Shown: positions 1 through 60,268 of the stretch, piece by piece
How the letters are laid out: each line of letters starts with the position of its first letter
Position numbering within the stretch: the first letter of the stretch is position 1
DNA from: Candidatus Enterousia sp.
Lineage (GTDB): Bacteria; Pseudomonadota; Alphaproteobacteria; Rs-D84
Direction of reading: 5' to 3'
DNA length: 60,268 nucleotides
Assembly (NCBI GenBank): GCA_045593685.1
Contig: JAZNXD010000021.1
Coordinates: forward strand, 1 to 60,268
The notes under the pieces: generated by a model
The model's input: the letters and a program-made list of their open reading frames with translations, nothing else
Told to the model about the DNA's origin: nothing
Database searches by the model: none
Translations under genes and position numbers: made by a program

Positions 1-816
1 CTGAGAGAACAAGGTTTCAATATCATACTTAGACAGGCCGATGTACTGAATCTGTTGGGCAACATCCTGAAGTGCTTCGGTCGCTTCTTTTAATGCAACC
101 TCGGTCTTTTCATAATTCTTGATATTTTTAGAACATGAACAGCGTCCCTGGTTATCATCCAGAACGTTACAGAAATTATCCATACATTCTGTGTACTGAG
201 CCTTGCAGAAAGAGGTCATTTCGGCCACAGAATCCATTGTGGACGTCAGGCTTGCCACGGTTTCAGCCGTCACAACCGGGGTCGATTCCGCAGAATTAGA
301 AACAGACACAACAGAATCACCACCAACCTTGGCCGATACGTTCGCAATACGGGCACGAACACGCGAACCAACCGCCGTCGCAACACGCGATGCGTTCAAC
401 GCATTTGCATCCGGTACCGCCGTACGACGCGTTGACACACCCGTACGAACCGCATCCGTCGTTGTGGCACGCGTTGGTGCAGCACCCGCCATGCGCGTTG
501 CCACACGTGGCGCAGACGAAACAGCAGATGGCGCAACCACGCCCGCACGCGACGATGCAACAACACGACCCGCGGCCGCATTACGATTGGACACAGAGGC
601 AGTAGCAGCGGTCGGCAGCGCACGCGAAATCGAACGCCCCGCAACAACATCGCCACGACGTGATGTACGCCCCGCAGATGTGGCAGAAACATTTTCCGCA
701 TCAACACCACCATCGTACCCACGGCTTGCAATCACTTCGTCACGATACACAAGCGCATTTTCCGCAAATGCAGGTAATGTCAACAATCCGCCAAGCAATG
801 CAAAAAAACGTTTCAT
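1..816 (-). CDS. Secreted protein, C-terminus cut by the window edge (signal peptide, basic low-complexity region, Cys-motif and coiled-coil-like region)
   Basis: Absent from the ORF track because it is open at position 1. Minus-strand ATG at 816-814 follows SD AAGGAAAGAGAG. Translation starts MKRFFALLGGLLTLPAFA/ENAL (Sec signal), then about 170 aa rich in R/A/S/T/V, then FCKAQYTECMDNFCNVLDDNQGRCSCS and KEATEALQDVAQQIQ. No stop down to nt 1. Confidence 0.6.
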   Translation of the reverse strand, partial: MKRFFALLGGLLTLPAFAENALVYRDEVIASRGYDGGVDAENVSATSAGRTSRRGDVVAGRSISRALPTAATASVSNRNAAAGRVVASSRAGVVAPSAVSSAPRVATRMAGAAPTRATTTDAVRTGVSTRRTAVPDANALNASRVATAVGSRVRARIANVSAKVGGDSVVSVSNSAESTPVVTAETVASLTSTMDSVAEMTSFCKAQYTECMDNFCNVLDDNQGRCSCSKNIKNYEKTEVALKEATEALQDVAQQIQYIGLSKYDIETLFSQ

Positions 817-945
817 AAAACTCTCTTTCCTTACTATTACAATAATTTTACATATTTAGCGGTCTTTAAACAAGCGAAAAATATTTAAAACAAGTAAATA
901 ACAAGAACTTTTTCCCAATTTATTAAAAAATATAATGAATTCTTG

Positions 946-975
946 TTGCACTTGTGCTATTGTTTGTTCTATAAT
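946..975 (+). promoter_or_regulatory. Putative sigma70 promoter of the PLD gene (TTGCAC-18 nt-TATAAT)
   Basis: TTGCAC at 946-951 and TATAAT at 970-975, followed by SD AAGGGGA at 988-994. Confidence 0.35.
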
Positions 976-1002
976 CGTCGCCAAAGCAAGGGGATTAAAA
1001 AA

Positions 1003-2592
1003 TTGTCGCTAATAAAAAAAGTTTCAATGTGGATTTTGACTTTGCCGTTAATCGGATGCACGACCGTGCCAACAACGACCAACGATGCCAGATTGGATAA
1101 CTATACCCCAAAAATTACATCGACCGATTTTGACTATGACCCATATAAAACCCCAATCGCACAATATTACGAACAGGAACTGAATCAGGGGAAAGAGATT
1201 TCGGGCGCAACATTAATTGAAGACGGGCTGTCCGCGTTTATTATTCGTTCGGCCTTTGCACGTATGGCGACCAAAACGATTGATTTGCAAACATATATTT
1301 ACAGTAACGATTTCACATCCAAGGTACTGATTGGGGAATTAAAGAACGCCGCAGACCGCGGGGTGAAAATTAGAATCCTGTTGGATGATTATGGTACAAA
1401 ATCTGATATCGTGGATGTAACCCTGTTAAACCAGCACCCCAACATCGAAGTTAAGGTTTTTAATACCGTCGCAAACCGTTCAAAATTGTTGTACTATCCG
1501 CAATTCTTGGTGGACTTTAACCGATTGAATTCACGTATGCACAACAAACTGTTTATCGTGGACAATGTGGCGTACATTACCGGCGGCCGCAACGTGGGCA
1601 GCAATTATTTCTATCCGGAAACCGCATCGAATTTTTCAGATACAGACGTATTATTTATTGGCGATATGACACGATATGCAACGGACAGTTTTAACGAATA
1701 CTGGAACCACCATTTGGCAATACCCGCATCCGTTTTCCCCAAGGCAAAGTCTAAGCGCGCAATGAAAAAATTGGAAAGAACGTTTGCAGACCTGGAACAA
1801 AAAAGCGCAGAGAATCTGCGAAAATATAACACGGTTATTTCCATGGCACAACGCGACTTTAAACAAAAGAAATTTGATTTCAGTTGGGGGCGCGGTAAAT
1901 TCTTGGCCGACCCACCGGAAAAAGTCGAAATGACAATGGATGAAAAAGAAAATTATCGCAGTGATATTATTCGTGCATTGCAACATCTGTGGGACAAAAC
2001 AACAAATTCTGTTTATATGTCGGCGGCGTACTTTGTGCCGGGCCAGGGTGGACTGGAACACATGTTACACGAAGAAAAATCGGGTGTACATATGACAATC
2101 GTTACGAATTCTTTGGCATCCACCAATGCACCGACCGTTTATGCGAAATGGGAAAAGTACCGCGAACAATTAATAAAATCGGGCGCAGATGTTTATGAAT
2201 TTATGGTGTCGGCGGAAAACCTGCGGGGCAAGGAACACGACCGCGAAAGAAAGCAATCCAGTTTTTCCGTACTGCACAGTAAAACAATGGTGTTTGACGA
2301 CAATATTTCATGGATAGGCAGTTTTAACCTGGATCCACGCAGCGCGTATTACAACACAGAAAATGTCGCAATCTTTGAAAGCCGCGACTTTGCAAACAAA
2401 CTGCGCGAAATGATATTAAAAGACACACAGACTTCTTGGCGTGTAACATTGGATGAAAACGACAATCCGATTTGGACCGGATCGCGTCCGGGTGATAAGA
2501 AGCCACGCGTACACAAACACGCCCCAGACACCAGCATTTTCCGTCGCGCATGGAAATGTATTAGTAACCTGGTGCCGGAAAAGTTTGTATAA
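1003..2592 (+). CDS. Phospholipase D / cardiolipin-synthase-family lipoprotein (two HKD motifs)
   Basis: HKD motifs HNKLFIVDN..GGRN and LHSKTMVFDD..GSFN. Lipobox LTLPLIGC. The track start 943 lies inside the predicted promoter, so TTG 1003 (in frame, with SD) or ATG 1027 is more likely. Confidence 0.85.
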   Translation: MSLIKKVSMWILTLPLIGCTTVPTTTNDARLDNYTPKITSTDFDYDPYKTPIAQYYEQELNQGKEISGATLIEDGLSAFIIRSAFARMATKTIDLQTYIYSNDFTSKVLIGELKNAADRGVKIRILLDDYGTKSDIVDVTLLNQHPNIEVKVFNTVANRSKLLYYPQFLVDFNRLNSRMHNKLFIVDNVAYITGGRNVGSNYFYPETASNFSDTDVLFIGDMTRYATDSFNEYWNHHLAIPASVFPKAKSKRAMKKLERTFADLEQKSAENLRKYNTVISMAQRDFKQKKFDFSWGRGKFLADPPEKVEMTMDEKENYRSDIIRALQHLWDKTTNSVYMSAAYFVPGQGGLEHMLHEEKSGVHMTIVTNSLASTNAPTVYAKWEKYREQLIKSGADVYEFMVSAENLRGKEHDRERKQSSFSVLHSKTMVFDDNISWIGSFNLDPRSAYYNTENVAIFESRDFANKLREMILKDTQTSWRVTLDENDNPIWTGSRPGDKKPRVHKHAPDTSIFRRAWKCISNLVPEKFV

Positions 2593-2616
2593 GCAGAATT
2601 GATTAACAGTAAAAAA

Positions 2617-2639
2617 TAACGGGGCGACGCCCCGTTATT
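2617..2639. terminator. Bidirectional intrinsic terminator between the PLD gene and proS
   Basis: AACGGGGC-GAC-GCCCCGTT hairpin flanked by an A-run and a T-run. Confidence 0.6.
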
Positions 2640-3919
2640 TATTTTCCTAATAACTTTAATATTGTGTCAACTGTTTCAGACATATATGTGTCCAAACCAA
2701 ATGTCGTTTTGTAATCAGTTGTATCAGCATCGTTTACGCGATATTTTACCTCTAATACATTATTCGCCAGATTTTTAGCAGACACTATTATGCGGATTGG
2801 CGCGGCGATTAAATCTGCATCTGCAAATTTTTCACCTGCACGCGCGTCACGATTGTCTAATAAAACCTCGATACCTGCCTTTTTTAGATTTTCATAAATT
2901 TCTTCGGCCAATGGCAATGTTTTTCCGTCCTTGTCGGGCAGGCCAATTACCTCGACTGCGAATGGCGCAGTTGCCATGTTCCAAATTGGCCCTTTGTCGT
3001 CCGCGCTTTCTTCCATAATTGCAGCCATTGTGCGCCCAACACCAATACCATAGCAACCCATTATTGGATTCTTGGTTTCGCCGTCTGATGCAGCATATGT
3101 CAAATTCATCGATTCCGAATACTTCTTGCCTAATTGGAAAATATTACCAATTTCAATTCCGCGCACACGGCGCATTTTCTTGCCACATTTTGGGCACGCC
3201 TCAGTTTCATCGTCAATCAGTTCTTTGTTCGTATTAAAACCACACTCACACAAGAACAGTGTATCTTCACCCATATCATTTATCAATTGGAATTCGTGCG
3301 CGATACTGCCACCCATATCACCAGTTGACGACATTACACTGACCACATTTTTTAAGCCACAACGCGCAAAAACACGTTCGTACGCATGCAAGCAACGTTC
3401 ATAATACTGTTCCAAATCCGACTGCGTTTCATGAAAGGAATATGCATCCTTCATAATAAATTCGCGTGTTCGAATCAAGCCGGCACGTGCGCGCAATTCA
3501 TCACGAAACTTGGTCTGAATTTGATATACCATAAATGGCATTTGACGATACGTTTCCAAGACAGACTTAACATAATCAACAACAACTTCTTCGTGTGTTG
3601 GATTTAATACATAGTCTGTACCAGAACGACCTTTGAACTTTGCCAAAACGTCAACCGTATCATAACGACCGCTTTCGCGCCAAATATCTGCACCCGAAAC
3701 AACAGGCATTAAAATTTCTTGGCCATCAATACCGTCCATTTCTTGGCGAATGATGTTTTCAATATTTCTAACAACACGCCAACCCAATGGAGATAAGGTG
3801 TAGCCACCTTGGAATGTTTGGTATATATACCCACCCTTAATCGCCATTTTATGACCATGCGTTGTCGCACCAGCAACGTCGCCAATCAGACGACGAACAC
3901 ATAAATTTTCAATTTTCAT
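2639..3919 (-). CDS. proS: Prolyl-tRNA synthetase, short form without the INS editing domain
   Basis: Class II aaRS motifs (REFIMKDAYSF, GCYGIGVGR), a CxxC...CPKCG zinc ribbon and a C-terminal anticodon-binding region. 426 aa. Confidence 0.9.
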   Translation of the reverse strand: MKIENLCVRRLIGDVAGATTHGHKMAIKGGYIYQTFQGGYTLSPLGWRVVRNIENIIRQEMDGIDGQEILMPVVSGADIWRESGRYDTVDVLAKFKGRSGTDYVLNPTHEEVVVDYVKSVLETYRQMPFMVYQIQTKFRDELRARAGLIRTREFIMKDAYSFHETQSDLEQYYERCLHAYERVFARCGLKNVVSVMSSTGDMGGSIAHEFQLINDMGEDTLFLCECGFNTNKELIDDETEACPKCGKKMRRVRGIEIGNIFQLGKKYSESMNLTYAASDGETKNPIMGCYGIGVGRTMAAIMEESADDKGPIWNMATAPFAVEVIGLPDKDGKTLPLAEEIYENLKKAGIEVLLDNRDARAGEKFADADLIAAPIRIIVSAKNLANNVLEVKYRVNDADTTDYKTTFGLDTYMSETVDTILKLLGK

Positions 3920-3948
3920 TTTCTGAATCTCTTTTATTTTTATCGTTA

Positions 3949-4770
3949 TTATTTTTTATCTTTTAATTCCATATATTTTTCCGACACTTGTTTTTGCAGC
4001 ACGTCGGCAATCTGCTTTCTGTCCAACCCCGTCAGGGGTGGCGGTGGCAGCAGTGTAATTTCAACCATAAATCCACCCAGCATCATGATGTGAAATACCT
4101 GGCCAAAGGCACTGCGTTCGCGTTTGCAATGCGGCCCCATATCCATCTTTTTGTTATCAAAATACGCAAAGTGATCGGCCAGGGTCTGTTCATCAATGAC
4201 AGAACCGTCTTTATATCGATAATGCATTGCCATTGGCTGAACCGTAACGTTGGAATTTTCAACAAAATTAAACAGCGTACTTTTAAAAGGTTTTACATAT
4301 GCGCCGTTTGTGGTTGTGCCTTCGGGAAATAAAATCATTGGATATTTAACGGTTTGAACCGCCTTTTGCACCACCGCCAAGGCATCGCGTGCATGCGACG
4401 GACGACGATCAACAAATATTACACCAAATTTACGCGCCACCCATCCGACCAATGGCCAATTTTCCATTTCTTTTTTGGCAATAAAACTGCCACGAAAGAC
4501 GGACGGAAATGTCGCGATTTCAAACACAGATATGTGATTAGCAACAATCATTAATGGGCGCGCATCCGATAATTTACCATGCACAACAACGCGAACACCC
4601 GACAATTTTACCAAAATCCACATGAATACACGCATATAGCGTACAGACAAATCACCACGTGGCAGAATTAACAATATCGGCAACTGGATAACAACCATTA
4701 TCCAAAATAACATAAATTTAATTGCCGCAGTTGTTGTATTAAATATATTTTGTTTGCGTAATTTTGCCAT
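3949..4770 (-). CDS. olsA: Lysophospholipid / lyso-ornithine-lipid O-acyltransferase (PlsC family)
   Basis: Acyltransferase motifs NHISVFE (HX4D/E) and FPEGTTT, plus an N-terminal TM helix. Lies 4 nt downstream of an OlsB-like gene. Confidence 0.7.
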   Translation of the reverse strand: MAKLRKQNIFNTTTAAIKFMLFWIMVVIQLPILLILPRGDLSVRYMRVFMWILVKLSGVRVVVHGKLSDARPLMIVANHISVFEIATFPSVFRGSFIAKKEMENWPLVGWVARKFGVIFVDRRPSHARDALAVVQKAVQTVKYPMILFPEGTTTNGAYVKPFKSTLFNFVENSNVTVQPMAMHYRYKDGSVIDEQTLADHFAYFDNKKMDMGPHCKRERSAFGQVFHIMMLGGFMVEITLLPPPPLTGLDRKQIADVLQKQVSEKYMELKDKK

Positions 4771-4774
4771 TTTG

Positions 4775-5737
4775 TTACTGTTCTTCGCTGTCTGATTTTT
4801 CGTTATCTTCGACGTATTCTACATCATCTGCGTCTTCGTGCAACAAAAATTCCACAAAAGCGCGCACCACACGAAACGGCCCAACAACCGGAAAGGTCAT
4901 TATCTTGCCAACTGTCTTGATAATCTTTTCCTTGTCCGTTTCGGGCGCACCAAGTGCGTTTTCGCGTCCCAAGAAATGCTTTTGATATGCGGCATTCATT
5001 TTACGCGTTTCAACCATTACAAACACGTCATATGAATTAAACGGCACATCCACAAACACACCACGTCCAAACGTTGCCCCCAGGCGTAAGTACCCCTTAA
5101 TCAACGGGGTCATTTCGGCACGCGCATCGGCAGCATCAACGAATTCGCGCGGTAAAATATTCATACGTGCCAGTTTAGGGTTCACGCCATCCGCAAATTT
5201 TTCCGGCAACACGGTTGCACGCAGGCGTGATGGCGACAGGTGATTGTAATACAGATATGATATGGCCTGGGCCGAACGTGCAGGTTTGGTCCCAACAAAG
5301 GACGCAACACCAAATAACACGCCTATTTTACGGCGAAGAATCAATTCACCCAGCCCCGCCCATAACATACGCATAACAAGTGCATTTTCACGATACGCCG
5401 GATCAACACACGCGCGTGACATTTCGGCAATGTTGCCACGATATTTCTTTATCTTGGATATATTAAATTCGTTTTCGGTGTAAAAGCCGTCCATCTTTTC
5501 CGCCGCACGACGGTCAATAATACGATACGTTCCAACAACACGACCATTATGAAAAACCGCCATATATTCCGCAAAACGATCATAGGCATCGTATTCTTCG
5601 CCCAATGCACGCTGTTCTTCGGTGGCACCGGCCCCCTCTTCCAGACAAAAAACATTGTAACGCAGTTGACGAACCTGTTTGCGTTCTTCCTTGGTACGGG
5701 TCAGGCGAACTTCGAAATCGCGTATTTTGATAGCCAT
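4775..5737 (-). CDS. olsB: GNAT-type N-acyltransferase, OlsB-like (ornithine or amino-lipid synthesis)
   Basis: LRYNVFCLEEGA...YDAYDRF...VVGTYRII...FYTENEF matches the OlsB/hemolysin-like acyltransferase pattern. ATG 5737 has SD AAAGGA; the track ORF extends to 5797. Acidic C-terminal tail. Confidence 0.7.
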   Translation of the reverse strand: MAIKIRDFEVRLTRTKEERKQVRQLRYNVFCLEEGAGATEEQRALGEEYDAYDRFAEYMAVFHNGRVVGTYRIIDRRAAEKMDGFYTENEFNISKIKKYRGNIAEMSRACVDPAYRENALVMRMLWAGLGELILRRKIGVLFGVASFVGTKPARSAQAISYLYYNHLSPSRLRATVLPEKFADGVNPKLARMNILPREFVDAADARAEMTPLIKGYLRLGATFGRGVFVDVPFNSYDVFVMVETRKMNAAYQKHFLGRENALGAPETDKEKIIKTVGKIMTFPVVGPFRVVRAFVEFLLHEDADDVEYVEDNEKSDSEEQ

Positions 5738-5843
5738 TAATACATCCTTTGTAAACTTTATATGTCCAAGAATACCAAACAAACGCCCATTATTCAATCG
5801 TTTTATTTGTGTTGGACAGGATGCGCGTTATGCGTAAATATAA

Positions 5844-6902
5844 CTAATGCAGTTGATCGGCCAAATCGGCAATCGCAATGGCATACCAATTAGAATTATT
5901 CCACTTTTTTATGCGATAAAAATTTGGATAGGTCAGATATGCGGTTATAACCGGCATTGGCGCAACATCTGTATCCATTGCAACAGATGCATCAGGTGCG
6001 TCCTGTGTGGCGGTTATGGCCGCGACATCAGCGACCAGTCCCGCGACCATATCATTTTGCGGGATTGGTGTTCCATCGGGATTGGTTACACCCATGGACG
6101 CCCATTGTGGTAATGATAATTTTGTCTTGCCATCCAACAGCGATAAATCGAAATCCGCCGGCAGAACAACACGACGAACAATACGCTGATTCTTGTCCCA
6201 GCCCAAACGATTCAAATAGTTGCCCGCACTGAACATTGCGTCACTGACATTATTTATTATGTCAATGCGACCATCGCCATTTCCATCCGCGCCATATTGG
6301 GCCAATGTTGTTGGAATAAACTGAAAATGTCCCATGGCGCCCGCCCAGGAACCGCGGATATCATTGATTTGCAATTTATTCTTGTCCGCAATTTTCATCA
6401 AAGCAATCAGTTGATTGGTAAAAAATGTTTCACGACGACCATCATACATTAGCGTAAAGAAGGCATCGGTTAATTTATGCCGCGACTTTACCACACCATA
6501 ATTTGATTCCATACCCCAAAACGCCAACAAAACATGTGGTGGCACCCCAAATTGCGCATCGACACGCGACAGCAACGTTGGATATGTCATCCGCATTTTT
6601 TGACCGTTTGCAATCCGTGTCGGATTTACGGTACGTGACAAATACCCATCCAGGGTCAATTTAAATTCGGCCTGATTTTTATCACTTTTTACAATAGACG
6701 GAATAAAGGCCGGGGAACGCAACGTGTCATCTATGGTATCGGACGATATGTTTTCCGATGCCGCGCGTGCGCGCACCGAATCCAACATTTCGTACCAGCG
6801 ATCTACATTAAATTCCCCACGTGTTGCATGTGCCGAAAACGACACCAATGCCACACATGCGACCATACACGCAATACCACAAATCCGCATAACCGCCCCC
6901 AA
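5844..6902 (-). CDS. mltB: Lytic murein transglycosylase (MltB/SLT_2 family)
   Basis: Signal peptide, catalytic GMESNYG motif, GAMGHFQFIPTT, and a C-terminal YNxSxxYAxAIxxLA pattern. Confidence 0.85.
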   Translation of the reverse strand: MGAVMRICGIACMVACVALVSFSAHATRGEFNVDRWYEMLDSVRARAASENISSDTIDDTLRSPAFIPSIVKSDKNQAEFKLTLDGYLSRTVNPTRIANGQKMRMTYPTLLSRVDAQFGVPPHVLLAFWGMESNYGVVKSRHKLTDAFFTLMYDGRRETFFTNQLIALMKIADKNKLQINDIRGSWAGAMGHFQFIPTTLAQYGADGNGDGRIDIINNVSDAMFSAGNYLNRLGWDKNQRIVRRVVLPADFDLSLLDGKTKLSLPQWASMGVTNPDGTPIPQNDMVAGLVADVAAITATQDAPDASVAMDTDVAPMPVITAYLTYPNFYRIKKWNNSNWYAIAIADLADQLH

Positions 6903-6911
6903 ATTTAATAA

Positions 6912-8426
6912 TTAAAATGCATACTTGACGCCCAAATGCAATCCAAAAGACTGCCACGTGGCACGTTTCAAGGAATCCGAAACCTGTTCAGTATAGGCAG
7001 GAACCGTTTCCAACAAAGGAATATAAAATATACTGCCGTCGTCACCGACAATTTCCTGCATCACATATTGACCGTTTTCATCAATTACGTATTGGCTGTA
7101 TTCTGCGACATACAATTCACCGCCAATATTGCCAACATGGAACAAGTTCGTATCAACCTTTAACGACAATTTTACACGATCGGATAATTTGTAATTGTAT
7201 TCCAATTCCGCCGCGTATGAATAGGCACCATTGCTGCCTTCGTCCAGGAAACTGGGGTTCTGTTGCCAATCGGTGCGATTGGGCCAAATACCTTCTGAGG
7301 AATATTTAGGCAGTCCAAATTGAAAATACATACGCAGATTATCCTTTAACGTCATCTGCTTTTCAATTTCAAGTCCGACATAAAATCCAGACCAGGTTGT
7401 GTTATAGATATGCGTTGTACCTTCGACAATAACGGGACCATCACCACCAATTATAACACATTCGCCCGCAGATACACCCCATGGAACAGTACCCATTGAA
7501 ATTTCATAATCGCCGGTATATAACGTATCCCCCAGCGCACCAAAACCATCGTAATAACCCGAAACCGAGTTTGTTACAACCTTGATATCTTCGGGCGACA
7601 TACAAACCTGGTAAAAATTGTCCGGCACAGCAACGCCAACGGGTGCAGAATAATAATTACCCAAATCATCACCGTAGACATATTCGCCCTTGTCCGTCAT
7701 CAGCGGCAGGTAAACGCCAGGATTCGGATAGTAATGATTGGACATTTCCAGGTTGTGTTTAAATATTTCATAACCAAACGATGGCGACAACTTCCACCCG
7801 CCAATATCCCAGACATGATGCGCGGATATCCCAAAACGAAAATAATTACTGCGCCCCGTTTGATCCCCCATAGAAATTGTAAAGATTCCATAGCCCTGGT
7901 CCGCTTCGTCAAACGGTTTCAGGTCATAGTCCATGGACAGACCGCCATGCGACATATCACCGTACGCATATTCACCAAACACAGATAAATCAAAGTCGCG
8001 CAAACTAAAATTATGACGGGCACCAACACGGATTTCGTTCCAAATCATATCGTCCCATTCCAAAATGGAATTTACACCCGTTTCAAATTCAAAATCCGCA
8101 AAACGACGTGAATATCCCGCGTAAATCGATGTGGCCGGTTCGGATTCGGCGGGCAACGCAATACCATTTGGTGTCATGGTGCCCATTGTTGTCGGAACCG
8201 TTGGACGCGGAACCTGGTACGAATATGTTTGGGAATTTAAAACCTGTTTTGATCCAGATTGGCCAACATATTTTGTGTATCCACGCGCCGCATAGCGATT
8301 ATAGGCCGCCTGGTTCGCGGTGGGCGTGGCCTGACTTTGATAATACGCAGGCACCCCTTCGTTTGCGGCAAACACCGCCAAGGGCGCAAAAAGAGCCGAT
8401 AAAAATGAAATAGTCCTGACCTTCAT
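6912..8426 (-). CDS. Outer-membrane beta-barrel protein of unassigned family
   Basis: Signal peptide MKVRTISFLSALFAPLAVFA. Alternating aromatic/Gly-rich strands. C-terminal HLGVKYAF ends in the OMP signature Phe. Confidence 0.65.
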   Translation of the reverse strand: MKVRTISFLSALFAPLAVFAANEGVPAYYQSQATPTANQAAYNRYAARGYTKYVGQSGSKQVLNSQTYSYQVPRPTVPTTMGTMTPNGIALPAESEPATSIYAGYSRRFADFEFETGVNSILEWDDMIWNEIRVGARHNFSLRDFDLSVFGEYAYGDMSHGGLSMDYDLKPFDEADQGYGIFTISMGDQTGRSNYFRFGISAHHVWDIGGWKLSPSFGYEIFKHNLEMSNHYYPNPGVYLPLMTDKGEYVYGDDLGNYYSAPVGVAVPDNFYQVCMSPEDIKVVTNSVSGYYDGFGALGDTLYTGDYEISMGTVPWGVSAGECVIIGGDGPVIVEGTTHIYNTTWSGFYVGLEIEKQMTLKDNLRMYFQFGLPKYSSEGIWPNRTDWQQNPSFLDEGSNGAYSYAAELEYNYKLSDRVKLSLKVDTNLFHVGNIGGELYVAEYSQYVIDENGQYVMQEIVGDDGSIFYIPLLETVPAYTEQVSDSLKRATWQSFGLHLGVKYAF

Positions 8427-8490
8427 CGTACTAACGTCGGGTTTATTATATCATAAAAATAAAAGACATAAAAGTGTTTTCATTTATCCC

Positions 8491-8518
8491 TTGCACACAA
8501 AAATTTGGGCGCTAGAAT
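8491..8518 (+). promoter_or_regulatory. Putative sigma70 promoter of hemW (TTGCAC-16 nt-TAGAAT)
   Basis: TTGCAC at 8491-8496 and TAGAAT at 8513-8518, just upstream of ATG 8528. Confidence 0.3.
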
Positions 8519-8527
8519 ACAACAACA

Positions 8528-9586
8528 ATGAAAAACATCGCACACAATATCTATATTCACGTTCCCTTTTGTATGTCCAAGTGCAATTATTGCGCCTTTT
8601 TTTCACGGGCGTGCGAAAACCCAGACTGGGATCAATACACATGTGGTATTTGCAATGAAATAAAATACTGGGCCGAAAAACTGGGCAGGATTGATATCCC
8701 AACAATCTTTTTGGGTGGTGGCACACCATCGCTGATGCCGGTGGCGACAATGGAAAAAATCCTGGGGGAAATACGAAATAATTTTAATATTCCCGATGGC
8801 GCAGAAATCACCATGGAATCCAATCCCGGTACATTGGACACGGGCAAGTTGCGCGATTTTAAAAACGCCGGAATAAACCGATTGTCGGTTGGGGTGCAAA
8901 GCCTGGATGATAAAAAACTGCAATTCCTGGGGCGGCGACACAGTGCAAGCGATGCACGGGCACTGATTAATGCGGGGCACGATATGGGACTGCGCGTATC
9001 GGCGGATTTTATATACGGTCTGCCCGGGGATACGGAACAAGCCGTCGCGGAAATGTGCAACCAAATAAACAACATCGGATTAAAACACGTTTCCATGTAC
9101 GAATTAACCATTGAAAAAAACACGCCTTTTGGGCGCATGAATTTGAACATGCCATGTAACGAAGAAATGGCAAAAATGTACATGGCGATACAAAGCAATT
9201 TGAAGTTGGGGCGCTATGAAGTATCCAACTATTGCGCCGGGGGTGAACATTGCCGACACAATCAAAACATTTGGGATGGAGATGCATATATCGGCATTGG
9301 GCGCGGCGCGGCGGGACGCGTATTTATTGACAACAAATGGTTTGAGCAAATGGGGGACGGCGAACATTTTTCAGAAATATCGTCCGAAACACGTGCAACA
9401 GAAATGATAATTACCGGCATGCGAACGACCCGGGGATGTCGGTTGACAGAAATAATAAAAAACGTTATTGATATAGACTGGGTGCAAACACATCCGGAAC
9501 TAGTCAAAACAGAAGACGACCGAATTCGTGCGACCGATATGGGGATGCTGATTTTGGATGAATTATTGGTAAACATAATACGGTAA
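8528..9586 (+). CDS. hemW: Radical SAM heme chaperone HemW (HemN-like)
   Basis: CMSKCNYCAF (CxxxCxxC) cluster motif, GGGTPS, and a HemN-family layout. Confidence 0.8.
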   Translation: MKNIAHNIYIHVPFCMSKCNYCAFFSRACENPDWDQYTCGICNEIKYWAEKLGRIDIPTIFLGGGTPSLMPVATMEKILGEIRNNFNIPDGAEITMESNPGTLDTGKLRDFKNAGINRLSVGVQSLDDKKLQFLGRRHSASDARALINAGHDMGLRVSADFIYGLPGDTEQAVAEMCNQINNIGLKHVSMYELTIEKNTPFGRMNLNMPCNEEMAKMYMAIQSNLKLGRYEVSNYCAGGEHCRHNQNIWDGDAYIGIGRGAAGRVFIDNKWFEQMGDGEHFSEISSETRATEMIITGMRTTRGCRLTEIIKNVIDIDWVQTHPELVKTEDDRIRATDMGMLILDELLVNIIR

Positions 9587-9592
9587 AGGAAA

Positions 9593-11575
9593 ATGGAACA
9601 CAAAATATTGAACATTATCGGGATTGTTGCGGTTGTATCCGCAATCGTATGGGCAAACATTTCACAAAAGGAGAAGGTAGTGAACGCAGGTATAAAACTG
9701 GAAAATATGGACATGACGGTTAATCCGGGAAACGATTTTTATGAATACGCCACACGCGGTTGGCAACGCGCAAACCCAATCCCCGACGATTACAGTCGAT
9801 ATGGCGCCTTTGACGTGTTACGTAACACAAACCTGGAAAGAACACGCGAAATCGCAGAACAAGACAATGGCAAAATCGGAACACTGTACGCCATTGCAAT
9901 GGATGAAAAAAAATTAAATGCAGATGGCGTAACCCCCGTCGCACCACAGTTGGCCGAAATCGATACACTGACACGCGCAGACTTGGAATCATATTTGGGA
10001 AAAATGTTTACATATTCATCAGCGTTTTTTAGTGACGGTGTGGCATTGGACGAAATGGACAGCGAACATTTTCTTTATAATATTGGCCAGGGCGGATTGG
10101 GACTGTCACGCGACTATTATTTCGACACAGATGCAAAATCGATTGAGGTACGCAAAAAATATAAAGAGTTTATTGAAAAACAGATGAAAAATTTTGGAAT
10201 CGCGGTCGATGTAGATAAACTGTACGCACTGGAAGAACGTATGGCAAAATCTTTCTATCCCAAGGAAAAATTGCGCGATCCGCACGCCAACTATCACAAA
10301 ATGAGCATTGCCGAAATCAAAGAAAAATTCCCCGGTTTTGATTGGGATGTATTTTTGTCCGAACGTGGGGCAACGGCCGCAAAAAATATAAACATCGGCC
10401 AACCCGAAGCAATCGCAGAATCAATCGCAATTATGAACGATACCGATTTTGAATTAATCAAAACATATTTGAAATATCGTATTGTTGGCGCCGCCGATTC
10501 CGTATTGGATGATAAAACATATGACATTTCTTTTGATTTCTATAACCGAACAATGGCGGGACAAAAAGAACAAAAACCACGCTGGAAACGCGCGGTCGCA
10601 ATGATTGACGGTTCACTGGGCGAAGAAGTTGGGCGACTGTATGTGGAAAAATATTTTTCCGATGACGCCAAGGAACGCATGCAAACATTGGTAAAAAATC
10701 TGCAACGCGCATACGCAATGCGTATAGAAAAGTTGGACTGGATGTCAGACAAGACCAAGGAAAAAGCGTTGGAAAAATTGTCAACCTTTCGTGCAAAAAT
10801 TGGATTCCCGGATAAATGGCGCGACTATTCTAAACTGGAAATAAAAAACGATTCATTGTGGGAAAATATGATGCGTGTTGCACAATTCGAAGACGCATTT
10901 TGGATTGAAAAAATTGGTCAGGAAAAGGATCCGACAATTTGGTATATGAACGCGCATGAAGTTAACGCGTATTACGATCCGTCGACAAATGAAATTTGTT
11001 TTCCGGCCGGAATATTGCAATACCCCTTCTTTGACATGGATGCGGATGACGCATTTAACTATGGTGCGATTGGCGCAGTTATCGGACACGAAATGACACA
11101 CGGATTTGATGATTCGGGGCGTCACTTTGATAAGGATGGAAACATGCGCGATTGGTGGACCGCCGCGGACGCCACCGGATTTGAAGAACGCGCAAATGTC
11201 ATGAAGGAATTTTTTAACAATATAAAAATCAACGACGAAGTCAATGCAAATGGCGAATTTACATTGGGCGAAAACCTGGCCGATTATGGTGGCGTTACAA
11301 TCGCATTTGATGCATACAAAAACTTTGGCACACCATCCGTTGGCGATGGCGCGTTGGGCGCAGACAAAAGATTCTTTATCGCGTATGCGGGTGCATGGGC
11401 ACAAAATATACGTCCCGAAGAAGAACTGCGCCTGACCAAGGTTGATGAACATTCACTGGGGAAAAATCGCGTTAATGGAATACTGCCCCACATTGGCGCA
11501 TGGTATGATGCGTTTGATATAAAACCAGAACACACAATGTACATCGTACCAGACAAACGTGTAAAATTATGGTAA
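9593..11575 (+). CDS. M13 family zinc metallopeptidase (PepO / endothelin-converting-enzyme-like)
   Basis: HEMTHGFD (HExxH), ENLADYGG (ENxADxGG), N-terminal TM anchor, 660 aa. Confidence 0.9.
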   Translation: MEHKILNIIGIVAVVSAIVWANISQKEKVVNAGIKLENMDMTVNPGNDFYEYATRGWQRANPIPDDYSRYGAFDVLRNTNLERTREIAEQDNGKIGTLYAIAMDEKKLNADGVTPVAPQLAEIDTLTRADLESYLGKMFTYSSAFFSDGVALDEMDSEHFLYNIGQGGLGLSRDYYFDTDAKSIEVRKKYKEFIEKQMKNFGIAVDVDKLYALEERMAKSFYPKEKLRDPHANYHKMSIAEIKEKFPGFDWDVFLSERGATAAKNINIGQPEAIAESIAIMNDTDFELIKTYLKYRIVGAADSVLDDKTYDISFDFYNRTMAGQKEQKPRWKRAVAMIDGSLGEEVGRLYVEKYFSDDAKERMQTLVKNLQRAYAMRIEKLDWMSDKTKEKALEKLSTFRAKIGFPDKWRDYSKLEIKNDSLWENMMRVAQFEDAFWIEKIGQEKDPTIWYMNAHEVNAYYDPSTNEICFPAGILQYPFFDMDADDAFNYGAIGAVIGHEMTHGFDDSGRHFDKDGNMRDWWTAADATGFEERANVMKEFFNNIKINDEVNANGEFTLGENLADYGGVTIAFDAYKNFGTPSVGDGALGADKRFFIAYAGAWAQNIRPEEELRLTKVDEHSLGKNRVNGILPHIGAWYDAFDIKPEHTMYIVPDKRVKLW

Positions 11576-11579
11576 AAAA

Positions 11580-11605
11580 GCCCCGCCAAACGGCGGGATT
11601 TTTTT
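11580..11605 (+). terminator. Intrinsic terminator after the M13 peptidase gene
   Basis: CCCGCC-AAAC-GGCGGG stem followed by a T-run. Confidence 0.7.
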
Positions 11606-11681
11606 ACACAAAAAAAACCGCCGACGATTACTCGCCGACGGTTGCTCCCTTCCTTCCGATAAACGGAAACTGAGTGGTGTA

Positions 11682-12017
11682 TTACGCAGCCATTGCAACA
11701 CCGGACTTAACAGAATTATCTGATGCATCCATAATCTTTTTCGCTTCGGCAAAGACCATTTCTTTGACACGCAGTGCCAGGTCACGCGTTTCCATGGTTT
11801 CGGCCGGCACATCAAAATTGTCTGTGCGAATCTGTAACGAAACATACGCACCAACCAATGATGGACGTGATAAATCTTCGATGGAACGCGGCGCATTGTT
11901 TTGACCAATTTTTAATTCATCGGCCAGGGATATAATCTGACGATCTTCGTTTACCCAAACAGTTGTTGTTAAAACCTGGTTCAATGCAATCATAATTTCC
12001 TTGATATTTTTTGGCAT
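11682..12017 (-). CDS. Hypothetical 111-aa protein with a strong SD
   Basis: ATG 12017 preceded by TAAGGAGGGG. Coding-like composition. No motif I recognise. Confidence 0.55.
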   Translation of the reverse strand: MPKNIKEIMIALNQVLTTTVWVNEDRQIISLADELKIGQNNAPRSIEDLSRPSLVGAYVSLQIRTDNFDVPAETMETRDLALRVKEMVFAEAKKIMDASDNSVKSGVAMAA

Positions 12018-12279
12018 GCGCGTTCCCCTCCTTATGGGCGTATGTTGCAGAAAACTGTTTAAATTTATGTAAACACAAACGTATTTACAAAATCAGACAC
12101 AATCTTCTTGGTTTATTTTTTGTTTTTCCCAAAAAACCGGCATTTTCGCGGAATTCCGGGACTTTTATTTCTTTTCCCCTTGTCTATACAAACATCTTAG
12201 AACAAAAACGAATCGCAGGTCAAGCATAAAATGCATTTATTTTAAAATTATTTTAATTTTTTTATTTTTATTCACACAA

Positions 12280-12327
12280 ACCATAATTTACCATAAAAAA
12301 ACCATAAAATGTCATTGACAACCATAA
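12280..12327 (+). repeat. Four helically phased ACCATAA direct repeats in the mraZ promoter region (candidate MraZ operator)
   Basis: ACCATAA begins at 12280, 12290, 12301 and 12321 (spacing 10, 11 and 20 bp). The fourth repeat lies in the promoter spacer. Confidence 0.4.
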
Positions 12328-12343
12328 ATTCCCGTGCTAAGTT
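12315..12343 (+). promoter_or_regulatory. Putative mraZ promoter (TTGACA-17 nt-TAAGTT)
   Basis: Perfect -35 TTGACA at 12315-12320 and TAAGTT at 12338-12343, about 60 nt upstream of mraZ. Confidence 0.35.
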
Positions 12344-12402
12344 TCGTATGAAGCAACAGGAAAGAGAGGTCGGGAGCAATCCCAATTAAAGAAAATCATA
12401 AA

Positions 12403-12852
12403 ATGTCATTGTTTCTCTCATCTTATGAAAATCGTTTGGATACCAAGGGACGCGTTTCTGTACCCGCCTCTTTCCGGGCTTCGGTTAATAATGAAAAATT
12501 TCCGGGCGTTGTATTATTTCGTTCCTTTACACATAATTGTATCGAAGGCATGACAATGTCACGCATGGAACAAATGGCCACTGCAACCGATAAAATGGGC
12601 ATTTTTGACAGCGAATTGGATGATTTGACGGCAATGCTGTTTGCAGATGCACGCGAATTGGCATTTGATGTTACGGGCCGCATTGTTATCCCAGCCGACA
12701 TGTTGGCACACGCCGGAATTACAGACCGCGCCGTATTTGTTGGACGCGGCAACAGTTTTCAAATATGGAATCCAGATGCATTTCGCACTGCCCAGGAAAA
12801 ATCATTGAACAATTTGCGCAAGGCGCGCCCGAATCTGAAAATCGGAGAATAA
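12403..12852 (+). CDS. mraZ: Transcriptional regulator MraZ
   Basis: N-terminal F..YENRLDTKGRVSVPASFR and a second SpoVT/AbrB-like half (GRIVIPADM). 149 aa. Confidence 0.85.
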   Translation: MSLFLSSYENRLDTKGRVSVPASFRASVNNEKFPGVVLFRSFTHNCIEGMTMSRMEQMATATDKMGIFDSELDDLTAMLFADARELAFDVTGRIVIPADMLAHAGITDRAVFVGRGNSFQIWNPDAFRTAQEKSLNNLRKARPNLKIGE

Positions 12853-12873
12853 ACCAAGTTTCCTTCCAAGTAG

Positions 12874-12904
12874 TAAAAAAATGCCCCGCATGGGGCGTTT
12901 TGTT
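12874..12904. terminator. Bidirectional terminator between mraZ and adk
   Basis: GCCCC-GCAT-GGGGC stem flanked by an A-run and a T-run. Confidence 0.65.
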
Positions 12905-13464
12905 TAGGGGCGCAATGCCGCGATAATTTCTGCAAAGTTTTCCGCCGCGGGGCCATGCGCATTAATATCTGAAAAACGAATATTTTTTACCGTACGCAAC
13001 CACTCAATCGCGGGAACCGTAATTTGACGATAATTGTCCAGGCGCCGACGAATAACCGCCGGGTCCGCATCATCGGCACGCCCACCACCTTCGCGGATAC
13101 GTTTGTTTATTCGTTCGACCAACACACTTTCGGGAACGTTTAAATAAATAACATGTATATCAAATTTATCTGCATAATTTTTGACCAGCCATTTTGCCTG
13201 ACTTAATTTACGCGGAAAACCGTCCAGGATAATATCACGATCCGGTGTCATTTTTTTGCGCATCAAATCAAACAACATATCATCGGGAACCAGGTTGCCC
13301 GCAGAAATAGTTTTTGCAATTTCACAATCCGCCGGCATGGCACGAAGAAGCGCCCCAACCTCGATATGATTAAAGTCATGGCGCGCCGCCAGCATACGCG
13401 AAAAGGTGCCCTTGCCTACGCCCTGGCCACCCATCATTACAATAATTTGTTTTTTATTTGTCAT
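12904..13464 (-). CDS. adk: Adenylate kinase (short-lid type)
   Basis: P-loop GGQGVGKGT, then LVPDDM, ILDGFPR and R...RADD. Confidence 0.85.
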   Translation of the reverse strand: MTNKKQIIVMMGGQGVGKGTFSRMLAARHDFNHIEVGALLRAMPADCEIAKTISAGNLVPDDMLFDLMRKKMTPDRDIILDGFPRKLSQAKWLVKNYADKFDIHVIYLNVPESVLVERINKRIREGGGRADDADPAVIRRRLDNYRQITVPAIEWLRTVKNIRFSDINAHGPAAENFAEIIAALRP

Positions 13465-13480
13465 GTAATGATTCTATCAT

Positions 13481-13514
13481 AAAAAACACGGCCGGGCAAG
13501 ATTGCACGGCCGTG
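13481..13514 (-). terminator. Intrinsic terminator after rpsA
   Basis: CACGGCCG...CGGCCGTG 8-bp stem, followed on the minus strand by TTTTTT. Confidence 0.65.
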
Positions 13515-13536
13515 AAACAATTCATACGAATACAAA

Positions 13537-15252
13537 TTATTTTTTGCTGTTTTCAATAGCAGCGCCCAAGATGTCGCCCAAAACAGAACCGCTGTCTGCT
13601 TCGTTTGCGAATTCTTTAACCGCCTGCTTTTCCAATGTCACCTGTAATGCACGGATAGACAATTTAACAGTGTTGTCTTCAACGGAAACAACAGATGCTT
13701 CGACGCTGTCGCCAATGCTGTATTTTGACGTATCCTGTTCTGATTTTTCACGTGACAGGTCTGTGCGACGGATAACACCGCGTACATCGCCCGCCAATGT
13801 CAAAACCAATTCATCAGGTGTAACTTCGGAAACTGTACCACATACAACCGCGCCTTTTTTGATGGCAGCCGCATTGTTTTCGGCACTTTCTGTCAACTGT
13901 TTGATACCCAGTGTAACACGTTCTTTTTCCGGATTGATGTCCAAGATTTTTGCGGTTACTTCCTGGCCACGAACGAACTTTTTCAGTTCTTCTTCGTCCA
14001 GTTTGTTCCATGACAGGTCAGAGATATGAACCATACCATCCAATTCCGGTGTCAGGGCCACAAACAAACCAAATTCAGTTGTGTTTTTGATTGGGCCTGT
14101 GATTACATCGCCAACATTGTGTGTTTCGGCAAACTGTTTCCATGGATTTGGTTGCAGTTGCTTGTACCCCAATGAAATGCGACGTTTATCCTGGTCAATA
14201 CCCAGAACAGTAACAGTTACATCCTGGCCGTTTTGCAAAACTTTGCTGGGGTGGATGTTCTTGTTCGTCCAGGACAGTTCAGACATATGAACCAGACCTT
14301 CGATATTGTTGCCCAAATCGATAAATGCACCATAATCTGTCAAAGAAGACACTTTACCGGTTACTGTATCACCAACGTTGAACGCACGTGATGCGGTTTC
14401 CCATGGATCTTCTTCCAGTTGTTTCATACCCAACGAAATACGATGAGATTCTGGGTCGAATTGGATAACCTTGACCTTGATCGTTTCACCAACGTGAACC
14501 AATTCGCGTGGATGATTTACGCGTTTCCATGACAAATCTGTCACATGCAACAAACCATCGATACCACCCAAATCAACGAATACACCGTAATCTGTGATGT
14601 TCTTGACCGTACCTTCTAAAATGGCGCCCAGCGAGATATTCTTCATCGCTTCTTTCTGTGCAGCAGCGATTGTATCAGACTGAATCGCGCGACGAGATAC
14701 GATTGCGTTTGTACGCAACGCATCCATTTTCAATACGCGGAATTTGTCTTTTAAGCCAATCAAAGATTTTGCATCGCGGATTGGTTTATGATCAACCTGG
14801 GAAGATGGCATAAATGCAAATACGCCATTGATATCCACGGTGAAACCACCACGAACAACGTCGATAATTGTACCTTCTGGATCGATACCTTCGGCAACCG
14901 TCTTTTCCAAATCTTTCCATGCCTTTTCAGCACGTGCCTTGGTATAAGACAAGATAGCGGTACCTTCGCGGGATTCATAACGTTCAACAAAAACGTCAAT
15001 AATATCACCAACAGATGGCACGGACGCGCCGAATTCTTTTAAAGGAACGCGACCTTCGGATTTCAGACCAACATCAACCATTGCGAAATCACCACGGATA
15101 TCTTTGACCGTACCCTTGGTGGCATAGCCCTGTAATGTTTCCTGGGAACCATAGTTTGCGTCAAACATCTGGACAAAATCTTCGCCAGATAATGGGTTAA
15201 ATAAATCTTTGGATAAATCTTTCATAAGAAAATATTCATCAAAGTTTGCCAT
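13537..15252 (-). CDS. rpsA: 30S ribosomal protein S1
   Basis: Six S1/OB repeats (e.g. GTVKNITDYGVFVDLGGIDGLLHVTD). ATG 15252 (MANFDEYF) is preferred over the TTG-extended track start 15321. Confidence 0.9.
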   Translation of the reverse strand: MANFDEYFLMKDLSKDLFNPLSGEDFVQMFDANYGSQETLQGYATKGTVKDIRGDFAMVDVGLKSEGRVPLKEFGASVPSVGDIIDVFVERYESREGTAILSYTKARAEKAWKDLEKTVAEGIDPEGTIIDVVRGGFTVDINGVFAFMPSSQVDHKPIRDAKSLIGLKDKFRVLKMDALRTNAIVSRRAIQSDTIAAAQKEAMKNISLGAILEGTVKNITDYGVFVDLGGIDGLLHVTDLSWKRVNHPRELVHVGETIKVKVIQFDPESHRISLGMKQLEEDPWETASRAFNVGDTVTGKVSSLTDYGAFIDLGNNIEGLVHMSELSWTNKNIHPSKVLQNGQDVTVTVLGIDQDKRRISLGYKQLQPNPWKQFAETHNVGDVITGPIKNTTEFGLFVALTPELDGMVHISDLSWNKLDEEELKKFVRGQEVTAKILDINPEKERVTLGIKQLTESAENNAAAIKKGAVVCGTVSEVTPDELVLTLAGDVRGVIRRTDLSREKSEQDTSKYSIGDSVEASVVSVEDNTVKLSIRALQVTLEKQAVKEFANEADSGSVLGDILGAAIENSKK

Positions 15253-15366
15253 CGCCAATACTTTGTTAAAATAGACGAGGTCTTGTGGGGTTAATCGGAC
15301 CGACAATGCGCCCACCCGCAAAGTCGAACGTATTATATATAACTTTTTGAATTTTGCAAGGTTTTA

Positions 15367-16008
15367 TTGACTTTTAAAAACACCTACTGTATGATGCCGG
15401 TCATGAAACATTATTATTATCAAAAGTATCCTTATCTTAATTACCCCTTCTTGGACGAAGATGGCGATGCATGGATGATGTTTTCTATCCCCGCGCATCG
15501 TTTAGCACGCATGTATGAGTCAAGGATTGGGCGTGCCCCAAAATCTTTTTTTGACTGTGGGGCCGCAACCGGCGAAATTTTAAGACAGGCCGAAGATATG
15601 GGAATCCAGGCAAGCGGAATAGATATTAAACAATATCAAATTCCCGTTCGAAATGCGCACCTTTTTAAATCGGGATGGATTCAAATTAAGTCTATTTTAG
15701 ATTGCGCACCGGTTAAAGCCGACCTGGCATATTGCAATGGAACGCTGACCTATATGAATACCCACACATTACCATTGGCGTTGGAAAAGTTTAAAAACGT
15801 TGGGATGCTGATTGCGATCCATAACACAACAGAAGATGTGATTGCGGCACGAAAACAGGGTGACGAATTGTTGTACTGTACCGAGCCACGACTGATTAAA
15901 CCGCGCGATTGGTGGATGGAAACGTTTGATAAAAATGGATTTATGGTCGATTTCGACAACGAACATCAATGCTTTTGCGCAATTCCAAAACAACAAAAAA
16001 CACGTTAA
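15367..16008 (+). CDS. Class I SAM-dependent methyltransferase, substrate unknown
   Basis: Motif I-like FFDCGAATGEIL followed by an acidic GIDI strand. Start uncertain: TTG 15367 or the ATGs at 15391/15394. Confidence 0.55.
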   Translation: MTFKNTYCMMPVMKHYYYQKYPYLNYPFLDEDGDAWMMFSIPAHRLARMYESRIGRAPKSFFDCGAATGEILRQAEDMGIQASGIDIKQYQIPVRNAHLFKSGWIQIKSILDCAPVKADLAYCNGTLTYMNTHTLPLALEKFKNVGMLIAIHNTTEDVIAARKQGDELLYCTEPRLIKPRDWWMETFDKNGFMVDFDNEHQCFCAIPKQQKTR

Positions 16009-16009
16009 A

Positions 16010-16036
16010 AAAAAACCGCCCGTTTGGGCGGTGTGT
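16010..16036. terminator. Bidirectional terminator between the methyltransferase gene and plsX
   Basis: CCGCCC-GTTT-GGGCGG stem flanked by an A-run and a T-rich run. Confidence 0.65.
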
Positions 16037-17140
16037 TTATTTTTCGGGTTCGGCATTAATTGTCGCACGAACATCCGCCAATGCGCGCGCCCGTTCGGCA
16101 ATCAGACCGTTCAGGTTTGCCTTGGTCAATTCGGCGGTATAACCAATCGAATTCGCAAACGCCAAAGCGTCACTGTTCCCATGGGTTTTGACCGCAAATC
16201 CACGCAACCCCAGAAAGGTTGCCCCCGCATATGAACGCGGATCAATTTTATGTTTCAATCTTTTAAACACATGAATCAAGAAGAAGGCGCCAATTATTGC
16301 CAAAACGGACTTCTTGAAATTTTCAACCACAACGCGCTTGACCAAACGTGCGGTACCTTCGACCGTTTTTAATACAATATTTCCGGTAAAGCCATCGGTC
16401 ACAACAACCTGGACACGGCCGGCGCTGATGTCATTGCCTTCGACAAAGCCGATATAATCATACGGCAATTTATCTTTATTTTCGGTCAGAATTTTATTCA
16501 AGTGAACCAAGGTTTCGTTCCCCTTGGTTTCTTCGGATCCAATGTTCAAAACACCCAACTTTGGTTTTGGCATTTTTCCGACCACTTCGGCATAAACACT
16601 GCCCAAAATGGCAAAATCAAACAAAATCGATTCATCGCATTGAACATTTGCCCCCAGGTCCAGCACAACAACACGGCTGTCGCCGGCGCCAGATGGCAAC
16701 ATTGTCGTAATCGCAGGACGCGAAATACCATCAATCGTCTTTAACGCCAATTTGGACAAAGACATTAAAATACCGGTATTTCCCGCACTGATTACGGCGG
16801 CAGAGTTGCCTTCGCGAACATCCTTGATCGCCATGTACATGGACGTATCCTGGGCATGACGCAAAACGTCCATAACCTTGTCCGTAGGTTTGATAACGTT
16901 TGGCGCATGAATTACTTCGCAGTTACGGGAAACACGTGGATATTTCGCCAACAGACGCCGCAATTTCTTTTCATCACCAAACACACGAAAGAACACATGA
17001 CCTTCGCCGTTTTGATATAAATACTGGTTCATACCACCAAGAACGGCATTTGGTCCCTTGTCCCCGCCCATGGCATCAATGGAAATAATTTTTTTATCTT
17101 CTGACATAGTATATAAAAAGGCAGAAAAGGCACAAAACAT
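16037..17140 (-). CDS. plsX: Phosphate acyltransferase PlsX
   Basis: IDAMGGDKGP, GFVEGNDI and VVTDGFTGNI motifs. Follows rpmF as in the classic rpmF-plsX operon. Alternative start is ATG 17107 (MSEDKK). Confidence 0.9.
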   Translation of the reverse strand: MFCAFSAFLYTMSEDKKIISIDAMGGDKGPNAVLGGMNQYLYQNGEGHVFFRVFGDEKKLRRLLAKYPRVSRNCEVIHAPNVIKPTDKVMDVLRHAQDTSMYMAIKDVREGNSAAVISAGNTGILMSLSKLALKTIDGISRPAITTMLPSGAGDSRVVVLDLGANVQCDESILFDFAILGSVYAEVVGKMPKPKLGVLNIGSEETKGNETLVHLNKILTENKDKLPYDYIGFVEGNDISAGRVQVVVTDGFTGNIVLKTVEGTARLVKRVVVENFKKSVLAIIGAFFLIHVFKRLKHKIDPRSYAGATFLGLRGFAVKTHGNSDALAFANSIGYTAELTKANLNGLIAERARALADVRATINAEPEK

Positions 17141-17177
17141 GCGCCCTGCCTTCTGCCCAAATCTTGGTTAGATTAAA

Positions 17178-17327
17178 TTATTTTGCACCGCATGCAGGAC
17201 AAACGTGATGTGGACGTTTCTTTTCGCCACATGTTTTGCATACGCCACATGGCATTACAGACAATGCATCATGCGAACGACGCTGTGCGGAACGTGCTTT
17301 ACTTGTTTTACTTTTTGGCGTTGCCAT
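17178..17327 (-). CDS. rpmF: 50S ribosomal protein L32
   Basis: Hand-translated 49 aa: MATPKSKTSKARSAQRRSHDALSVMPCGVCKTCGEKKRPHHVCPACGAK (L32 N-terminus plus a CxxC..CxxC ribbon). Below the track size cutoff. Confidence 0.9.
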   Translation of the reverse strand: MATPKSKTSKARSAQRRSHDALSVMPCGVCKTCGEKKRPHHVCPACGAK

Positions 17328-17395
17328 TTTGTATCCTTTTTATTTTATAACTGTCCTATTCTATTCATTTTCTGGACATTTGCAAGAAAAACTTT

Positions 17396-17428
17396 ATCCC
17401 CCATCCAGGGGCATGCCCCGGATGGGTA
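17396..17428 (-). terminator. Intrinsic terminator after rpoC
   Basis: CCCATCC(A)GGGGCATGCCCC GGATGGG nested palindrome, T-rich downstream on the minus strand. Confidence 0.6.
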
Positions 17429-17435
17429 TTTTTCA

Positions 17436-20400
17436 CTAGATATCCAACAACTGCTGTTGACCGTTGCCTTCGCGCGCCAACTTTTCGGCACGTTGTTCTT
17501 CGCGGGCAATTTCGCGAACGCGACGAACATAGGCACCCGTTCCAATCGGAATCAAACGACCAACGATTAAGTTTTCGTTGATACCGACCAATTTGTCGGT
17601 TGAACCAGAAATCGCAGCATCCACCAATACTTTGGTCGTCTGTTGGAACGATGCGTTTGAAATAAACGAACGTGACGTTAACGATGCGCGGGTCAAACCA
17701 ACCAAGACCTGGGAGGCTTCGGCCAAGCGACCATTGTCGCGCGCAACACGTGCGTTTTCTTCTTCGAAATCAACACGGTCGACAACCTGGCCCATCAAGA
17801 AGCCCGTGTCACCAGGATTTGTGATTTCGACACGACGTGTCATTTCACGTATCAAAATTTCAATGTGTTTGTCATTGATGGTCACGCCCTGCAGACGATA
17901 AACCTGCTGAATTTGGTCAACCATAAAGGTAGCCAGGGCTTTCTGGCCCAAGATACGCAAGATATCCTGGGGTACCGGGTCACCATCAACCAGTTTTTCC
18001 GCCTTTTTCACAACGTCACCACTGCGCACCAACAGGTTTGTACCCTTGGGCACCGCATATTCAACAGGCGCCGTACCATCGTCCGGTTCAATACGGATGA
18101 TGATTTTGGATTTTGCATCTTCCAGTTCAATCGTACCATCGATTTCCGCCAACAATGCGGGGTTGGTTGGACGACGAACCTCTAGCAATTCATTAACGCG
18201 TGGCAGACCGCCGGTAATGTCGCCCGTACGCTTTGCCTGGACAGGGATACGTGCCAAAATGTCACCCGCAACAACCGTGTCACCATTGGCAACGTTCAAA
18301 ACGGAATAAATTGGCAACATATATTCTGCAATCTTTTTTCCACCCAGGTTGATTACATTGCCTTTTTCGTCAACCAATGTGATTGCCGGCTGTAATGCCT
18401 TTTTGGTGTTTGTTTTCCAGTTAATAACCTTGCGCGAGACGATACCAGTCATGGAATCAACTTCTTCCTGGTATGATACGTTTTCAATCAGGTCATTAAA
18501 GTTAACAATACCGTCCTTTTCCGCGATTATTGTGTTGGAATACGGATCCCATTCTGCAACCTTGGCGCCCTTTTCAACCGCGTCACCGTCGTTCACAATC
18601 AACATGGATGCGTATGGCAAGGCACAACTGAACATTTCTTTGCCTTCGTTATCAACAACGGCAATTTTACCGTTACGTGACAACACGACAACACGACCCG
18701 CGCTGTTTTTAATTGTGTTAACATCCATCAATTTAATGTTACCCGCAACAGGGACTTCGATAAAGTGACTTTCCGCCCCACCGGCCGCAATACCACCAAT
18801 GTGGAAGGTACGCAATGTTAACTGGGTACCAGGTTCACCAATGGACTGACCCGCGATAACACCAACCGCTTCGCCAACGTGTACCAATGCATTACGCGAC
18901 AGGTCCATACCATAACATTTTGCACACAGACCATCCGAACAACATGTCAGAACACTGCGCACATCAACAGATGGCAGGCCCGATTCATTAATCGCCTTGG
19001 CCGCGGCCTTGGTAATCAATTCACCGGCCGGAACAATTACTTCTTTGCTGATTGGGTGGACGATATCGTGGGCGGCCGTGCGTCCCAATACCACATCCCC
19101 CAGCGCAACAGACAGGGTTGAACCCGTATAAACCGGTTTGGCCGTAATAAATTCTGTTGTGCCACAATCGTGTTCGGTAATAACCGTATTTTGTGCCAAT
19201 TCAACCAAACGACGTGTCAAGTAACCCGCGTCAGCAGTCTTTAACGCCGTGTCCGACATACCCTTGCGCGCACCGTGGGTGGACGTAAAGTATTCAGACA
19301 TGGTCAGACCTTCTTTAAAGTTCGAAATAATTGGAACTTCAATAATCGAACCGTCTGGTTTCTGCATCATACCACGCATACCCGCCAACTGCTGAATCTG
19401 ACGTTTGGAACCGCGCGCTTCGGACAAAGCCATCATGTGGATAGAATTCCAGTTATCACCGGTCGACTTGCCCAGGGCGGCATATGCCATATCCCCCAGT
19501 TTGTCGGTTGTCTTCTGCCACAGGTCAATCAGTTTATTGTGACGTTCACCACCGGATAACAAACCGTTTTGATATTGTTCTTCAATTTCTTCGGCGGCCT
19601 TTTCTGACTGGGCAATCATGTCTTTCTTTTCGGCCGGAATAACAATATCGTCATAACCAATGGAAATACCACTAAACGCGGCCTGTTCAAAGCCAGTATC
19701 TTTTAATGCGTCCGCTAACAGAATCATTGCCTTGTCACCGCAATTTTCATATGTTGTTGCCAATAATGACTTAATCGCGCTGCGTGGCATAACTTTGTTG
19801 ACCAAATCAAACGGCATTTTATCTGATTTTGGCAACAATTCACCCAAAATCATACGTCCGGCCGTTGTTTTATAAATTTTGCCATTGATACGCGCAACGA
19901 TTGGTGTGTGCAATGTGATTGTTTTGTTTTCCAACGCCAATTTTACTTCGTCCATATTCGCAAAACGTGGTGACTTTTCATCATGTTCGCCGTTAATCAA
20001 TGAAATGTAATATACGCCCAATACCATGTCCTGGGATGGAACAATCATTGGCGCACCGTTCGCAGGTGACAGAACATTGTTCGACGACAACATTAATGTG
20101 CGTGCTTCTAACTGTGCCTCTAATGAAATTGGAACGTGAACGGACATCTGGTCACCGTCAAAGTCAGCATTAAACCCAGAACACACCAATGGATGCAGGC
20201 GGATTGCCTTGCCTTCAATCAATACCGGTTCAAATGCCAGCAATGACAGACGGTGCAATGTCGGCGCACGGTTTAACAGAACGGGATGTTCGTGGATTAC
20301 ATCTTCCAAAATTTCCCATACGACATCTTCACCATTTTCAACCATTTTACGCGCAGTTTTCAATGTGTTTGCGTAATCACCCGCCAACAGACGTGCATAA

Positions 20401-21545
20401 ACAAATGGTTTGAACAATTCCAATGCCATCGTTTTTGGAAGTCCTACCTGGTGCAATTTCAGGGTTGGACCCGACACGATAACCGAACGACCGGAATAGT
20501 CTACACGTTTACCCAACATGTTCATACGGAAACGACCCGACTTACCACGCAGGGAATCAGACAATGATTTCAATGGACGACGGTTTTGGGACACCATTGG
20601 ACGTGCCTTGTGCCCGTTGTCGAACAAAGAATCAACCGCTTCTTGTAACATGCGTTTTTCGTTACGAATAATAATATCCGGTGCGTGCATTTCCATAAAG
20701 CGTTTCAAACGATTGTTACGAATAATTACACGACGATACAAATCATTCAGGTCGGATGCCGCAACGTGACCCGCATCCAATGTGACCAATGGACGCATAT
20801 CCGGTGGGATAACGGGGATAATATCCGGTAACATCCACGCCGGTTCGGTCTTGGAATCCAAGAACGCTTCGACCAATTTTAATTGTTTGATTAATGCCTT
20901 GCGCTTGGCTTCGGATTTGGTTTCGGCCAATTCAGCGCGCAAACGTGTACGTTCATCGCCCATATCCAGGTTTGCGATAATGTTACGAACACCTTCGGCA
21001 CCAATGCCAACGCGGAAGGCGTCCGCGCCAAATTCTTCAACGGCGGCCTGGTATTCATCTTCGCTGATGACATCATACTGTTTCAGGTTTGTTAAACCCG
21101 GTTCAATAACAATATATGCATCGTATGAAATAACCTGTTCCAGTTTCTTTTGCGGCAGGTTGTTCAACAATGTTGCGATTTTACCTTCGCGCAGGAACCA
21201 CGTGTGCGCAACAGGCATCGCCAATTTAATGTGCCCCATACGTTCACGACGAACAGATGCAGAACCAACCTCTACACCGCAACGTTCACAGACAACGCCG
21301 CGGAATTTGATTCTTTTATATTTACCACACGCACATTCATAGTCTTTGACCGGTCCAAAAATCTGCTGACAGAACAGACCTTCGGCTTCGGGTTTCATAG
21401 AATGATAGTTGATGGTTTCTGGTTTTTTTACCTCGCCATGGGACCAGGACAAAATTTCTTCGGGGGATGCAATAGTGATACGCAGGGCATCAAATTGTTC
21501 CTTGGTTTCAATTTGTCCGAAAATCTTTTGCAACATATTGCTCAT
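17436..21545 (-). CDS. rpoC: DNA-directed RNA polymerase subunit beta'
   Basis: NADFDGDQM catalytic motif, an N-terminal Zn-binding Cys cluster, 1369 aa. Confidence 0.97.
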   Translation of the reverse strand: MSNMLQKIFGQIETKEQFDALRITIASPEEILSWSHGEVKKPETINYHSMKPEAEGLFCQQIFGPVKDYECACGKYKRIKFRGVVCERCGVEVGSASVRRERMGHIKLAMPVAHTWFLREGKIATLLNNLPQKKLEQVISYDAYIVIEPGLTNLKQYDVISEDEYQAAVEEFGADAFRVGIGAEGVRNIIANLDMGDERTRLRAELAETKSEAKRKALIKQLKLVEAFLDSKTEPAWMLPDIIPVIPPDMRPLVTLDAGHVAASDLNDLYRRVIIRNNRLKRFMEMHAPDIIIRNEKRMLQEAVDSLFDNGHKARPMVSQNRRPLKSLSDSLRGKSGRFRMNMLGKRVDYSGRSVIVSGPTLKLHQVGLPKTMALELFKPFVYARLLAGDYANTLKTARKMVENGEDVVWEILEDVIHEHPVLLNRAPTLHRLSLLAFEPVLIEGKAIRLHPLVCSGFNADFDGDQMSVHVPISLEAQLEARTLMLSSNNVLSPANGAPMIVPSQDMVLGVYYISLINGEHDEKSPRFANMDEVKLALENKTITLHTPIVARINGKIYKTTAGRMILGELLPKSDKMPFDLVNKVMPRSAIKSLLATTYENCGDKAMILLADALKDTGFEQAAFSGISIGYDDIVIPAEKKDMIAQSEKAAEEIEEQYQNGLLSGGERHNKLIDLWQKTTDKLGDMAYAALGKSTGDNWNSIHMMALSEARGSKRQIQQLAGMRGMMQKPDGSIIEVPIISNFKEGLTMSEYFTSTHGARKGMSDTALKTADAGYLTRRLVELAQNTVITEHDCGTTEFITAKPVYTGSTLSVALGDVVLGRTAAHDIVHPISKEVIVPAGELITKAAAKAINESGLPSVDVRSVLTCCSDGLCAKCYGMDLSRNALVHVGEAVGVIAGQSIGEPGTQLTLRTFHIGGIAAGGAESHFIEVPVAGNIKLMDVNTIKNSAGRVVVLSRNGKIAVVDNEGKEMFSCALPYASMLIVNDGDAVEKGAKVAEWDPYSNTIIAEKDGIVNFNDLIENVSYQEEVDSMTGIVSRKVINWKTNTKKALQPAITLVDEKGNVINLGGKKIAEYMLPIYSVLNVANGDTVVAGDILARIPVQAKRTGDITGGLPRVNELLEVRRPTNPALLAEIDGTIELEDAKSKIIIRIEPDDGTAPVEYAVPKGTNLLVRSGDVVKKAEKLVDGDPVPQDILRILGQKALATFMVDQIQQVYRLQGVTINDKHIEILIREMTRRVEITNPGDTGFLMGQVVDRVDFEEENARVARDNGRLAEASQVLVGLTRASLTSRSFISNASFQQTTKVLVDAAISGSTDKLVGINENLIVGRLIPIGTGAYVRRVREIAREEQRAEKLAREGNGQQQLLDI

Positions 21546-21574
21546 TATATTTTGCTCCTTGATAGAATAGTTTT

Positions 21575-21634
21575 TAGTTGTTAGTGGCTAGTGGTTAGGG
21601 TGTGGGGATGTGCCCACACCAATGCTAACAACTA
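21575..21634 (-). promoter_or_regulatory. Long hairpin in the rpoB-rpoC intergenic region
   Basis: Outer 10-bp stem TAGTTGTTAG/CTAACAACTA (includes the rpoB TAG stop) and inner 8-bp stem GGTGTGGG/CCCACACC. Confidence 0.4.
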
Positions 21635-24600
21635 ATCTACTTTCTTGGGTGTCATTGCCAGACCCAATCCACGCAATTCGCGAACGAATACGTTAAAGGC
21701 CTCGGGTGTGCCGGTTTGGATATCATTGCTGCCGGAAATGATGGATTCATACATCTTGTTTCGGCCGGTGATATCGTCAGATTTTACCGTCAACATTTCG
21801 CGCAACAGATGGGCGGCACCGTGGGCCTCGAGTGCCCATACCTCCATTTCTCCCAAACGCTGGCCACCCATGTGGGCCTTACCAGACAATGGCTGTTGCG
21901 TTACCAATGAATAGTTACCGATTGAACGTGCGTGAATCTTTTCATCAACAAAGTGATGCAGTTTCAGCATGTACATAATTCCAACCGTTACCGGACGTGC
22001 AAACTTTTCACCCGTCATACCGTCATACAGGTCAAACTGACCGGTTTCCGGCAAATTCGCCAATTTCAACATAGAACGAATATCTTCGGGGGTCGCACCG
22101 TCAAATGTCGGGGTCGCCATTGGAACACCGTCACGTAACAAGGCCGCCTGGGCACGGACATCAGTATCCGTCATCTTTTCCAGTTTTTCGGCAACTTCTG
22201 GGCCATAAACCTTGCCCATTACGTTACGCAAATCGTCGGTGACGGCGCGTTTTGCACGGACTTCGTCCAAAACCGCACCAATTTGGGCACCCAATGTACG
22301 GGCAGCCATACCAAGGTGGGTTTCCAAAATCTGACCGATATTCATACGTGATGGCACACCCAACGGATTCAATACCAGGTCAACCGGTGTACCGTCCGCC
22401 AAGTGCGGCATGTCTTCGACAGGGACAACCTTGGATACAATACCCTTGTTTCCGTGACGACCCGCCATTTTATCACCCGGCTGCAATTTCATTTTGTGCG
22501 CGATGTATACTTTTACTTCTTTTAATACACCCGCGTTCAGGGAATTGCTTTCGGTGGCCTTGGATACTTCGGCATCCGCTTTTTCGTTCAACAACTTTAA
22601 TTTCAGAACATGCTGTTCACGCAGTTCATCAATTTTACCTTGCGCTTCTTTGTTGTTAACAACCAATTTCTTAACATCCGATGCACGAATACCTTCGAAA
22701 ACTTCGCCCGTCAGTTTTTTGCCAATAAATGGTTTCAAACTGCCCGTGCCGGCTTCGATGACCATGTTTTCCGCAATTTGGAAAATCTGATCTGCAAAAC
22801 CTTTTTCGATGATGGCGATTTCTTCTTCGCGATCTTTGTTAATTTTTTCAATCTTTTGCAGTTCAATCATCTGGGTGCGTTCGTCCTTTTTAACACCGTG
22901 ACGTGTCAGAACGTTTACACCGATAACCGTACCTTCTTCGTTTGGTCCAACGCGCAGTGATGTATCCTTAACATTTAAGGCCTTTTCACCAAAGATATTA
23001 CGCAACAGCGCTTCTTCGGGGGTCAATAATGTTTCGGACTTTGGTGTTACACGACCAACCAAGATGTCGCCCTGTTTCACGCGTGCACCAACATAGATAA
23101 TACCGGATTCGTCCAGATTCTTTAACGCTTCTTCGCCAACGTTCGGGATATCGCGTGTCAATGATTCTGGGCCCAACTGGGTATCGCGAACCTTGAATTC
23201 CTTTTCAACGATTTTTACAGATGTAAATACGTCGTCACGGGAAATACGTTCGGAAATAACGATAGAGTCTTCATAGTTGTATCCACGCCATGGCATAAAT
23301 GCAACCAATACGTTACGACCCAACGCCAAATCACCATAGTTCATAGAAGAACCGTCCGCAATAATGTCGCCCGCAGAAATGCGATCGCCAACCTTGACCA
23401 ATGGTTTTTGGTGGATGATTGTTTCACTGTTGGAACGTTCAAATTTTTCCAGGTTGTAAATATCAACACCGGTCACGACGTTACGACTGTTCATACATTT
23501 TACCACGATACGGTTTGCATCAACAGATTCAACGACGCCGCTGTGTTTTGCAACCTTACCCGTGCGGGAATCACGTGCCACTTCGCGTTCAATACCGGTT
23601 CCGACCAATGGGGCCTGGACACGTAATAATGGAACGGCCTGGCGCTGCATGTTCGAACCCATCAAGGCACGGTTCGCGTCGTCGTTTTCAACGAACGGAA
23701 TCAAACCGGTCGCAATGGATACCACCTGGCGTGGTTCTACGTCGATTAAGTCAACTTCGTCCTTGGGCACCATGGTAAATTCGCCATCAACACGTGCGGT
23801 TACCGTATCTTCGGACAAAACACCGTCTTTGGTTGTTGGGGTGTTACCCTGGGCAATTTTGTGACCCAATTCTTCATCGGCGGTCAGGTAAACCATCTTG
23901 TCCGTAACACGACCATTTTCAACAACATAGTATGGTGTTTCAATAAAGCCGTATGGATTTACACGTGCATACGATGACAGGTGGTTAATCAGACCAATAT
24001 TCGCACCTTCGGGTGTATGAATTGGGCATAAACGACCATAATGTGTTGGATGAACGTCGCGGACGTCAATGCCGGCACGTTCACGGTTCAAGCCACCGGG
24101 ACCCAGCGCGGAAATACGACGCTTGTGTTCCAATTCGGACAGCGGATTATACGCATCCATAAACTGGGACAACTGGGACGTGCCCAAGAATTCAGATACC
24201 AATGACATTAATGGCTTTACATTAATAACATCCTGGGGCTGCATATTGGCAATGTTCTGTGACGACAGCGCTTCGCGAACCAGGCGTTCAATACGGACCA
24301 TACCGGTACGGAAATTCTGTTCCAGCAATTCACCAACCGTGCGAACACGACGATTTGACAGGTTGTCAATATCATCAACATTGTCTTTGCGATCGATGAT
24401 GTTTGTCAATGTCTTTAATACCGCCAAGAAGTCGGATTTGGTCAATAAACGTTCGTCTTCTGGCTTTTTACCGGAATCGATTTTCAAACGTTTGTTCATT
24501 TTGAAACGACCAACCGCAGATAAATCATAATACGCAGGTTCAAATCCCTGGCGCAGGAACAGATTAATCGCCGCTTCTAGTGTTGGACGTTCACCCGGAC

Positions 24601-25765
24601 GGATAATGTTATAAACTTCGATCAGGGCTTCTTCACGATTGGTTGTTTTGTCCGCCAACAATGTGTTGCGCATATGTGCACTGATTGTGGCGTTATCGAT
24701 TGAAATCAAACTGATTTCTTTGACGTTCATTTTATCCAGATCGTTCAGGACTTCTTCGGTGATTTCCGTACCCGATGGGAATACGACTTCTTCGCCCGAC
24801 ATAATCGGATCAAACAGATATTCACCAATCAAAGATTCTGGCAGGATACCAAATTCTTTGGTTTCCATCAATTTCTTCATACGTTTGGCATTTAAACGAT
24901 CGCCCTTGGATGCGATAACCTTTTTATCCTTGGGATCAATCAAATCATAGTTCAAACGATATTTATCCAAACCGTTGAAATCAGATGTGGCGCCCGTCCA
25001 CATTTTGCCGTTGAATTTCAATCCAATGCGGTTATAGAAGGTGCCCAAAATTTCTGTGTCAGACATACCACGGATTGATGGTTTGCGTGGATCCGCAATC
25101 CATTTCTTTTCATCTTCGGCAGACGGCAGGCAACGCAACAGAACAGTTGCAGGAACCTTGCGGCGACGGTCAATACGCACATAAATCACGCCCTTGGATT
25201 CTTCGAAATCAATCCATGATCCATGTTCTGGGATAATACGCGCGGTATATGTAATAGGATTGCCGGCAACCTTGGCTTCTTTGGTTGTTGCAAACACAAC
25301 GCCCTGGGCACGATGCATCTGGGATACGATAACACGTTCAACACCCGATGCGATAAAGCTGCCGCGTTCGGTCATTAACGGCACTTCGCCCATAAATATT
25401 TCTTGTTCTTTGATATCACGCAGGGTCTTTTTACCATCTTCTGCGATATCCCATAAAATCAATCTCAGCTTCAGTTTCAACTTGCTGGAATATGTCATGT
25501 TGCGCAACATGCATTCTTTTACATTGTAAACAGGTTTGTCCAATGTATATTCCACAAATTCCAGGTCGGCAATGCCGGCATAGTCTTTGATTGGGAACAT
25601 AGACGAGAATACATTTTGCAGTCCCATATTTTTGCGGGACTGGGGGTCAACATCTGCCTGCAAGAAGTCTTTGTAGGAATTATATTGAATTTCAACTAAA
25701 TCAGGAAGCGGAGTTTGCAAAAAACTTTTACCAAAAGATTTTCTAAGTTTCTGGATAACTGCCAT
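21632..25765 (-). CDS. rpoB: DNA-directed RNA polymerase subunit beta
   Basis: Conserved RpoB blocks ([22 protein letters not shown]). ATG 25765 ([20 protein letters not shown]) is preferred over the track start 25831. Confidence 0.97.
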
Positions 25766-25960
25766 CGGTTTTAATCCTTTTTTCTGTGCGTTTTGCAAAC
25801 ATAGCAGGGCAAAAAGAAAATTCTTAAACAAATTGTGAATAAATTTTATAAAATCTGTACGACAACTAAAATTTTATTTGTTAATTATCGCGTCACAATT
25901 TATCTAATAATCTCCTTTTTGCCCGGCTTTTGTCTTACTTGTGTCTTTTTACGCCTTTGT

Positions 25961-26042
25961 GCCCGCATGGGATTTTCATCCCACGCGGGCGGCGTTTTGT
26001 CATATTTTCATATGACGTATGTTAGTGCGAACCATATGGTTC
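25961..26042 (-). promoter_or_regulatory. rplL-rpoB intergenic hairpins (candidate attenuator or processing site)
   Basis: GCCCGC.TGGGA-loop-TCCCA.GCGGGC hairpin at 25961-25990 and the perfect palindrome GAACCATATGGTTC at 26029-26042. Confidence 0.4.
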
Positions 26043-26054
26043 AGAAAAGTTAAA

Positions 26055-26420
26055 TTATTTCAATTCAACCTTTGCACCAGCAGCTTCTAAGGAAGCTTTC
26101 AATTTTTCGGCTTCGTCTTTGGCCAAGGCTTCTTTAACAGCCTTAGGTGCAGATTCAACCAAGGCCTTGGCTTCGCCCAAGCCTAAGCCTGTGGCTTCTT
26201 TAACAGCCTTGATAACTGCCAATTTGTTTGCGCCAACTTCGGCCAAGATTACGTCAAATTCAGACTTTTCTTCGGCGGCTGCGGCAACAGGACCAGCGGC
26301 AACTGCAACAGCAGCAGCGGCGCTAACGCCCCATGTTTCTTCTAATGCTTTGGACAGTTCAACTGCTTCCAAAACGGTCAATTTTGACAATTCTTCAACT
26401 AATTTCTGAATGTCTGCCAT
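26055..26420 (-). CDS. rplL: 50S ribosomal protein L7/L12
   Basis: Ala-rich hinge and a C-terminal domain reading [22 protein letters not shown]. Confidence 0.95.
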
Positions 26421-26467
26421 TTTATTACTCCTAAGTTTGTTTAGGTCAGAATATCGCTATTCTGATT

Positions 26468-26947
26468 TTATTGTTCTTTTTTTCCATACTCTGCAGAAAC
26501 GCGTGCAAGACGTGATCCCGGTTCAACCAAGATACGCGCAATAGTGCCACGGATTTCCAACAGGGAAGGAAGCTTGGATAATTGCAATACGCCGTCCGCA
26601 TTCAGGACGTCTGCATCCATTTTACCGCCCAAAATTGTCAAATTTGGATGTTCATCTGCAAATTTGGCCAATACCTTGGTAACCGCCAAACCATCAGTTG
26701 CAACCGCAACCGCAGTCGGACGACGCAGCATATCGGATACCGGTTCGAATTCGGTGTCTTTTAACGCCAATTTCATCAAACGGTTTTTAACAACCTTGAA
26801 TACAGAAACCAATGGGCGCAATTCATTACGCAGGGTTTCTAATTCACGTACAGTCAAACCGTTGTTTTCAATTACGAAAACACCGTTCGCTTCTTTCAGG
26901 GACGACTGCAACGCTGAAATCAGATCTGATTTTTCTTCGCGTTTCAT
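26468..26947 (-). CDS. rplJ: 50S ribosomal protein L10
   Basis: Synteny between rplA and rplL, and an L10-like sequence (LRNELR...FKVVKNRL). Confidence 0.92.
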   Translation of the reverse strand: MKREEKSDLISALQSSLKEANGVFVIENNGLTVRELETLRNELRPLVSVFKVVKNRLMKLALKDTEFEPVSDMLRRPTAVAVATDGLAVTKVLAKFADEHPNLTILGGKMDADVLNADGVLQLSKLPSLLEIRGTIARILVEPGSRLARVSAEYGKKEQ

Positions 26948-27128
26948 CTATTTTTCCTTCAAGCTTCTGTTTTGTTAACTATCCATCCGGGGTTCCCCGG
27001 GTGGGGCCATGGTTCCTGCCCCAAAGAATTTTTTCTTTGTCTATGATGGAAATTAAGTGTTACCACACCATCAGTCTTGGACAGAAATCTGTTTTTGCGA
27101 CCAAGCACACATGCCCGGTCGCAATTAA
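26948..27128 (-). promoter_or_regulatory. Probable L10 (rplJ) autoregulatory leader
   Basis: A 180-nt GC-rich structured untranslated region between rplA and rplJ, at the position of the known L10 leader. Confidence 0.4.
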
Positions 27129-27803
27129 TTATTTTGCATCAACCTTTAAACCAGGTCCCTGGGTTGTCGCAACGGAAATACCCAAGATATACTGACCCTT
27201 GGAAGATGCAGGTTTAACCTTTTTCAACTGGTCAATCAAGGCGTTGGCATTTTCAACCAATTTATCGGTCGCAAATGACATTTTACCAATACCCGCGTGG
27301 ATGATACCCTTCTTTTCTGCACGGTATTCAATCTGACCCGCCTTGGCGGTCGCAACCGCTTCGGCAACGTTGTTTGTAACCGTACCCAATTTTGGATTCG
27401 GCATTAAACCCTTGGGGCCCAAAACACGTGCAATCTTTGACATTTTTGGCATCATATCCGGCGTCGCAATTACGCGATCAAAATTGATATTGCCGGCCGC
27501 AACAGAATCAATCAAATCTGCACCACCAACAACATCGGCACCGGCCTTTTTCGCTTCGTCCGCAGCGTTTTCAGTAAATACCGCAACGCGTACAGATTTA
27601 CCCGTGCCATTTGGCAGGGACAACATACCACGAATATTCTGGTCAGCCTTGGTAACATCGATGCCCAAACGAACAGCGATTTCCAATGTTTCATCAAATT
27701 TCTTGGATGTGTATTCACGCAATGCGTCAATCGCTTCGGCCAAAGAATAAACTTTGTCCGTGTCCAAGTTTTTCCAAGTTTGCTGTTTCTTAGTTAATTT
27801 CAT
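27129..27803 (-). CDS. rplA: 50S ribosomal protein L1
   Basis: L1 pattern (FDETLEIAVRLGID, GPKGLMPNPK). Confidence 0.95.
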   Translation of the reverse strand: MKLTKKQQTWKNLDTDKVYSLAEAIDALREYTSKKFDETLEIAVRLGIDVTKADQNIRGMLSLPNGTGKSVRVAVFTENAADEAKKAGADVVGGADLIDSVAAGNINFDRVIATPDMMPKMSKIARVLGPKGLMPNPKLGTVTNNVAEAVATAKAGQIEYRAEKKGIIHAGIGKMSFATDKLVENANALIDQLKKVKPASSKGQYILGISVATTQGPGLKVDAK

Positions 27804-27807
27804 GATA

Positions 27808-28239
27808 TTACTCCTCTACCTTTACGCCCATAGAACGGCACTGACCCGCAACGATATTCATAGCAGATTCAATGGAAGAGCAATTCAAGTCCGGCATTTT
27901 GGCTTCGGCAATTTCTTTTAATTGCGCCTGGGAAATTGTACCCACAAAATCACGCCCCGGTTTATGGGAACCGATTTTCAACTTTAATGCCTTTTTAATA
28001 TAATATGACACCGGTGGCAATTTCATAATAAATTCGAAACTGCGGTCCGTGTAAACAGTGATAATACATGGAATCGGCATACCCGGTTCTTTATCAGATG
28101 TTTTGTCATTAAACTGTTTGCAGAATTCTGCGATGTTAACACCAGCAGCACCCAACGCCGGACCAATAGGAGGCGCAGGATTAGCCTGTTTTGCAGGGAC
28201 GACCAATTTGCCCAATCCCTTAACTTCTTTCTTTGCCAT
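27808..28239 (-). CDS. rplK: 50S ribosomal protein L11
   Basis: L11 pattern ([19 protein letters not shown]). Confidence 0.95.
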
Positions 28240-28353
28240 TTTTCACTCCGTTTTTTTCGTTTGTGTCGTGGTACGATATGGCGTATCTACCACGGTTTGC
28301 TGTGATTTTACATGATATTTTTCAGAAAACCACAAAAATCTTTATTCTTTTTG

Positions 28354-28887
28354 TTAAACCCGTTCGACCTGTTCAAATTCCAATTCCATGCTGGTTTCGC
28401 GCCCAAACACCAGAACCGTCACGGTCATCTTCTGTTTAACATTATCAACTTCGGACGCAATACCGTTAAAGCCCGCAAACGGACCATCGATAACATGCAC
28501 CTCTTGCCCGACTTCGTACATAACATCTTCGGTAACAACGGAACCTTCTTCGACCTGTTTCATCAGACGATGGGCTTCGGCCTCGGTCACGGCAATAGGT
28601 TTATTGCGCGCACCCAAGAACATTACAACCTGGGGAATCTGCTTGACCAATGTGAACGTTTCATTGTTCATAACCATTTGAACAACGATATAACCCGGGA
28701 AGAATTTTCTTTCGGCCTTGACACGCTTGCCCGCCTTAATTTCGGTCACTTCGCGGGTCGGAACCATAATTTCACCAAACAAAGCATTCAGGCGACGTTT
28801 GTCAATCTGTTCGCGCAAACCACGCGCAACCTTGTCTTCACAGCCCGTATGAACATTTACAACAAACCACTGCATTTTATCTTCCAT
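28354..28887 (-). CDS. nusG: Transcription termination/antitermination factor NusG
   Basis: NGN domain (WFVVNVHTGCEDKV) and a KOW motif (GPFAGFNG). Lies in secE-nusG-rplK synteny. Confidence 0.93.
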   Translation of the reverse strand: MEDKMQWFVVNVHTGCEDKVARGLREQIDKRRLNALFGEIMVPTREVTEIKAGKRVKAERKFFPGYIVVQMVMNNETFTLVKQIPQVVMFLGARNKPIAVTEAEAHRLMKQVEEGSVVTEDVMYEVGQEVHVIDGPFAGFNGIASEVDNVKQKMTVTVLVFGRETSMELEFEQVERV

Positions 28888-28914
28888 TTTACGTTCCCTT
28901 TGCTTGTTTAAACC

Positions 28915-29094
28915 TTAGAACACCCAACCAACAATCGCGTTTAAAATACTGTCCACAATAAAGAAGAACAGTGCGGCAACCGCAGAAAACACCAAAATCA
29001 TGATTGTTGCACGAACAACAGCGTCGCGCGACGGCCAAACAACCTTGAACCATTCGCTGCGCACAGACTTAAAAAAATCCAGTATCTTTTTCAT
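28915..29094 (-). CDS. secE: Preprotein translocase subunit SecE
   Basis: Hand-translated 59 aa: MKKILDFFKSVRSEWFKVVWPSRDAVVRATIMILVFSAVAALFFFIVDSILNAIVGWVF (E.KKV.WP motif plus a single TM helix). Below the track cutoff. Confidence 0.85.
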   Translation of the reverse strand: MKKILDFFKSVRSEWFKVVWPSRDAVVRATIMILVFSAVAALFFFIVDSILNAIVGWVF

Positions 29095-29124
29095 AAAAAT
29101 CGCCCAAAATTACGTAATTTTAAC

Positions 29125-29143
29125 TGGCAGGGGCAGAAGGAAT
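29125..29143 (-). repeat. Exact 19-nt duplicate of the tRNA-Trp 3' end (att-like direct repeat)
   Basis: TGGCAGGGGCAGAAGGAAT occurs at 29125-29143 and again at 29294-29312 inside tRNA-Trp. Confidence 0.8.
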
Positions 29144-29293
29144 GTTCGCCTACGCTCACCACTCGTACCGGTTTCGTTTCGCCAACGCTTACGAAACCTT
29201 ACTCGTATGCGAACCCAACATTTTATTATTCGGGTTCAATTCCATCGCCCCAGCTTTTCCAAAACACACCCACGGTTATGTTTTGAAAAATCT

Positions 29294-29367
29294 TGGCAGG
29301 GGCAGAAGGAATCGAACCCTCATCCGCGGTTTTGGAGACCGATATTCTACCGTTGAACTATGCCCCT
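29294..29367 (-). tRNA. tRNA-Trp: tRNA-Trp (anticodon CCA), CCA end encoded
   Basis: Reverse complement AGGGGCATAGTTCAACGGTAGAATATCGGTCTCCAAAACCGCGGATGAGGGTTCGATTCCTTCTGCCCCTGCCA folds as a cloverleaf with anticodon loop CTCCAAA. Canonical position upstream of secE. Confidence 0.92.
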
Positions 29368-29533
29368 GAATAGACCGTAACCACACCCGTCGGGTACACC
29401 ACAGTCTGCGACAGGATAGCACACCGACATAAAAAATCAAGTGGAAATATTATAATGTTTTTTCTTTTTTCACACAAGAACATTTTTATGCACGTAAAAC
29501 TTTTTATTGTTCAGACACAGGTTAAATTTTTCC

Positions 29534-29563
29534 TTGCATACGGGGTATTTTTTTGTCTACAAT
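29534..29563 (+). promoter_or_regulatory. Putative sigma70 promoter of the virB8-like operon (TTGCAT-18 nt-TACAAT)
   Basis: TTGCAT at 29534-29539 and TACAAT at 29558-29563, followed by SD GAGAGG and GTG 29589. Confidence 0.35.
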
Positions 29564-30287
29564 CAACATAATTAAGAGAGAGGAAATTGTGCAAAACCGC
29601 GTAGAACCGCCTGTTTTATTATCCAGATTAATGACGTTCGTGTTGGCGGGCGCACTGGTTGCGTTGGGGGCGTTGGGGGTAACATTGTATAAAATGTTCC
29701 CGTTGAATCGTCCGCAGGTATTCTTTTTAACAACCGAAGTGCGTGACGATTTAAACGTAAAATTGGTTGAACTGCCGCCGGAAAGCACCTATCTAGACAC
29801 ATACAAGACAGCATTTGTACGCGAATATATACGACACAGAAACGAAGTGTTTACAAATCCGACGGTTATGCAAAAAAAATGGAACGCCCAGGATGGTATC
29901 GTTCGCATAACATCCACAGACGATGTTTATGCCAATCTGATTGGGACCAGTATGTTCCGTGCGATTATGAGCGGTATGCCCGGCTTTGATTTCCATTGTC
30001 CGGTTAATTTTGACGGGGCGCCCATGCGGATGACAGATACCGCCACGCGTGAAGTTTACTATTTAACAAAAATCAGATACTTTTGTACGGACAATAATAC
30101 TGGACAGACAACACCAAAAGATTATACAATCAAAATGAAAATTGACGACGAGGCAAGCAAACCGCTAAGATGGGTTGACAGAATTGAAAACCCGCTGGGG
30201 TTGCGTGTAACAGAATACACGATTGTCGAAGGCGACGGCGACCCGTTGAACACCGGATTCCGTGGGGCGCCACAAAAGATAGAATAG
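29553..30287 (+). CDS. virB8: VirB8/TrbF-like type IV secretion inner-membrane protein
   Basis: Short cytoplasmic N-terminus, one TM helix (LMTFVLAGALVALGALGVTL), then FPLNRPQVFFLTTE and a FVREYIRHRNEV pattern typical of the VirB8 periplasmic NTF2-like domain. The likely true start is GTG 29589, downstream of the predicted -10. Confidence 0.65.
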   Translation: MSTINIIKREEIVQNRVEPPVLLSRLMTFVLAGALVALGALGVTLYKMFPLNRPQVFFLTTEVRDDLNVKLVELPPESTYLDTYKTAFVREYIRHRNEVFTNPTVMQKKWNAQDGIVRITSTDDVYANLIGTSMFRAIMSGMPGFDFHCPVNFDGAPMRMTDTATREVYYLTKIRYFCTDNNTGQTTPKDYTIKMKIDDEASKPLRWVDRIENPLGLRVTEYTIVEGDGDPLNTGFRGAPQKIE

Positions 30288-30298
30288 GAAGGATTGGC

Positions 30299-31831
30299 AT
30301 GAGTTTTGCAAAATTATTTAAGTTGAATATATCGGTGCTGTGTATGGCCGTTGTGTTGGGTGCGCCCGCGTATGCGGCGTCGTCTTATGGTATTCAAGAA
30401 GCATGGGATAATCCAACCGCAAATATGGCAATGGGCAGCACTAAACCAGGCTATGCCCAGTTGGCATGGTCGGCGGGCAGTGTTTTGCCAATCAAATTAC
30501 GTAATGGTATGGTTACGATGGTGACCCTGCCCAATGGTGAACAGATTGTGGATGCGGTTGTTGGCGACCAGGGACAATTTACGATTGATGCGACCCAGGG
30601 CGAACGCACAATGTTTATTTCCCCCGAACCCGACAATCAGGGTTCGGACACCAACATGATTGTTACCGGGAAATCGGGAAATAAATACATATTGTACCTG
30701 CGTGCCGAACCATCTAATTCCAGCGAAATTACATATTCCCAGGTTGATATTATTTTGGACGGCAATGCGACATTACCAATGGCGGGGGGCGCCACAACCA
30801 CATCGGGTGGCGCTAAATCCATATTCCAAAAGGCCGCACCACAGACATCGGTCGTGGGCGCGGATGGCGAAGACTATGGTTGGATAAAATCCATGAAAAT
30901 CGACCCGTCAGAATTCAGATTTGATTTGGACATTTTTGTTCCAAACCCGGACGATTACGTTATTGCGCCGGAACGTGTTTGGCGCGACAGAATCTTTACA
31001 TACATTGACTTTGGCGACAAGGTTATTTCCATGACCCAACGTCCGGTTGTATCTTTGTTGGTCGAAGGGGGCGAATCGCCCGTTGGATTCCGTACCGATG
31101 GTGAAGATGGACGACTGTTGATTGTCGAAGCCGTTGGCGATATGGTTCTGCGCAGCGGACAACGTATTGTATGTATCAAAAAACGTGAAAAGCCGTTCTT
31201 GATTGCGGATACAGCATCGGTAATGGCCCTGGCCGAGGCAAATGTTGCGCAAAGCATGCTGTCGGGGCAATCGTTGAACAATATTGCATATACAGACAGT
31301 ATGGCCGCAATGAGCATGGGTACAAACTATACCGGGACACCAATGTTTGTTGGAAATGGCCAAATGACCAATCCGGCAACGGGCGCGGGTTATTATATGC
31401 CGGCGGGCTTTACCGTTCCCCAGGCAATGCCACAATCATCCGGCAGTGTCGTTAACATGTTGCCACAACAGCGCAATACCGCGGGCGCGTATTTACCACA
31501 AACAAACATCCCATTGATTGCCAGCAATCAAATTGGTGTTGCGGTTGAATTGAAATCCGACACTTCGGTCAAGGCCCTGGAAGAATATTGGAATACACTG
31601 ATGGCAAAATTCAGTGGCGAAGATGGCCAGGGATTGTTGACCCCATACAAAAACATGGTGTTCTTTGCGGTTGATGAACAGGGGGTTGGCGACCTGGGGG
31701 CCGAGGCATCCAGTGCACGTCAATACCGTTTACGTGTCGGGCCATTGGCGGATATAGATACGGCACAAACACTGTGTGATAAATTGTTGCGTTTCAGCGG
31801 AACCAGTTGCAGCGTTGTTCGTATGCAATAA
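30299..31831 (+). CDS. virB9: VirB9/TrbG/CagX-like secretion protein with a C-terminal SPOR-like domain
   Basis: Signal peptide. N-domain VVGDQGQFTID..TNMIVTG..NKYILYL and C-domain PERVWRDRIFTYIDFGD..PVVSLL..RLLIVEAV match the VirB9 pattern. The last ~100 aa (..EEYWNTLMAKF...QYRLRVGPLADIDTAQTLCDKLLRFSGTSCSVV) look like SPOR. Confidence 0.7.
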   Translation: MSFAKLFKLNISVLCMAVVLGAPAYAASSYGIQEAWDNPTANMAMGSTKPGYAQLAWSAGSVLPIKLRNGMVTMVTLPNGEQIVDAVVGDQGQFTIDATQGERTMFISPEPDNQGSDTNMIVTGKSGNKYILYLRAEPSNSSEITYSQVDIILDGNATLPMAGGATTTSGGAKSIFQKAAPQTSVVGADGEDYGWIKSMKIDPSEFRFDLDIFVPNPDDYVIAPERVWRDRIFTYIDFGDKVISMTQRPVVSLLVEGGESPVGFRTDGEDGRLLIVEAVGDMVLRSGQRIVCIKKREKPFLIADTASVMALAEANVAQSMLSGQSLNNIAYTDSMAAMSMGTNYTGTPMFVGNGQMTNPATGAGYYMPAGFTVPQAMPQSSGSVVNMLPQQRNTAGAYLPQTNIPLIASNQIGVAVELKSDTSVKALEEYWNTLMAKFSGEDGQGLLTPYKNMVFFAVDEQGVGDLGAEASSARQYRLRVGPLADIDTAQTLCDKLLRFSGTSCSVVRMQ

Positions 31832-31849
31832 ACATGTGGGTATTGGGGG

Positions 31850-34225
31850 ATGAGTAAGTTTAAAGAAAAATTTTCGGAACTGCGTAACAATACGCCACGT
31901 CGTGTGCAGTGGTTGTTGATGGCGGTGGCCTTTGTTGTCGTTATTATACTGTTGACACTGTTATTTAGTGGTAATGACAAAAAGGATGCCGATATTGCGA
32001 CAACCAGTGCGGGGCCGGCATCGCTGGTAATCGAACCAGATTTGATTAACTGGGCCGATACACCGGTTGGCGAAGTTAAAGAACAGACGATTGATATAAC
32101 CGCAACCCAATCCGTTATCGTTACAAATGTTGAAAGACACGATGAAATTTCCGGTTATGACATCAAAGACACCTGTGTTGCAATCAAGGGAATCAGCCAA
32201 ACAAGTAAATGCCAAATATTTGCAACCTATGCCCCGGGGGCGGCAATGCCAACAAAACAGACAACGGTTACAATCACGTGGCACAAGGCCGACGAAGACG
32301 AAACCATGTCGCACCGCGATAAGATTGTCCTGACACTGGGGGCGGTGGTGCCGGTTGTTGAACAAAAACCGATTGCAATTCCAGAACCCGCGCCCGTTGT
32401 CGCAGAGATAGAAGAAATCGAGGAAATCGAAGAAACAGAAGAAGAACCCGAAACCGTGCGCGAAGAAATCGTACGTGAAATCGAGGCAATCGCCCCACCG
32501 GTCGTGGCACCAAGGAAGACCGTTATAGCGGAAGAAAAAATTGTTATTCCCGATGGATGTTCGGACTTTGCGTTTCCGGGATATAATAATGCGGGACGTC
32601 AAATTGGATGGATTAAACCCAGCGGTGGTGCGTACTATTTCCACACATTTTCCGACACGGATTGCAGTGAACCCGCAGGTACATATAATCCGGACAACGG
32701 CATCGTAACAGATGATGCGGGCAAGAAAATTGGAACCGATGCGGATCACATTGGATTTGCCACAATTACATCGGGCGAAATGCCGGCATTGTCAAATGTA
32801 CCGGCAATAAAACCGGTGTATCGCGCAACACAAAACGACGTACCGGGCAGCAGCAGTGGCATGGGCCGAGCAAATAGCGAAGGTGGCAGCATTGTAAAAC
32901 CCGCAAAACCATCCGAGATTGTATATGGAACATCTGATGAGAATGTTGTGACATCTAGCGCCCCATACGACAGAACATTTATACTGCGTCAGTTTAAACC
33001 AATTCCTGCAACAATCGTTTCTGATGTTCGCGCCGATATTCAAGCACTTGAGTTAGGGGTTCCGGTACGTGCAACCGTGGACAGAAATGTGTATTCCGAT
33101 AATGGACGAACAATTGTAATACCTACTGGGACATTAATGTTGGGCTATGTCACAGGCGAAGTTCCAGGGCCATATAAGACAATTGGACGGATGCAAATAA
33201 AGTGGTATCAGTTTATCCGCCCAGATGGAGTAGAATTTAACTTTCCAGAGGGGGACGACCCATACTCGGCAGATTCACAGGGACGTTTGGGTGTGCCAGG
33301 ACGTGGAAGTTCAGATTACCTGGAACAGTTCTTTATGCCAATGTTGACTGCATTTGTACCGGCGGCGGTAAACCTGATTAACCCGGTGGCGGATGCCTTT
33401 GTAAACCAAATCGACTTGGATAACAATACCGTTGTGCAAAGCGGAACCATGCGTTCATCGGAATTGGCCAAGAACGAGATTATTACCGCATGGAATCAGG
33501 TGGCCCAAAAATTAATGGTTGATATGATGGACAATACCGTACCACCATTTACGATTGCCGCCGGGACACGTATTACGGTGTATTCCCCCGTTGATTTACA
33601 GATAACTTGTGGTGCCCCAGGCGCAGAAAATACAGGCAAGAAGTGTGCTGTGGCGACTTTTAATAACGCACCTAGAAGAACAATTAAGAGTAGCGATATG
33701 GGCTTGTATCCAGCAAATGATAGCAGTTGGGTTGGACAATCACGCCAATTCCAGGCACAAGAACATTGCGAGAAGGATCAAAATGGTTTGTGGCGTGTTA
33801 AAAAGGAATGCTCGGGAATGGATTCTGGCAAATTAAATACTTGTGGTGGCTACTCATATACAACATTGAAATTATGGTGTGACTCATTGAACTATGAATC
33901 AAAAAAGGCGTTGCAATACGAAGAGTATCAGAAAGACCAATCGGCCCAATATCAACAAAAGATTGAGAATTTGGGTGGTGTTGGATCACAAGCGTTTAAT
34001 GAACAAATTTTGGGTGTACAATATAACGCCGATGGTACCGTTCAAAACCCATATGAATCCGCACCGGCACCGGCCGCGGAGGCCGCGGATGTGTTGTTAT
34101 GCCTGGACGGGACGGAACCGGATGCAAATGGATGCTGTACCGGGGAAATATATACCGATATGGGCGACCAGGGATTTAATTGTTGTCCGGAATCGGGGGG
34201 CGATTGTTTCCCGCCAATGTTCTGA
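31850..34225 (+). CDS. virB10: VirB10/TrbI-like secretion protein with extra N- and C-terminal modules
   Basis: N-terminal TM helix, an acidic/Pro-rich linker (EIEEIEEIEETEEEPE..APPVVAP), and a TrbI-like core (PATIVSDVRAD..VRATVDRNVYSDNGRTIVIPTGTLMLGY..IRPDGVEF..DSQGRLGVPG). A 12-Cys C-terminal extension of about 205 aa follows. Confidence 0.7.
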   Translation: MSKFKEKFSELRNNTPRRVQWLLMAVAFVVVIILLTLLFSGNDKKDADIATTSAGPASLVIEPDLINWADTPVGEVKEQTIDITATQSVIVTNVERHDEISGYDIKDTCVAIKGISQTSKCQIFATYAPGAAMPTKQTTVTITWHKADEDETMSHRDKIVLTLGAVVPVVEQKPIAIPEPAPVVAEIEEIEEIEETEEEPETVREEIVREIEAIAPPVVAPRKTVIAEEKIVIPDGCSDFAFPGYNNAGRQIGWIKPSGGAYYFHTFSDTDCSEPAGTYNPDNGIVTDDAGKKIGTDADHIGFATITSGEMPALSNVPAIKPVYRATQNDVPGSSSGMGRANSEGGSIVKPAKPSEIVYGTSDENVVTSSAPYDRTFILRQFKPIPATIVSDVRADIQALELGVPVRATVDRNVYSDNGRTIVIPTGTLMLGYVTGEVPGPYKTIGRMQIKWYQFIRPDGVEFNFPEGDDPYSADSQGRLGVPGRGSSDYLEQFFMPMLTAFVPAAVNLINPVADAFVNQIDLDNNTVVQSGTMRSSELAKNEIITAWNQVAQKLMVDMMDNTVPPFTIAAGTRITVYSPVDLQITCGAPGAENTGKKCAVATFNNAPRRTIKSSDMGLYPANDSSWVGQSRQFQAQEHCEKDQNGLWRVKKECSGMDSGKLNTCGGYSYTTLKLWCDSLNYESKKALQYEEYQKDQSAQYQQKIENLGGVGSQAFNEQILGVQYNADGTVQNPYESAPAPAAEAADVLLCLDGTEPDANGCCTGEIYTDMGDQGFNCCPESGGDCFPPMF

Positions 34226-34228
34226 AAA

Positions 34229-34256
34229 CAACCCGCCAAATGGCGGGTTTGTTTTT
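34229..34256 (+). terminator. Intrinsic terminator after the virB10-like gene
   Basis: ACCCGCC-AAAT-GGCGGGT stem followed by TTGTTTTT. Confidence 0.7.
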
Positions 34257-34269
34257 GCAATTAAATTTT

Positions 34270-34293
34270 GCGCGCAAAATTGCGCGCTTTTTC
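34270..34293 (+). terminator. Second hairpin/terminator
   Basis: GCGCGC-AAAATT-GCGCGC stem followed by TTTTT. Confidence 0.5.
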
Positions 34294-34482
34294 TTATTAC
34301 AGGTGTGATATGCAAATTAAGAAAAAAACAAGAAACGCATCGATTCGTTTTCGTTTTACAAATTCGCAAACCGAATCTGTTTTCTGATTCGTGTTTCAAC
34401 CGTCGGTTGTAACAATTCACAGGAATCTTTTCTTAGTCTATATATCATAAGTGAACATAAAAAACCAAAGGAGAAAGAAAGT

Positions 34483-34827
34483 ATGACACAAGCACAAACA
34501 ACCATGGTGGCCGAAAAATTCCAAAATGCGGAACAATTATGGTTTTGGTTTCTGTATTCAAAACAGGTACGCGAAAATAATTTTGGCCGCATGCGGGGAA
34601 CCCCCACACGCAGACCGTGCGAGGTACTGGATGTTGAAACACTGATTACAAAATTATATCTGTCGGGAAAATTAAATGATAATCAGTTGTGTGTCATGAA
34701 ACAATTTGGTGATCGCAGACGCGCGCCACACCAACATATTTGGGCCGAAAATCGTGCCGCACAAATGTGGGGTGCAGCAATGGCAATATTAGACAAGGCC
34801 GCACGTGAACGCGGATGGATTGAATAA
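34483..34827 (+). CDS. Hypothetical 114-aa protein
   Basis: Strong SD AAAGGAGA 7 nt before the ATG. Coding-like composition. No motif assigned (WFWF..RPCE..). Confidence 0.55.
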   Translation: MTQAQTTMVAEKFQNAEQLWFWFLYSKQVRENNFGRMRGTPTRRPCEVLDVETLITKLYLSGKLNDNQLCVMKQFGDRRRAPHQHIWAENRAAQMWGAAMAILDKAARERGWIE

Positions 34828-34858
34828 CCAATATAAACAAAGGATTTCATAACCTGGG

Positions 34859-34907
34859 TCCCGGTGTCAAGCACCGGGATGACAGAATTTTTTCAAAAAA
34901 ATTCTGT
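34859..34907 (+). terminator. Two consecutive hairpins after ORF 34483-34827
   Basis: TCCCGGTG-TCAAG-CACCGGGA (34859-34879), then the AT-rich palindrome ACAGAATTTTTT/AAAAAATTCTGT (34882-34907). Confidence 0.45.
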
Positions 34908-34961
34908 TTATATTTGCTGAACTAAACTTTTATTTATCAAATTAAAATCAAGGAAAATAAT

Positions 34962-35303
34962 ATGATTATTATTGGTTTTACACATAAAACATCCAAGGTC
35001 TTGCCACGAATTTTTTGTCGGCGTTTTCGACACGTGGCAATAATTGTCCCCAACAAAAAAAATATGGTTATGTTTCAATTTGTGCGATGCGGAAATATTG
35101 TGAAAATAAGACTTAACATGCGCGATATTAAATTACTGGGGCGGCACGGATGGCGTTTTGTCTGGGTGACGAGCACCCCACCCCATGATTTTGAAAAAAT
35201 GCGCGCATTGACGTGCGTACAAATGGCAAAAAATGCAATCGATTTGCGGGATTTTTATATACAAACACCGTGGGCATTATATAAAGCCTTGAATTATAAA
35301 TAA
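34962..35303 (+). CDS. Hypothetical 113-aa protein (weak His..Cys papain/NlpC-P60-like pattern)
   Basis: SD AAGGAAA before the ATG. FRHVAIIV ... LTCVQMAKNAI resembles the His-then-Cys order of YiiX/LRAT-like thiol hydrolases. This is pattern recall only. Confidence 0.45.
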   Translation: MIIIGFTHKTSKVLPRIFCRRFRHVAIIVPNKKNMVMFQFVRCGNIVKIRLNMRDIKLLGRHGWRFVWVTSTPPHDFEKMRALTCVQMAKNAIDLRDFYIQTPWALYKALNYK

Positions 35304-35304
35304 T

Positions 35305-35512
35305 TCTGGGGCATAATCAGTGTGGACTTTTGAGTAAAAGGTCTGGGTTTTCAAGACCCGTAAATCCACGGCATGCGATGTGTCGTTACGTAAACCTGAC
35401 CCACGATGTGGTCGGGTATCTGTGGTTATATAACAGGTTTATACCAAAAGCCACAGAGTCATTTGGATTTATGACCTTGAAAATGCCCGACCGTCAATTT
35501 TGACGGTTTTTT
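35305..35512 (+). ncRNA. Unclassified structured RNA candidate ending in an intrinsic terminator
   Basis: Closing helix GGGCAT (35309-14)/ATGCCC (35483-88) encloses four hairpins: GTGGA/TCCAC around GGTCT/AGACC; ACCTGAC..GTCGGGT; TCTGTGG/CCACAGA. Then CCGTC-loop-GACGG plus T6 (35491-35512). No ORF. Confidence 0.4.
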
Positions 35513-35536
35513 GTTGGCAAAATAAAGGACATAAAA

Positions 35537-36403
35537 ATGGAAAAAATTTCGGTCATTATACCAGTCTATAACACAGAAAAGTTTCTGAAACAGTGCCTGG
35601 GAAGTGTGATTAACCAAACATATAAAAATTTGGAAATACTGATTATCGATGATGGGTCACCAGACAAATCTGATGCGGTGTATAAACAATTTGCCCTGCA
35701 AGATAACAGAATCAAAATAATCAAACAGAAAAACGCCGGTATTTCCGCAGCAAGAAATACAGGATTAAAATTTGCATCCGGTCAATGGGTACATTTTATT
35801 GATTCTGATGATTATTTGGATATTGATTACTATGAAAAAATGATGAACGCCGTATACGATGTTAACCCCGACATTATCGCGGGCGGTGTCATTTCCCAAA
35901 ATTCTGAACTGTATAATATTCAGTATAAAACAACATGTGTGCTGTTTACAAAAACCGAAAAATTCCTAGTAACAAATGCACTGAAAAACTGTACTGTATG
36001 GCGGTATGTTTTTAAACGTGATTTTTTACAAAAAAATAATTTAAAATTTGCCGTTGGAAAAATTTTTGAAGATATTCTGTTTATACCAAATGCAATACTG
36101 ATGGCCAACTGTGTTGTAACCGTACCAAATGCAAATTACCACTATGTTTTTAATAAAGATTCATTGCTGAATAAAAAATATACTAAAAATCACCAGGCAC
36201 AATATGACTATGCAGAATCTTATTTGAATAGTTTTATAAAACAACACAATTTAGAAGATATAATTAACAGAAGTAAAAATACAGAGGTAACAACATATAA
36301 ACTAATCGCGTTTAAAATTTTTAGAAAAATTCTTTTTAAAGATACCAACGAAGTAAAGTATTATTTACTGGGGGTACGGATTTTAAAAACATATAAAAAA
36401 TAA
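35537..36403 (+). CDS. Family 2 glycosyltransferase
   Basis: ISVIIPVYN...IIDDGSPD...DSDD (GT-A DXD) motifs. Visibly more AT-rich than its neighbours. Confidence 0.85.
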   Translation: MEKISVIIPVYNTEKFLKQCLGSVINQTYKNLEILIIDDGSPDKSDAVYKQFALQDNRIKIIKQKNAGISAARNTGLKFASGQWVHFIDSDDYLDIDYYEKMMNAVYDVNPDIIAGGVISQNSELYNIQYKTTCVLFTKTEKFLVTNALKNCTVWRYVFKRDFLQKNNLKFAVGKIFEDILFIPNAILMANCVVTVPNANYHYVFNKDSLLNKKYTKNHQAQYDYAESYLNSFIKQHNLEDIINRSKNTEVTTYKLIAFKIFRKILFKDTNEVKYYLLGVRILKTYKK

Positions 36404-36426
36404 ATATCCGCCGATTGGCGGATATT
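36403..36426. terminator. Bidirectional terminator between the GT2 gene and yidC
   Basis: AATATCCGCC-GATT-GGCGGATATT 10-bp stem. Confidence 0.65.
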
Positions 36427-36428
36427 TA

Positions 36429-37991
36429 TTATTTTGTTTGACGTTTTATTATCTGCATTTGGATAATGCCAAAGATGTTGGATACCGTCCAATATAAAAC
36501 CAAACCCGCCGGCATCCACGCAAACATTACCGTGAATAATATCGGCATCCAACGCATCATACGCTGGGTCTGGGCAATGGCATCATTGCCGGAATTGTTC
36601 GATTTTGGGGACTGCAAACGTTGCTGAATCCACATGGTGGCCCCCATCATTATCGGCAAGATAAAGTATGGATCCATCGCCGATAAATCCGATATCCACA
36701 AAAAATGTGCATTACGCATCGCAACGGATACAAGTAACGCCTTGTACAAGGCAAAGAATATTGGAATTTGAATCAACATCGGCAGACAACCCGACATTGG
36801 GGATGTCTTGTGCGTTTGATACAGTTTCATCATTTCCATTTGCAAACGCATTTTATCGTTGGCGTACAGTTTTTGGATGCGCTGCATTTCCGGCTGCATT
36901 TTCTGCATCGCGGCCATGGATGTGTACGATTTGCGTGTCAATGGCCACATCAACAGGCGCAACAATATAGTCATGATTATAATCGCAACACCATAGTTCA
37001 TAACAACATGATGAATACCATTTAACACCCACAACATTGGACGCGCCAGGAACCAAAACCAACCGTAATCAATCGTTTCGGATATGCCCGGAATCTTGGA
37101 TTCAATGGCATCTAATACAGACTGGTCGCGGGGACCAACAAAAACATTTGTCGTTATGGTGGCGGTGGCACCGGCGGCCACTGGAACCGCAGATGCGGCA
37201 GAATCCGACATATATTTATCACCGGACCGCTTCATGCGAATTGTTTGGTCGGGTGCAGAAATGGATGTTACTGTTTCCCAATACTGGTCTGCAAAACCGG
37301 AAAAACCATTTGTTGTTGAATATGCGTATGACTTTTTATCCAGTTTATGCCATGCAATATCTTCGGTGTCGGAATTTGCATAAACAATCGCACCGTTCGA
37401 AACACCCGATGCGGATTTCATATCATTTTCACGAACAATACGTGCATATGGCGCAAAGGCAAAATCACGCGCAGAATTATTTTTTATCGTATCGGTTACC
37501 GTTATAACATAACCATCCGTCGCCATGGTGCGGGTAAATTCAACACCATCGGAATTGCGCCATGTGTTCGCACCGTCAACATGTTTCCACGGCGTTGTGG
37601 ACCGGGGCGCGGATGTTCCGGTGGCCAGCAAGCCAACCTCGATATAATCACCGTCGGATGACAGCAATGTTACGGGCGTTGCATCATCGGCAGACGTGAC
37701 AAAATCGGCCAATTTAACATCCGATATGCGCAGTCCCTGGACCGTGGCAGAAATTTTATCAGACGATATTTCCGATGTCGGTACGGCCGACAAATCTTCG
37801 GTAATTGTGACATCTGCGTTGGGTTGCGAAACCGGTTTTGGCCCCATAATAACACCAATCAACCACCATGATGCAATGAACAACAGCGTCCACCACAGCA
37901 GACCCGAAAACGGAGACCGCGTCGACGTGGCCTGTTTATTGGCGTTCCACATATTAAATCCGGAATTTTTATTATCCATATACTGAACCAT
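36429..37991 (-). CDS. yidC: Membrane protein insertase YidC
   Basis: Large periplasmic P1 domain followed by the conserved 60-kDa insertase core (MQKMQPEMQRIQKLY, GCLPMLIQIPIFFALY). Confidence 0.92.
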   Translation of the reverse strand: MVQYMDNKNSGFNMWNANKQATSTRSPFSGLLWWTLLFIASWWLIGVIMGPKPVSQPNADVTITEDLSAVPTSEISSDKISATVQGLRISDVKLADFVTSADDATPVTLLSSDGDYIEVGLLATGTSAPRSTTPWKHVDGANTWRNSDGVEFTRTMATDGYVITVTDTIKNNSARDFAFAPYARIVRENDMKSASGVSNGAIVYANSDTEDIAWHKLDKKSYAYSTTNGFSGFADQYWETVTSISAPDQTIRMKRSGDKYMSDSAASAVPVAAGATATITTNVFVGPRDQSVLDAIESKIPGISETIDYGWFWFLARPMLWVLNGIHHVVMNYGVAIIIMTILLRLLMWPLTRKSYTSMAAMQKMQPEMQRIQKLYANDKMRLQMEMMKLYQTHKTSPMSGCLPMLIQIPIFFALYKALLVSVAMRNAHFLWISDLSAMDPYFILPIMMGATMWIQQRLQSPKSNNSGNDAIAQTQRMMRWMPILFTVMFAWMPAGLVLYWTVSNIFGIIQMQIIKRQTK

Positions 37992-37993
37992 TG

Positions 37994-38530
37994 TTATTTA
38001 CCATCCTTTATTGTTTGTAAGCATTTACGACGTGCCAAATACATGTTTAGCAAATATAAACCAACACCGACACAGATGCAAATATCCGCAACATTAAATG
38101 CAGGCCAATGCCATCCGCCGATATGAAAATCCAAAAAATCTATTACCGCACCAAAGCGAATACGATCTATTAAATTGCCCAATGCACCGCCCGCAATTAA
38201 TGCCAAAGGCACACGTTCATAGGACTGGGCACGAACAAACAGATAACGTAAGATAAACCCGATTACAAATGCGGTGGCAATAACCAATACAATCGGTGCA
38301 CCTTCGCCAATCGCACGAAACATGGAAAATGATGTACCCGGATTCCAGGTAAACACAATGTTAAAGAAATCAAAAACATGCGCCATTAAATATGGAACCG
38401 GCACAATTTCCCACGCCGCACCAGACAAAGGAATCGTGCCCGTAATCAGATACAGCAAGAACCCCTTGGTTAATTGATCTAATAAAATTGTCCCGAAAAT
38501 TATAGATAAGATTAATACAATTTTTTTCAT
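37994..38530 (-). CDS. lspA: Lipoprotein signal peptidase II
   Basis: LDQLTK, NPGTSFSM, GGALGNLIDR and FNVAD motifs. ATG 38530 (MKKIVLIL, SD GGAAGG) is preferred over the track start 38614. Confidence 0.9.
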   Translation of the reverse strand: MKKIVLILSIIFGTILLDQLTKGFLLYLITGTIPLSGAAWEIVPVPYLMAHVFDFFNIVFTWNPGTSFSMFRAIGEGAPIVLVIATAFVIGFILRYLFVRAQSYERVPLALIAGGALGNLIDRIRFGAVIDFLDFHIGGWHWPAFNVADICICVGVGLYLLNMYLARRKCLQTIKDGK

Positions 38531-38626
38531 ATGAAAGCCTTCCATGATATCAGGTTGAAATATAGCAACATATGTATCCAAAATCAAATAAAATGTCCCC
38601 AAATTTGGGGACATTGTTTTGGGTAA

Positions 38627-40330
38627 TTATTCATTGTTTGTAACCGTTGAAAGCGCCGCATAATTATTATCACGCATATCGCACAGCAGTTCATCTATCT
38701 GACGGTCGGATACGCCCATGTGATACAAAACGCCCGCCCCCAACGAAAATGATGTTTCAATCGTTTCGGGCAATGCAGACACAACGCCTTCGCGCATTAA
38801 AATTTGCGAATCCGCCAGGTTGCGCGCACGGGCAAATATCTTTATGCGGGGGGAGATTGATTTAATAGACAATACCGTTCGGCGCGCCGTATATGCATTA
38901 TCCAGCGCAACAACAACCGCACGCGCACTGCGTGGGCGCAAACCAAATTCGCGCAATACATCACGCGAAGTTGTATCGCCATAGACAACATTAAAGCCCA
39001 TTTCACGCCCCATCATGACCGAATTAACATCCATATCTATTGCGACATAGGGAATCGACCGGGCATCCAACATTTGGCATACAATCTGACCAACACGGCC
39101 AAAGCCACAGACAATTACGGCAGGTTTAATTTTGGTATCCGCTTCATCCAGGGTTTGGGGGTGACGCTGGACATACAATTTACCACGACGCTGTAACCAA
39201 TCGTGCAGGCACAGCAACAAAGGCGTTACCATAATGGATAATATAATAATCGCAGTCAAAATTTCTTCGTGTCCCGATGGCACCGCACTGATGCCAGAGG
39301 TCTTCATGGTTTGCAACATCAACAATGCAAATTCGCCACCCTGGGCCAGGATTAATGCAATCATTGTCGCGTCATACTGATTAACACCACGAACACGGGC
39401 GACCATGAAGATGGCAAAGAACTTTAATGCAACAAGAGCGACCAACCCACCCAATATCATATACCAATGCGCACCCAAAAACGGCAGGTTTAACCCCATA
39501 CCCAAAGATATAAAGAACAAGGCCAAAAATAATGTCGCATAGGGCGATATTTCCGCCGTTATTTGATGACGATATATCGTTTCAGACATCAACATACCCG
39601 CCAAAAACGCCCCCAATCCCGCGGGCAACCCCAACAAATCCATCAACACCGCCCAAATGACGATATTTAACATTATCGCCAGCAAAAACGCCTCTTTGGA
39701 TTTTAATTTGCCAATTCCCCTGAAAATAGGATTCATAACAAAGCGCCCTATTATGATAACAGATGCAATCAGCGCAATGGATGTAACCAAAACATCAATG
39801 GCGGTGGCACCCAAACTGAATGACCGACCGGCAAAAACCGGCAACATCGCCAACAATGGAATCGATAATAAATCCTGGAATAATAATATGGAAAATGTTT
39901 GACGTCCCATATCCGTATTCATTTGATTACGTTCGGTCAGGATTTGCATGTCGGCAGATGTACTGGACATTGCCAACATCAAAGACACCATTATGCAACC
40001 CATTATTGACCACTGGGTAAAACCGAACAATAATGGAAACAGCATAACCGCAACCATCATAACCTGGGCGGCACCAAATCCAAAAATCGTACGACGCATG
40101 CGCCACAGACGACGCATATTGATTTCCAAACCAATGTTAAACCATAAAAACATTATCCCCAAATCGCCCAAAAAGGTCCACGTTTCAGACAATTCAAAAA
40201 GATTAAAAACATACGGTCCCGACAATACACCCGCAAATAAAAAGGCAACCAATGCACTGATACGGGTCATGCGCAAAAAGTAAACCAGGCAAAAAGCGAC
40301 CGCAAAAAATGCCAAAAGCGATAGTGACAT
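38627..40330 (-). CDS. CPA2 monovalent cation:proton antiporter (KefB/KefC-like) with a C-terminal RCK/TrkA-N domain
   Basis: Multi-TM Na+/H+-exchanger-like core plus the Rossmann motif VIVCGFGRVGQ. Confidence 0.85.
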   Translation of the reverse strand: MSLSLLAFFAVAFCLVYFLRMTRISALVAFLFAGVLSGPYVFNLFELSETWTFLGDLGIMFLWFNIGLEINMRRLWRMRRTIFGFGAAQVMMVAVMLFPLLFGFTQWSIMGCIMVSLMLAMSSTSADMQILTERNQMNTDMGRQTFSILLFQDLLSIPLLAMLPVFAGRSFSLGATAIDVLVTSIALIASVIIIGRFVMNPIFRGIGKLKSKEAFLLAIMLNIVIWAVLMDLLGLPAGLGAFLAGMLMSETIYRHQITAEISPYATLFLALFFISLGMGLNLPFLGAHWYMILGGLVALVALKFFAIFMVARVRGVNQYDATMIALILAQGGEFALLMLQTMKTSGISAVPSGHEEILTAIIILSIMVTPLLLCLHDWLQRRGKLYVQRHPQTLDEADTKIKPAVIVCGFGRVGQIVCQMLDARSIPYVAIDMDVNSVMMGREMGFNVVYGDTTSRDVLREFGLRPRSARAVVVALDNAYTARRTVLSIKSISPRIKIFARARNLADSQILMREGVVSALPETIETSFSLGAGVLYHMGVSDRQIDELLCDMRDNNYAALSTVTNNE

Positions 40331-40364
40331 GTATTCCCTCTCCGATTAAATATTGACATGAAAA

Positions 40365-41189
40365 TTATATCAAATTTTTGGCCAACAATGCAAATGTTTC
40401 AGGCGACAAATTTTCGGCACGTTCTGTGCCCGTCAATCCAAAGCATGACCAATCCGTATTCGGAATAATGCCACGTATCATCTTGCGCCGTTGGCCAAAT
40501 AATTTGGCGGTTATTTGTTCTATTTTTGATAAATCTTGGATGTGCGAAATCTTGTCCAAATTGGGAATAATTTGCACCACGGCAGATTGAACCTTGGGAC
40601 GTGGAACAAACGCCGTGTTTGGAACGTCAAATAAAATCTTACTGTCCGCGATTAATGAAGTCAATACCGCCAACCGACCATAGTGTTCATCACCCGGACG
40701 TGCGGTAATACGCATGGCAACTTCGCGTTGAAACATCAATGTTAATGATTTTATCGGTTCGCCAGATGCAATTTTTTGCAACCAACCAACCAATAATTCC
40801 GTTCCCACATTATACGGCAAATTTGCACATATCGCATATTCTGTTAAACCAAATTCAGAAAAGTTTACACGCAATGCATCTTCATAAATGACACTTAACC
40901 GATTATCGGACGCGTCGATTATGCGCGACAAAATTGGCGCGGTTGTTTTATCTTTTTCAATCGCGATAACACGGGGCGCGCCCGCCAACAATATTGCGCG
41001 TGTAAGTCCCGCTGGACCGGGGCCAACTTCGACCACGGGAATATGTTCAACGTCGGGAACACTGCGCGCAATGCGCCCGGTCAGATTTAAATCAAATAAA
41101 AAATTTTGGCCAAATTGTTTCTTGGGTTCCAGACCACAATCACGCATCATTTCAGACACAGGTGGTAAATTTGCAATTTTATCCGTCAT
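40365..41189 (-). CDS. rsmA: 16S rRNA (adenine1518/1519-N6)-dimethyltransferase
   Basis: FGQNFL and VVEVGPGPAGLT SAM motifs, plus NLPYNV. Confidence 0.92.
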   Translation of the reverse strand: MTDKIANLPPVSEMMRDCGLEPKKQFGQNFLFDLNLTGRIARSVPDVEHIPVVEVGPGPAGLTRAILLAGAPRVIAIEKDKTTAPILSRIIDASDNRLSVIYEDALRVNFSEFGLTEYAICANLPYNVGTELLVGWLQKIASGEPIKSLTLMFQREVAMRITARPGDEHYGRLAVLTSLIADSKILFDVPNTAFVPRPKVQSAVVQIIPNLDKISHIQDLSKIEQITAKLFGQRRKMIRGIIPNTDWSCFGLTGTERAENLSPETFALLAKNLI

Positions 41190-41785
41190 AATGATTTGCG
41201 CCCCCCAAATGCCAATGTCAGTGTACCATCGTCAATATAATCTAAATCACCACCCAGTGGCACACCAGATGCCAATTCGGTAAATGCAACACCCGGAATA
41301 TCACCAATGGCAGATACAATATAATGCTGGGTCGTTTTGCCTTCGACCGTGTTGGGTAACGCAAAAATAATTTCTGTGATTTTTTCATTCGCGATACGTG
41401 CAGGCAGATTTGCAATATTTAAATCCTGGGGTAAAACGCCGGACGCCCCCGACAGCAGGCCACCGATAATATGATAACGCCCATGAAATACAGATGATTT
41501 TTCCAGTGTCCAAACATCGGACAGATCACGAACAATACACAAGCCACCATTGGCACGCGACGTGTCACGACAATATTCACACAGCCCCGCACCACAATCG
41601 GTCAACACCCCACAATTTGGGCACGGCGCGATATTTTCCATTGCGTCCATAATTGCCGATGCCAACGCATGTCCACGCCCGGTTTTATCCTGTAATAATG
41701 CCAGGGCTATACGCTGGCCCCCGCGATTGCCAACACGTGGCAGGCGCGCAAATAACTTAATCAACTTTTCTATTTTTGGATTCAT
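41186..41785 (-). CDS. recR: Recombination protein RecR
   Basis: LPRVG helix-hairpin-helix, a C4 zinc finger (CPNCG..CEYC) and a Toprim domain. ATG 41785 avoids overlap with the upstream gene. Confidence 0.9.
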   Translation of the reverse strand: MNPKIEKLIKLFARLPRVGNRGGQRIALALLQDKTGRGHALASAIMDAMENIAPCPNCGVLTDCGAGLCEYCRDTSRANGGLCIVRDLSDVWTLEKSSVFHGRYHIIGGLLSGASGVLPQDLNIANLPARIANEKITEIIFALPNTVEGKTTQHYIVSAIGDIPGVAFTELASGVPLGGDLDYIDDGTLTLAFGGRKSL

Positions 41786-41801
41786 ATCAGGACATAAAAT
41801 A

Positions 41802-42992
41802 CTAATGAAAAACGTAACTGTCAATACCGTTTGCAGCGGCGGCAGATTTTAATTTTTGCGCATCGGATTCCGTTAACCCGTAAACACGAACACGATACAG
41901 GCCCGCGCCTGTGGGTTCAACAACCGCGTTGACCCCCAGCGCATTTTTCACATTTGCAACCTGGGTGTTGGCCGATGTGGTGGATGAAAAAGCACCGAAC
42001 TGAACACCCGTGCCCCCACGTGTCGATGAGGCAACGGCGCCGCCGGTATATTTTGGCATAGCGTTTGTTGTCGCCGTATTATAGGCGGACGCAAATGTTG
42101 ACGGCGCATGGGTGGCAACAGGTTGTGGCGCAGATGGCACAGGCGCGGATTCTGTTGCAATAGGTGGCACGTATGTATTTTTTGATACAGGTTGGGTATT
42201 ATTGGCCAACATGGAAAAACCACGGTTCAGCATTTGGGCCGCGACATTGGCACGCACGTCTTTGTTTTCCGCCCCCAGCACCACCGACATCAAATGCCTG
42301 TCGCCGCGATGCGCCGTGGCAACCAATGAATATTTTGATTTTTTTGTATACCCGGTCTTCATCCCATCGCAGCCATTAAAAGACGACAGCAAACGATTGC
42401 CATTGGTATACGTTTTACCGTTGTACGTCCAGGATTTAATACCAAAAAAATGCCAATACTGGGGGAAATGTTTATAAACCGCCATAGACAGCAAAGCAAT
42501 ATCACGCGCAGTCGACAGATGATCGTCATTGGGCAGGCCCGATGAATTTTCAAAATTTGTATTCGTAAGCCCTATTTCGCGCGCGACACGTGTCATTAAA
42601 TCGGCAAATGATTCTTCCTGGCCGCCCTTTAAATTTTCGGCCAACACGCGCGCAACGTCATTTGCACTGTATACGGCAAGGGCCTTAATCGCATCTTCGA
42701 CCCGGATTTTTGAACCGGCCGCCAACCCCAACTTTACAGGTTCGGCATTTGCCGCAGACTGTGACACAATCAAATAATCATCCAACGATAGGCGACCATG
42801 TTCCAACGCATCAAAAGTTAAATAAAGTGTCATTATTTTCGTCAAACTGGCCGGGTAATTGGGGGCTGTGGCGTTTTCTTGGTACAAGACACGACCGGTA
42901 TCCATATCCGCAACCAGGGCGGCACGATACTGCGCACCATAGGCCGGCAGACACAATATGAACGCAAAAAAAAGTGGGAACATTCTTCTCAT
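41802..42992 (-). CDS. D-alanyl-D-alanine carboxypeptidase (PBP5/6, S11) with a C-terminal SPOR domain
   Basis: SLTK (SxxK), SGL/SxN and KTGYT motifs. The last ~70 aa read VQFGAFSS..GLYRVRVYGL..A..L (SPOR-like). Confidence 0.85.
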   Translation of the reverse strand: MRRMFPLFFAFILCLPAYGAQYRAALVADMDTGRVLYQENATAPNYPASLTKIMTLYLTFDALEHGRLSLDDYLIVSQSAANAEPVKLGLAAGSKIRVEDAIKALAVYSANDVARVLAENLKGGQEESFADLMTRVAREIGLTNTNFENSSGLPNDDHLSTARDIALLSMAVYKHFPQYWHFFGIKSWTYNGKTYTNGNRLLSSFNGCDGMKTGYTKKSKYSLVATAHRGDRHLMSVVLGAENKDVRANVAAQMLNRGFSMLANNTQPVSKNTYVPPIATESAPVPSAPQPVATHAPSTFASAYNTATTNAMPKYTGGAVASSTRGGTGVQFGAFSSTTSANTQVANVKNALGVNAVVEPTGAGLYRVRVYGLTESDAQKLKSAAAANGIDSYVFH

Positions 42993-43034
42993 GCGTATAA
43001 TGTTAGTAAAAAAATTGCATGTGGGTCAATAATT

Positions 43035-43059
43035 AAAAAACGCCCAAACGGGCGTTTTT
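43035..43059 (-). terminator. Intrinsic terminator after pyk
   Basis: CGCCC-AAAC-GGGCG stem flanked by A6/T5. Confidence 0.65.
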
Positions 43060-43068
43060 AGGATTTTT

Positions 43069-44439
43069 TTAATCCAATGTTCGTAAACTGATTTTGTCTT
43101 CGTCCACAATAACCAGTTTGCCCATATTTATATTGAAACGACGCGCCGAATTAAACGCATCACGCATTCCGAACAATTCGTTGTCATAAATCGGGAATAC
43201 ACCACGTGCCAGGCACAACTGGTTCGCAATTACCGATTCATTACATACCGCTATGACCGGAATATCTGGTTTGCGGCATGAAATTTCAGTGGCCGTGATG
43301 GTATCGCGCGCAAAGACAACAATCGCAGACGCGCGGTTCAAATATGCCATTGATGCAACAGAACGCGACCAATCGTTTTCCGGAATATTTTCAACACGCG
43401 ACCAATCATACGGATTGGCAATCGCATCACAGTCCGCGTTGGACAAAATATTCGACATAGTTTCAATAACATTAACCGGATTCATGCCGATTGTTGTTTC
43501 TTCGGAGGTCATGGTAGAATCTGCACGCAAATACGCAGCGTTTGCAACGTCGGTAATTTCGGCACGCGTTGGGAATTCGCTGTTAACCATCGAACCCAAC
43601 ATTTGTGTTGCAACAATCACAGGCTTGTTCATTTTGCGACATTCGCGAATAATATGACGGGAAATCGCCGGAACTTCGGCATATGGCACTTCGACCGCCA
43701 GATCACCACGCGCAATCATAATGCCGTCGGCAATGGATGCAATTTCTGTGATACGGGATACCGCATTTGGACGTTCTATTTTCGCGATAATTTTGATTGG
43801 ATACGATGTGCGCGCCGTGATAAAATCGCGAACTTCGGCAACATCTTCGGGTTTTTGCACAAAAGATATCGCAATCCAATCAGGTTTTTTGGTTATCGCA
43901 TATTCTAGATCCGCAAGATCCTTGGCCGTCAAAACAGATGTTGCGATTTCGGTATCCGGCAAATTAAATCCGCGACGCGACCAAATTTCGGTACCACGAA
44001 CAACCGTTGCATCAACCCGATCAGCGGATGCAAAATCAACGGTCATTTCGATTTTACCATCGTTTAACAGAATTCGGTCGCCAATTTTCAAGGATGCCAA
44101 AACATCACCATCCGGCAACTGAACACGCGTACTGTTGCCCGGTGTTGGGTCGGTATCAAACGTAAACTTTTGACCGATTGTCAGCGGATATTTGTCTTCT
44201 GTTTCAAAATTTCCAATACGATGCTTGGGCCCCTGCAGGTCAATCATAACCGCAACGGGCGTATTTAATTCATGCGAAATTTCACGTATCATATCAATTT
44301 TACGTCCCTGGACATCACCGGTATCGTGACTAAAATTCAAACGGCACATGTTAACGCCCGCAGAAATCATACGGGTTAATGTTTCACGATCTTCGCACTT
44401 TGGTCCAATAGACGCAGTAATTTTTGTATATCTGTTCAT
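43069..44439 (-). CDS. pyk: Pyruvate kinase
   Basis: KI.ASIGP, MCRLNFSH and IMIARGDLAVE motifs. 456 aa. Confidence 0.92.
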   Translation of the reverse strand: MNRYTKITASIGPKCEDRETLTRMISAGVNMCRLNFSHDTGDVQGRKIDMIREISHELNTPVAVMIDLQGPKHRIGNFETEDKYPLTIGQKFTFDTDPTPGNSTRVQLPDGDVLASLKIGDRILLNDGKIEMTVDFASADRVDATVVRGTEIWSRRGFNLPDTEIATSVLTAKDLADLEYAITKKPDWIAISFVQKPEDVAEVRDFITARTSYPIKIIAKIERPNAVSRITEIASIADGIMIARGDLAVEVPYAEVPAISRHIIRECRKMNKPVIVATQMLGSMVNSEFPTRAEITDVANAAYLRADSTMTSEETTIGMNPVNVIETMSNILSNADCDAIANPYDWSRVENIPENDWSRSVASMAYLNRASAIVVFARDTITATEISCRKPDIPVIAVCNESVIANQLCLARGVFPIYDNELFGMRDAFNSARRFNINMGKLVIVDEDKISLRTLD

Positions 44440-44532
44440 ATTATTATCCTGATGTATTAAAATTTGTTTTCTTGATTTTTACGAATTATGATATATCATA
44501 AGTTTTAGAAATAAACAAGGGGAAAACAGAAA

Positions 44533-44781
44533 ATGAAACAGGCAAATCACGGTGCAATCGATAACCAACAGTTGGTTAGCATTATTGAAAGAATTGAAAA
44601 ACTGAACGAAGATACGGCCGCAATCGCCGCGGATATCAAAGAAATTTATTCCGAAGCCAAGTCCGCAGGATTCGACCCAAAATATATTCGTCAGATGATA
44701 CGTCTGCGTAAACTGGACCCAGATGAATTGGACGAAGCAGATGAATTAACCCAGATGTATCGCAACGCTTTGGGGATATAA
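44533..44781 (+). CDS. gapR: GapR-like nucleoid-associated protein (DUF2312)
   Basis: IERIEKLNEDTAAIAADIKEIYSEAKSAGFDPKYIRQMIRLRK matches the alphaproteobacterial GapR pattern. Confidence 0.85.
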   Translation: MKQANHGAIDNQQLVSIIERIEKLNEDTAAIAADIKEIYSEAKSAGFDPKYIRQMIRLRKLDPDELDEADELTQMYRNALGI

Positions 44782-45095
44782 TGAAGGGCTTTACAAAAAC
44801 AGTCGAAGATTTTAACTGCGCCCATTGTGGCGCAGTTGTTCATGGCAACGGATACACAAATCATTGTCCAAAATGTTTGTGGTCACGACATGTGGATAAC
44901 AATCCGGGCGATCGCGCGGCGACATGTGGCGGTATGATGCGCCCCGTGTCCGTCATGCCCGACGGCGCACGATTTGTCATAACACACAAATGTGAAATTT
45001 GCGGCAAAGAAAAAAGACAAAGAACAGCAGACGAAGACGATATAAATACAATTATCGAAATATCAAAAAACGATGATTTTATATTTGGAAAATAA
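44781..45095 (+). CDS. RNHCP domain protein (Zn-ribbon-like)
   Basis: CAHCG...GYTNHCPKCLWSRHVD..PGDR..CGG.M.P signature. The start overlaps the gapR stop (TAATG). Confidence 0.75.
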   Translation: MKGFTKTVEDFNCAHCGAVVHGNGYTNHCPKCLWSRHVDNNPGDRAATCGGMMRPVSVMPDGARFVITHKCEICGKEKRQRTADEDDINTIIEISKNDDFIFGK

Positions 45096-45120
45096 AAATC
45101 CCCGAATTGGGGATTTTCTT
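45096..45120. terminator. Bidirectional terminator between the RNHCP and MerR genes
   Basis: ATCCCC-GAATT-GGGGAT stem flanked by A- and T-runs. Confidence 0.65.
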
Positions 45121-45502
45121 ATTGTAATATGTCACGCGCACTTTCCAATAAAGTTATCGCCATATCTATTTCATGATTTGATACGGGCGACACAGATGCC
45201 GATGACATTGGCGCAGACACAGTTGGCGCGGGCATAATCTGATCGGGCGCGGCGGGCAAATTACCATCGCGCAATAATTTTTTCACCCCCGCAATCGTCA
45301 TGCCATGCGTGTACAACAAATCACGAATAACAATTAATTTTTGTACCGTTTCGGTCCGATAATACCGACGCCCACCGGCACCGGTTGTGGGACGGATTGC
45401 AACCGGGAACTGCTTTTCCCAATAACGCAGGGTATGTGCCGGCACGGAAAGCCGTTTTGAAACTTCGTTTATTGATGCAAAGTATTCATTTGTGTTTTCC
45501 AT
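45119..45502 (-). CDS. MerR family transcriptional regulator
   Basis: HTH reading INEVSKRLSVPAHTLRYWEKQF....RRYY. Confidence 0.85.
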   Translation of the reverse strand: MENTNEYFASINEVSKRLSVPAHTLRYWEKQFPVAIRPTTGAGGRRYYRTETVQKLIVIRDLLYTHGMTIAGVKKLLRDGNLPAAPDQIMPAPTVSAPMSSASVSPVSNHEIDMAITLLESARDILQ

Positions 45503-45514
45503 GCATGCGCCCCA

Positions 45515-48238
45515 TTATTCTGATATGTTTTCTTCTGTTGTCTCGTCCTCACCTGCGCCTTCGATTGAAATGGCGGATACAACCTTTTCATTGTCGGCCG
45601 TGCGGAACAAGGTAACGCCCGCCGTACTGCGGCCCGCGATACGAACATCTGCGACCGGTGTGCGAATAATCTTGCCACCATTGGTTACCATGATAATATC
45701 GTGGTCGTCGGCAACCGGGAAGGAACCCGCAACGGCCGTATTTTTACCCCCCAATTTAATGTTTGCAAAACCACCACCACCACGATGGGTCAGACGATAT
45801 TCATACGAACTGGTACGTTTACCGAAGCCGTTTTCAGAAATGGTCAAAATAAATTCTTCGCGTTCCGCCATTTGGGCCATTTTGGCATCATCCAAAACGA
45901 TTGTTGTTTCTTCTTCGTCCGAATCCGCCTCTTCTTCGACACCCGTTTCGGCGCGACGTGCGGCACGTGACTGTTTGATGTATGCCGCGCGTACCGCAGA
46001 ATCAGATTCACCACGGTTTAACATCGCCATGCCAATTATCTTGTCGTCTTTGCCCAATGTAATTCCGCGAACACCGGTCGAATTACGTCCAGCGAACACA
46101 CGAATTTCCGGCACCGGGAATCGTATTGCGCGACCACGATATGTCGCCAAGAAAACATCTTGGTCTTCGTTACATGGCAGAACAGAAATCAAACTGTCAC
46201 CGTCATCCAACTTCATTGCGATTTTACCGTTTGCACGGATTGAATCAAAGTCACTCATACGATTGCGACGAACCGTGCCCGATGCGGTTGCAAACATCAA
46301 GAAGTGTTCTTTGCCGGATTCTGCGACGCGCGCAACATCTTCTTCGGGAACAGGTAATATTGCGGTAATCGTTTCACCATTTTCCAACGGCAACAGATTT
46401 ACCAACGGACGCCCCTTGGCCGCGGCGGCCGCTTCGGGTAATTTATATGTTTTTAATTTATAACACAAACCACGCGAACTGAAGAACAACAATGGGGTAT
46501 GCGTATTTGCAACAAATACCTGGACCACATAGTCGTCATCCTTGGTCGCCATTGCATTGCGGCCCTTGCCACCACGTTTTTGTGCACGATATGTATCCAG
46601 CGCAACACGTTTTATATAGCCCGTATTAGACACAGTAATAACCATGTCTTCGCGCGCAATCAAATCTTCGATATCGATATCAATTTCCGCATCTGAAATT
46701 TCTGTACGACGGGGGGATGCCCAATTATCACGAACTGCTGTGGTTTCTTCGCGAATTATTTGGATGATTCTTTCGTGACTGCCCAAAATTTCCAACAGGT
46801 CACGAATCGTCGCACCCAGGGTTGTTAAATCATTGTGGATTTTATCGCGTTCCAAGCCGGTCAGACGATGTAACTGTAATTCCAAAATTGCACGTGCCTG
46901 GTCTTCGGACATATAGAACATGCCATCTTTGTATTCCGTATTCGGATCATCAATTAATTGAATATATGATTCAATATCAGATGCACGCCATCCGCGTGAA
47001 ATCAATGCTTCGCGGGCCGTGTCTGGGTTCGGACTGGATTTAATCAATTCGATTACTTCATCCAAATTTCCAACCGCAACGGACAACCCCAACAAGGTAT
47101 GCGCACGATTGCGCGCACGATTTAAATCAAAGATTGTGCGACGACGAATTACTTCGGCACGAAATTCGATAAACGCATCCAAAACGCCACGAATATTGAA
47201 CAACATTGGACGCCCACGATTCAATGCCATCATGTTTACCGGGAAACTGGTCTGCATTTCCGTGTATTGAAACAGGTGATTTAACACAACGTCCGCAATC
47301 GCATCGCGTTTTAATTCGATAACTATGCGCAAACCTTCCTTGGACGATTCATCGCGAATTTCGGAAATACCTTCGATTCGTTTATCCTTAATCAATTCGG
47401 CGATTTTAATAATTAACTGCGCCTTGTTAACCTGGTATGGGATTTCATCGACAATGATTGCCGTATGATCACGAAAATCTTCGGTATGTGTTTTTGAACG
47501 AACGATTATAGAACCGCGTCCGGTTGTATGCGCCTTGTACGCGCCGGCATGCCCCATAATCATCGCACCCGTCGGAAAGTCGGGTCCGGGTATAATCGTA
47601 AACAATTCATCGTCGGACAAATCACGATTATCCAAAATCGCCAATATCCCATTACATACTTCGCCCAGATTGTATGTTGGCACGTTTGTTGCCATACCAA
47701 CCGCAATACCCGAACCACCGTTTACCAAGAAGTTTGGAAATTTGGTCGGCAACACAACCGGTTCTTGCAAACTGCCATCAAAGTTTGGCATCCAATCGAC
47801 GGTGTCTTTGTCCATATCGTCCATCAAGGACGCACCCAATTTGGACAGGCGCGCTTCGGTGTAACGCATGGCCGCAGCCTTGTCCCCGTCGCGGGAACCA
47901 AAGTTACCCTGGCCCTGGACCAACATTTCACCCATGGAAAAATCCTGGCCCATGCGGACCATGGCTTCGTAAATAGAACTGTCGCCGTGGGGGTGATATT
48001 TACCCATAACATCACCGACGATACGCGCAGACTTTACAGTTGGCTTGGTCGCAGGTGCAACATCGTTCATAACATATAAAATTCGACGATGCACAGGTTT
48101 GCACCCATCACGAACATCAGGCAACGCACGATCAACAATAACCGACATTGCGTAATCCAGGAAACTGGTCCGCATTTCATGTTCCAACGATGATGTTGGA
48201 ACCCGTACTTCATTTACTTCATTGATATTTTCTGACAT
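45515..48238 (-). CDS. gyrA: DNA gyrase subunit A
   Basis: Active-site AAMRYTE, a QRDR-like [12 protein letters not shown], and C-terminal beta-pinwheel repeats. ATG 48238 (SD AGGAAAGG) is preferred over 48298. Confidence 0.96.
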
Positions 48239-48351
48239 ACTGCCTTTCCTATTGTTTTTAACATACAAAACATAGCAGATTTTTGGGCTTTTGGTCAAGA
48301 AATAAAGCCCAAAAAATCATTTGACAAAAAACATATTAAGGGTACAATAAT

Positions 48352-48561
48352 ATGAGCAATAAAAAAGATGAAAATATGAGTCAAATTAAGCAAGCGTTAA
48401 CAGAAGCCAAGGAAATCACAGACGAATTTCAAAATACACACAGCGACGATTGTTTTGCAAGGGCACATTATTCATGTCAGTCGTGGATACTGGGCAAGAT
48501 GATTCGGATAACAGATACATTGACCCGCGCACGTCGCGACACACAGAACAAACAAAAATAA
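48352..48561 (+). CDS. Hypothetical 69-aa protein
   Basis: ORF with an AAGGG SD. No recognisable motif. Confidence 0.35.
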   Translation: MSNKKDENMSQIKQALTEAKEITDEFQNTHSDDCFARAHYSCQSWILGKMIRITDTLTRARRDTQNKQK

Positions 48562-48807
48562 GGAATTAGTAAAAATGTTTTTACCATTTTATAAACTGTT
48601 TGCCGCAATGTTCACATATTATTTGATTTTGGAAGGCCTGAAAAAAACAGGTTTAATAAAATCAAAATAATTTGAATAAAATAGTTGCGTTTTTATAAAT
48701 CCTGTGATTAAATAGACGCACAAACGGATTTTTCCCAGGGTGCGTATGATGCTGCTCGGGCACAGATGGGAACAAAAAAGAAAAAAGAAAAACAAGGGAA
48801 TTAAGTC

Positions 48808-48960
48808 ATGGCAACAAAACGTACATATCAGCCTTCTAAGACGCGCCGTATTCGTACACACGGTTTTCGTGCACGTATGGAGACCAAGGGTGGACGCGAA
48901 GTATTGAATCGTCGTCGCGCGGCGGGCCGTAAAAGAATTGCGGTATCGGCAGTTAGATAA
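48808..48960 (+). CDS. rpmH: 50S ribosomal protein L34
   Basis: Hand-translated [50 protein letters not shown]. Below the track cutoff. Confidence 0.9.
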
Positions 48961-48961
48961 T

Positions 48962-48988
48962 AAAAAAACGCCCAGTTGGGCGTTTTTT
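48962..48988 (+). terminator. Intrinsic terminator after rpmH
   Basis: CGCCC-AGTT-GGGCG stem followed by T6. Confidence 0.7.
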
Positions 48989-49054
48989 GTTGGATTTAAA
49001 AAAAATCGTCCATGTATTCGGGACGGTTTTATTTTTTATAAAATATGTACACAA

Positions 49055-49086
49055 TAAAAATCCCCACGATTGTGGGGATTTTTTGT
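49055..49086 (-). terminator. Intrinsic terminator after ppdK
   Basis: TCCCCAC-GATT-GTGGGGA stem flanked by A5/T6. Confidence 0.65.
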
Positions 49087-49088
49087 TT

Positions 49089-51749
49089 TTAGTTCTTGCG
49101 TGGGTATTTAACCGCAGCCTGGGCCGCCGCCAAACGCGCGATTGGCACGCGGAACGGAGAACAGGATACTGAATTAAACCCAACCTGGTGGAAGAAGGAA
49201 ATAGATTCCGGATCACCACCATGTTCACCACATACACCCAGATGGATTTTGTCGCCCTTGGTCGCACGTGCCTTGGCAACGGCGTCCTTGATCAACAGGC
49301 CAACACCCAACTGGTCAACGGATGCAAACGGATCCGCAACATATACGCCACGGGCACGATATTCATCCAAGATTTTCGCCGTGTCATCACGCGACATACC
49401 CAATGTTGTCTGGGTCAGGTCGTTTGTTCCAAATTCAAAGAATTCGCAACTTTCCGCAATTTCATTTGCCAAAACCGCCGCACGTGGTAATTCAATCATA
49501 GAGCCAACAGTATATTCGACGGATTCGCCCGTTTCTGCAAACAAAGACTGGGCCGTGGCATCAATAACTGCCTTGACTATGTCTACTTCTTTTTTCGAAC
49601 CAACCAATGGAACTTCGATTTCTGGGAATACAGCGACGCCTGCTTTCTTGACCTCTAATGCGGCGGACAAGATTGCGCGTGTTTGCATTTCGCAGATTTC
49701 CGGATATGTGATTGCCAAACGGCATCCACGATGTCCCAACATTGGATTTTGTTCGTGTAATTGTTCTGCACGTGCCTTGATGAATTCAACAGATTTGCCA
49801 ATGTGCGCGGCCAATTCTTCAATTTCCGCTTCGGTATGTGGCAAGAATTCATGTAACGGCGGGTCAATCAAACGAATTGTAACCGGCAGACCATCCATAA
49901 TCTTGAACAATTCAACAAAGTCAGATTTCTGGTATGGTAACAATTTTGCCAAGGCCGCACGGCGACCCGCTTCGTCTTCGGCCAAAATCATTTCACGCAT
50001 ATCCTGGATACGGGATGGATCAAAGAACATGTGTTCCGTACGCGCCAAACCGATACCTTCGGCACCAAAGTCACGTGCCTGTTTTGCGTCTTTTGGTGTT
50101 TCGGCGTTTGCCTTGACCGTCAATGTTTTGATTTCATCAACCCATTTCATCAATGTGCCAAAGTTACCGGTCAATTCAACGGAAACCGTTGGGATTTTGC
50201 CTTCGATAATTTGACCCTTGGCGCCATCAATAGACACCCAATCACCTTCGTTGATAACAACGCCGGATGTTGTTTTCAGCGTCTTGGATTCATAATCAAT
50301 TTTGATATCAGGTGATCCCGATACGCATGGCGTTCCCATACCACGTGCCACAACGGCGGCATGCGATGTCATACCACCACGTGCGGTGATAACACCCTGG
50401 GCCGCGTTCATACCCGCGATATCTTCGGGGGATGTTTCGATACGAATCAACATTACCTTTTTGCCTTCGGCCGCCCAGCGTTCTGCATCTTCGGCGTTAA
50501 ACACAGCCTGACCAACGGCCGCACCAGGGGATGCCGGTAGCCCCGTTGCAATGACTTTCTTTTCTGCCCGTGGGTCCAACATCGGATGCAACAGATGATC
50601 CAACTGGTCCGCACCAACGCGCAAAATCGCTTCTTCCTTGGTCAACAGTCCTTCTTCGACCATTTCCACCGCCATGCGAACGGCCGCGGCCCCTGCTCGT
50701 TTACCATTACGGCACTGCAACATCCACAATTTGCCATGTTCGATTGTGAATTCCATATCCTGCATGTCTTTGTAATGTTTTTCCAATTTTTCACGAACAT
50801 CACACAATTCTTGGTAAACCGCAGGCATCGCTTCTTCCAAAGACAGACGACCGGAATCATCCTTGCTCATAGGCTGGGGGGTGCGAATACCCGCCACAAC
50901 GTCTTCACCCTGGGCGTTAATCAGGTATTCACCATAGTATTTATTTTCACCAGTTGCAGGATCGCGACTGAAACATACGCCGGTTGCAGAATCGTCACCG
51001 GAATTACCAAACACCATTGCCTGGACGTTAACAGCGGTACCCCAATCGGCCGGGATATTGTTCAATTTACGATATGTGATTGCCTTTTTGGACATCCAAG
51101 AACCGAATACGGCACCAATACCCATTTCCAACTGTTTCCATGGATCCTGGGGGAATACTTTGCCGATTTTAACACCGATTTCTTTGAACTTTTCAACCAA
51201 ATCCTTCAAATCATCGGCCGTCAATTCTGTATCCAATTTGTACCCCTTGTCTTCCTTCATGCGTTCCAGGGTGTGTTCAAACAAATCAATGTCGGCACCC
51301 ATAACAACTTCGCTGAACATCATGATAAAGCGACGATAGGAATCGTATGCAAAACGTTCGTTGCCAGAATTTTTTGCCAATGCCTTGACCGTTTCGTCAT
51401 TTAAACCCAAATTCAAAACAGTGTCCATCATACCCGGCATAGATACACGTGCACCCGAACGCACAGATACCAATAATGGATTTTCCAAATCCGCAAACTT
51501 TTTACCCATAATGGATTCAACGTGCGCAATACCGGCGCGAACCTGGTCCATTAAGTCAGATGGATATGTCTGTCCGTTTTCATAATAATATTTACAAACA
51601 TCGGTTGTTACCGTAAAGCCCGCAGGAACAGGCAAACCAACCAAGTTCATTTCGGCCAAATTTGCACCTTTGCCACCCAGCAGATTTCGCATATCTGCCT
51701 GACCTTCGGCATGACCATTACCAAAGGTATATACCCATTTGTTGCTCAT
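49089..51749 (-). CDS. ppdK: Pyruvate, phosphate dikinase
   Basis: N-terminal GGKGANLAEM, the phosphohistidine region GGMTSHAAVVARG, and a PEP-utilising C-terminal domain. ATG 51749 has SD AAGGAGAA. Confidence 0.95.
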   Translation of the reverse strand: MSNKWVYTFGNGHAEGQADMRNLLGGKGANLAEMNLVGLPVPAGFTVTTDVCKYYYENGQTYPSDLMDQVRAGIAHVESIMGKKFADLENPLLVSVRSGARVSMPGMMDTVLNLGLNDETVKALAKNSGNERFAYDSYRRFIMMFSEVVMGADIDLFEHTLERMKEDKGYKLDTELTADDLKDLVEKFKEIGVKIGKVFPQDPWKQLEMGIGAVFGSWMSKKAITYRKLNNIPADWGTAVNVQAMVFGNSGDDSATGVCFSRDPATGENKYYGEYLINAQGEDVVAGIRTPQPMSKDDSGRLSLEEAMPAVYQELCDVREKLEKHYKDMQDMEFTIEHGKLWMLQCRNGKRAGAAAVRMAVEMVEEGLLTKEEAILRVGADQLDHLLHPMLDPRAEKKVIATGLPASPGAAVGQAVFNAEDAERWAAEGKKVMLIRIETSPEDIAGMNAAQGVITARGGMTSHAAVVARGMGTPCVSGSPDIKIDYESKTLKTTSGVVINEGDWVSIDGAKGQIIEGKIPTVSVELTGNFGTLMKWVDEIKTLTVKANAETPKDAKQARDFGAEGIGLARTEHMFFDPSRIQDMREMILAEDEAGRRAALAKLLPYQKSDFVELFKIMDGLPVTIRLIDPPLHEFLPHTEAEIEELAAHIGKSVEFIKARAEQLHEQNPMLGHRGCRLAITYPEICEMQTRAILSAALEVKKAGVAVFPEIEVPLVGSKKEVDIVKAVIDATAQSLFAETGESVEYTVGSMIELPRAAVLANEIAESCEFFEFGTNDLTQTTLGMSRDDTAKILDEYRARGVYVADPFASVDQLGVGLLIKDAVAKARATKGDKIHLGVCGEHGGDPESISFFHQVGFNSVSCSPFRVPIARLAAAQAAVKYPRKN

Positions 51750-51842
51750 TAGTTCTCCTTTGTGTAGAAATAAAAATGCCATGGGATTGTGGGGCATGAA
51801 ATGTGTAAATGCAAGAAAAAAATCGGCACACATGCCGATTTT

Positions 51843-52736
51843 TTACATTGTGCACGCACAGCAAATTGAAAACAACTTGGACAAATCAGAATCTGAACGC
51901 GAGTTTAATACAATCGGAGCACGCGCCCCCAGCACAACACCACCAAATATCCAATCACCAAATTGCACCATTGCCTTAATCGTGTTATTGCCCGCTTCGA
52001 TATTATCAAACAGCAAAATATCCGCATCACCACGAATTGGACCGTTGTATCCCTTGGTCGTGGCGGCGAATTGTGACACCGCGATATCAAATGAAATGGG
52101 GCCGGATATAACACATCCATCAATTTCGCCGGACAGATTCATCTTGTGCAGTGCCGCCGCATCAAGGGTTGCCTGCATCGCCGGATTTAATGTTTCGACC
52201 GCACACAGTGGCGCCACGCGCGGACAGTCCAGTCCCATATGATGCGCAAATGACACCGCATTTTTTACCAAACTAATCTTTTTTTCCAAATCAGGATACA
52301 TCACCATTGCAATATCAGTTAAAAACAAACGGCGCGCACGCGACGGGGAATACAACACCGACACGTGCGATAATATCCCCGCCCCGCGAATTCCGGTTTC
52401 ACGATTTAAAACAGCACGCAAAATATCCGCGGTATGAATCAGCCCCTTCATTAAAATATCGGCACGTCCATCACGCACCAGTGATACGGCCGTTTGCGCG
52501 ACCGACAAATCGTCGGCACAATCAAAAATTTCAAAATCCGATATATCCAAATTATTTTTTTCTGCGACGCTTTGTATTTCAGTTGTACAACCACACAAAA
52601 TTGCATTTACAAAACCCATTTCATGCGCACGCACAACCGCGCCCAACGCGTTTACATCGGTCGCACCCGCCAACGCAACCGTGCGTGGCGCATCCGGACG
52701 CATAGATAAAATTATTTTTTCAAATTCAGAAGTCAT
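51843..52736 (-). CDS. Phosphate acetyl/butyryltransferase family protein
   Basis: PTA_PTB-like pattern (GPISFDIAVS..., GDADILLFDNIEAGNN, VLNSRSDS). ATG 52736 has a GGGGA SD. Confidence 0.8.
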   Translation of the reverse strand: MTSEFEKIILSMRPDAPRTVALAGATDVNALGAVVRAHEMGFVNAILCGCTTEIQSVAEKNNLDISDFEIFDCADDLSVAQTAVSLVRDGRADILMKGLIHTADILRAVLNRETGIRGAGILSHVSVLYSPSRARRLFLTDIAMVMYPDLEKKISLVKNAVSFAHHMGLDCPRVAPLCAVETLNPAMQATLDAAALHKMNLSGEIDGCVISGPISFDIAVSQFAATTKGYNGPIRGDADILLFDNIEAGNNTIKAMVQFGDWIFGGVVLGARAPIVLNSRSDSDLSKLFSICCACTM

Positions 52737-52795
52737 TATTTTCCCCTGCCCCTTTTTTCGTGGTACAGCATAGGACATTTTTTATTGGGGTCGCA

Positions 52796-52820
52796 ACAAA
52801 AAACCGCCCGTGGGCGGTTT
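52796..52820 (-). terminator. Intrinsic terminator after the RND operon
   Basis: CCGCC-CGTG-GGCGG stem, with the T-run on the minus strand. Confidence 0.6.
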
Positions 52821-52824
52821 ATGA

Positions 52825-55800
52825 TTACTTTTTCCATCTTGGACGCCAGTGACGTGCACGTTCGACCAAAAAGAATAATGCAGGGGTCAGGGTAAATGTG
52901 AAAATCAAACTGGCCAACATACCACCAATCATAACCGCCCCCATGGCGACCTTCATGCCGTCAACCGACCACAACTGGGGTACCATACCCGCAACAACGG
53001 CAATGGATGTCATTAATACCATGTTCTTTTTGTCACGCAATTCCGCCCACAGGGCCGCGAACGGCTGTTCCCCGGAATTTACACGATTTATGGTTGGTTC
53101 CAAAACCAAAATATTATTATTTACCACCAATCCCACCAACATAACAAATGCCAACATCGCACCGACGTTCATCGTTGCCCCCGACAGGAACATCATAATG
53201 AAGACGCCGGTAAAACTGGTCAAAATAGATGTGGCAATCGTAAATGGGTGCGCCAATGAATTTAATATCGCCGCCAATAACATAAACGTCAATATTGTCG
53301 CCAACATAAAGGCCATGCCAATTTCACTGGCCGATTCCGCCTGGGTATCTGACATGCCACCAAATTCGGCATAATATCCCGGTGCCCAATCGATTTTATC
53401 CAATTCAGATTGAATCTTGGCCTGGACCGGGCCCATGGTTGATTTACCGATATTTATGTCTATTTCGGTATATCTGTTTTTATTTTCACGACGAATTTCC
53501 GGTGTCGCACGGGCGGTCTGGACCGTTCCCAATGCGGACAATGGCACCATACCCTTTTGCGAATTCACATAGACATTATCAAACAAAGATGTGTTTTTAA
53601 ACGGTTTGGCAAATTCCAAAATAATCGGATATTCTTCGCCGTTTTCTTTGTATTTATAGTCATCGTTACCATACAGGGCCGCACGCAAGGTGGCACCCGC
53701 ATAGGAATTTTGAATCCCCCAGAAATTCATCTTTTCTTGGTCCGGTATAAACTGGGTTTCCATGGCCGGCAACTGTTGGGCACGAACCGCGGATTGAACT
53801 TCGGGAATTTGGTTTACAATGCCGATTATCTGTTGGGCGTACTGTTCACGCGTTGCATCATCAGCACCGAATATATTCAACACCAGATCAGAAGATATAC
53901 CCGATGACATGGCTTCGCCCGCGCGGATTTGAATTTCGGCATCGGCGATATTTGATATTGCCGGCAATATTTTCTGCGCCAACATCTTGTCCGATATGTT
54001 TCGGTCAGACACATCAACCAATTCAACAGTTATTGTTATGTTCTGTAATCCACGTTCACCAATTTTTACAGTGGTTGATTTGATTTCCGGAAACGCCGCC
54101 AATCCCTGCTCTATCTGTTGGGCGATAGATTCGGACTTTTCAAATGTTGCACCCATGGGGGCACGTGCACTGATGGTGATTTCGTTTGCGTCCGTCGATG
54201 GTGAAAATTCATTACCGACAAACTTCATCAGCATAGTTGATGCAACAAATATTGCCGCCGCCAATCCAACAACACGCCACGGATGCGAATATTGGAATTC
54301 ATACCAGCGCTGCATACCGGTACGCGTTACATCACGAACATCCTGGGTTAAATTCCCGGACTTTTTTGGTTCGGCACGTTTGCCCCCCAGGCGCAAAAAG
54401 CGCGCAATCATCATTGGTGTTAACGTAAACGAGAACATCAAAGACAACAGAGTCAGGTACACAACAGTTAATCCAAATTGGACCATAAACTGACCAACGA
54501 TTCCGCCCATAAATGCCAAGGGCAAGAACACCACAACGTTTGTGCCAACACCCGCCAACACGGATACAGCGACCTTTTTCGTACCATCGATTGCGGCATC
54601 TTCGGGCGTTTTGCCGGCACGCAATTCCTGTAATGCGGATTCAATCAGAATAATGGCGTTTGACACCAATGTTCCCAACGCAGATGAATACGCCAACAAT
54701 GTCATCGCATTAACGGTAAAGCCCGACCCCTGCATAAAGAAGAAGCCCGCGAACAAAGATGCCGGAATAACAACGCCCGCAATAACCGTTGAACGCCAAT
54801 TACGTGTAAATGCCAACAATACCAAGACCGTCAACAATACCCCCAAGACGATACCATTTATTGTGCTGTCCGTTTCATCTGATACCGCAACGGACGAATC
54901 CGATGCAATCAACATTTGGGCATCTGGGAAATGGCGCGCCAAATCAGATTGCAATTCGGGCATACGTTCACGCAGTTCGCGTGAAATATTTATTGCATTA
55001 CCGTCGGACGATTTTACAACGGACGCAACAACAACCGATTGACCATTATAACGCGCACCCGTTTCAATATCGCGCGCGGCATCTGTAATAGTCGCAACAT
55101 CGGACAATTTAAACTGATTTCCTTCGACCGTTGTCAGTCGCAGATTTTCAATTTCACCTACCGATGCAAATTCGCCGATAAAACGCACGTTTGAAGAATC
55201 AACCGTTCTTTCAATTTTTCCACCGGGGACATTTAAATTATGCGCCCCCAATGCGGCAACAATATCCATAACGGTAACACCACGTGCCGCCATTTGGTCG
55301 GGGTTTAACGCAACACGGATGGCGCGTTCACGACCACCAAAAATGGACACACTGGCCACGCCACTGATTGCGGTAATTTGGTTAGACAACTGATTATCAA
55401 CATACTCTTCCAATTCACGTGCATCGGCGCCATACAATACAATATCAACCACAGATTCCTGTAATGGGTTTAACTTTTCAACGACCGGTTGTTCCATATC
55501 ATCTGGGAATTCAGAAATCAGGGAATCCAGTTTGGTTTTTATTTCGGTCGCCTTGTCGTTGACGTTTACGCCCAAATTAAATTCCGCCATAACAAAGGCG
55601 CTGTTTTCATATGCGTATGATGTAATATTTTTTAATTCAGACACTTCGGAAATTGCATCTTCGGCACGTTTGACCACCTGGGATTCAATTTCTTCGGGGG
55701 CGGCACCCGGATATACAAATGTTGCCGTCACCATCGGAAAGTCAACCGATGGAGTGCGTTCTATATTCATCTTGGGAAAGGATACCAACCCCAAAACAAC

Positions 55801-55857
55801 CCAAACCAAAACAAACATTAATGTCGTAATTGGACGACGAACAAAAAACTTTAACAT
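52825..55857 (-). CDS. RND family efflux transporter permease (AcrB-like)
   Basis: 1010 aa, 12-TM/two-large-loop layout, N-terminal FFVRRPITT. Confidence 0.92.
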   Translation of the reverse strand: MLKFFVRRPITTLMFVLVWVVLGLVSFPKMNIERTPSVDFPMVTATFVYPGAAPEEIESQVVKRAEDAISEVSELKNITSYAYENSAFVMAEFNLGVNVNDKATEIKTKLDSLISEFPDDMEQPVVEKLNPLQESVVDIVLYGADARELEEYVDNQLSNQITAISGVASVSIFGGRERAIRVALNPDQMAARGVTVMDIVAALGAHNLNVPGGKIERTVDSSNVRFIGEFASVGEIENLRLTTVEGNQFKLSDVATITDAARDIETGARYNGQSVVVASVVKSSDGNAINISRELRERMPELQSDLARHFPDAQMLIASDSSVAVSDETDSTINGIVLGVLLTVLVLLAFTRNWRSTVIAGVVIPASLFAGFFFMQGSGFTVNAMTLLAYSSALGTLVSNAIILIESALQELRAGKTPEDAAIDGTKKVAVSVLAGVGTNVVVFLPLAFMGGIVGQFMVQFGLTVVYLTLLSLMFSFTLTPMMIARFLRLGGKRAEPKKSGNLTQDVRDVTRTGMQRWYEFQYSHPWRVVGLAAAIFVASTMLMKFVGNEFSPSTDANEITISARAPMGATFEKSESIAQQIEQGLAAFPEIKSTTVKIGERGLQNITITVELVDVSDRNISDKMLAQKILPAISNIADAEIQIRAGEAMSSGISSDLVLNIFGADDATREQYAQQIIGIVNQIPEVQSAVRAQQLPAMETQFIPDQEKMNFWGIQNSYAGATLRAALYGNDDYKYKENGEEYPIILEFAKPFKNTSLFDNVYVNSQKGMVPLSALGTVQTARATPEIRRENKNRYTEIDINIGKSTMGPVQAKIQSELDKIDWAPGYYAEFGGMSDTQAESASEIGMAFMLATILTFMLLAAILNSLAHPFTIATSILTSFTGVFIMMFLSGATMNVGAMLAFVMLVGLVVNNNILVLEPTINRVNSGEQPFAALWAELRDKKNMVLMTSIAVVAGMVPQLWSVDGMKVAMGAVMIGGMLASLIFTFTLTPALFFLVERARHWRPRWKK

Positions 55858-55860
55858 TGA

Positions 55861-56484
55861 TTATATCCCCTTTGAACTGTCTTGAATAGAAACCTTGTCA
55901 CCGGCATTTACGGTGGACAATATTACAACATCACCCGATGCCAAACCGGCCGTGACGTACGCCGTTTCAGAATCCGATCGCGAAACCGTTATCGTACGCG
56001 GGGTTGCAATACCATCTTGGGCAATCATAACAACATTGTCACGGATGGCATACAGCGGAACAAAAAAACCATTTGCACTGAATTCCGCATAATGCAAACC
56101 ATCGGGAACATCACGTGTACGAACCACAAACATACCCGTATCCAGGTCCAATCCACCGGATACCGATACAATGCGGCCATCGCCAACACGCTGGCCGGCA
56201 TGTAATTTCTTGGCACGCGCACCGGTCACATATGCACGATTATTCTTGACCGCCAGGGGTTCATACAACACGCCCGTTTTTCTATCCATTTCCAAAACCT
56301 GGACCGGGGCACCAACATCGGCCGCAACACGCGATGCGTTGAAAACATAGCGTGCGTTTTCTGATGCAACCGCACCAAAACGAAATAAAACCCACCCCAA
56401 CAACAGCAAAGCAATCGTTGCATGCATAATATGCTTGAAGCGTTTTGTGTTTAATGTTTCATATATTTTCTTCATTTTATTCAC
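55861..56484 (-). CDS. Short periplasmic adaptor (membrane fusion protein-like, no obvious alpha-hairpin)
   Basis: Lies between tolC and the RND pump. N-terminal TM anchor, then a beta-rich region (..GQRVGDGRIVSVSG..; ..GDVVILST..). Only 207 aa. The start overlaps the tolC stop. Confidence 0.6.
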   Translation of the reverse strand: MNKMKKIYETLNTKRFKHIMHATIALLLLGWVLFRFGAVASENARYVFNASRVAADVGAPVQVLEMDRKTGVLYEPLAVKNNRAYVTGARAKKLHAGQRVGDGRIVSVSGGLDLDTGMFVVRTRDVPDGLHYAEFSANGFFVPLYAIRDNVVMIAQDGIATPRTITVSRSDSETAYVTAGLASGDVVILSTVNAGDKVSIQDSSKGI

Positions 56485-57805
56485 CCAACTTTTTTACCGT
56501 TTCCGCAGACATTAATATTTTGTATTTTGTGTTTAATAACGCCAAATCCAACTGATACAATCCCGCAGATACATCCGCCAATTCAACCGCAGATGTTTGA
56601 CCAGATGCGAAACGATTTTGCGACAAAGTGTATGTCTTGGCCGCCAAATCACGCGCATTTTTCAAAGACGACAAATTATCACGCAAATGATTATACTGAC
56701 GAATTGCATTGTCATACTGTTCGGTTGTCATTTTTTTTGCCTGGGCCAAGTCTTGACGTGCCGCTTCGGCATTCATGGCATCAATAGTGGCATTGGCACG
56801 GTTTAAGCCACCACTGAAAATCGGCATTTGTAACGCCAATCCCCAATATGCGGACTGGCCCCCACGCTTATCAAATAAATGTCCCACATCACCCGCCATT
56901 GACGAATATGTATAGGACGCAGTTGCCGCCAATGTAGGATAGCCGTTTGCACGCTGGGACCGGGCCATGCGTTCATACATGTTGACCTGTTCGTCCAGTA
57001 TTTTCCACTGGGGCGTAGACTTTAACGCTTCGGCCGACAGGGCGGAAAATTCAGACGGAAATTCATCCGTTAAAACCAGTTGTTCCGACATATCAATACC
57101 CGCCAAAATCTTTAACATGCGATGCGCGGTATCACGATCAAACTTAGCATCAGAAACATTTATTTCCTTGGTCGCGATATCGGATTCTATTTTTAACAAA
57201 TTGCTGCGATTGGCACGACCGGCGGATGTTAATTTCTGTTTTGCCGCGCGGGCATTTTTCAAATCATTTTCCGCCAATTTAACAATTTCATCGGTCATCT
57301 TGGCCGTCCAATATAAATCGGTGGCGGCATAGCGAACTTCGCGCGATGTTAATTCGCGTGACGATTGGGCCATTTTGACGGCGGATTTCACAGATTTTAC
57401 CGCGTTGCCGATTTTGCCAAATGTGTATATCGGCTGGGTCAGGGTCAGGCCCGCCTGGAAAATATTGTCGGGAATTTCGATTGCAACCGACTGGTCCTTG
57501 AGTGTTTCAGATATCAGCCCACCCAAAGATGGTGGCAATTCTATCTTTTGGGATTCCGATGGATTTTCAACATTAACCATGTTCATATAAGATGCAGAAC
57601 CATCCAATTTAAACCAACGGTTTGCGTTGGCGGCATCCAATGATGCCTCGGCCCGGGCCAAATTTGCGTCGGCCTTTTTGATATCATGCGATTCATGCAT
57701 AATTTTTTCAACCGCATCCCCCAACGACAAATCCAATGCAAATGACGGCATGGTTCCCATCATTGCCGCCAATACACCAAATAAAGAAACAATTTTTTTA
57801 TTCAT
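56477..57805 (-). CDS. tolC: TolC family outer-membrane efflux protein
   Basis: Signal peptide and two internally repeated coiled-coil/beta halves typical of TolC/OEP proteins. Confidence 0.85.
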   Translation of the reverse strand: MNKKIVSLFGVLAAMMGTMPSFALDLSLGDAVEKIMHESHDIKKADANLARAEASLDAANANRWFKLDGSASYMNMVNVENPSESQKIELPPSLGGLISETLKDQSVAIEIPDNIFQAGLTLTQPIYTFGKIGNAVKSVKSAVKMAQSSRELTSREVRYAATDLYWTAKMTDEIVKLAENDLKNARAAKQKLTSAGRANRSNLLKIESDIATKEINVSDAKFDRDTAHRMLKILAGIDMSEQLVLTDEFPSEFSALSAEALKSTPQWKILDEQVNMYERMARSQRANGYPTLAATASYTYSSMAGDVGHLFDKRGGQSAYWGLALQMPIFSGGLNRANATIDAMNAEAARQDLAQAKKMTTEQYDNAIRQYNHLRDNLSSLKNARDLAAKTYTLSQNRFASGQTSAVELADVSAGLYQLDLALLNTKYKILMSAETVKKLGE

Positions 57806-58247
57806 TACCTAGCTCCACCTTTTTCAATATATCACGCATAGTACGCAACGCATCGGTCAGACGCATTTCATCTTCGCGCGAAACACCCGCAAAAACCCGT
57901 TCTATGCCCGTACGGAACAAATCCATCGCAACCGTCGCCAATTCGGCACCACGTTCGGATACGCAATACCAGGTGTTGCGACGATCATCTTCGTCAATCG
58001 TACGAACAACCAGACCATCTGCCTCTAACTTTCTGAACGCAGCACACAGGTTTGGCGCCGACACATGTTCACGGCGGGCAATATCTTTTAGACGGGCACG
58101 ACCACCATTGTGCAAACGAACCAATATCGACATCATTTGACGCGGATAACCGGTTGTATCAACACGGTCCAAACGTAATTTGTCCGCAATTTTATCTAAT
58201 GTCCAAATATTTTCTTCCATTAAACGAACAAAGTCCTTGCGTGCCAT
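57798..58247 (-). CDS. MarR family transcriptional regulator
   Basis: Winged-HTH pattern (..LKDIARREHVSAPNLCAAFRKLEADGLVVRTIDEDDRR). First gene of the efflux operon. Confidence 0.85.
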   Translation of the reverse strand: MARKDFVRLMEENIWTLDKIADKLRLDRVDTTGYPRQMMSILVRLHNGGRARLKDIARREHVSAPNLCAAFRKLEADGLVVRTIDEDDRRNTWYCVSERGAELATVAMDLFRTGIERVFAGVSREDEMRLTDALRTMRDILKKVELGNE

Positions 58248-58419
58248 TTTAAACTCCTGTATAATAGGGTTGATTCATGAATTCGTTAAAAAACTTAATT
58301 ATTATATATTTTAATATTTTTTATTTCAAGTCCAATTTTCAATTTTTTTTATTTTATTTGACAGCAACGCGTGCAAGTGCCACTATTTCACAGGTGAAAA
58401 TATTAGGACACAAATAAAA

Positions 58420-59094
58420 ATGACTTTGAAAGATATATTGATACGCTTTGGATTGGCAAAAGACGACATTTTCCAAATACCACACGAACAGGAATACTAT
58501 GCAAAAATGTTCTTTGATCAGATTTTACCCCAAATCGAGCAAATAACAAATCAGTCACGACATGGATATCATGGCCTGACACATACATGCCAGGTGGCCT
58601 TGTTTGGTTTGGATATTGCGTACACCATCAAGCAAGACCCCCTGCCCGTTTTATTGGCGGCCGGATTACACGATTGCGCACGCACAAATGACGAGTGGTG
58701 CACCGAACACGGCCCACGCGCCGTGCCAATCGCACGTGAATTCCTGGGGAAAAATTATCCGTATATGTCAAAAGACAATGTAAAAAAGATATTATACGCG
58801 GTAAAAAATCATACGTGTGGCATGCGGGCACGCGACGGGGTATCCGCATGTCTGTGGGATGGGGACAGAATTCGCCTGTCATGGGAATTTGAATACAGAC
58901 CGGAATTCTTTTCGACCATGCGTGGTCGTCAGATTGCGGCCCTTGGGTATGCGGGGCAATTAACATACATTAATAACCAAGAAGATATGTTAATAAAAAA
59001 CAATATACGAACACGCGAACAGATTGAATACGACCGCAAACATGATGAAATACAAAATAATGTCGGCACGAATTTTAAATCACGCATAAAATAA
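58420..59094 (+). CDS. HD-domain protein (putative metal-dependent phosphohydrolase)
   Basis: HGLTH...AAGLHDCAR (H..HD) motif. Confidence 0.6.
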   Translation: MTLKDILIRFGLAKDDIFQIPHEQEYYAKMFFDQILPQIEQITNQSRHGYHGLTHTCQVALFGLDIAYTIKQDPLPVLLAAGLHDCARTNDEWCTEHGPRAVPIAREFLGKNYPYMSKDNVKKILYAVKNHTCGMRARDGVSACLWDGDRIRLSWEFEYRPEFFSTMRGRQIAALGYAGQLTYINNQEDMLIKNNIRTREQIEYDRKHDEIQNNVGTNFKSRIK

Positions 59095-59143
59095 TTTTAT
59101 TATTGCAAAAACGCAAAATACATTTATAATGCGTAATCGAAAT

Positions 59144-59217
59144 TGGGGTGTCGTCTAATGGTAGGACAAGAGATTTTGGTTCTCTTTATCATGGTTCGAA
59201 TCCGTGCGCCCCAACCA
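59144..59217 (+). tRNA. tRNA-Gln: tRNA-Gln (anticodon UUG), CCA end encoded
   Basis: TGGGGTG acceptor pairs with CGCCCCA. Anticodon stem AGAGA/TCTCT with loop TTTTGGT. T-arm CATGG-TTCGAAT-CCGTG. Confidence 0.9.
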
Positions 59218-59324
59218 CACTTCGCGTCTGCGACGCTTCGTGTGGCGTGCCACACGGACGAAGCAGTTATCGTGAAGTAGTGTCCACCGTAGCCTTGGCG
59301 TAGGCGGACTGGAATATAAATCAA

Positions 59325-59571
59325 ATGTTTTATGTCTATCTTATAAAAAGTATTTCCCATCCAGAACAAAAATACATCGGGCAAACTGGCGATTTAAAAA
59401 AAACGACTAACGCAACATAATGCAGGATATTCAATACATACGGCAAAATATAAACCTTGGGAATTGGTAAATTATTTTGCGTTTAGTTCAAAAGATTCAG
59501 CATTGGAATTTGAACGATATCTTAAAACAGGTTCCGGATATGCGTTCGCAAAAAAACATTTTTGGAAATAA
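59325..59571 (+). pseudogene. GIY-YIG (URI) nuclease family gene interrupted by a +1 frameshift in an A8 tract
   Basis: Frame 1 reads MFYVYLIKSISHPEQKYIGQTGDLKK. After the A-run at 59396-59403 the next frame reads RLTQHNAGYSIHTAKYKPWELVNYFAFSSKDSALEFERYLKTGSGYAFAKKHFWK*. Joined, this is a typical ~81-aa GIY-YIG protein. Confidence 0.7.
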
Positions 59572-59623
59572 TTTATCAAGGTTTCGTGCGCATCCCAGAG
59601 AGCAAAAATATAAACCTTTGGCG

Positions 59624-59675
59624 AGTTCGAAAGTTTAGTTTAGAAAAATTATGTCGTTATCCACACTTTCGAACT
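59624..59675. terminator. 11-bp perfect inverted repeat between the convergent GIY-YIG and HEPN genes
   Basis: AGTTCGAAAGT (59624-34) and ACTTTCGAACT (59665-75). The loop contains TTATCCACA. Confidence 0.4.
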
Positions 59676-60268
59676 ATTGTCTTCTTGTACGATTTGAAGC
59701 TTCTAAATCTATAGAATGCGCAGCTAGCATTCTATTATTTTGCTCTATTATGCTACACAATTTTTCAAAATTTTCAATACCATCAATATTTCTTGTAAAA
59801 AAATCAATTGCATCAGAAACGGTCTGAATTTGAACATCCTTATCTTTAAATGTCTGTTTGTATGTATCTATTTTACCTTGTTTAATCAAACATACATACT
59901 CCATGTATACATCATATACAATTTCAGATTTTATTTTGTCTATAACTTTATAAAAAAATTGCAAAATATTGTTTCCAAAATTTATGACATCCTGTCTTTT
60001 GGGATATATGCCATTATGCATTATTTTGTTTCGTATATCCATATTCCAAGCATTAAGATTTATAACATCTCCAAATCTCATAAAATATAATCCGTCAAAA
60101 AAACCGTATCTTCTTTCCGATAAACAGAGCCCATTTTTATTTAAATCAGCCTTTAGCCTTCGTTCATAGCATAATAAATCTATTACAAATTCAACAAACG
60201 CCTCTCTGGATTTTGCCAACAAAAAGACAGCTTCTGCATAATCCGCCGTCAAAAATCTTTCAACCGCA
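59674..60268 (-). CDS. HEPN-motif protein (putative defence/abortive-infection RNase), N-terminus probably beyond the window
   Basis: DIRNKIMHNG contains the canonical R-N-x3-H HEPN motif (codons 60033-60016). The frame is open up to the window end. Very AT-rich. Confidence 0.55.
   Translation of the reverse strand, partial: AVERFLTADYAEAVFLLAKSREAFVEFVIDLLCYERRLKADLNKNGLCLSERRYGFFDGLYFMRFGDVINLNAWNMDIRNKIMHNGIYPKRQDVINFGNNILQFFYKVIDKIKSEIVYDVYMEYVCLIKQGKIDTYKQTFKDKDVQIQTVSDAIDFFTRNIDGIENFEKLCSIIEQNNRMLAAHSIDLEASNRTRRQ

What the first reader, a model, noticed from the sequence alone, without database searches (positions are those of the whole stretch)
29553..34225. Orphan VirB8-VirB9-VirB10-like secretion core with no ATPases, pilins or coupling protein nearby
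Three tightly spaced genes (12-nt and 18-nt gaps) behind one predicted promoter and ahead of a double terminator carry VirB8, VirB9/TrbG and VirB10/TrbI sequence patterns. In canonical operons these genes are followed by virB11/virD4 or embedded in trb clusters. Nothing resembling VirB2-B7, B11 or D4 occurs anywhere in the 60 kb. Scattered rvh-type T4SS loci are known in Rickettsiales, but there B8-B9-B10 normally continue into B11-D4. All three proteins are divergent, and two carry extra domains (see the separate findings). The trio could therefore be a detached part of a dispersed T4SS. It could also be a repurposed envelope-spanning scaffold with a new function.
Basis: partly seen in the sequence, partly recalled or inferred. 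Interest (0 to 1): 0.75.

Follow-up and report, generated by a model that had tools for sequence, protein, structure and literature searches.

The report
Stand-alone VirB8-VirB9-VirB10 core in Enterousia
Three genes for the envelope-spanning core of a type IV secretion machine sit alone, with no motor genes nearby, at a fixed housekeeping position in the tiny genomes of an uncultured gut bacterial order, and whether a motor is encoded elsewhere remains untested.

Summary
Three adjacent + strand genes (29553-30287, 30299-31831, 31850-34225) pass Pfam thresholds for VirB8, CagX/VirB9 and TrbI/VirB10. A double terminator follows them. No other T4SS gene occurs in the 60 kb.

The window comes from Candidatus Enterousia (order Rs-D84, Alphaproteobacteria), gut bacteria with genomes of about 0.75-1.0 Mb. 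The trio is intact and bare in all 160 related loci fetched. In nearly all it lies between nusG-secE-tRNA-Trp and yidC. Synonymous sites are saturated, yet VirB9 residues 187-330 are almost invariant.

VirB9 carries a C-terminal SPOR-like domain. VirB10 carries an ASH/PapD-like Ig domain, a small Cys-bearing beta domain and a Cys-rich tail ending in an unannotated six-cysteine module.

The closest relatives, in other gut alphaproteobacterial MAGs, have VirB7-like lipoprotein, VirB8, VirB9-SPOR, a 2100-2400 aa VirB10 and VirB11. That order resembles the Rickettsiales rvh cluster. The trio is therefore a trimmed, vertically inherited derivative.

It is most likely the core of a dispersed T4SS whose VirB4 lies elsewhere (0.55). 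An ATPase-less repurposed scaffold is not excluded (about 0.27). I could not read whole genomes, so this stays open. It is a new variant of a known kind.

The parts
29424..29453 (+). Weak sigma-70-like promoter candidate (CCGACA-18-TATTAT) in the 185-nt gap between tRNA-Trp and virB8. Its function is not shown.
   Evidence: 9 of 12 positions match. The number of such sites in the region does not exceed the shuffle expectation.
29553..30287 (+). VirB8-like gene. It has a short cytoplasmic tail, one TM helix (about aa 25-46) and a periplasmic domain with the NPLG (NPxG) motif. The true start is probably GTG at 29589, because family conservation begins there and an AGAGAGGA RBS-like stretch precedes it.
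   Evidence: Pfam VirB8 30.5 bits against a cut-off of 23.2. Family alignment and conservation. Sequence. A match was found in every locus that extends far enough upstream (about 75 of 80; my script assigned a full ORF in 68).
30299..31831 (+). VirB9/CagX-like gene fused to a C-terminal SPOR-like domain (510 aa, with a signal peptide).
   Evidence: Pfam CagX 79.5 bits. Foldseek matches to Xanthomonas VirB9 (E 1e-9), DotH, TrwF and CagX. Median 82% identity across 78 species loci, between NusG (89%) and YidC (67%).
30452..30757 (+). VirB9 N-terminal (I-layer type) beta-sandwich domain, aa 52-153.
   Evidence: AF2 pLDDT about 75. TrwF NTD match with target-normalised TM 0.78 and rmsd 2.3. Profile hit to TrwF, E 4e-4.
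30857..31288 (+). VirB9 C-terminal (O-layer type) domain plus the following helix, aa 187-330. It is almost invariant across species.
   Evidence: pN 0.015 against pS 0.67. Nearly every column in this stretch is invariant in the 26-species alignment. The AF2 model is not confident here.
31535..31828 (+). SPOR-like beta-alpha-beta-beta-alpha-beta domain, aa 413-510. It is the putative peptidoglycan anchor.
   Evidence: Pfam SPOR 18 bits, below the cut-off of 21. Some homologues carry a precomputed PF05036 hit. Foldseek match to the RlpA SPOR domain 6i09, TM 0.73, E 2e-3, and to DedD.
31850..34225 (+). VirB10/TrbI-like gene with three added regions (791 aa). It has an N-terminal cytoplasmic tail and a TM helix at about aa 21-40.
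   Evidence: Pfam TrbI 64 bits. PDB sequence hits: CagY 1e-5, ComB10 3e-4, Xanthomonas VirB10 0.02, TrwE 0.08. More than 900 homologues, the top 120 almost all full length.
32024..32347 (+). Periplasmic Ig-like ASH/PapD/MSP-type domain, aa 59-166. It has two Cys (C109, C121) that are invariant or nearly so.
   Evidence: AF2 pLDDT about 85. Foldseek matches to CEP192 and HYDIN ASH/PapD-like domains, E 1e-5 to 1e-4. The equivalent N-terminal domain occurs in the giant VirB10 P0300.
32558..32749 (+). Small beta-rich domain, aa 237-300 (CSDFAFPGY...GWIKPSGGAYYFH...C...NPDNGI...GKKIG). It is conserved throughout the wider family. A relationship to beta-flower repeats is only suggested.
   Evidence: AF2 pLDDT about 78. 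Found by domain profile in all family members, with only one marginal hit to a giant VirB10 repeat. BLASTP alignments to the P0300 repeats are not significant (E 0.4-0.9).
32966..33604 (+). VirB10 beta-barrel domain, aa 373-585. It includes an antenna-like helix-loop-helix (aa 490-561, nt 33317-33532) that is nearly invariant.
   Evidence: Pfam TrbI aa 385-579. Predicted helices 490-524 and 536-561 (low pLDDT). Invariant columns. pN 0.116.
33605..34222 (+). Cys-rich C-terminal extension, aa 586-791, with 10 conserved Cys. It ends in a six-Cys module of about 45 aa (aa 748-791, nt 34091-34222).
   Evidence: Alignments. No Pfam family. The terminal module recurs in tandem in small secreted proteins. 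The tail is present only in the Rs-D84-like branch of the family.
34230..34297 (+). Two consecutive intrinsic-terminator-like hairpins with T runs. They close the three-gene unit.
34483..35303 (+). Two small conserved neighbour genes, orfX (34483-34827) and orfY (34962-35303), of unknown function. They probably form separate transcription units, and whether they belong to the system is uncertain.
   Evidence: orfX is found in 76 and orfY in 72 of the 80 species loci. They are separated from B10 or absent in divergent lineages. No Pfam or NCBIfam hit.

Best explanation
The trio encodes the envelope-spanning core of a chromosomal type IV secretion-type machine inherited from an rvh-like (Rickettsiales-type) ancestor.

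Proposed roles of the three proteins:
- VirB8 forms the inner-membrane-anchored periplasmic ring.
- VirB9 and VirB10 form the outer-membrane core complex. The two nearly invariant VirB10 antenna helices would line the outer-membrane pore. The VirB10 N-terminal TM helix and tail would reach the inner membrane.

Lineage-specific additions adapt this core:
- The SPOR domain on VirB9 pins the ring to peptidoglycan.
- The ASH Ig domain and the linker of VirB10 span the periplasm.
- The Cys-rich tail is a disulfide-bonded decoration. It may replace the lost VirB7 lipoprotein contact or bind a partner protein that carries the same module.

The energising and inner-membrane parts (VirB4, VirB3 and VirB6, with or without VirB11 or VirD4) are inferred to lie at other loci of the roughly 0.9-Mb genome, as in Rickettsiales. 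The machine would serve the partner-dependent lifestyle of Enterousia, through contact-dependent transfer or acquisition of macromolecules.

What is shown: homology, domain architecture, isolation at the locus, vertical inheritance, strong purifying selection and descent from a B7-B8-B9-B10-B11 type cluster.

What is inferred: ring assembly, the pore, the peptidoglycan anchoring, the existence of distal ATPase genes, and the substrate and its direction of travel.
For: - Pfam VirB8, CagX and TrbI all pass their gathering cut-offs. VirB8 has the NPLG motif.
- The VirB9 model matches VirB9, DotH, TrwF and CagX folds. The VirB10 model also matches TrwE, E 2e-3.
- The genes are intact in 80 species-representative loci and 80 metagenome loci.
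- pS is saturated at about 0.7. pN is 0.11 for VirB9, 0.015 for its C-terminal domain and 0.116 for the VirB10 barrel and antenna.
- The closest non-Enterousia relatives are clusters of VirB7-like lipoprotein, VirB8 (sometimes two copies), VirB9 with a SPOR-like end, a giant VirB10 and VirB11. TIGR02788 scores E 3e-42 on the VirB11. These clusters are also embedded among housekeeping genes with no VirB4 within 10 kb. Dispersal of T4SS genes is therefore already the rule in this branch, and VirB11 has no known role outside such machines.
- The cytoplasmic juxtamembrane stretch of VirB8 (RVEPPxLLSR) and the N-terminal tail of VirB10 are conserved. In the R388 structure, as I recall it, these parts contact VirB4/VirB3.
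- The organism is described as metabolically dependent and lacking standard transporters (PMC12306168).
Against: - No VirB4, VirB11, VirD4, VirB6, VirB3, VirB2 or VirB7 was seen in 60 kb of window or in the 10-kb flanks of 160 related loci, including lineages with rearranged flanks.
- VirB11 directly follows VirB10 in the sister lineage but is missing here, and so is the VirB7-like lipoprotein.
- The genome paper on Enterousia mentions no secretion system. This is weak evidence.
- VirB9 is conserved at housekeeping level and the position among core genes is fixed. Both would also fit a constitutive structural role.
- AF2 confidence is low for the VirB9 C-terminal domain and the VirB10 barrel, so ring and pore geometry are not shown.
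Confidence: 0.55

Rival explanations
1. ATPase-less repurposed scaffold. Enterousia has lost all T4SS motors and inner-membrane channel parts. The VirB8/9/10 assembly survives as a constitutive, passive structure that links the inner membrane, peptidoglycan and outer membrane. It could act as an envelope tether, possibly placed at the septum or pole through SPOR. Alternatively it could be a large outer-membrane conduit for scavenging from partner cells.
For: - The trio is always bare. Relative to the sister cluster it has lost VirB11, the VirB7-like lipoprotein and the second VirB8.
- Conservation is at housekeeping level and the position among core genes is fixed.
- SPOR domains target denuded septal peptidoglycan (established knowledge), and the fold match supports SPOR here.
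- New Cys-rich modules were added to VirB10.
- The genome is extremely reduced and lacks standard transporters.
Against: - No T4SS core complex is known to function without VirB4.
- VirB8 and the conserved cytoplasmic tails would be hard to explain without inner-membrane or cytoplasmic partners.
- Gene dispersal is already the norm in the sister lineage, which still has VirB11. Absence at the locus therefore says little about absence from the genome.
- Genome-wide absence was not tested.
Confidence: 0.27
2. ComB-like DNA-uptake system. The trio is the ComB8-9-10 equivalent of a competence-type T4SS that needs only a VirB4-type ATPase, with no VirB11 or VirD4. It would import environmental DNA into the periplasm, here perhaps mainly as a nucleotide source. 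This reading overlaps the best explanation: it also needs VirB4 elsewhere, and differs only in direction of transport and in B11/D4 being lost.
For: - The locus ends with B8-B9-B10 and has no B11 or D4, as the H. pylori comB6-10 operon does (review PMC12857230).
- PDB sequence hits for VirB10 are best to H. pylori CagY and ComB10.
- NCBIfam ComB10 scores E 6e-14, nearly equal to VirB10 at 1e-15.
- One JGI homologue is auto-named ComB9.
- The paper states explicitly that amino-acid, nucleotide and fatty-acid synthesis are missing only for the unrelated lineage UBA9783. It describes Rs-D84 as having still more limited metabolic potential and lacking standard transporters.
Against: - There is no ComB6 or ComB7 equivalent upstream. 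tRNA-Trp lies 185 nt before virB8.
- ComB10 scores 51.9 bits against a cut-off of 300.
- The nearest relatives are alphaproteobacterial clusters with VirB11, not ComB systems.
- ComB4, ComEC and ComH could not be searched for.
Confidence: 0.12
3. Decaying remnant of a lost conjugative element or T4SS, with no current function.
For: Other T4SS genes are absent from the neighbourhood.
Against: - The ORFs are intact with constant lengths in every locus that covers them.
- pN/pS is 0.16-0.41 with saturated pS, and the VirB9 C-terminal domain is nearly invariant.
- There are no integrase, relaxase or repeat features, and the flanks are core genes.
- About 4.7 kb has been retained in genomes under 1 Mb.
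Confidence: 0.01

Closest known systems
Rickettsiales vir homolog (rvh) T4SS: scattered chromosomal P-type T4SS with the cluster rvhB8-B7-B8-B9-B10-B11-D4
   Same: - It is a chromosomal, vertically inherited T4SS in reduced alphaproteobacterial genomes, with its genes split over several loci.
- The B8-B9-B10 order is the same.
- The sister lineage of the Enterousia trio shows B8, B7-like lipoprotein, B8, B9, B10 and B11, which is essentially the rvh order. The rvh layout itself is from my own knowledge.
   Different: - The Enterousia locus has a single B8, no B7-like gene and no B11 or D4 after B10.
- VirB9 carries a SPOR domain, and VirB10 carries ASH and Cys-rich additions.
- The sequences are far from any equivalog model.
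- Whether B3, B4 and B6 exist elsewhere was not tested.
Helicobacter pylori ComB competence T4SS (comB2-4 plus comB6-10)
   Same: It is a split T4SS whose second operon ends in B8-B9-B10 and which lacks VirB11, VirD4 and VirB5 (PMC12857230). CagY and ComB10 are the best PDB sequence matches to the VirB10 barrel.
   Different: There are no ComB6 or ComB7 genes upstream. Similarity is weak (ComB10 51.9 bits against a cut-off of 300). The nearest true relatives carry VirB11.
Giant ASH plus beta-flower-repeat VirB10 clusters of other uncultured gut Alphaproteobacteria (P0300 family; only automatically annotated)
   Same: - VirB10 has the same N-terminal ASH domain, and the barrel is 32% identical (BLASTP 7e-27).
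- The VirB9 is 33-37% identical and ends in the same SPOR-like motif ...RLRIGP...C..L...SCSVVRxQ.
- The cluster is also embedded among housekeeping genes.
   Different: Their VirB10 is 2100-2400 aa with many Bflower_2/DUF3659 repeats and no Cys-rich tail. They keep a VirB7-like lipoprotein, often a second VirB8, and VirB11.
Expanded outer-membrane core complexes with peptidoglycan-binding or extra subunits (Legionella Dot/Icm DotH/DotG, H. pylori CagX/CagY)
   Same: Here too, VirB9 and VirB10 homologues carry large lineage-specific additions. The VirB9 model matches DotH and CagX folds, and the VirB10 barrel matches CagY by sequence.
   Different: Those systems are encoded with full sets of ATPases and many accessory genes. 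Here the additions are SPOR, ASH and a new Cys module, and no accessory gene is adjacent.

Membership tests
Type IV secretion system (complete functional machine) | VirB4-family ATPase, which is universal in T4SSs | not testable with these tools
   Absent from the 60-kb window and from the 10-kb flanks of 160 related loci. Whole genomes could not be read, and the collection scans and protein searches were exhausted.
Type IV secretion system (complete functional machine) | Outer-membrane core components VirB9 and VirB10 | tested here: met
   Pfam CagX 79.5 bits and TrbI 64 bits, both above cut-off. Fold matches to VirB9, DotH, TrwF and CagX. CagY and ComB10 sequence hits.
Type IV secretion system (complete functional machine) | VirB7-type lipoprotein partner of VirB9 | tested here: not met
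   The sister cluster has a 58-aa lipoprotein (LAAC lipobox), but tblastn finds none in the Enterousia loci and there is no room for one at the locus. A copy elsewhere in the genome was not tested.
Type IV secretion system (complete functional machine) | VirB11 and/or a VirD4 coupling protein | tested here: not met
   None in the window or the related loci. tblastn with the sister-lineage VirB11 gave no hits. This test covers the locus only, not the genome.
Pfam VirB8 (PF04335) | Score above the gathering cut-off, N-terminal TM helix and the NPxG motif | tested here: met
   30.5 bits against 23.2. The TM helix and a conserved NPLG are present. No NCBIfam VirB8 model hits, and there is no PDB sequence hit.
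NCBIfam equivalogs VirB9 (TIGR02781), VirB10 (NF038091) and ComB10 (NF038092) | Score at or above the curated equivalog cut-off | tested here: not met
   53.8 against 217.7, 57.9 against 220 and 51.9 against 300 bits. The proteins are family members but not equivalogs of the characterised proteins.
SPOR domain (PF05036) | Pfam score above cut-off, and the RNP-like beta-alpha-beta-beta-alpha-beta fold | tested here: inconclusive
   The window protein scores 18 bits, below the cut-off of 21. Some homologues have a recorded PF05036 hit. The predicted fold matches RlpA SPOR with TM 0.73, E 2e-3. Peptidoglycan binding was not tested.
rvh-type (Rickettsiales) T4SS | Cluster B8-B7-B8-B9-B10-B11-D4 with duplicated components and further loci holding B3-B4-B6 | tested here: not met
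   The Enterousia locus has only B8-B9-B10. The sister lineage meets the order as far as B11 but has no D4. The other loci cannot be tested.
ComB competence T4SS | comB6-comB7 upstream of comB8-10, and comB2-4 elsewhere | tested here: not met
   tRNA-Trp and secE lie upstream on the opposite strand, and there is no B6- or B7-like ORF. The comB2-4 equivalents cannot be tested.

The most novel reading that the evidence does not exclude
Enterousia and the wider Rs-D84 order have discarded every T4SS ATPase and inner-membrane channel protein. They would keep only a VirB8-VirB9(SPOR)-VirB10(ASH/Cys) assembly as a constitutive, housekeeping envelope organelle. This would be the first T4SS core complex working without VirB4. 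It might be a peptidoglycan-anchored trans-envelope conduit or tether used to obtain metabolites from partner cells.
Probability: 0.27. Interest if true: 0.85.

Novelty: new variant of a known kind. Interest (0 to 1): 0.55.

Why it matters
Enterousia is a widespread, uncultured gut lineage found in ruminants, horses, chickens and humans. Its genomes are under 1 Mb and its way of life is unknown. It lacks standard transporters and is suspected to depend on partner cells (PMC12306168).

A T4SS-type core that is fixed in the core genome, and whose VirB9 is as conserved as NusG or YidC, is a strong candidate for the structure that mediates this dependence.

The locus also documents an evolutionary series. 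An rvh-like cluster with a giant VirB10 and VirB11 leads to a bare three-gene module. Along the way it shows previously unannotated fusions: VirB9-SPOR, VirB10-ASH and a new six-Cys module shared with small secreted proteins.

If the genomes prove to lack VirB4, this would be the first example of a T4SS core complex exapted to work without ATPases.

Tried and rejected
1. **Finding T4SS ATPases genome-wide.** This was not possible.
   - The three protein searches went to VirB10, VirB9 and the giant VirB10.
   - A generic VirB4 query would only have listed its own 120 closest relatives.

2. **Extending the window.** Looking up its own edge proteins and VirB10 found no exact match in the collection.

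3. **Literature.** No paper in the library links Enterousia or Rs-D84 to a secretion system.
   - The 2023 Enterousia paper is not held.
   - The mSphere paper has no supplements held.

4. **Large ORFs directly upstream of the trio in divergent lineages** (L154, 767 aa; L110, 972 aa). I suspected VirB4 or VirB6. They have no Pfam hit and read as a leucine-rich-repeat surface protein and a coiled-coil, low-complexity protein. Rejected.

5. **ORFs downstream of VirB10 in divergent lineages** (about 520-620 aa). I suspected VirD4. Most are DnaX or PBP1A; the one in L091 remains unidentified, with only a sub-threshold TFIIA hit. Rejected for the ones identified.

6. **orfX and orfY as system components.** They have no family hits and are not linked to the trio in divergent lineages. 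Left as uncertain.

7. **Beta-flower identity of the VirB10 aa 237-300 domain.** Support is only marginal. Not claimed.

8. **VirB9 as a lipoprotein replacing VirB7.** The conserved Cys15 context (for example ISVLC) does not fit the lipobox consensus. Not claimed.

9. **AF2 models.** The monomer models of the VirB9 C-terminal domain and the VirB10 barrel were low-confidence. No statement on ring symmetry is made.

Full report
**1. The observation**

The + strand carries three ORFs: 29553-30287 (244 aa), 30299-31831 (510 aa) and 31850-34225 (791 aa). They are separated by 11 and 18 nt.

Pfam places them in VirB8 (30.5 bits, cut-off 23.2), CagX/VirB9 (79.5 bits, cut-off 34.2) and TrbI/VirB10 (64 bits, cut-off 35). 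NCBIfam VirB9, VirB10 and ComB10 models match only far below their equivalog cut-offs. The genes are therefore true but divergent members of these families.

Two terminator-like hairpins with T runs follow at 34230-34249 and 34270-34287. The upstream promoter candidate at 29424-29453 is weak, and such sites are no more frequent than in shuffled sequence.

The rest of the window is ordinary chromosome:
- Upstream on the - strand lie tRNA-Trp, secE, nusG, rplKAJL and rpoBC.
- Downstream lie two small unknown genes, a GT2 glycosyltransferase, yidC, lspA, a Na/H exchanger, ksgA, recR, a DacA-type PBP with a SPOR domain, pyk, gyrA, ppdK and an AcrB/TolC pump.
- rpoB, rpoC, the four ribosomal-protein genes, nusG and yidC were identified by size, position and sequence rather than by a Pfam scan.
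- No ORF resembles VirB2-B7, VirB11 or VirD4.
- Seven small ORFs in the gaps were scanned. Three gave hits (SecE, GapR and an RNHCP-domain protein) and four gave none.

**2. Organism and distribution**

VirB10 has more than 900 homologues. The best 120 are 53-93% identical and almost all align over the full length. They come from uncultured gut MAGs labelled 'Alphaproteobacteria bacterium'.

In the species-representative genome collection, 247 stretches encode a relative. The titles name Candidatus Enterousia and unnamed Alphaproteobacteria from ruminant, human, chicken and horse gut. Some are labelled 'uncultured Rickettsiales'.

According to PMC12306168, Enterousia belongs to order Rs-D84. 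Its genomes are about 0.75-1.0 Mb. It lacks the TCA cycle, respiration, upper glycolysis and standard transporters. It is thought to depend on partner organisms. The paper does not mention any secretion system.

**3. Conservation and synteny**

In all 80 fetched species loci the order is rpoB...rplA-rplK-nusG (-), then B8-B9-B10-orfX-orfY (+), then yidC-lspA-Na/H exchanger (-). VirB9 and VirB10 are uninterrupted with near-constant lengths wherever the locus covers them. VirB8 is matched in every locus that reaches far enough upstream, although my ORF script assigned a start in only 68 of them.

Median identity to the window across these loci:

| Protein | Median identity |
|---|---|
| RplK | 96% |
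| RpoB | 93% |
| NusG | 89% |
| VirB9 | 82% |
| LspA | 70% |
| YidC | 67% |
| VirB10 | 57% |
| VirB8 | 55% |

Synonymous sites are saturated (pS 0.67-0.72), while pN stays low:
- 0.11 for VirB9 overall.
- 0.015 for VirB9 residues 187-330, which cover the C-terminal domain and the following helix. Nearly every column in this stretch is invariant in a 26-species alignment.
- 0.116 for the VirB10 barrel.

This is a vertically inherited core-genome block under strong protein-level selection. It is neither a mobile-element fragment nor a decaying remnant.

A metagenome scan seeded with distant family members returned 80 more loci. Nearly all show the same synteny. The divergent ones are termite-gut and low-GC lineages, with RpoB only 77-79% identical or VirB10 only 28-35% identical. 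They keep the bare B8-B9-B10 trio but have different flanks: dnaX or PBP1A downstream, and a leucine-rich-repeat or coiled-coil protein upstream. No ATPase gene is adjacent in any of them.

**4. Anatomy of the three proteins**

VirB8 has a conserved juxtamembrane stretch, one TM helix and the NPLG signature. Conservation begins at Val13, so the start is probably the GTG at 29589.

VirB9 has four parts:
- A signal peptide.
- An N-terminal sandwich that matches the TrwF N-terminal domain (TM 0.78). Full-length fold matches include Xanthomonas VirB9 (E 1e-9), DotH and CagX.
- The invariant C-terminal domain, for which AF2 was not confident.
- A beta-alpha-beta-beta-alpha-beta domain at residues 413-510. 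It matches the RlpA SPOR domain (TM 0.73, E 2e-3) and DedD. Pfam SPOR is just below its cut-off in the window protein and is on record for some homologues.

VirB10 has seven parts:
- A conserved N-terminal tail and a TM helix.
- An ASH/PapD-like Ig domain at residues 59-166 (pLDDT about 85).
- An acidic, proline-rich linker.
- A small Cys-bearing beta domain at residues 237-300.
- The TrbI barrel at residues 373-585. PDB sequence hits are CagY 1e-5, ComB10 3e-4, Xanthomonas VirB10 0.02 and TrwE 0.08.
- Within the barrel, two predicted long helices (490-524 and 536-561) with a connecting loop. This lies where the VirB10 antenna sits, and it is the most conserved part of the protein.
- A 200-aa tail with ten conserved Cys.

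The last 45 or so residues form a six-Cys module: C..DG..PD..GCC.GE.YTDMG..GFNCCP..GG.CFPP. The same module occurs in one to three copies in small signal-peptide proteins. It also occurs at the end of a 129-aa putative lipoprotein. It has no Pfam family.

**5. Origin**

A profile search of the 50%-clustered library found three groups:
- Full-length relatives.
- A wider family with the layout TM, ASH, Cys domain and TrbI.
- VirB10 proteins of 2100-2400 aa.

The giant proteins have the same N-terminal ASH domain, dozens of beta-flower/DUF3659 repeats and a C-terminal barrel 32% identical to the window protein (BLASTP 7e-27).

Their genomic context, in other gut alphaproteobacterial MAGs, is as follows:
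- Several unknown secreted proteins.
- VirB8.
- A 58-aa lipoprotein (…LALAACGS…, VirB7-like).
- A second VirB8.
- A VirB9 of 536-576 aa that ends in the same SPOR-like motif.
- The giant VirB10.
- VirB11 (TIGR02788, E 3e-42).
- Then housekeeping genes.

No VirB4 or VirD4 lies within 10 kb there either. As I recall the Rickettsiales rvh cluster, this is its order without D4.

The Enterousia trio is therefore a trimmed derivative. It has lost the second VirB8, the VirB7-like gene and VirB11 from the locus. Its VirB10 is shortened and has gained a new Cys-rich tail.

**6. Interpretation**

The most economical reading has the trio as the envelope-spanning core of a dispersed, rvh-derived T4SS-type machine (confidence 0.55). 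VirB8 forms the periplasmic ring. VirB9 and VirB10 form the outer-membrane complex. SPOR anchors the complex to peptidoglycan. VirB4, VirB3 and VirB6 would be encoded elsewhere.

Dispersal is already the rule in the sister lineage, which still keeps VirB11. The conserved cytoplasmic and TM parts of VirB8 and VirB10 suggest inner-membrane partners.

The direction of transport is open. A ComB-like uptake system would also end in B8-B9-B10 without B11 or D4 (PMC12857230). However, the upstream ComB6 and ComB7 equivalents are missing and the ComB similarity is weak (confidence about 0.12).

The more novel reading is an ATPase-less repurposed scaffold. Several observations fit it: the repeated loss of partners from the locus, the housekeeping-level conservation, the SPOR fusion and the new Cys modules. 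It cannot be excluded (about 0.27).

I could not read whole genomes, so the decisive test was not run. That test is a search for VirB4 in near-complete Enterousia genomes, such as the 935-kb single contig behind L083.

**7. Novelty**

NCBI and JGI pipelines already name these proteins 'TrbI/VirB10 family' and 'TrbG/VirB9 family'. I found no study of them.

The kind of system is known, namely T4SS core genes. The variant is new in four respects:
- A bare three-gene unit fixed in the core genome of a whole order.
- A VirB9-SPOR fusion.
- A VirB10 with an ASH domain and a new Cys module.
- No VirB7 or VirB11 at the locus.

Noticed in passing
window 34091-34222 (VirB10 aa 748-791); proteins P0301, P0339, P0334, P0368, P0371: The terminal six-Cys module of VirB10 (C..DG..PD..GCC.GE.YTDMG..GFNCCP..GG.CFPP) is an independent unit with no Pfam family. 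It occurs in 2-3 tandem copies in small signal-peptide proteins and once at the end of a 129-aa putative lipoprotein. This suggests a shared binding or pairing module.
   Followed up: partly
window 34483-34827 and 34962-35303: Two small genes of 114 and 113 aa follow the trio in most of the 80 species loci (76 and 72 of them; median identity 68% and 49%). They have no Pfam or NCBIfam hit. In divergent lineages they are separated from VirB10 or absent.
   Followed up: partly
L161-L165 (for example L162:6501-17881): Another group of gut alphaproteobacterial MAGs carries a VirB10 of 2100-2400 aa made of an ASH domain, dozens of beta-flower/DUF3659 repeats and a TrbI barrel. It sits in a cluster of VirB7-like lipoprotein, VirB8 (one or two copies), VirB9-SPOR, VirB10 and VirB11. 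Five to seven unknown secreted proteins precede it.
   Followed up: partly
window 35537-36403: The GT2 glycosyltransferase gene between orfY and yidC is present in only 2 of the 80 species loci, L005 and L006. This spot is therefore a variable insertion site in an otherwise fixed neighbourhood.
   Followed up: no
window 6912-8426 (- strand): A 504-aa protein gives a partial match to the Pom family (Protochlamydia outer membrane protein, E 1.5e-9). It is a possible porin of this reduced-genome bacterium.
   Followed up: no
window 41802-42992 (- strand): A DacA-type D-Ala-D-Ala carboxypeptidase carries a clear C-terminal SPOR domain (33 bits). This is a second SPOR-bearing envelope protein in the same window.
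   Followed up: no
window 35304-35536: A 233-nt intergenic stretch ends in a strong terminator-like hairpin (35489-35508) just before the GT2 gene. It has no ORF of note and no Rfam match, so it could be a small RNA or a leader.
   Followed up: partly
L161:25063-26642: Two adjacent genes with mTERF domains lie next to the sister-lineage T4SS cluster. As I recall, this family is mostly eukaryotic and organellar.
   Followed up: no
L091:12225-14675 and L145:12296-14753: In a divergent Rs-D84-like lineage, two unknown genes of about 576 and 238 aa are inserted between VirB10 and orfX on the same strand. Neither has a significant Pfam or NCBIfam match.
   Followed up: partly
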